Source: an uncultured Acetobacter sp. (GTDB lineage: Bacteria; Pseudomonadota; Alphaproteobacteria; RF32; CAG-239). From it: DNA of 26,392 bases. Location of the stretch: NCBI GenBank assembly GCA_964410935.1, contig CAYPIZ010000003.1, forward strand, positions 1-26,392, read 5' to 3'. Positions 1 to 26,392 of the stretch are shown piece by piece. Each line of letters begins with the position of its first letter. Position 1 is the first letter of the stretch. Made by a program: the position numbers and the translations under genes. A model generated the notes under the pieces. That model was not told the DNA's origin, ran no database searches, and saw nothing but the letters and a program-made list of their open reading frames with translations.

Positions 1-1
1 T

Positions 2-163
2 CATATTAGGGATTTGTATCATATACAAGGCATATGTGGAAGATATCATCCTAAAAATAATAGAAAAGCTAAAACGGAAATAAGTATTCAACAATTATCC
101 AAATTTAGAGATACTTTTGTATATGCAGAAGTGTCTGCAGAGTTTGTCGTTGTATTTATATAG
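2..163 (+). CDS. Possible 3' end of a gene entering from the left edge (partial, unknown product)
   Basis: Frame 2 is open for 53 codons (HIRDLYHIQGICGRY...AEFVVVFI) to TAG at 161-163 and is followed directly by a terminator hairpin. No recognisable motif. Confidence 0.3.
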   Translation, partial: HIRDLYHIQGICGRYHPKNNRKAKTEISIQQLSKFRDTFVYAEVSAEFVVVFI

Positions 164-169
164 CCAAAC

Positions 170-205
170 AAAAACACGGGGTGATTACTCACCCCGCGTT
201 TTTTT
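170..205. terminator. Intrinsic terminator, probably bidirectional
   Basis: Stem CGGGGTGA (177-184), loop TTAC, stem TCACCCCG (189-196). T-run on + (199-205) and an A-rich run on the left that gives U's on the - strand. Lies 12 nt past the stop of the 218..2575 gene. Confidence 0.85.
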
Positions 206-217
206 CATCCTTGAAGC

Positions 218-2575
218 TTACTTACGTTTCTTAGCAGGCATTGCTTCAGGAGCTTTGGTTTCCTGCAAAATCTTTTCAGTTACAGGTTTATAAACCGGTT
301 TTTCCCATGGGCTCTTCTTTTCGTAAAGCTTTTCACAGATAGAAAGCCCTACGCTTCTTAAAGCCGTTTCTGTCGGGATAAACAAGTCCATTCCCTCTTC
401 AGTCTGTTTTGCAGAGTTTGAAATACCGTTAACCGTTCCTAGTTTATCAATCAGCACACTGCCGACAGATACTTTTTGAACAAGCGTATCAACGATGATT
501 TCCGTTCCTAACGTATCAGAATAACGATAACCATAGATTTTACCACTGTTATCCATGTAATTCTTACCGGTTTCACCTTCATTTCCAAGCAAGCCTAAAG
601 AAATAAAGCCCTCTTGATCAATTGCCGGTAAATCCAAATTCAATGATAACGGTGTATACGTTACCGGTTTTTCCAGATGCATTAACGCAGTATTTTTGCT
701 CGGATTTACTCTAACAGCCTTGGCTTTCAAAGTTTCACCGTTAATCGTTTTGATATCATAAGTATTTTGCAACTTATTTACCAAACCGGCTGATGTTAAT
801 ACAAACGAATCGGAAATGATTAAGCCCATACCTTTTTTGCCCTTGGCATTGGTGATTTCTACAACTGAGCCACGAATTTTAAGCATATTTTCAGGACTTA
901 ACTCGTTATAAGGCGGACGGTCTACAATGCAAAGTTTAGAATCTACTTTGTAGCCATCTAAATCAACCCAGCTGTCATCAACCAAAGTACAACTACCGTC
1001 GGCGATAACATCCCCATTTTCATCAATGCAGTTTTCATAAGAACGATGTGTTTCTTTAACACCACTATCTTCTTGAACTTGAGGTTTAATTACTTTGTGT
1101 TCAACTTCAACGCCTGCTTTTTCTTCTACAGGAGGAAGTTCTCCACAATCTTCGCGGCAAGTTGTTTTACAATTTATACCGCCCTCTTCGCATACTTCGG
1201 TACAAATCTTGCGACATTTTGACTGTTTGCACTTACGCTCACATTTCATTGGGCAAGTTGCGCAAACAGGTTGGCAAATTTGCTGACATACCGGTGCAGG
1301 CGTTTCAACACGAGTAGTGGTAATTGTCTTCTTTTCTACAATTGTTTTTTCGGTTTTGACATCCACAAACTCTTCTACCTTTGGTTTTCCTTGTACTAAA
1401 GGACAACTCATCATCGGGCAAGCACACGCCGGTTGGGTGCATCCGCAAGCTTGAGGCGCTGCCATACCACACGGAGAAACAGGTGCTACCATAGCAGGAC
1501 ACTGAGGTTGAGGAGCATAATCACAAGAACGAGTGTATTCAATTTCTTTAGCAAAATTGCATTTATTCGGATTATATTTTGCATCAAATTCAACCAAGTA
1601 AGCACGTTCTTGTGCTAATTCTTCAGCACTTGGACGGATTTTTAACTGAGCTTCAAAGCCTGGTAATGAAGATAATCTGGCAGCAGCATCAGCAAATGCC
1701 GCTTCGGCAAGTTTTACCTCACCTTCGTAGGTGCCGTTTTCAACTTCTCCGTAACCGGTGGTTACACCTTTCCAAAATACCTTACTTTGGCTTAGATTCA
1801 ACAAACGCCATGTTACCGTCATTTCCGAAGTACCATTGCGTTTATCTGCCTTAGCAGCTTTATCCCAATCATATTCATCACAAATATTCATAAAGAAATT
1901 GGTAATTTCCGCAGTCAAAACATATTCCGGTAATTTAACCGAAGTATCGGCCAAGCAAACATCCCCTGGGATTTCCATTACTTTATAGCATTTATCGGCG
2001 GACTTTTTGAATACTTCCTGAAAAGCCATATTCTTTTGGATAACACGACCATGATTCAAGATAGCCTTTTTCGTAGCACGACGACAACCGAAAATCCGGA
2101 AGCGATAATTTCCAACATGGTTGGAATAAGGATTGTATCCTTCTTGTCCGTTAAGTTTGAAATCCACATGCGTTAAAGCAAATGAAGCTAAATCGCAACA
2201 ATTACGATTTGGATCTTTAGCTTTGTAGCGAGGGGCTGCAAACACATAATTTTGAGTTTTGAACTCAGGTGTCGGACAAGATCTACAACTTGATTTCTTA
2301 GTACCGTCAACTATACGAACTTTTTTGTCCGATACACGACGAGCTTTGCAATTTGTGCAACTTCCCCCCGGAAAAAGACTACCGTCTTCATCTGCGGAAG
2401 AAACCGTTCCTTTATTGCAGTTTTTGCATGAGCCACCCGGAAACAGGCTGCCGTCTTTTTCAGCAGGACAATCCGGACAGTCAGGCGTTGCGGCGACAGA
2501 GCTGTATGCTCCGAGCATCAATCCAAAAGCAAACACGCCGCAAATTATTTTTTTCAAAATACTTTTCGCTGACAT
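218..2575 (-). CDS. Secreted Cys/Pro-rich multidomain protein with a C-terminal trypsin-like (probably catalytically inactive) domain
   Basis: 785-aa ORF with RBS AGGAG. Signal peptide MSAKSILKKIICGVFAFGLMLGAYSSVAA, Cys-rich N-terminus and central linker. C-terminal GSVVEI..GMGLII..VLTSAGLV..NTALMHL..SVGSVLIDKLGTVNGI follows the Trypsin_2 pattern. Confidence 0.8.
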   Translation of the reverse strand: MSAKSILKKIICGVFAFGLMLGAYSSVAATPDCPDCPAEKDGSLFPGGSCKNCNKGTVSSADEDGSLFPGGSCTNCKARRVSDKKVRIVDGTKKSSCRSCPTPEFKTQNYVFAAPRYKAKDPNRNCCDLASFALTHVDFKLNGQEGYNPYSNHVGNYRFRIFGCRRATKKAILNHGRVIQKNMAFQEVFKKSADKCYKVMEIPGDVCLADTSVKLPEYVLTAEITNFFMNICDEYDWDKAAKADKRNGTSEMTVTWRLLNLSQSKVFWKGVTTGYGEVENGTYEGEVKLAEAAFADAAARLSSLPGFEAQLKIRPSAEELAQERAYLVEFDAKYNPNKCNFAKEIEYTRSCDYAPQPQCPAMVAPVSPCGMAAPQACGCTQPACACPMMSCPLVQGKPKVEEFVDVKTEKTIVEKKTITTTRVETPAPVCQQICQPVCATCPMKCERKCKQSKCRKICTEVCEEGGINCKTTCREDCGELPPVEEKAGVEVEHKVIKPQVQEDSGVKETHRSYENCIDENGDVIADGSCTLVDDSWVDLDGYKVDSKLCIVDRPPYNELSPENMLKIRGSVVEITNAKGKKGMGLIISDSFVLTSAGLVNKLQNTYDIKTINGETLKAKAVRVNPSKNTALMHLEKPVTYTPLSLNLDLPAIDQEGFISLGLLGNEGETGKNYMDNSGKIYGYRYSDTLGTEIIVDTLVQKVSVGSVLIDKLGTVNGISNSAKQTEEGMDLFIPTETALRSVGLSICEKLYEKKSPWEKPVYKPVTEKILQETKAPEAMPAKKRK
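2348..2455 (-). repeat. Intragenic duplicated peptide motif DGSLFPGGSCxNC (aa 41-53 and 64-76)
   Basis: 12 of 13 residues are identical between copies while the DNA differs at synonymous positions (GACGGCAGCCTGTTTCCGGGTGGCTCATGC vs GACGGTAGTCTTTTTCCGGGGGGAAGTTGC). Confidence 0.85.
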
Positions 2576-2587
2576 TTATTTGTTCTC

Positions 2588-4108
2588 CTAATACGTTTTC
2601 TTGAAAAGCCCGTGTCTATAAGATAAGGCTTCCATGATGTGCATTTTAGATATCTTTTTTTCATTTTGCAAGTCTGCAATCGTTCTTGTTAACCGCAAAA
2701 TTCGCATCAGACTTCTGCCGGTTAGACCGCATTTTTCTGATGATTCTGCTGCAAATTGCCGCAGATCTTCATCCATATCCAAAACTCTTTCTAAAATTTC
2801 TCCTTTTAATTCTGCATTAAAAACATTATCTTTTATTCCCAATGCATTAAGCCGATTAGCACAAATCTCCCTAACCCGTAAGACTTGGGCAGCCATTTCT
2901 TTAGAACCTGTACCTCTGCGTTCATCGGTTAATTGATAAGGATCTACCGCAGGAACCTCTATTTGCATATCAAAACGGTCTAAAAAAGGACCGGAAAGTT
3001 TGCTTATATATTCTTGAGCACATATTGGTGCTCTTGTACAACTCTTTTCTTTAATACCAAGAAACCCACAACGGCAAGGATTCATAGCAGCAACCAATTG
3101 AAAATTTGCCGGATATTCCGTGTGTGCTTCCACTCTGGAAATTATGGCCTTTTTATTCTCTAACGGTTGACGCAAGGCATCTAACGTTGAGCGAGCAAAT
3201 TCAGGTAATTCATCCAGAAACAAAACCCCATTATGAGCTAAAGAAATTTCACCGGGGATTCCTCTTCTTCCACCACCAACTAAAGCAGGTGTTGAGGCAC
3301 TGTGATGAGGTGAGCGGAACGGGCGGCAAAAGCTCAAAGTATTGTTCCAAGCACCGGCAACCGAGTAAATCATAGCTGTTTCCAAGGCTTCCCTCACCGT
3401 CAATTGAGGCAAAATTGTTACCAGACGTTCTGCCAACATTGTTTTACCACTTCCAGGAGGGCCAACCATCAAAAGGTTATGCCCACCGGCTGCAGCTATA
3501 AGCATAGCTCTTTTAGCACTTTCCTGCCCTTTGACGTCAGCCATATCAATATCATAGCTTGTTTTGATTTCAGCACTCTTTACCGGTGGTTGAATTGTTC
3601 CTTTGCCATTAAAGTAGTTCAGTAAATCCAAAATATGTTTCACAGGAAGGATATTAGGACAACTACTCCAAGCGGCTTCCGATCCATTAGCCTCAGGACA
3701 TACTATGCCTAAATTTTCTGCCAAAGCCCGTACGGCTGCCGGCAACACACCATTGACCTTCTCCAACCGACCTGACAGGGATAATTCCCCCATAAAGAGA
3801 AAATTTTTCATTTTCTCCTCTTCCACTATACCCAAAAGACCGAGCAGAGCCAAAGTGATAGGCAAATCATAGTGTGTTCCCTCTTTTAAAAGGTTGGCCG
3901 GAGTAATATTAACAATCACGCGATCATGAGGAAATTCAACACCAAGAGCAGCAAACACCGCGCGCACGCGCTCTTTACTTTCATTCACAATTTTATCCGG
4001 AAGCCCTACAATTACGAAATTAGGCACTCCAGCGGCTTTAATAGCCTGAACTTCAACCATTTGAGCATTTATTCCGACAAAGGCTACCGTTTTTACGCTG
4101 CAAACCAT
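2588..4108 (-). CDS. comM: YifB/ComM family Mg-chelatase-like AAA+ ATPase
   Basis: VGLPDKIVNESKERVRA, NITPANLLKEGTHYDLPI, Walker A GPPGSGKT, FRSPHHSAS, GEISLAHNGVLFLDELPEF, AAMNPCRCG, SGPFLDRFD, ILRLTRTIADL. Confidence 0.95.
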   Translation of the reverse strand: MVCSVKTVAFVGINAQMVEVQAIKAAGVPNFVIVGLPDKIVNESKERVRAVFAALGVEFPHDRVIVNITPANLLKEGTHYDLPITLALLGLLGIVEEEKMKNFLFMGELSLSGRLEKVNGVLPAAVRALAENLGIVCPEANGSEAAWSSCPNILPVKHILDLLNYFNGKGTIQPPVKSAEIKTSYDIDMADVKGQESAKRAMLIAAAGGHNLLMVGPPGSGKTMLAERLVTILPQLTVREALETAMIYSVAGAWNNTLSFCRPFRSPHHSASTPALVGGGRRGIPGEISLAHNGVLFLDELPEFARSTLDALRQPLENKKAIISRVEAHTEYPANFQLVAAMNPCRCGFLGIKEKSCTRAPICAQEYISKLSGPFLDRFDMQIEVPAVDPYQLTDERRGTGSKEMAAQVLRVREICANRLNALGIKDNVFNAELKGEILERVLDMDEDLRQFAAESSEKCGLTGRSLMRILRLTRTIADLQNEKKISKMHIMEALSYRHGLFKKTY

Positions 4109-4147
4109 TTGATATTATTCCTTATTATTGTTGTTTATAGCTCTTGT

Positions 4148-4176
4148 AAAGTAGAACAAAATAAAAACGCTGTCAA
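4148..4176 (-). promoter_or_regulatory. Putative sigma70 promoter for comM
   Basis: On the - strand TTGACA (4176-4171)-N17-TACTTT (4153-4148), about 40 nt upstream of the start. Confidence 0.6.
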
Positions 4177-4275
4177 TATCTTATTTAAAGGAATCGCGTT
4201 CAATTAAAGCAACTTTGGAGCATCTAAATTTTTTATAGAATTACACTAAAAGTGCGAGAACGTAATTTACCACAA

Positions 4276-4764
4276 TTACCACCGAGGAACGTTTTCCCCA
4301 TTACGCCATTTTCTTGTCGGATATGTACCTGTTTGCAAAAGATCATATTTTGCGGCAAACTGAGGAATATCCGTTATCAAGACATACCCCTCGGCTTGAA
4401 AATCCGCCGCACATTGCACAGCACTCTGTCCATTCATATCAATACACAGAACTTTTGTGCGCGTATAAGGATGAATAAGCAACACACCTTCTTCAATCTG
4501 TTGTTCACTGATATCTCCGTAATATTGAGGCATTGGTTGCATACACGGTTGTGGCGGTAAAATAGGCTCTCCTGTGCATTTACGGTTATTCACACAGATT
4601 TTACGTCCGTCTTTAGTAGACCCTATTGCATAAAGAACTTCTTCCTGAGCATCTTGAGGAGCACAAGCCATTCCCTCCGGCGGCATTTCGTAAACATACT
4701 CATCCGTACAGGAAACAATTGCCAGTACAGCCATTAGAACAGAAAGTTTTCTTATTTTTACCAT
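4276..4764 (-). CDS. Hypothetical lipoprotein (Cys/Pro-containing)
   Basis: 162 aa. Basic N-terminus, hydrophobic stretch and lipobox-like IVS-C (C19). No family recognised. Confidence 0.75.
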   Translation of the reverse strand: MVKIRKLSVLMAVLAIVSCTDEYVYEMPPEGMACAPQDAQEEVLYAIGSTKDGRKICVNNRKCTGEPILPPQPCMQPMPQYYGDISEQQIEEGVLLIHPYTRTKVLCIDMNGQSAVQCAADFQAEGYVLITDIPQFAAKYDLLQTGTYPTRKWRNGENVPRW

Positions 4765-4860
4765 TAGGAAACCTTTTTTATTTACACACTTTCTTTTAAT
4801 TTACTCAAGAAGAGTTAATTTGCACGCAAAATAAATTGTTATAAACAAAAAAGTATTCTT

Positions 4861-5562
4861 TTATTCTTCTCCGCCTCTAAAACCTTGGGCAACGACATAC
4901 GTTTCAGGAGATTTATCACGGCTGGCATCAGGCTTATAATGACTGACTTTGGCAAAATTTTTCTTCATATCAGCCAACAACGAGCCCTCTGCCCCGCCTT
5001 GGAACACCTTTGCAATAAAAACACCGTTTGGAGCTAAAACCGTTTTGGCAAATTCATACGCAGTTTCCACCAACCCAATTGTCCGCAGATGATCAGTTTG
5101 CTGGTGGCCTGTCGTATTCGCCGCCATATCGCTCATCACCACATCAGCTCTTTGTCCGTCAAGCAGGGCTAACAACTTTTCAGTAGCCGTATCTTCCGTA
5201 AAATCCTGACAAACAAAGGTCGCCCCCTCTAACGGTTCTGTCGGAAGAATATCCAATCCGACAAGCTTACCGCTTCCTTTTAAAAACGAAGCTGCAATCT
5301 GCGACCAACCACCCGGGGCACACCCTAAATCAACAATCACCTTGTGACGGCTTAAAAATTTATACTTTTCATTCAGTTGAATAAGCTTAAAAGCGGCGCG
5401 TGAGCGATACCCATGTTCTTTTGCCGCTGCGACATATGGATCATTTAGCTGACGTTCCAGCCAACGATTGGATGATGAAGTGTGATAGCGCGCTTCTTTT
5501 AAACGCACCGTCAACATTTTCTTCCCCCGAACTTCTTTAGCGGATTTCGTCAGTTTTGCCAT
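4861..5562 (-). CDS. rlmE: 23S rRNA Um2552 2'-O-methyltransferase (RlmE/FtsJ)
   Basis: WLERQLNDPYV, GYRSRAAFKL, VDLGCAPGGWSQ, VVMSDMAAN, KVFQGG, KPDASRDKSPETY. Confidence 0.96.
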   Translation of the reverse strand: MAKLTKSAKEVRGKKMLTVRLKEARYHTSSSNRWLERQLNDPYVAAAKEHGYRSRAAFKLIQLNEKYKFLSRHKVIVDLGCAPGGWSQIAASFLKGSGKLVGLDILPTEPLEGATFVCQDFTEDTATEKLLALLDGQRADVVMSDMAANTTGHQQTDHLRTIGLVETAYEFAKTVLAPNGVFIAKVFQGGAEGSLLADMKKNFAKVSHYKPDASRDKSPETYVVAQGFRGGEE

Positions 5563-5579
5563 AACATCCTCATATTTTT

Positions 5580-6041
5580 CTATAAGCCGTTATTTTCTTT
5601 AGTGGGTTGAACAGGCATATAACCTACGCCTCCAAAGTATTTTTGCATAAAGCCTTCTTCCATTTCCATAACAGGTGTTTCATCCTTAGATATAACAACT
5701 TCCTCTCCATTTTCTTTGGTTAGCTCTACAACTTTCGTTAATCTGCCATCCAAATCAAATTCTATGGAAACGACGTTACGTTCCAGTTCTTCAGGTTTCA
5801 AAAAAGCAAGCCGTTTCATAGTGGTATTCATATAGATCCAGGTACGATGATCCAGACTCGAAACAACACTGGGAGACCCCATAATTTCCAGAAATTAGTC
5901 CTCTGTCATCCCTTGTTTTAAAGAAACAATATCTTTTCTGGACGGCATATTCCCTTCCGTCTGATTAAAGTAATCCGTTGAGCAGGCGCCTAACATCAGC
6001 ACTCCGACCATAGTAGAAAAAAGAACTTTGTTTATTGACAT
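5580..6041 (-). pseudogene. bamE: Outer membrane protein assembly factor BamE (SmpA/OmlA) interrupted by an in-frame TAA at codon 49 (real nonsense allele or sequence error)
   Basis: From ATG 6041 (RBS AAGGA): MSINKVLFSTMVGVLMLGAC (lipobox LGA-C) STDYFNQTEGNMPSRKDIVSLKQGMTED*FLEIMGSPS...WIY... The SmpA motif GMT..V..ILGSP spans the stop at 5897-5895. The ORF track reports only the part after the stop. Position next to yceD-plsX fits bamE. Confidence 0.85.
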
Positions 6042-6064
6042 CTTTCAATCCTTACACTTATACT
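6035..6064 (+). promoter_or_regulatory. Putative sigma70 promoter for yceD, overlapping the bamE start codon and RBS on the other strand
   Basis: TTGACA (6035-6040)-N18-TATACT (6059-6064). Confidence 0.6.
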
Positions 6065-6101
6065 TGTAATAAATATGTTCTATAACACAAGGAAAAAAGG
6101 A

Positions 6102-6614
6102 ATGCAAAAAGATTTTTCTTATCCCCTGAAAATTGATGAATTAGGTAGTGGTGAGCAACACTATACTCTCAACGCAGACAAGGAAGAACTGGATATTTTA
6201 CAAAATATTTTGCAAGTTCCGGCTGTGAATAGTTTTACGGCAGATTTCGTTTTGAAATTCTCCAAAAAGAGCAATCAACTAAAAATAACGGGTACTGTCA
6301 AAGCAAATTTAGGACTCGTTAGTGTTATCTCCTTAGATGCTTTTGACAGAGATTATACAAACACTTTTGACCTGCTATACGATACAGCCGCCACGTACGA
6401 GGATATTTACGGTAATGATGATGACATCAATGCGGATGTACCGGATATTATTTATAATGGAGAAATTAACTTAGCAGATATTGCTATTGAGCAGTTAGCC
6501 CTGGTAATGGAAGACAATCCGCGTCGCGACGGTGAAACTTTTTCAGGTTTTATTGAAGACGACTCGCCTGTAACATCCAATCCGTTTGCTGCTTTATCCA
6601 AATTAAAGAAATAG
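6102..6614 (+). CDS. yceD: DUF177/YceD family protein
   Basis: Start ATG 6102 preferred (RBS AAGG). GEINLADIAIEQLALVMEDNPR and C-terminal NPFAALSKLK. Directly upstream of rpmF. Confidence 0.85.
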   Translation: MQKDFSYPLKIDELGSGEQHYTLNADKEELDILQNILQVPAVNSFTADFVLKFSKKSNQLKITGTVKANLGLVSVISLDAFDRDYTNTFDLLYDTAATYEDIYGNDDDINADVPDIIYNGEINLADIAIEQLALVMEDNPRRDGETFSGFIEDDSPVTSNPFAALSKLKK

Positions 6615-6766
6615 GAGCACGCTATTTTATTTGAAAAGGTAAAAAAAATGCTTGCCAAATACTTTTTTTTTATATAAAAGCGTATCCAGCAACTTTTGTT
6701 GAAGCTTAATTGAAGTTTCACAAGAGTTATTTGTGTAAAGTAAATTTTAGATAAAGAGTTAAAAAA

Positions 6767-6958
6767 ATGGCTACACCTAAAAAGAAAACATCACAATCTC
6801 GTCGTAACATGCGTCGTTCTCATGATGCATTAACACCTAATGCATATCATGAATGCCCGAATTGCGGCGAATTGAAACGCCCTCATAATGTATGCCCGAA
6901 ATGCGGTCAGTATGATGGCAAAGAAGTTGTTGCTCAGAAAAACAAAGACGAAGAGTAA
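6767..6958 (+). CDS. rpmF: 50S ribosomal protein bL32 (zinc-ribbon, C+ type)
   Basis: [39 protein letters not shown]. Confidence 0.97.
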
Positions 6959-6985
6959 TACTTCTTTTATAGAAACTTTATTTGT

Positions 6986-8050
6986 ATGGAGCAGGTTTTG
7001 TCTGAAAGTAATCTGGTCATATCAATAGATGCTATGGGGGGGGATAATTCCCCCAAAGTAGTAATAGAGGGATTGTTTCTCGCTCATAAAAGAAATCCTG
7101 ATATTAGATTTTTGGTGTATGGTGACAAACAAAAAATTGCGGAGGAGATGGTGAAATTTCCTTCATTAAGTGGTGTTTGTCAGATTTTTCATACAGCAGA
7201 ATTTGTTCATAATGAAGATAAGCCCTCGCATGTTATTCGGAATCGGGAGACAAGTATGTATCAGGCCGTAGAAGCCGTTAAGAACGGTGAAGCTATGGCT
7301 GTTGTTTCTGCCGGTAACACAGGAGCTTTGATGGCGATTTCAAAACTTCTCCTGAAGACCATTCAGAAAATTCATCGGCCGGCAATTATCAGTATTATGC
7401 CTCATCAGACCGGGCGTTATGTTATGCTGGACTTGGGAGCAAATACGGAATGTGACGGCATTAACCTGGCTGAATTTGCAATTATGGGAAACATTTTTGC
7501 AAAATATGCTTTGGGAATTGAGCAGCCTAAAGTTGCTTTGATGAATATTGGTGCTGAAGAAATGAAAGGCAAAGGAGAAATTCACGTTGCTGCGCATATT
7601 GTGAAGAATCCTCACCTGAATTTGAATTTCATCGGCTATATAGAACCACATGAAATTCCTAACGGTAAGGCAGATGTTATTGTTGCTGACGGTTTTTCAG
7701 GAAATATCGCCTTAAAGTCCGTTGAGGGAACTTGCCACTTAATCATGCGTCTCATAAAGCAGAGCATCAAAGACTCCGTTTTGGCTAAGCTTGGATTACC
7801 TTTTATGTTAGGGGCAATGAAAAAACTTAAAAAAACCATGGATCCGAGATTGTATAACGGGGCAATGTTTGTCGGATTGAACGGATTATCCGTCAAAAGT
7901 CATGGCGGAACCGATGCTTTTGGTTTTTCGGTGGCTGTAGAAAATGCTGCCCGTTTGGTTAGAAAAGATTTTGTCGGCTCAATCCGTAAAGAGCTTGAAA
8001 ATATTGATTTAGATGAACTTTCACAGGAAGCTTGTTATGAAGTGTACTAG
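6986..8050 (+). CDS. plsX: Phosphate acyltransferase PlsX
   Basis: IDAMGGDNSP, VSAGNTGALM, LDLGAN, LMNIGAEEMKG, ADGFSGNIALKSVEG, YNGAMFVGLNGLSVKSHG. Confidence 0.97.
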   Translation: MEQVLSESNLVISIDAMGGDNSPKVVIEGLFLAHKRNPDIRFLVYGDKQKIAEEMVKFPSLSGVCQIFHTAEFVHNEDKPSHVIRNRETSMYQAVEAVKNGEAMAVVSAGNTGALMAISKLLLKTIQKIHRPAIISIMPHQTGRYVMLDLGANTECDGINLAEFAIMGNIFAKYALGIEQPKVALMNIGAEEMKGKGEIHVAAHIVKNPHLNLNFIGYIEPHEIPNGKADVIVADGFSGNIALKSVEGTCHLIMRLIKQSIKDSVLAKLGLPFMLGAMKKLKKTMDPRLYNGAMFVGLNGLSVKSHGGTDAFGFSVAVENAARLVRKDFVGSIRKELENIDLDELSQEACYEVY

Positions 8051-9017
8051 AACAGAAATTATCGGTTGCGGACATTATCTCCCGGCCAAAGTTTTAACGA
8101 ATGATGACCTCTCTAAAATGGTTGACACTAACGATGAGTGGATCAGCACCCGTACGGGTATTCGTTCCCGTCACATTGTTGCCGAAGGGGAATTGACTTC
8201 CGACATGGCCTACAACGCCATTACAGTGGCTATGAAAAATGCTAATGTTACAGCTGAAGATCTTGACTTGGTTGTCGTTGCCACTCTTACACCGGACAAC
8301 ACGACTCCGTCTGTTGCTGCACGCATAGCCGGTAAGTTAGGTGTAAAAGCAGGGACACCGGCTTTTGATTTAGGGGCTGCTTGTTCCGGTTTTGTATATG
8401 CTATGACCATGGTGGATAATATGATCCGTCTTGGACAAGTTAAAACGGCTGCGGTTGTCGGTGTAGAGAGTTTATCCAAAATTGTTGATTGGACCGACCG
8501 TAACACTTGTGTCTTATTTGGAGATGGTGCAGGTGCCGTGGTTGTGAGGGCCACAGAGGGTGAAGGTACGGCGAACGACAGAGGGGTTTTAGCCACCAAA
8601 ATTTATGCAGATGGATCTCAGTATGACAGTTTATCTACCGACGGTGGTGTGTCTACGACTCAAACAGCCGGTTTTGTACATATGAATGGTAAAGAAGTTT
8701 TCAAATTTGCCGTTGGAGCAATGAGCGAAGCTTGTCATAGTGTTTTGGAACAAGCTAATGCTTCTATTGATGATGTGGATTGGCTTTTGCCACACCAGGC
8801 AAATATCCGCATTATCGCTAGTGTCGGTCAGAAGTTGGAGATTCCGACCGAGAAAGTTATTGTGACGGTAGATCATCATGGCAACACGTCAGCAGCCTCC
8901 ATTCCGCTGGCTTTATCCGAATCGGTTCAGAATAATACCATTAAAAAAGGTGATTTGGTTCTTATTCCAGCAATGGGAGCCGGATTTACTTGGGGCGGTT
9001 TATTGATAAGATTCTAA
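8037..9017 (+). CDS. fabH: Beta-ketoacyl-ACP synthase III
   Basis: Start ATG 8037 (RBS AGGA) overlaps the plsX end. Catalytic C (AACSGF), H (PHQANIRI) and N (HHGNTSAASIP). Also LFGDGAGA and AMGAGFTWG. Confidence 0.97.
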   Translation: MKCTRTEIIGCGHYLPAKVLTNDDLSKMVDTNDEWISTRTGIRSRHIVAEGELTSDMAYNAITVAMKNANVTAEDLDLVVVATLTPDNTTPSVAARIAGKLGVKAGTPAFDLGAACSGFVYAMTMVDNMIRLGQVKTAAVVGVESLSKIVDWTDRNTCVLFGDGAGAVVVRATEGEGTANDRGVLATKIYADGSQYDSLSTDGGVSTTQTAGFVHMNGKEVFKFAVGAMSEACHSVLEQANASIDDVDWLLPHQANIRIIASVGQKLEIPTEKVIVTVDHHGNTSAASIPLALSESVQNNTIKKGDLVLIPAMGAGFTWGGLLIRF

Positions 9018-9124
9018 ACTGAAGAAAATCTTTGTATAAATGAAGAGATATCTTGAAAGTTTGTGCATTTGTGATTATTCTTCGCGTTAATGATATTTAA
9101 TTTTATTTTTAGGAAAGGTAAAAC

Positions 9125-9418
9125 ATGACAACAGTTACTCGTGCCGATATCGCAGAAAATATTTGCGAAGAAGTTGGTTTATCCCGCAAAGATGCAGGAG
9201 ATATTTTGGATATGGTTGTTGATGAAATGAAGAATGAACTCGTTTCCGGCCGTGATGTTAAAATATCTACATTTGGTTCTTTTCTCTTGAAGCGTAAAAA
9301 CGCTCGCATCGGTCGCAATCCGAAGACAGGCGTTGAAGCAGAAATTACACCACGGACAGTTATTTCTTTCCGTCCTTCTCAAACTTTGAAAGTTTCTGCA
9401 AATAAAGCTGCCGAATAA
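9125..9418 (+). CDS. ihfA: Integration host factor subunit alpha
   Basis: TVTRADIAE, VKISTFGSF, RIGRNPKTGVEAEITPRTVISFRPS. Canonical position after fabH. Confidence 0.93.
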   Translation: MTTVTRADIAENICEEVGLSRKDAGDILDMVVDEMKNELVSGRDVKISTFGSFLLKRKNARIGRNPKTGVEAEITPRTVISFRPSQTLKVSANKAAE

Positions 9419-9438
9419 GTTGCTTTGATGAAAATTAT

Positions 9439-9470
9439 GGGCGGAAGGGCTTTTTCTTTCCGTCCTTTTT
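9439..9470 (+). terminator. Intrinsic terminator after ihfA
   Basis: GGGCGGAAGG / CTTTCCGTCC 10-bp stem (two G-U pairs) followed by TTTTT. Confidence 0.7.
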
Positions 9471-9488
9471 AAAATGTAGGAGGAAAAT

Positions 9489-9875
9489 ATGGGGATTAAT
9501 AAATCAAAATCCGCATTCAGGAGTATTGCTGAAGTTACCGAAGAGCTGGGAATAGCTTCGCATGTGTTGCGCTTTTGGGAAACAAAGTTTGAACAAATTA
9601 AGCCGATGAAGACCAAAAGTTCCAGACGTTATTACAGACCGGATGACGTGGCTTTATTGGCTTTAATCAAAGATTTGTTGTACACTAAACGTTACACCAT
9701 TGAAGGCGTACAGAAACTCTTTAATAACAGAACACAGAAGGATATATTGGGGACGGAAATTCAAAAAGACTTTTTTGAAGATGAAGAGCCTGTTTTACCT
9801 TTTGATGAGAAATTGAAAAATGCCATTCATCGTTTGGAACAGATTAAAACGGATTTAATAACACTGGCACAATGA
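9489..9875 (+). CDS. MerR-family HTH transcriptional regulator (conserved ihfA-linked type)
   Basis: [37 protein letters not shown]...RRYYRPDDV...[14 protein letters not shown]. Confidence 0.92.
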
Positions 9876-9888
9876 GGTAGGCAAGTAA

Positions 9889-10101
9889 ATGAGTGATGCA
9901 ACTGAAAATCGTTTTATAGATATTGAGATGGCTTTATCGAATCTGGAGCGTATGGTAGAAGATTTGAATGAAGTTATTATCAAACAAGGAAAAGATATCG
10001 CTTTTTTACAAAAACAAAATCATTACTTAACCGAAGCTTTTCGCAATTCGCAAAGTGTGGTTAAACCGGAAGAAGAGGAAGTTCCTCCCCCACACTATTG
10101 A
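9889..10101 (+). CDS. slyX: SlyX family protein
   Basis: 70-aa coiled coil (ENRFIDIEMALSNLERMVEDLNEVII.Q) with the diagnostic C-terminal PPHY. Confidence 0.88.
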   Translation: MSDATENRFIDIEMALSNLERMVEDLNEVIIKQGKDIAFLQKQNHYLTEAFRNSQSVVKPEEEEVPPPHY

Positions 10102-10808
10102 TAGATATACAGTTCTTGCCCGTTTTTGGTAAGCCATTCCCTACCCTTTTCAGCATCTTCGTCTAAAAAGTCAACCAGTGCCCAAAAGTATGCTGAATGA
10201 TCTTGGTGTTTAAGGTGAGATACTTCATGGGCAACAATGTATCGTATAACAAACTCCGGCGCCAAGGCTAATCGCCAGCTATAGTTAATATTATTCAGGG
10301 TTGAACAACTGGCCCAACGTGATTTTGTATCTTTAATGCAAACATTATGTACGGTTTTACCGATTTTATCGGCGGTTTCTATTGAACGTTTGGTAAATTC
10401 TTCCTGCGCCATTTTTTTGATAAAATCTTTTACCCGACGATGTAGAAATTCTACTCCACCTGAAATATAAAGAACGTGATTTTTCTTATCCAACCAAGTG
10501 TTACCCCGAATCGAAGTGTGTTCTATCCGATATTCTTTACCAAACAAACTGATAACATCATTGTTTTTGAATTTTCTGAGTTTAGGCATACTTTTGAGAT
10601 TTTCTAAGACCCACTTTTGATGATCCTCTACAAAAGACATTGCCTTCTTTTTTGAGCAGTATTTCGGAATTGTCAGAACGGCAATACGATCTTTTTTATC
10701 TATACGCAGACTAAGTCGGCAGGACCGAGCCGAATGAATAACTTTCATATCAAAGCCAAAATCAGACTTTATTTCAAAGGTCTTTCCACTTAACAATGTG
10801 ATTTTCAT
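10095..10808 (-). CDS. M48/YgjP-like (DUF45) zinc metallopeptidase
   Basis: IKDTKSRWASCS, INYSWRLALAPEFVIRYIVAHEVSHLKHQDHSAYFW (HExxH). Confidence 0.9.
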   Translation of the reverse strand: MKITLLSGKTFEIKSDFGFDMKVIHSARSCRLSLRIDKKDRIAVLTIPKYCSKKKAMSFVEDHQKWVLENLKSMPKLRKFKNNDVISLFGKEYRIEHTSIRGNTWLDKKNHVLYISGGVEFLHRRVKDFIKKMAQEEFTKRSIETADKIGKTVHNVCIKDTKSRWASCSTLNNINYSWRLALAPEFVIRYIVAHEVSHLKHQDHSAYFWALVDFLDEDAEKGREWLTKNGQELYIYQ

Positions 10809-11286
10809 AATCCAAAACCTCGGACTCGTTGATTAACTCACGCCCTTTTAGGGAAACCCCAGCGGTGTGTACCGAAGAAGCCTGTTTTGTCTTTAAAGGA
10901 TGCCAATCGGGTAAATCCTTTCCCTCATCAAGCAAAACATAAGCACAAGTCTTGGGCAACCAACGCGGTTTTTCTCTCACGGCAGCGATGGTTATATCAC
11001 GACAATCGTTAACTTTTTGAAAACGATGAGAATAAATTTTGCACAGACAGGTTTTTACATCTAAAAAACGGCAATAGGTATTGGTAAAACAGATTTTTCC
11101 TTTAATTTCTAATTTATTTAAACAGCATTTACCACATCCGTCACACAAAAGCTCCCATTCTTCTTTTGTCATCTGGTCCAAGGACTTTTTCTTCCAAAAT
11201 TCCGGTAAGATATGGTCTAAATTTGCATATCGGCTTTCAGGATCATAATTTTCTTCAAGGACATAATCGGCAGTATCTTCAGACAT
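10774..11286 (-). CDS. ycgN: YcgN family cysteine-cluster protein (copy 2, longer)
   Basis: Start ATG 11286 overlaps the upstream stop (TAATG) with RBS GGAGG. EWELLCDGCGKCCLNK, CRFLD..TCLCKIY..R, WLPKTCAY, LPDWHPL. Confidence 0.88.
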   Translation of the reverse strand: MSEDTADYVLEENYDPESRYANLDHILPEFWKKKSLDQMTKEEWELLCDGCGKCCLNKLEIKGKICFTNTYCRFLDVKTCLCKIYSHRFQKVNDCRDITIAAVREKPRWLPKTCAYVLLDEGKDLPDWHPLKTKQASSVHTAGVSLKGRELINESEVLDYENHIVKWKDL

Positions 11287-11654
11287 TATAAATCCTCCCA
11301 ATCAACGATATGATCTTCCAACTCCTCTTCACTGACAGCATTTTCCGAGACAACTCTTCCTTTTATAGTCGTTTGTATGGGATTTTTCTGTTGTTCAAAG
11401 AGTTCACGATAAGCACATGTACGCGGCATCCACTGAATTTTATCAACATTTTCTTTATCCAACTTTAAGCAGGTCGGAACTAACTCACAACGCCTGTCAT
11501 AAACGCTACAACACATTTTTTCTTCATCAAAATACTGACAAACGACATCTGTATAATAAATATCGCCGGTGTTCTCGTCTTCTAATTTAATGAGACAACA
11601 TTTACCACAATGACGACAGATCTTTTCCCATTCTTCTGAAGATAATTTTTTCAT
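11286..11654 (-). CDS. ycgN: YcgN family cysteine-cluster protein (copy 1, short)
   Basis: Start ATG 11654, 1 nt after the dnaB stop. EEWEKICRHCGKCCLIKLED, CQYFD...CSVYDRR....TC, WMPRTCAYR. Confidence 0.88.
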   Translation of the reverse strand: MKKLSSEEWEKICRHCGKCCLIKLEDENTGDIYYTDVVCQYFDEEKMCCSVYDRRCELVPTCLKLDKENVDKIQWMPRTCAYRELFEQQKNPIQTTIKGRVVSENAVSEEELEDHIVDWEDL

Positions 11655-11655
11655 C

Positions 11656-13131
11656 TTATCCCCGCTGCTCCGGTAGATGATCATCCCGTTCAAAATTGTT
11701 AAACCGAGCAAACTCGCCACTCCAGAACAACTTAATCGTACCGGTTGAACCATGACGATGTTTACCGATAATCAATTCACCAATATTGGCGGTTTCTTTA
11801 TCTTTTTTCATCCATTCTTCCATCTTTTTAGTAAACTTTTCATCACTTTCACCTACACCTTGTTTCGGTTCGGCATTGTGAATATAATAGTTTTCACGGA
11901 AAACAAACATTACAATATCTGCATCTTGCTCAATAGAACCGGATTCACGCAAATCCGACATTAACGGTCTTTTATCATCTCTGCTTTCCAAGCCACGATT
12001 TAATTGTGACAGAGCGATAACCGGAACTTTAAGTTCTTTAGCTAACATTTTCAAACCACGGGATATTTCTGAAACTTCTTGCACACGGTTACCTTCATTT
12101 CTTTTATCTCCGGTACCTTGAATCAATTGAATATAGTCAATGATAATCAATCCGAGACCGTTGGTTCTTTTCAAACGTCTGGCCCGCGTTCTAATTGTGT
12201 TTATATTAATACCTGCCGTATCATCTATGTATATAGGGAAATCCTGATGCTCACGAACGGCAGCGGCAATACGGGTAAACTGTCCAACATCCAAATCACC
12301 GGTTCGTATTTTATTTCCAGGGGTTTCAGTAGCTGCGGAAAGAATACGGGCTGCCAATTGTTCAGACGACATTTCCAGTGAAAAGATCGCAACACCGTTA
12401 TTATGAGGATCAATTTTATCACGAGATCGATGCATGTATTCAGCCGCATTATACGCAATATTGATGGCGAGGGCCGTTTTTCCCATAGCCGGACGCCCGG
12501 CAATAATAATTAAGTCCGAGTCATTCAAACCACCGGTGCGATAATCCAGTTCCGTAAACCCGGTCGGAATACCGGAAAGCTTTCCTTCTTTCTGACAGGC
12601 TCTTTCTACATCTTGAAGAGTTGAGGTTAAAACTGTTCCGAAATTTTGAAAACCTTTTTGCCCGTCGCCATGCATTGCCAGATCAAACAACCTTTTTTCT
12701 GCATTTTCAATTTGCGTAGATGTCGGATTCTCAAGATCTTCCACCAATGCTTCACTTGCGATATCATATCCGGTTGCAATCAACTCTCTACGGAGATATT
12801 TATCATAAATAAACTGGGCATAATATTCTATGGAAGTTAATGGAGATGACGACTCGGCTAATTTTACCAAATAAGAAATGCCACCAACTTCATTCAATGA
12901 TCCTTCTTGCTCAAAATAATTTTTTAGGGTTATCACGTCTGCAACATGGCCTTTTTGAATAAGACGAGAAATAACGTCATAAACCTTGGCATGAATCGGA
13001 TCTGAAAAATGCTCTGCTCGTAAAAATTCGGATACTTTTTCATAAGCCTTATTATTTGCCAGAAGTGCTCCCAACAACGCCTGTTCTGCTTCAATATTAC
13101 GGGGCAACTTTGTTACATCCAATTCTTCCAT
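11656..13131 (-). CDS. dnaB: Replicative DNA helicase
   Basis: PRNIEAEQALLGALL, Walker A AGRPAMGKT, FSLEMS, IIIDYIQLI, PVIALSQLNR, DLRESGSIEQDAD, KHRHGSTG. Confidence 0.98.
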   Translation of the reverse strand: MEELDVTKLPRNIEAEQALLGALLANNKAYEKVSEFLRAEHFSDPIHAKVYDVISRLIQKGHVADVITLKNYFEQEGSLNEVGGISYLVKLAESSSPLTSIEYYAQFIYDKYLRRELIATGYDIASEALVEDLENPTSTQIENAEKRLFDLAMHGDGQKGFQNFGTVLTSTLQDVERACQKEGKLSGIPTGFTELDYRTGGLNDSDLIIIAGRPAMGKTALAINIAYNAAEYMHRSRDKIDPHNNGVAIFSLEMSSEQLAARILSAATETPGNKIRTGDLDVGQFTRIAAAVREHQDFPIYIDDTAGININTIRTRARRLKRTNGLGLIIIDYIQLIQGTGDKRNEGNRVQEVSEISRGLKMLAKELKVPVIALSQLNRGLESRDDKRPLMSDLRESGSIEQDADIVMFVFRENYYIHNAEPKQGVGESDEKFTKKMEEWMKKDKETANIGELIIGKHRHGSTGTIKLFWSGEFARFNNFERDDHLPEQRG

Positions 13132-13215
13132 AGTCCAAAATCCTTTAAAATTTTAAATTCTTTCCTTATGTTATGGCGCAAAAGTTTTTAGAGTGCATCA
13201 AAATCCTGATGAAGT

Positions 13216-13233
13216 TGTGGATTGTGTGGATAA
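13216..13233 (-). promoter_or_regulatory. DnaA box (perfect) plus an abutting degenerate box upstream of dnaB
   Basis: TGTGGATAA at 13225-13233 is TTATCCACA on the - strand. TGTGGATTG at 13216-13224 has 2 mismatches. Confidence 0.6.
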
Positions 13234-13306
13234 AACCTCCAACCTCTTTTATTTTAAGGGATAATGTGTTAGAAATGTGTGAGTTTTAATTATTACGGAG
13301 AGAAAC

Positions 13307-14275
13307 GTGCCTAAAAAAATTTTGATTATCGGCGGAGCCGGTTATATTGGAAGCCATGTCCAAAAGCAATTTTTGGAAGAAGGCTATAGCGTGTTGGTTT
13401 TTGATAATCTTTCCAGCGGTAATCGTTGTAATCTGTTTTCTGAAGCGGATTTTATTGAAGGTAATATTTTGGATAAAAAAGCTCTCGATTTTGCGATGAG
13501 TCAAAATATTGACGGGGTTATTCATCTGGCAGCAAAAAAAGCTGTCGGCGAATCGATGGAAAAGCCTGAAATTTATGCAGAAAATAATATTACCGGAGCT
13601 TTGAATATACTAAATGCAATGAGCGCAAATAACGTAAAGCACATTGTATTTTCATCATCTGCGGCCGTATACGGAATGCCTCAATATGTTCCGTTGGATG
13701 AGAAACACCCTATTTCCCCGATTAACTACTATGGATACACAAAACGCTGTATTGAAGAAAATATGGATTGGTTTTCCCGTTTAGGGAGGTTAAATTATGC
13801 GGCTTTACGTTATTTTAATGCGGTTGGGTATGCCGCAGATAAGTCTATTATCGGAAGGGAAAAAAATCCGCAGAATCTTTTGCCGATTATAATGGAAGCT
13901 GCAACCGGGAAACGGGACGGTTTTGCCATTTTCGGTCATGATTATGACACTCCGGACGGAACATGCGTGCGTGATTACATACACGTCTCAGATTTAGCCA
14001 TGGCACATACGACCGCCATGCGCTATCTTATGGAGCATAACACTTCGTTGACCGTTAATTTGGGAACGGGAAAAGGAACAAGTGTTCAAGAAATAGTTGA
14101 TGCAACTGAAAAAGTAATTGGCAAAAAACTAAAATACTCTTATGCTCCTCGGAGAGCCGGAGATCCGGCAACACTTACGGCCAAAGCAGACAAAGCCTTT
14201 GAACTTTTGGGCTGGAAACCGCAGTACACCGATGTGGAAGAAATTATCCGCACGGTTTGGAATTTGGAAATTTAA
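13307..14275 (+). CDS. galE: UDP-glucose 4-epimerase
   Basis: GTG start with RBS GGAG. GGAGYIGSH, HLAAKKAVGES, FSSSAAVYG, YGYTK, LRYFN, DGTCVRDYIHVSDLA, RRAGDPA. Confidence 0.95.
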   Translation: MPKKILIIGGAGYIGSHVQKQFLEEGYSVLVFDNLSSGNRCNLFSEADFIEGNILDKKALDFAMSQNIDGVIHLAAKKAVGESMEKPEIYAENNITGALNILNAMSANNVKHIVFSSSAAVYGMPQYVPLDEKHPISPINYYGYTKRCIEENMDWFSRLGRLNYAALRYFNAVGYAADKSIIGREKNPQNLLPIIMEAATGKRDGFAIFGHDYDTPDGTCVRDYIHVSDLAMAHTTAMRYLMEHNTSLTVNLGTGKGTSVQEIVDATEKVIGKKLKYSYAPRRAGDPATLTAKADKAFELLGWKPQYTDVEEIIRTVWNLEI

Positions 14276-14292
14276 TTGAAATGGATTGAAAA

Positions 14293-15270
14293 ATGTTAGA
14301 GCATTTACAATATTTATTTACGCATCATGTTGTTTTATCTCAAAATCTCATGTGGTTTTGTTTTGCAATTGCCGTGATGGTATTACTGTTTTTGGACTTA
14401 TTCGTATTTAACCGTAAAAATGAAGTTCCAAGTTTTGCACATACTTTATGGGTTTGTGTTGCTTATATCGGAGCCGGTTTATTATTTGGCGTATTTGTTT
14501 GGTATGAAGAGGGTGCTAAAAAAGGGATGGAATATTTTACGGGATTTTTAGTAGAAAAAAGCCTGTCAATGGATAATATTTTCGTAATGTCCCTTATATT
14601 TTCCAGCTTATATGTTCCGCGGATTTACCAACACAGAGTTCTTTTCTGGGGAATCTTAGGAGCAATCGTTATGAGAGCTTTGCTTATCGGTGTCGGGGAA
14701 GTTTTGATTGCTAATTTCCATTGGGTTCTTTACATTTTCTCCGCTTTTTTAATTTATACCGGGGCAAAGATTTTTGTACACAATCAAGATGAAGATGATG
14801 AGGAAGACGAGGAAAAAATCAAAAACAGTCGTGTTTACAGAACGATTGAGAAGTATTTTCCCGTAACACATAAAATTGACGGTCCGCACTTTATCACAAA
14901 GATTGATGGGAAACATTACATCACTCCGCTTTTGTTTGCCTTAATCACAATTGAAATCATGGATGTTGTTTTTGCGCTAGACAGTATTCCGGCTATTTTC
15001 TTGCTGACGGATGACGTGTTTGTGGTTTACACGAGCAATATTTTTGCCATTTTAGGATTAAGAGCTTTATACTTTTTGCTAGAAGCAGCCGTGCACCGCT
15101 TTGTTTATCTGCAAAAAGCATTGTCCATCGTCCTCATTTTTATCGGAATTAAAATCTTCCTACCCATGATTGGCATTGAATTACAAACATGGCATTCTTT
15201 AACAATAACTTTCAGTTTATTGTTTGGAAGTATTTTCCTTTCACTAATCAAAGAGAAAGAACAGGCTTAA
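14293..15270 (+). CDS. terC: TerC/Alx family metal homeostasis membrane protein
   Basis: GFLVEKSLSMDNIFV, QHRVLFWGILGAIVMR, DVVFALDSIPAI, VYTSNIFAILGLRALYF. Confidence 0.92.
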   Translation: MLEHLQYLFTHHVVLSQNLMWFCFAIAVMVLLFLDLFVFNRKNEVPSFAHTLWVCVAYIGAGLLFGVFVWYEEGAKKGMEYFTGFLVEKSLSMDNIFVMSLIFSSLYVPRIYQHRVLFWGILGAIVMRALLIGVGEVLIANFHWVLYIFSAFLIYTGAKIFVHNQDEDDEEDEEKIKNSRVYRTIEKYFPVTHKIDGPHFITKIDGKHYITPLLFALITIEIMDVVFALDSIPAIFLLTDDVFVVYTSNIFAILGLRALYFLLEAAVHRFVYLQKALSIVLIFIGIKIFLPMIGIELQTWHSLTITFSLLFGSIFLSLIKEKEQA

Positions 15271-15274
15271 TTTT

Positions 15275-15298
15275 AAGGGGGATAATCTCCCCCTTTTT
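15275..15298 (+). terminator. Intrinsic terminator after terC
   Basis: AAGGGGGA-TAATC-TCCCCCTT followed by a T-run. Confidence 0.75.
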
Positions 15299-15308
15299 AG
15301 GATATACA

Positions 15309-16787
15309 ATGAAACAGACAACTCTTTTTAAGCTCACCTATTTTTATCTTGCCTTGCCGCTTTTGATTTTTTGCGCCATGTGGCTGGACTATGGCATTGC
15401 CGGTATTGCACTTTTACTCTTGGGATATGCTTTGTGGATGAGTGTCAAAGATATATCTGAAGAAAAAGGAATCCCTTGCTCGGCTTGTGGGTTATATACT
15501 CTCTTTCTCATAGCATTACTTTGGTGTTTCTTAGCGGGAATCGGATATTTTTATTATCAATCCAACGATTATCATTTTCGGAATGCGGTTTTTCGGGATT
15601 TGATTTTTAAAGAGTGGCCGGTGTTTTATAAAAATGCCGACACACCGATGGTCTATTATATGGGTTTTTGGCTTTTCCCGGCTTTAGCAACAAAGATCTG
15701 TTCTTTCTTGATTACTAACACTTCTGTACTGTTTCTTTTGGGAAATTTAATTTTGCTTTTCTATGCGACTTGCGGGGTATGGCTTATTTTTATTCATTTA
15801 TCCCTTGCTGTAAAAAGCACAGATATGAAACAGATTCTTTGGGCAATACTCCTTTTTATCTTCTTTTCCGGGGCGGATATTATCGGCAATCAGTTTTTCA
15901 GCACAAGTATTCCCCCTTTTGATCATCACTTGGAATGGTGGTCAATTCCACTGCAATATTCCTCATTTACGACAGAGATGTTTTGGGTATTCAACCAGTT
16001 TATCCCAATTACCCTCATTACTCTTTTGACATATAATCAGCGAAAAATCAGGATATTTGGTTTATTAGGAGCATTTTCTTTTTTTGCCTCGCCTTATCCG
16101 ACAGCCGGACTTGCCGTTTTGATGCTTGCCTATGCCGGAAGTGAATTCTATAAAAGCAAAAATAAAATTTTATTTTTAAAAAAGGAGATTTTCTCTTCGG
16201 TTAATCTTGTCAGCTTATTTTTCTTAGGTCTTATTTTCAGCTATTTTATCACAAATTCCAACGGGATAGATCGTTTTACCCTTATTTTTGAAGATGTTTC
16301 TTTCAAACAATGGCTGATTTTTATTCTGTTGGAATTTGGGTTATATGGCATAGTGTTGCTTACCGTAATGAAAAAGGATGTGTTTTTTATTACGTCTTTG
16401 GTAGAATTAGTCCTTATTTCTCTATTACGTTTGGATGTACACAATAATTTTTGCATGCGGGCTTCTCTTCCGGCTTTAGTTATTCTGGCAATATCGGTTA
16501 TTAATTTTCTGATACACTCCTCTTTGCAAAAGCAATGGTTGCCCAAAAGCCTTTTGATCATTTTGTTTTTATATGGTATTGCAACCCCAGAAATGGAGTT
16601 TTATCGCAGTTTTTATTATATTCACAAAGAAAAAAAATTGAATGTGGTTTCTGACGGTATTTATACGCTAGATAAAAAATATGTTCTCATTCCTCCATAT
16701 AACGCGCTTATCAATAATCAGTTTACTGCAAAAAACTATAAGACAGATTTCTTTTGGCAAGTTCTTAGTCGAAAGATTGATTACTGA
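15309..16787 (+). CDS. Polytopic membrane protein, putative GT-C-like surface-glycan modification enzyme
   Basis: Start ATG 15309 preferred (RBS AGGA, after the terC terminator). Many hydrophobic helices, with a loop NDYHFRNAVFRDL..WPV...YYMGFW after the N-terminal TMs. The GT-C assignment is inferred from topology only. Confidence 0.6.
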   Translation: MKQTTLFKLTYFYLALPLLIFCAMWLDYGIAGIALLLLGYALWMSVKDISEEKGIPCSACGLYTLFLIALLWCFLAGIGYFYYQSNDYHFRNAVFRDLIFKEWPVFYKNADTPMVYYMGFWLFPALATKICSFLITNTSVLFLLGNLILLFYATCGVWLIFIHLSLAVKSTDMKQILWAILLFIFFSGADIIGNQFFSTSIPPFDHHLEWWSIPLQYSSFTTEMFWVFNQFIPITLITLLTYNQRKIRIFGLLGAFSFFASPYPTAGLAVLMLAYAGSEFYKSKNKILFLKKEIFSSVNLVSLFFLGLIFSYFITNSNGIDRFTLIFEDVSFKQWLIFILLEFGLYGIVLLTVMKKDVFFITSLVELVLISLLRLDVHNNFCMRASLPALVILAISVINFLIHSSLQKQWLPKSLLIILFLYGIATPEMEFYRSFYYIHKEKKLNVVSDGIYTLDKKYVLIPPYNALINNQFTAKNYKTDFFWQVLSRKIDY

Positions 16788-16804
16788 TAAATTCCAAAAA
16801 AGAT

Positions 16805-16832
16805 TTGACTTTATATCGGCTTTGGAGATAAT
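16805..16832 (+). promoter_or_regulatory. Putative sigma70 promoter for the 16863/17415 gene pair
   Basis: TTGACT (16805-16810)-N16-GATAAT (16827-16832). Confidence 0.4.
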
Positions 16833-16862
16833 AAATTCAGTTTTTATAAGAGAGGAACAAAA

Positions 16863-17396
16863 ATGTTTGCTTTATTTATCTTAGCGTTTGTTTTGGTTAG
16901 CGTAAAAGCTTGGGCTAATCCGGCTTGTGCCGTTTGCACGGTGGCCGTTGGTGCATCTTTGGAAATTGCTCGCCGCATGGGGGTTGATGACGGTGTTGTC
17001 GGTGTGTGGGCCGGTGCATTTTTACTGCTTATCGGTTACTGGACATTGAAATGGATGGATAAAAAGGGATGGTATTTTACCGGTAGGGATTTTATTGTTT
17101 TGACTTTATCCGTTCTGATGATTTTATTTATGTATATCTCTCAATTAACGTACAGTCCTAAAGCTATTTTGATTTTTTGGATTGATCCGTTTTTATTTGC
17201 TACGATTGTCGGGGCCTTGGTTTTGCATTATTCATCGGAATTTTATCAATGGATGAAACGTCATAATGGCGGACATGCACATTTTCCGTTTGAGAAAGTC
17301 GTTGTTCCGGTAGCAGCCTTATGTTTGACGGCGTGGTTGTTTTCTTATTTAGAACTTTGCCGTGCTGCACCTCAGTTTGATTTGAGTGAATTTTAA
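16863..17396 (+). CDS. Uncharacterised membrane protein with a signal peptide and N-terminal CxxC
   Basis: RBS GAGGA. Signal-like MFALFILAFVLVSVKAWA, then NPACAVC, GVDDGVVGVWAG, about 4 further TM helices and HFPFEKVVVP. Confidence 0.8.
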   Translation: MFALFILAFVLVSVKAWANPACAVCTVAVGASLEIARRMGVDDGVVGVWAGAFLLLIGYWTLKWMDKKGWYFTGRDFIVLTLSVLMILFMYISQLTYSPKAILIFWIDPFLFATIVGALVLHYSSEFYQWMKRHNGGHAHFPFEKVVVPVAALCLTAWLFSYLELCRAAPQFDLSEF

Positions 17397-17414
17397 TTTA
17401 TAGAGGATGATAAA

Positions 17415-17999
17415 ATGAAAAAAGCTGAAAATATTAAAGAGTTTGTGGAACGTATTGATGCAACAAAGAAGGTTAATCCTAAAGATTTATCTTCCGACCA
17501 GGATTTGACAATTGCCATCATGAACTTGATTTCTATTGAAGAACATTTGATTTTTTCCGGGGCTAAGACAGGGAAAAATTCTTTTTATGATTTAATTGAA
17601 GAAGTCCGTGAAACACGTAAAAAACTAATGCTCAAAATTATCCCTAGCTATGAAGGAGAAGTATGGTGTATTTCTAAGCACCTATTAGCCAGTTCCATGC
17701 GTTTAATGGAAGTAGGAACAAAGCAACAAAGTTTGGGTAATAAGGAACAGGCGTACGACCTTTTCAATAAAGCATACGATCTTTATTGTCTGTTCTGGGG
17801 ACTGAACATGAATATGATCAACGCTGCAGACATGAAATGGCTTGAAGATAGCTTGGAAGATGTAAAGAAAATCAGCGAAAAGGTAAATGCTTCAACTGTT
17901 GTAACAACAGAACCGCAACCAGCCACCGAAGAACCTAAAAGCGGTTTTGCCAAGATGAAAGCCTTTGTGCGTAAAGCCGTTGATTGTTGCATTGAATAA
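17415..17999 (+). CDS. Uncharacterised soluble helical protein with EEH and WCISKH motifs and a C-terminal CC
   Basis: RBS GAGGA, 18 nt after the upstream stop. NLISIEEH, EVWCISKHLL, ends VDCCIE. Confidence 0.82.
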   Translation: MKKAENIKEFVERIDATKKVNPKDLSSDQDLTIAIMNLISIEEHLIFSGAKTGKNSFYDLIEEVRETRKKLMLKIIPSYEGEVWCISKHLLASSMRLMEVGTKQQSLGNKEQAYDLFNKAYDLYCLFWGLNMNMINAADMKWLEDSLEDVKKISEKVNASTVVTTEPQPATEEPKSGFAKMKAFVRKAVDCCIE

Positions 18000-18021
18000 T
18001 TTTTGCAATTATCTCTAAATC

Positions 18022-18057
18022 ATATCCCCTTGGACCTGCACCCGAGGGGATATTTTT
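18022..18057. terminator. Intrinsic terminator between convergent genes
   Basis: ATATCCCCTTGG / CCGAGGGGATAT 12-bp stem (one G-U pair), 8-nt loop, then TTTT on +. Confidence 0.8.
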
Positions 18058-18067
18058 ACATATTACA

Positions 18068-18481
18068 TTATGCTCCACGCACTGACATCTTACGCATCAT
18101 GACAACTTGATTTTGCGGCTTCTTTTCTGTTACTGTTTTTTCTGTCACAGGCTTTTCCGTTTTCTTTCCAGCCCCAGTTGTCAGGTATTTATTCATTTCT
18201 ATCTTAAAACGAGTACTACCTTTACCGCTTCTTTCAGCTGCCATGATTACAGCATCTTCTCGAGATGTTCTCATGCCTCTTGTAGCATTAAAACGAGCAG
18301 CGCTAGCTCTTAAATTCAATACTAAATCACTATCAGGAAGATATTTTGCACGGTCAGACATAGCCTCAGCGCCCATAACTTTATCCAATAGCGCTAAAAT
18401 CTCTTTAGTATCTTTGCAAGCATCCAAACGAGCTATAAAATCCTTCCCGTTGATGGGCTTTTTTTCGCTTTCTGTACTCAT
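18068..18481 (-). CDS. Orphan basic hypothetical protein (monocistronic)
   Basis: 137 aa with RBS AGGAG, its own promoter and a downstream terminator. Low-complexity K/T/E linker (KKTEKPVTEKTVTEKK), ends MMRKMSVRGA. Confidence 0.7.
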   Translation of the reverse strand: MSTESEKKPINGKDFIARLDACKDTKEILALLDKVMGAEAMSDRAKYLPDSDLVLNLRASAARFNATRGMRTSREDAVIMAAERSGKGSTRFKIEMNKYLTTGAGKKTEKPVTEKTVTEKKPQNQVVMMRKMSVRGA

Positions 18482-18517
18482 AACCGTTCTCCTATAATAA
18501 TTTTATCTTATGGCTAG

Positions 18518-18546
18518 AGTATAGCAGATTTTTGAGCACATAGCAA
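18518..18546 (-). promoter_or_regulatory. Putative sigma70 promoter for the 137-aa orphan
   Basis: TTGCTA (18546-18541)-N17-TATACT (18523-18518) with an extended -10 TG motif. Confidence 0.7.
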
Positions 18547-18571
18547 GTGTTTTGTTACGAGAAGTGTATTT

Positions 18572-19465
18572 TTAGTGATTTCGCTCTAAAAAGTAATCCG
18601 ATAAGAGCTTAAGATTTTGAGCGGATTGCCCAAAAGGAGATAATAAATCTTTGGCTTCATCAATCAGATTTTGTGCCTTTTCGCGGGCTTTTGTCACCCC
18701 ATACAGACTGACAAAATTCATTTTATGCTGAGCTTTGTCTTTATTTAGCGTCTTTCCCATCAATTTTTCATCACCCTCTACATCCAAAATATCGTCGGTG
18801 ATTTGAAAAGCAATACCAATATTCCGGGAAAACTTTATCAATATATTGCGTTCTTCAGAGGTTGCCTTTCCTAAAACAGCCCCTGCCTCACAAGGATACC
18901 TCAACAAACACCCTGTTTTAAGGGCTTCAGTATGGCTAATAATTAATTCAGGATCGGCAAAACTTTGATGAGAATCGGTGTACAAATCCAACACCTGCCC
19001 TGCGACCATACCTTCCAATGCACCGGCTGCGCGTGCCAGTAGAAGGGTTAATTCTACTTTCATATTATCGGGAATTAGCGCCGTATTTAATATTTCAAAA
19101 CCGTAAGTCAGTAACCCGTCACCGGCCAGAATTGCCGTTGCTTCATCAAAAGCTTTATGGCATGTGGGCTTTCCCCGACGGAGATCATCATTATCCATGG
19201 CAGGTAAATCATCATGGATCAGCGAATAAGTATGTATCATCTCCAAAGAAGCCGCTACCGGAAGAGCTTTTTCATATTCTACCCCAAACAGCCCTGCCGT
19301 TTCATGCAATAAAAACGGACGAAGCCTCTTTCCCCCGTTCATCAAGCTATAATGCATTGCTTGCAAAGCACGATGCTCCGGAGCTTCTGAATGGGGAAAA
19401 TATTTTTCTATCTGCCGATTAAATCGCTCGGCATACGTCTTTAAGATTGTTTCTATCTCAGACAT
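18572..19465 (-). CDS. ispA: Polyprenyl diphosphate (farnesyl diphosphate) synthase
   Basis: Start ATG 19465 preferred. GGKRLRP, HTYSLIHDDLPAMDNDDLRRGKPT (FARM), GQVLD, KTG, FQITDDILD (SARM). Follows xseB. Confidence 0.94.
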   Translation of the reverse strand: MSEIETILKTYAERFNRQIEKYFPHSEAPEHRALQAMHYSLMNGGKRLRPFLLHETAGLFGVEYEKALPVAASLEMIHTYSLIHDDLPAMDNDDLRRGKPTCHKAFDEATAILAGDGLLTYGFEILNTALIPDNMKVELTLLLARAAGALEGMVAGQVLDLYTDSHQSFADPELIISHTEALKTGCLLRYPCEAGAVLGKATSEERNILIKFSRNIGIAFQITDDILDVEGDEKLMGKTLNKDKAQHKMNFVSLYGVTKAREKAQNLIDEAKDLLSPFGQSAQNLKLLSDYFLERNH

Positions 19466-19484
19466 CGTCCGTCGTCCTGTTATA

Positions 19485-19739
19485 CTAGGCTTCCACATTA
19501 TCCAGCGGTGTTGTTGAAAGGCTACCGTCTTTGGCTATTTCTATTTTTTCCACCTTTAACTGAGCCGCAGAAAGTTTATCGGTACAGAATTTTTTGAGAG
19601 CTATCGCACGTTCATACGCACTGACAGCATCATCTAGTTTTATTCTGCCTGTTTCCAACTCTCTCACAATATTTTCCAACTGAGAAAGAGCTTCTTCAAA
19701 ACTTAACTCTTCAATTTTAGTTTCTTCAGTCATCATCAT
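19485..19739 (-). CDS. xseB: Exodeoxyribonuclease VII small subunit
   Basis: LSFEEALSQLENIVRELETGRIKLDDAVSAYERA..L..C..KL..A.LKV. Exact start among three tandem ATGs is uncertain. Confidence 0.93.
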   Translation of the reverse strand: MMMTEETKIEELSFEEALSQLENIVRELETGRIKLDDAVSAYERAIALKKFCTDKLSAAQLKVEKIEIAKDGSLSTTPLDNVEA

Positions 19740-19742
19740 CCC

Positions 19743-21164
19743 CTATAAACGAATTAATTCTATCTCTTTATTCGGTAAATCTTTGACACCAATACCGAGG
19801 GCTGCAAGCCTATCCCTGATTTCATCAGACTTTGTCCAATCTTTGGCTGCTCTGGCTGCTGCTCTGGCTTCCAGCAAAGCAGAAATTTCCGGCGTTACTT
19901 CAATTTTTTCCGCTTTTTTAGGGGCTACTTCTGCTAAAAACAGCTGGAGTACGCTATCTACATGCAAAATGAATGCTAATTTTAATGCGGCAGATTTTTG
20001 ATTATCTTTCACAACGCCCCACATATAAGATAAGGCCATAGGTGTTTTCAAATCATCAAAAAGATATGCATTGAATTCATCTTTTAATTTGGCTAAATCG
20101 TCAACTTCCGAAGACGTTAGTTCCTTATTTACAGCTTCGGCTTTAAATTCTGAAACATAATCAACCAAATTATCATAGGCTTTCTTGGCAGAGTCCATTG
20201 CTTCTTCGGAAAAGATTGCAGAACTTCTATAATGCGACGTTAAGCAAAAATATTTGTAATGAGCCGGCAAGTAGCCCTTTTCTACCAAGGTATCCAAAGT
20301 TAAGAAGCCACCTTTAGATTTGCTCATCTTCCCGGATTTGTTATTTAAAAACTCTGCATGCACCCAATAGTTAACCCATTCGTGTCCAAGACGTGCCTCA
20401 CTTTGAGCAATTTCGTTTTCATGGTGAACAGGAATATGGTCAATACCACCGCAGTGAATATCTATTCTTTCGCCTAAATATTTTGTTGCCATCGTAGAGC
20501 ATTCAATATGCCACCCAGGATACCCCCTACCCCACGGACTATCCCATTGCAATATTTGATTTTCAAACTTAGATGAGGTGAACCATAAAACAAAATCTGA
20601 AGGGTTGCGCTTATTCATATCCTGTTCCGTACGGGCACCATGTTTTAAATCATCCCTATTTTGCCCGGAGAGGCTGCCGTAACGGGGAAACTTGGCTGTA
20701 TCAAAATAAACATTACCATTGGAAATATAAGCAAATCCCTTTTCTTCCAAAACTTTGACAAAGTCTATCATATCTGCAATATGTTCCGTCGCACGGCAAA
20801 CAATTGTCGGCCGTTTAAGACCGAGGGCCTTGGTGTGACGGAAAAAAGCATCTTCATACATGCGTGCGATATCCAGAACGCTTTTCTTTTCACGCTCCGC
20901 AGCTACCTGCATTTTATCTTCCCCTTCATCACCATCACTGGTTAGATGGCCGACATCCGTAATATTCATAACGTGCTTTACCTTATAACCGGCCAGCCGC
21001 AATGTATTCGCAAGCAGATCTTCAAAAATATATGTACGCAAATTCCCGATGTGTGCATAGTTATATACCGTCGGCCCACAACAATACATCGTCACAGCCG
21101 GTGGATTTAGCGGTTTGAACTCATCTTTGTTACGGGTTTTGGTATTGTATAAATAAACACTCAT
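19743..21164 (-). CDS. cysS: Cysteine--tRNA ligase
   Basis: YCCGPTVYNYAHIGN (HIGH), NITDVGH, PGWHIECS, HCGGIDH..VHHENEIAQSE, KMSKS, SDEIRDRL. Confidence 0.98.
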   Translation of the reverse strand: MSVYLYNTKTRNKDEFKPLNPPAVTMYCCGPTVYNYAHIGNLRTYIFEDLLANTLRLAGYKVKHVMNITDVGHLTSDGDEGEDKMQVAAEREKKSVLDIARMYEDAFFRHTKALGLKRPTIVCRATEHIADMIDFVKVLEEKGFAYISNGNVYFDTAKFPRYGSLSGQNRDDLKHGARTEQDMNKRNPSDFVLWFTSSKFENQILQWDSPWGRGYPGWHIECSTMATKYLGERIDIHCGGIDHIPVHHENEIAQSEARLGHEWVNYWVHAEFLNNKSGKMSKSKGGFLTLDTLVEKGYLPAHYKYFCLTSHYRSSAIFSEEAMDSAKKAYDNLVDYVSEFKAEAVNKELTSSEVDDLAKLKDEFNAYLFDDLKTPMALSYMWGVVKDNQKSAALKLAFILHVDSVLQLFLAEVAPKKAEKIEVTPEISALLEARAAARAAKDWTKSDEIRDRLAALGIGVKDLPNKEIELIRL

Positions 21165-21185
21165 GGTTTTATCCTTTACTTGGTT

Positions 21186-21216
21186 AAAAAAACAGGCAGT
21201 CTATTGCTGACTGCCT
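21186..21216 (-). terminator. Attenuator terminator (3:4 hairpin) in the cysS leader
   Basis: On the - strand AGGCAGUC (21216-21209), loop AGCAAUA, GACUGCCU (21201-21194), G, UUUUUUU (21192-21186). It ends 22 nt before the cysS ATG. Confidence 0.9.
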
Positions 21217-21251
21217 CGTGATTTTTGATATAAAAAAGCATCTCCGGCAGT
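21210..21251 (-). promoter_or_regulatory. Predicted antiterminator (2:3 pairing) of the cysS attenuator
   Basis: ACUGCC (21251-21246), starting 6 nt after the leader stop, is complementary to GGCAGU (21215-21210) in the terminator 5' arm, so the two structures are mutually exclusive. Confidence 0.72.
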
Positions 21252-21256
21252 AGAAC

Positions 21257-21304
21257 TCAGAAGTTTTGACAGCAACAGCAGATGTTTTTCATATTTAGAT
21301 TCAT
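21257..21304 (-). CDS. Cys-rich attenuator leader peptide MNLNMKNICCCCQNF (proposed cysS leader)
   Basis: RBS GAGGA (21315-21311), 6-nt spacer, then ATG AAT CTA AAT ATG AAA AAC ATC TGC TGT TGC TGT CAA AAC TTC TGA. In-frame alternative ATGs at 21310 and 21292. Confidence 0.88.
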   Translation of the reverse strand: MNLNMKNICCCCQNF

Positions 21305-21327
21305 TTTCATTCCTCTTTCTTTGGTGG

Positions 21328-21356
21328 ATTTTGGCGTGATTTTTAATTCTTGTCAA
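21328..21356 (-). promoter_or_regulatory. Putative sigma70 promoter driving the cysS leader
   Basis: TTGACA (21356-21351)-N17-CAAAAT (21333-21328). Predicted start near 21321, just ahead of the leader RBS. Confidence 0.65.
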
Positions 21357-21382
21357 GAAAATATCTTTTATTTCCGCATTTT

Positions 21383-22201
21383 TTACTGCAAAAAGACGCG
21401 TCGCAGTTCTTTAAGTCCGTCTTCATCCGTCAAGTTGACTGTCAATGCGCTGATTGTGATATAATCCTTAATCTTAACATTATCTGCCGGAAAATCTTTC
21501 TTTTGCCGTTTACTTTCATCTTGAAGGAGGGCTTTCTTACTTAAATGACGATTTTCCACCGTTCCTTTAACAAAACGGCGGCTACCTAAACGACAAACTT
21601 CAATTCCTTTAAGTTTGGTTTCATCAATATTCGGAAAATTGATATTAACCAACGTATCAGCCGTACAACTGGTGTGACAGACCTTCACAATGATATTTGT
21701 TAAGTATTTTTTGACAATTTGCCAATGGCAGACCGTACCTCGTTCCACCAGTTGCGACACGGCAATTGAGGGAATTCCGTACATAATCCCTTCCATAGCT
21801 GCACCAATCGTTCCGGAATAAGTTACATCATCGGCAATATTACGCCCGTTATTAATACCTGAAATAATTAAATCCGGATAATGATCTTTTAAAATCATAT
21901 TGAGGGCAATACGAATACAATCTGAGGGCGTCCCATCCACCGCATAATGTCTCGCCGATATTTCGGTGATATCTTCGGGAAAATCCTCTATATTGTGATG
22001 TCCTAACATCTTTTTCAGTTTTTGTGGCGTTAGGGCATGTCCGGTACCGCTTTTTTCTTCTTTAGGGGCAACTACCCACACATCAGGACAGATACCCTTA
22101 ATCAATGTTTCTAAGAGCACAATCCCTTCAGAGGCAATGCCGTCATCATTAGAAAGCAAGATACGGCACTGTCCAAGATCATCTATCGGTTTAAAACGCA
22201 T
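21383..22201 (-). CDS. surE: 5'/3'-nucleotidase SurE
   Basis: ILLSNDDG, APKEEKSGTGHALT, VDGTPSDC, DLIISGIN.G.N, TYSGTIGAAMEG. Confidence 0.92.
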   Translation of the reverse strand: MRFKPIDDLGQCRILLSNDDGIASEGIVLLETLIKGICPDVWVVAPKEEKSGTGHALTPQKLKKMLGHHNIEDFPEDITEISARHYAVDGTPSDCIRIALNMILKDHYPDLIISGINNGRNIADDVTYSGTIGAAMEGIMYGIPSIAVSQLVERGTVCHWQIVKKYLTNIIVKVCHTSCTADTLVNINFPNIDETKLKGIEVCRLGSRRFVKGTVENRHLSKKALLQDESKRQKKDFPADNVKIKDYITISALTVNLTDEDGLKELRRVFLQ

Positions 22202-22231
22202 GGTTGTTTTACCGTATTTTCAGACTATAAA

Positions 22232-22837
22232 TTATCCACCTATCTGATGGACGAGAACAGTCACATTTGTAATGAAGAGTTTTACTGACATTGCCAACAA
22301 AATCATACCAAATAACTTTTTCAGTACATAAATTGTTGCCGGACTTAGCACTTTTTGCAACACGCGTGAAAGTTTGATTGTCAGATAAACTGCAATACTA
22401 TCCAGTAATACTGCCGCTAAAATGTTGATACTTGCATACTGAGAGCGTAAAGATAACAGAGCTGTCAACACACCTGCACCAATGAACAGCGGAAAAACTA
22501 CCGGAACAAAAGTCGCATCGCCGGAAATATCCGTTCCTTCACAGAAAAGACTGACATCCAAAATCATTTCTATACTAAATAAAAACAAGATCAGCGAACC
22601 AGCCACCGCAAAGGAGGAAATATCTACTCCAAACAGGTTTAAGAAAGCTTCTCCGGCGTAGAAGAAAAAGATTAGCAGAAGCAAGGCATACAGGAATGCA
22701 CGACAAGCAGAAATATGTATTCCTTTGTTTTGCAAATTAATTACTATCGGCAAATTTCCGGGAATATCCGTAATAGCAAACAGTACAACAAAAGCACCCA
22801 TTAATTCACGTAAACTAAATTGTGACAGAAAATCCAT
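22232..22837 (-). CDS. marC: MarC family integral membrane protein
   Basis: LFAITDIPGNLP, GEAFLNLFGVDISSFAVAGSLILF, FVPVVFPLFIGAG, about 6 TM helices. Confidence 0.88.
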   Translation of the reverse strand: MDFLSQFSLRELMGAFVVLFAITDIPGNLPIVINLQNKGIHISACRAFLYALLLLIFFFYAGEAFLNLFGVDISSFAVAGSLILFLFSIEMILDVSLFCEGTDISGDATFVPVVFPLFIGAGVLTALLSLRSQYASINILAAVLLDSIAVYLTIKLSRVLQKVLSPATIYVLKKLFGMILLAMSVKLFITNVTVLVHQIGG

Positions 22838-22851
22838 TTTATCCTCGCTTA

Positions 22852-23886
22852 TTAAATTTCATCCCAGCCTTCAACAGCTGTACTTTGATTGTAAGAAGAA
22901 ACATTTGCTTCAAAAAAGTTTCCTTTTACATTGCCTTCGCCATTGGTATCGGCTACCTTTTCCAACTGCTTGTACGGATTGGTATCAAAACCTTGATAAC
23001 GTGGTGGTAATCCAATGTCTTTGAGACGTTTATTGGCAATAAATTTCGTATATTCTTCAATAGTTTTTTCCGTAATACCGATAATATTTTTGCCGATAAT
23101 ATGGTTACTCCATGCGATTTCCTGTTCTACAGCCTTATCAAACATAGCATATAGTTCGTCTATGTTAAAGAAAGTATCATTTTCCTTCATGATTTCTTTA
23201 ATAATATTGGCAAAAATAACGCAGTGCGAAAGTTCATCACGGTTGATATACTTAATTTCATCAGCTGTTCCAATCATTAAACTGCGAGCAGCTAAGTTAT
23301 AGAAGAAATTAAAGCCGTTATAAAAATATACCCCTTCCAACAGATAATTAGCAATCAAAACACGGGCAAAATTAATGTCGCTTTTATTATCAATAAAGTC
23401 CTGATAAATTTCCGCAATATATTTGTTACGCTCTAATAATATTTTATCCTCACGCCACTTGTCATAAATTTCAGCCCGTTTAGCGGCAGGAATAATACTC
23501 TCTATAATATAAGCATAACTTTGCGAATGAACAGCCTCTTGATAAGTTTGAATAGCTAGAATTAAGTTTACCTCCGGTGCGGTAATGTATTCACTGATAT
23601 TGGGCAAATTATTGGTTTGGATACTATCCAAAAATACTAAAAAGGACAATATCCCGTCATAAGCTGTCTTTTCAGACCCGGTCAATTCTTCATAAGAGCG
23701 TTTATCATCAAACAAAGATACCTTTTCAGGAATCCAGAAGTTTTCCATCATTAAACGATAAACTTTATTTGCCCATTGGTATTTTACATTATTTAAGTTA
23801 AACAGATTGGTTACATTCCCCCCAATCATCCGACGATTAATAATTTCATCATTCCCGTTAATATTAAAAAGTTTCTTTCTGATCAT
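22852..23886 (-). CDS. nrdB: Class I ribonucleotide reductase beta subunit
   Basis: NFWIPEKV, FLDSIQ (D ligand), EAVHSQSY (E, H and radical Tyr), LEGVYFYNGF, INRDELSH. Confidence 0.95.
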   Translation of the reverse strand: MIRKKLFNINGNDEIINRRMIGGNVTNLFNLNNVKYQWANKVYRLMMENFWIPEKVSLFDDKRSYEELTGSEKTAYDGILSFLVFLDSIQTNNLPNISEYITAPEVNLILAIQTYQEAVHSQSYAYIIESIIPAAKRAEIYDKWREDKILLERNKYIAEIYQDFIDNKSDINFARVLIANYLLEGVYFYNGFNFFYNLAARSLMIGTADEIKYINRDELSHCVIFANIIKEIMKENDTFFNIDELYAMFDKAVEQEIAWSNHIIGKNIIGITEKTIEEYTKFIANKRLKDIGLPPRYQGFDTNPYKQLEKVADTNGEGNVKGNFFEANVSSYNQSTAVEGWDEI

Positions 23887-23898
23887 CTTTCATACTCC

Positions 23899-26181
23899 TT
23901 AACCTGCACAGCTAACACACTCAGATTTTTCCAAGCTGGAACCATCTTTTTGTATTGTTCTGGTATAATACAAAGTTTTAATATCTTTTTTCCATGCACT
24001 TAAAATGGTGTTATACATATCTACGGCACGGATATTGCGATTTAAATTATACATCAATTCTATGGAAATACCGGTATCAATCCATTTATTGATGTGCGAC
24101 ATGATGTCTATCACCACTTCTTGATTGATATTGCGGTTTTCCTGATAAAACCAAAATTTTTCACGAATATACGGCGGACAATTAGGAATAGAGCCTTTAC
24201 CGTGAGTTTCAACAAAAAACTTGCTGTATATCGGCAAAACAGAAGCCGAACACCCCTGAATAAGCGAAGAACTGGTATTGGGCGCAATAGCCGTTATCTG
24301 ACTATTGCGAATCCCATATTTTTGCAAGTCTGCAAAAACAATATTCCATTGTTCCTTGTGTTGGGCATTTTTATTAAACCAGATCTGATCATGTCCAAGG
24401 ACAATTCCTTTGCTCCAATCAGAGCCCTCATAAGCAGCAAAACAGCCTTTCTTTTTCGCCAAATTGATAGATGTTTTAATGCAATACAGAGCAATTTTTT
24501 CAAACAATTCGTCCACATAATCCGCTGATAAAATATAGGGGACATTATTTTTAGCTAACATATCGGCTAACCCCATGGCCCCGACACCGATAGTACGGTA
24601 TCTTTGATTGTGCAGTCTTCCTTCCAGTACGGGAACACTGGTAAAATCAATAGCGTTATCTAAAAGGCGGACAGAAGTCTCACATACACTCTTTAATTCT
24701 TCATCACTATCTATGTTTGCCAAATTGATTGATACCAGATTACAAACATGGACCAGACCATCTTCCACCGTTCTGGTAATTTTACCGTCTTTTAGCGTTT
24801 CCGCTTCTATATGGCTAGGGCGAACATTACTATGGGATTCCGTACAAAGGTTTGTCCCCACAATAACGCCATCGTGTTTATTTGGATTATAACGGTTCAA
24901 AGTATCCTTAAATGCAATATAAGGCATACCCGTTTCCACCTGTGATCGCATAACTTTTTTCAAAAGCTCTTTGGCCGGATAAAATTTATATAATTCCAGT
25001 TTTCCGAAAGAGGCCTCTAAATACAGTTGATTATACGCTTTTTCAAAATCTTTTCCCCACAGATTTGCCAATTCTATACCATATTTCGTGCGGACTTCGT
25101 GAGGATCTACCATGAGCCAATCTTCATTATTTTCCACTTTTTTCATAAACAAATCCGGTACGACCACTTGCGGAAATAAATCATACGCTTTCATACGTTG
25201 ATCCCCGTTTTCTGTCCGCAAATCAAGAAAATCCTCAATATCCAAATGCCACATATCCAAAGATACCGTGACAGCTCCTTTACGTTTTCCCTGTTGATTA
25301 ACTGCAACAGCCGTATCATTCAAGATACGAATCCACGGAATAACGCCACCTGAGGAATTTTTTATTCCTTTAATCCGAGCTCCTTTAGCCCGAACACGGG
25401 ATATATTCACCCCGACACCACCGCCAAATTTTGAAATAGCGGAAACCTGATCAATCACATAAAAAATAGACTCACGACTATCATCCATGGCCGTAATAAA
25501 ACAAGAACTTAAATTACCGTTTGGACGACGGAGATTCATAAGCAACGGTGTTCCCAATGAAATCTTGCGGTTAGCCAACTTTTCATAAGTATCTTTAACT
25601 TTTGCCATGCGCTCGGCTTTATCTTCATTCTGCTCAATCAACAATGCAATGGATAAAAACATATCTTGAGGGAGTTCAACAATTTTATCTTCATATTCAC
25701 ACAGATAGCGTTTGATTAGCAAGTTAGCTCCGGCATAATCATACACAAAATCAAATTCCGGATTGATAAAAGAGGCCGCCTCGGCAATTTCTTCTTTAGA
25801 ATATTTCTCTGTTATTACCGGCGTATAAATCCCGTTTTGGATTGCATATTGCACAAAATGTACATAATCATACGGTGCTTTATTTTTCGGCATATTCCGG
25901 CGAAGAGAGGCTTCTTTATAGAGGGCGAGCATTTTCATCCGACCGGCAACATTTTTCCACTCCGGCTCTTCAACAGAAGTAAGGCTCAGTACATTCATCA
26001 TCAGAGCCGTAAACAAATCCGTTGTACTCATATTATCTTTTAAGTAATCTTCCAAATTAGCCAACGGTTTATCGGCAGAAAGCGGAAAACCTTTACAAAC
26101 ATCATTTAACAGCTTTTGTAATTTGAAAACGGAGAACTCTTGCGTTGTACCGTTTCTTTTAACCAAATTAGTTGTCATCAT
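23899..26181 (-). CDS. nrdA: Class Ia ribonucleotide reductase alpha subunit with N-terminal ATP cone
   Basis: VKRNG (ATP cone), NLSSCF, KFGGGVG, TNLCTE (N-C-E), VCNL, IAPNTSSS, TLYY, C-terminal CVSC. Confidence 0.96.
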   Translation of the reverse strand: MMTTNLVKRNGTTQEFSVFKLQKLLNDVCKGFPLSADKPLANLEDYLKDNMSTTDLFTALMMNVLSLTSVEEPEWKNVAGRMKMLALYKEASLRRNMPKNKAPYDYVHFVQYAIQNGIYTPVITEKYSKEEIAEAASFINPEFDFVYDYAGANLLIKRYLCEYEDKIVELPQDMFLSIALLIEQNEDKAERMAKVKDTYEKLANRKISLGTPLLMNLRRPNGNLSSCFITAMDDSRESIFYVIDQVSAISKFGGGVGVNISRVRAKGARIKGIKNSSGGVIPWIRILNDTAVAVNQQGKRKGAVTVSLDMWHLDIEDFLDLRTENGDQRMKAYDLFPQVVVPDLFMKKVENNEDWLMVDPHEVRTKYGIELANLWGKDFEKAYNQLYLEASFGKLELYKFYPAKELLKKVMRSQVETGMPYIAFKDTLNRYNPNKHDGVIVGTNLCTESHSNVRPSHIEAETLKDGKITRTVEDGLVHVCNLVSINLANIDSDEELKSVCETSVRLLDNAIDFTSVPVLEGRLHNQRYRTIGVGAMGLADMLAKNNVPYILSADYVDELFEKIALYCIKTSINLAKKKGCFAAYEGSDWSKGIVLGHDQIWFNKNAQHKEQWNIVFADLQKYGIRNSQITAIAPNTSSSLIQGCSASVLPIYSKFFVETHGKGSIPNCPPYIREKFWFYQENRNINQEVVIDIMSHINKWIDTGISIELMYNLNRNIRAVDMYNTILSAWKKDIKTLYYTRTIQKDGSSLEKSECVSCAG

Positions 26182-26278
26182 CTACCTCTTATAGAAAATT
26201 GGTCCCTCATTTTTTGGGCAGTATACTCACCTGTTTTTCAGCTGTAAAGAGGTGATAAAAGTTATACTATTTTTTTTA

Positions 26279-26307
26279 ACTCTATCATGTATGTTATTCT
26301 AAAACAA
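26279..26307 (-). promoter_or_regulatory. Candidate sigma70 promoter for nrdAB
   Basis: TTGTTT (26307-26302)-N17-TAGAGT (26284-26279). The context is AT-rich, so the match is uncertain. Confidence 0.3.
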
Positions 26308-26392
26308 TACATTATCTTTATATTTCTTGAATTTTACGCATCATCTTTTGAAAAAGGGCAAGCCTGGAATTTTCATTTTTCTCTAAAACCGC

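Follow-up and report, generated by a model that had tools for sequence, protein, structure and literature searches.

A genus-restricted cysteine-codon leader predicted to attenuate transcription of a xenologous cysS gene in uncultured gut Alphaproteobacteria

Organization of the cysS locus

The window, i.e., the whole stretch of 26,392 nucleotides analysed, belongs to a metagenome-assembled genome (MAG) of 1.1 Mb, which is 93% complete and has a G+C content of 41%. The gene encoding cysteine--tRNA ligase, cysS, lies on the minus strand, is preceded by surE and is followed by xseB and ispA. The features of the locus are reported in Table 1. In this gene array, xseB starts 3 nt past the cysS stop codon, and the ispA reading frame begins before xseB ends (18572-19739, minus strand).

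Table 1 Features of the cysS locus in the window, listed in the direction of transcription
Feature	Position	Strand	Basis
Sigma-70-type promoter: TTGACA, 17-nt spacer, CAAAAT	21356-21351, 21333-21328	-	promoter scan, 10/12 matches
Shine-Dalgarno (SD) sequence of the leader ORF, GAGGA	21311..21315	-	sequence
Leader ORF, 15 codons and stop, MNLNMKNICCCCQNF*	21257..21304	-	ATG 21304, TGA 21259-21257
Segment 1, protector 5' strand, AUAUGAAAAACAUCU; pairing extends into the Cys codons	21280..21294	-	minimum-free-energy (MFE) fold, ORF shuffles, compensatory changes
Sensor codons, four tandem Cys (TGC TGT TGC TGT)	21269..21280	-	sequence
Segment 2, whole	21228..21251	-	folds and pair counts
Segment 2, ACUGCC, antiterminator 5' strand	21251-21246	-	begins at the 6th nt past the leader stop
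Segment 2, AGAUGCUUUUUUAUAU, protector 3' strand	21243-21228	-	MFE fold
Segment 3, AGGCAGUC, terminator 5' arm and antiterminator partner of ACUGCC	21209..21216	-	pair counts
Segment 4, terminator 3' arm GACUGCCU (21201-21194), then G and U7 (21192-21186)	21186..21201	-	terminator and RNAalifold
cysS, cysteine--tRNA ligase, 473 aa, ATG 21164	19743..21164	-	TIGR00435, 465 bits
xseB, directly after cysS	19485-19739	-	sequence identification
ispA, after xseB	18572-19498	-	sequence identification

A first-pass annotation had read the region upstream of cysS as a leader-peptide transcription attenuator with a poly-Cys sensor. All the elements it listed, i.e., the promoter, the GAGGA sequence, the 15-codon ORF with its Cys codons, the ACUGCC segment, and the 8-bp terminator with its U7 tract, are present on the minus strand between positions 21356 and 21186. 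The terminator is formed by an 8-bp stem (AGGCAGUC/GACUGCCU) and a 7-nt loop at 21216-21194. The U-tract is separated from the cysS ATG by 21 nt, instead of the 22 nt originally counted. Another ATG in the same frame, at 21310, lies immediately next to the SD sequence of the leader ORF; the start codon conserved in the alignment of 35 relatives is that at 21304.

The genome carries one other run of at least four Cys codons, located within a 32-codon stop-to-stop frame on another contig (C53), which is not followed by a terminator-like T-run. Because a second such run occurs, a run of four Cys codons is not, by itself, beyond chance in a genome of 1.1 Mb. The cysS leader is the only short, non-intragenic ORF of the genome in which an SD sequence and an ATG are combined with a homopolymeric run and a following terminator, and no further Cys leader, or leader featuring other homopolymeric runs, held up in this genome. 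The one candidate, the ORF MVVVLTVC on contig C47, was discarded as a leader, as it lies within the 3'-terminal part of a gene, the terminator of which it shares. As for cysteine metabolism genes, cysK is located directly behind its upstream gene and has no leader; in this assembly, which is incomplete, no cysE gene was detected.

Conservation of the leader within the genus

A first search yielded 23 complete cysS loci from the genus of the window, and an upstream short ORF featuring a Cys run and followed by a terminator was found in all of them. Two additional searches brought the collection to 35 distinct leader sequences. Loci nearly identical to that of the window come from MAGs titled 'Alphaproteobacteria bacterium', obtained from deer, yak, sheep, buffalo and human-associated gut samples. 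These titles agree with the proteobacterial setting assumed in the first-pass annotation, and the genome appears to belong to the gut lineage named RF32 in GTDB. The whole design, which includes the leader ORF, the Cys run, the post-stop segment and the terminator, is kept in 35/35 loci. All 35 also feature a promoter made of TTGACA or TTGTCA, a 17-nt spacer and a CAAAnT-like hexamer, located 16-32 nt 5' of the leader ATG; in the window, the distance between the -10 hexamer and the ATG is 23 nt. The ATG column of the alignment is invariant and is preceded by a purine-rich GAGG, AAGG or GGA sequence.

Leader peptides range from 14 to 16 residues and contain 2-5 tandem Cys codons, in which TGT and TGC vary synonymously. 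The spacing of the downstream elements is constrained. The last Cys codon is separated from the leader stop by 2-4 codons (exactly 3 in 30 of the 35 sequences), 4-7 nt separate the stop from a GCUGCC-type segment in all 35, and a further 27-35 nt separate this segment from the 5' arm of the terminator. Residues located N-terminally to the Cys run vary widely among species, and selection therefore appears to act on codons and RNA rather than on the peptide. The presence of just two tandem Cys codons in four relatives counts against the attenuator reading.

The gene located upstream of the element varies among loci, and the order cysS-xseB-ispA is kept in 31/35. In about a third of the relatives (12/35 loci), cysS and xseB are separated by approximately 700 additional nt.

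The good SD sequence, the conserved start codon and the conserved Cys run would also be expected if the ORF encoded a functional Cys-rich micropeptide (involved, for example, in metal or redox binding), the hairpin being merely its terminator and cysS being transcribed from elsewhere. We regard this explanation as very improbable. The peptide is not conserved outside the Cys run, and the run itself ranges in length from 2 to 5. Only 24-41 nt, with no promoter-like site, are found between the terminator and the cysS ATG in the 35 sequences, and the element invariably accompanies cysS, whichever gene lies upstream. Moreover, in 35/35 sequences the post-stop segment can base-pair with the terminator's 5' arm, a feature that would be needless for a simple terminator.

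Alternative RNA helices in the leader transcript

Base pairing was measured in a 152-column alignment of the 35 related sequences (A2), and control values were obtained by sliding the pairing partners. The pair counts speak for three helices that exclude one another, which the leader RNA may form by pairing segments 1 and 2 (protector), 2 and 3 (antiterminator), or 3 and 4 (terminator), and compensatory changes are found in each of them. The terminator is the consensus helix in the RNAalifold prediction; 92.8% of its cells are paired, compared with 29-69% in slid controls, and compensatory changes occur at 4 pairs. Pairing of the antiterminator involves 100% of 206 cells, compared with 13-62% in the controls, and compensatory changes occur at 2 pairs. 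These consist of a G-C to A-U change in the window and a C-G to U-A change in four relatives. Against the attenuator reading, the core of the antiterminator is highly conserved, its covariation amounts to few independent events (2 pairs, 5 cells), and the sequences are related.

The protector, which had been put forward in the first-pass annotation as a weaker option, corresponds to the MFE structure of the window leader. When the helix is kept in a fixed register, 65.8% of its cells are paired, compared with 32-45% in slid controls, and compensatory changes are found at 20 of the 26 pairs. Pairing reaches 87% in the sub-helix formed by the Cys codons with the GCUGCC-GG segment. The region spanning from the leader ATG to just 5' of the terminator was also folded and compared with dinucleotide shuffles of the ORF, and a mean z-score of -2.13 was obtained, with 25 of the 35 sequences falling below -1.64.

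The effect of translating ribosomes was modelled by masked folding, in which the footprint is represented by forbidding pairing up to 12 nt past the occupied codon. With the ribosome placed at the stop codon, or with no ribosome, the MFE structure is the terminator in 35/35 sequences. With the ribosome placed on the Cys codons of an RNA that stops short of segment 4, the pairing partner of segment 3 is the post-stop segment in 35/35. When the stalled ribosome is placed on the full-length RNA, the antiterminator is the MFE structure in 9/35 sequences, and the terminator is in 26/35 and in the window. The outer stem of the antiterminator consists of only 6 bp enclosing a 30-nt interior. Since the terminator remains the equilibrium MFE structure of most sequences in the presence of a stalled ribosome, the proposed switch must be kinetic, as in classical attenuators. 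This need for kinetic switching is the main soft spot of the attenuator model.

Proposed mechanism

On this comparative evidence, the element is very likely a classical ribosome-mediated leader-peptide transcription attenuator, which would sense charged tRNA-Cys and control the sole cysS gene, as well as the probably co-transcribed xseB and ispA genes. The attenuator may consequently also set the transcript levels of the small subunit of exonuclease VII (xseB) and of farnesyl-diphosphate synthase (ispA). The cognate logic speaks for the attenuator reading, as the regulated gene charges tRNA-Cys, and one tRNA-Cys(GCA) and one cysS gene were found in the genome. Among the sequencing runs found, one small RNA run contains related sequence, as assembled contigs that span a short stretch of cysS and do not reach the leader; the other runs are of DNA.

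From the elements observed, their conservation and spacing, and a pairing potential marked by compensatory changes, we infer leader translation, ribosome stalling, read-through and a kinetic order of folding as follows. Transcription would start from the conserved promoter, and the 15-codon leader would be translated while the RNA is being synthesized. When Cys-tRNA(Cys) is plentiful, the ribosome would reach the UGA stop codon, and its footprint would mask ACUGCC, which lies 6 nt after the stop. Segment 3 would then remain available for pairing with segment 4, the terminator would form, and RNA polymerase would stop at the U7 tract. When Cys-tRNA(Cys) is scarce, the ribosome would stall on the four Cys codons and melt the protector, leaving ACUGCC exposed. 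The exposed ACUGCC would pair with the GGCAGU sequence of segment 3 before segment 4 is made; no terminator would form, and cysS would be transcribed. If the leader is not translated, the long hairpin formed by segments 1 and 2 would sequester segment 2, and the terminator would form.

This mechanism, in which ACUGCC competes for the 5' arm of the terminator, is in essence that of the first-pass annotation, and conservation, geometry, masked folding and compensatory changes agree with it. Among the observations on which the annotation had proposed to judge it, a run of 2-5 tandem Cys codons was found in 35/35 relatives, and compensatory changes were found at 4 terminator and 2 antiterminator pairs. 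Masking the ribosome at either the Cys codons (with the RNA ending before segment 4) or the stop codon led to the expected pairings in 35/35 sequences.

The same structural logic would react to a ribosome stalled anywhere in the final third of the ORF, and the equilibrium fold favours termination. The leader might thus couple cysS to general translation, or to a signal of the Rho or ppGpp kind, rather than to the charging of tRNA-Cys, any slowing of the ribosome leading to read-through. We consider such coupling unlikely, though less so than the micropeptide. The sole coding feature common to 35/35 leaders is the tandem Cys run, which is kept at a fixed distance from the stop codon and is encoded by synonymous TGT and TGC codons, and the regulated gene is that of the cognate synthetase. 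Read as an attenuator responding to tRNA-Cys charging, the element provides a compact example of a synthetase gene that would regulate itself by ribosome stalling on cognate codons in uncultured Alphaproteobacteria of the animal gut. The 15-codon leader gene is missed by standard annotation.

Distribution of the element

A covariance model (R1) comprising the protector and the terminator was built from alignment A2 and used to search related genomes. In 13/13 sampled genomes of the genus, R1 found exactly one strong match per genome (76-109 bits), always at cysS. Among 151 genomes of the family, matches are confined to the genus of the window, and nothing else scored above 44 bits. Weak matches in other genera (up to 44 bits) were discarded, as those inspected correspond to ordinary terminators at gene ends and lack a Cys ORF. 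No match at E <= 1e-4 was obtained in 150 other alphaproteobacterial families.

An Rfam scan of positions 20900-21700, carried out with E values up to 10, revealed no T-box, riboswitch or known leader family; only chance-level matches to STnc370 and snoRNAs (15-22 bits) were obtained in this region. Short ORFs with tandem Cys codons were detected in 4 of the cysS upstream regions sampled from 60 other alphaproteobacterial families (loci L188, L177, L168 and L202).

Origin of cysS and of the leader

Two kinds of cysS genes are found within the family, one of alphaproteobacterial type and one xenologous. Most genera carry the native gene, the product of which is approximately 40% identical to that of the window; it is located directly behind the apparent 3' end of gltX and has no leader. 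The xenologous gene is carried by the genus of the window and by some members of three other genera. In a quick, unrooted FastTree phylogeny of 109 cysS sequences, which does not give the direction of transfer, the xenologous genes form one clade (support 100), set apart from the native alphaproteobacterial genes. This clade groups with Clostridiaceae (support 96), and Spirochaetota sequences are found further out. Xenologous cysS genes and the nearest Clostridiaceae and Spirochaetota genes exhibit 52-58% identity (loci L115-L122, L054 and L124-L129).

In the nine loci from the other genera, the xenolog is preceded by a promoter and a short untranslated leader, with neither an upstream ORF (uORF) nor a terminator. 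Leader-less xenologous genes from sister genera (L115-L120) share a conserved 5' region, located 40-70 nt upstream of cysS, right after the promoter; the order of elements is TTGAC, GTGCTAAATAAT, GGTTTTTATACAGTT and AAGGA.

A different poly-Cys leader occurs approximately 150-250 nt 5' of cysS in five Clostridium loci (L057, L062, L064, L098 and L101). The encoded peptides start with MCRCCCCC, MCICCCCC or MFMCCCCC and are preceded by a strong SD sequence. Each leader comprises an apparent antiterminator of its own and a GCUACAG/CUGUGGC terminator bearing a U-run; a T-box was not detected within 1.5 kb. All five loci belong to one cysS subclade nested deep in the Clostridiaceae, and none of them is matched by R1. 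At Rfam gathering scores, no T-box was detected in the 20 loci carrying the closest non-alphaproteobacterial cysS genes.

Transfer of the leader together with the xenologous cysS gene was rejected as the likelier history, as the closest cysS loci outside the family have no R1 match. Co-transfer is also disfavoured by the deep nesting of the Clostridium leaders and by the other xenolog lineages of the family, which have no uORF. Since sister lineages carry the same xenolog without a leader, the attenuator probably arose within the genus of the window, and the simplest history is a gain in the ancestor of the genus, independent of the Clostridium one. In full, we think it somewhat more probable than its contrary that the attenuator was born de novo in one genus of gut Alphaproteobacteria, after the native gltX-linked cysS gene had been replaced by a xenolog, nearest to those of Clostridiaceae, inserted before xseB-ispA. 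The leader would thus be convergent with the Cys leaders of the Clostridium subclade and of Rhodobacterales. If this is true, this genus, together with the sister lineages lacking the leader, would represent a natural series for the assembly of a complete three-hairpin attenuator on a newly acquired gene.

Comparison with known regulatory systems

We regard the leader as a real element, with a mechanism well supported by comparative evidence, which is restricted to one genus and probably evolved independently. The experimentally established analogue for a synthetase is the pheM leader and the attenuator of pheST in Escherichia coli. Both systems feature a synthetase operon, a leader peptide rich in cognate codons, an intrinsic terminator, and feedback of the charging level on transcription, which in the window is predicted. 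They differ in the amino acid and in the leader sequence, and pheST has been experimentally tested, whereas the window element is a prediction. The arrangement of the 1:2, 2:3 and 3:4 hairpins, the location of the regulatory codons in segment 1, and the masking of segment 2 by a ribosome at the stop codon are as in the trpL, hisL, leuL, thrL and pheL leaders. In contrast to these, the window leader would control a synthetase gene rather than a biosynthetic operon, and, with 15 codons, it is very short. Leader-peptide attenuation of the classical type is rarely specific for cysteine.

In Firmicutes, cysS is controlled by T-box riboswitches. The signal (tRNA-Cys charging), the target (cysS) and the output (terminator versus antiterminator) are alike, but T-boxes sense uncharged tRNA directly and without translation, and none was found in the window region scanned with E values up to 10.

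Cys-rich short ORFs located upstream of cysteine metabolism genes have been reported in other bacteria. In mycobacteria, mutational analysis revealed that polycysteine leaderless short ORFs control downstream genes according to cysteine, acting on leaderless mRNAs via access to the ribosome-binding site (Canestrari et al. 2020, 10.1101/834739). Cys leader peptides lacking recognisable terminators have been predicted in Actinobacteria (Seliverstov et al. 2005, PMC1262725). In these ORFs, as in the window leader, a Cys run in the final part of a short upstream ORF would serve as the sensor via ribosome stalling. They differ from it in being leaderless, in relying on ribosome-binding-site access or having no terminator, and in preceding genes other than cysS.

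Following the mycobacterial precedent, in which the ribosome-binding site is sequestered (10.1101/834739), the alternative folds of the window leader might affect mRNA stability or the accessibility of the cysS ribosome-binding site rather than transcription. Such translational control is hardly probable here, as the cysS SD sequence (AAGGA) is located downstream of the hairpin and the U-tract and is unpaired in every predicted fold. Moreover, the hairpin has the canonical form of an intrinsic terminator, and 5-7 U residues follow it in nearly all relatives. The window leader also features an SD sequence of its own, 23 nt between the -10 hexamer and the ATG, a terminator, and a cysS SD sequence lying outside the hairpins, which sets it apart from the mycobacterial type.

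The closest counterpart is the uORFC-8-2 motif, 145 examples of which were described in Rhodobacterales, exclusively upstream of cysS (Brewer et al. 2021, RNA Biol 18:2417, PMC8632094). The Cys codons of the motif, two in tandem, lie within its first stem. The motif also features a conserved AUG and a second stem that corresponds to an intrinsic terminator with a U-run, and was interpreted by the authors as ribosome-mediated attenuation providing feedback on Cys-tRNA (PMC8632094). The first-pass annotation knew of no described attenuator combining a poly-Cys leader and an intrinsic terminator for a proteobacterial cysS gene; this claim to novelty does not stand, given uORFC-8-2 (PMC8632094).

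The two leaders share the regulated gene, the bacterial class, a uORF with tandem Cys codons, two stems with a 3' U-run, and the proposed logic, and both are computational predictions. They differ in the order in which they occur, uORFC-8-2 being found in Rhodobacterales, and in the sensor, which consists of two Cys codons at approximately positions 14-15 in uORFC-8-2 and of 2-5 Cys codons at positions 7-13 of a 14-16-aa peptide in the genus of the window. This comparison is based on the published description of the motif; the window leader has no Rfam match, and R1 has none in the 150 other alphaproteobacterial families. Because the window leader is found in one genus only, is associated with a xenologous cysS gene, and is missing in sister genera, its origin is probably separate from that of uORFC-8-2.

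No new mechanism is revealed. The design is already described for cysS in Rhodobacterales, and the residual interest lies in the probable assembly of an attenuator on a recently acquired xenologous synthetase gene. The occurrence of Cys-codon leaders in the genus of the window, in the Rhodobacterales motif and in Clostridium suggests that such leaders arose repeatedly on cysS. Repeated origin would bear on the ease with which attenuators evolve, as well as on the annotation of small ORFs.

Among the upstream regions sampled from other alphaproteobacterial families, that of L188 (G323:C73:18885-19315) carries a short ORF, MMSARIAQIIITAGNTCCCRSKICA, with three tandem Cys codons, which ends approximately 130 nt before a cysS gene of native alphaproteobacterial type. 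No clear U-tract terminator was seen downstream of this ORF, which may belong to the uORFC-8-2-like leaders already published.
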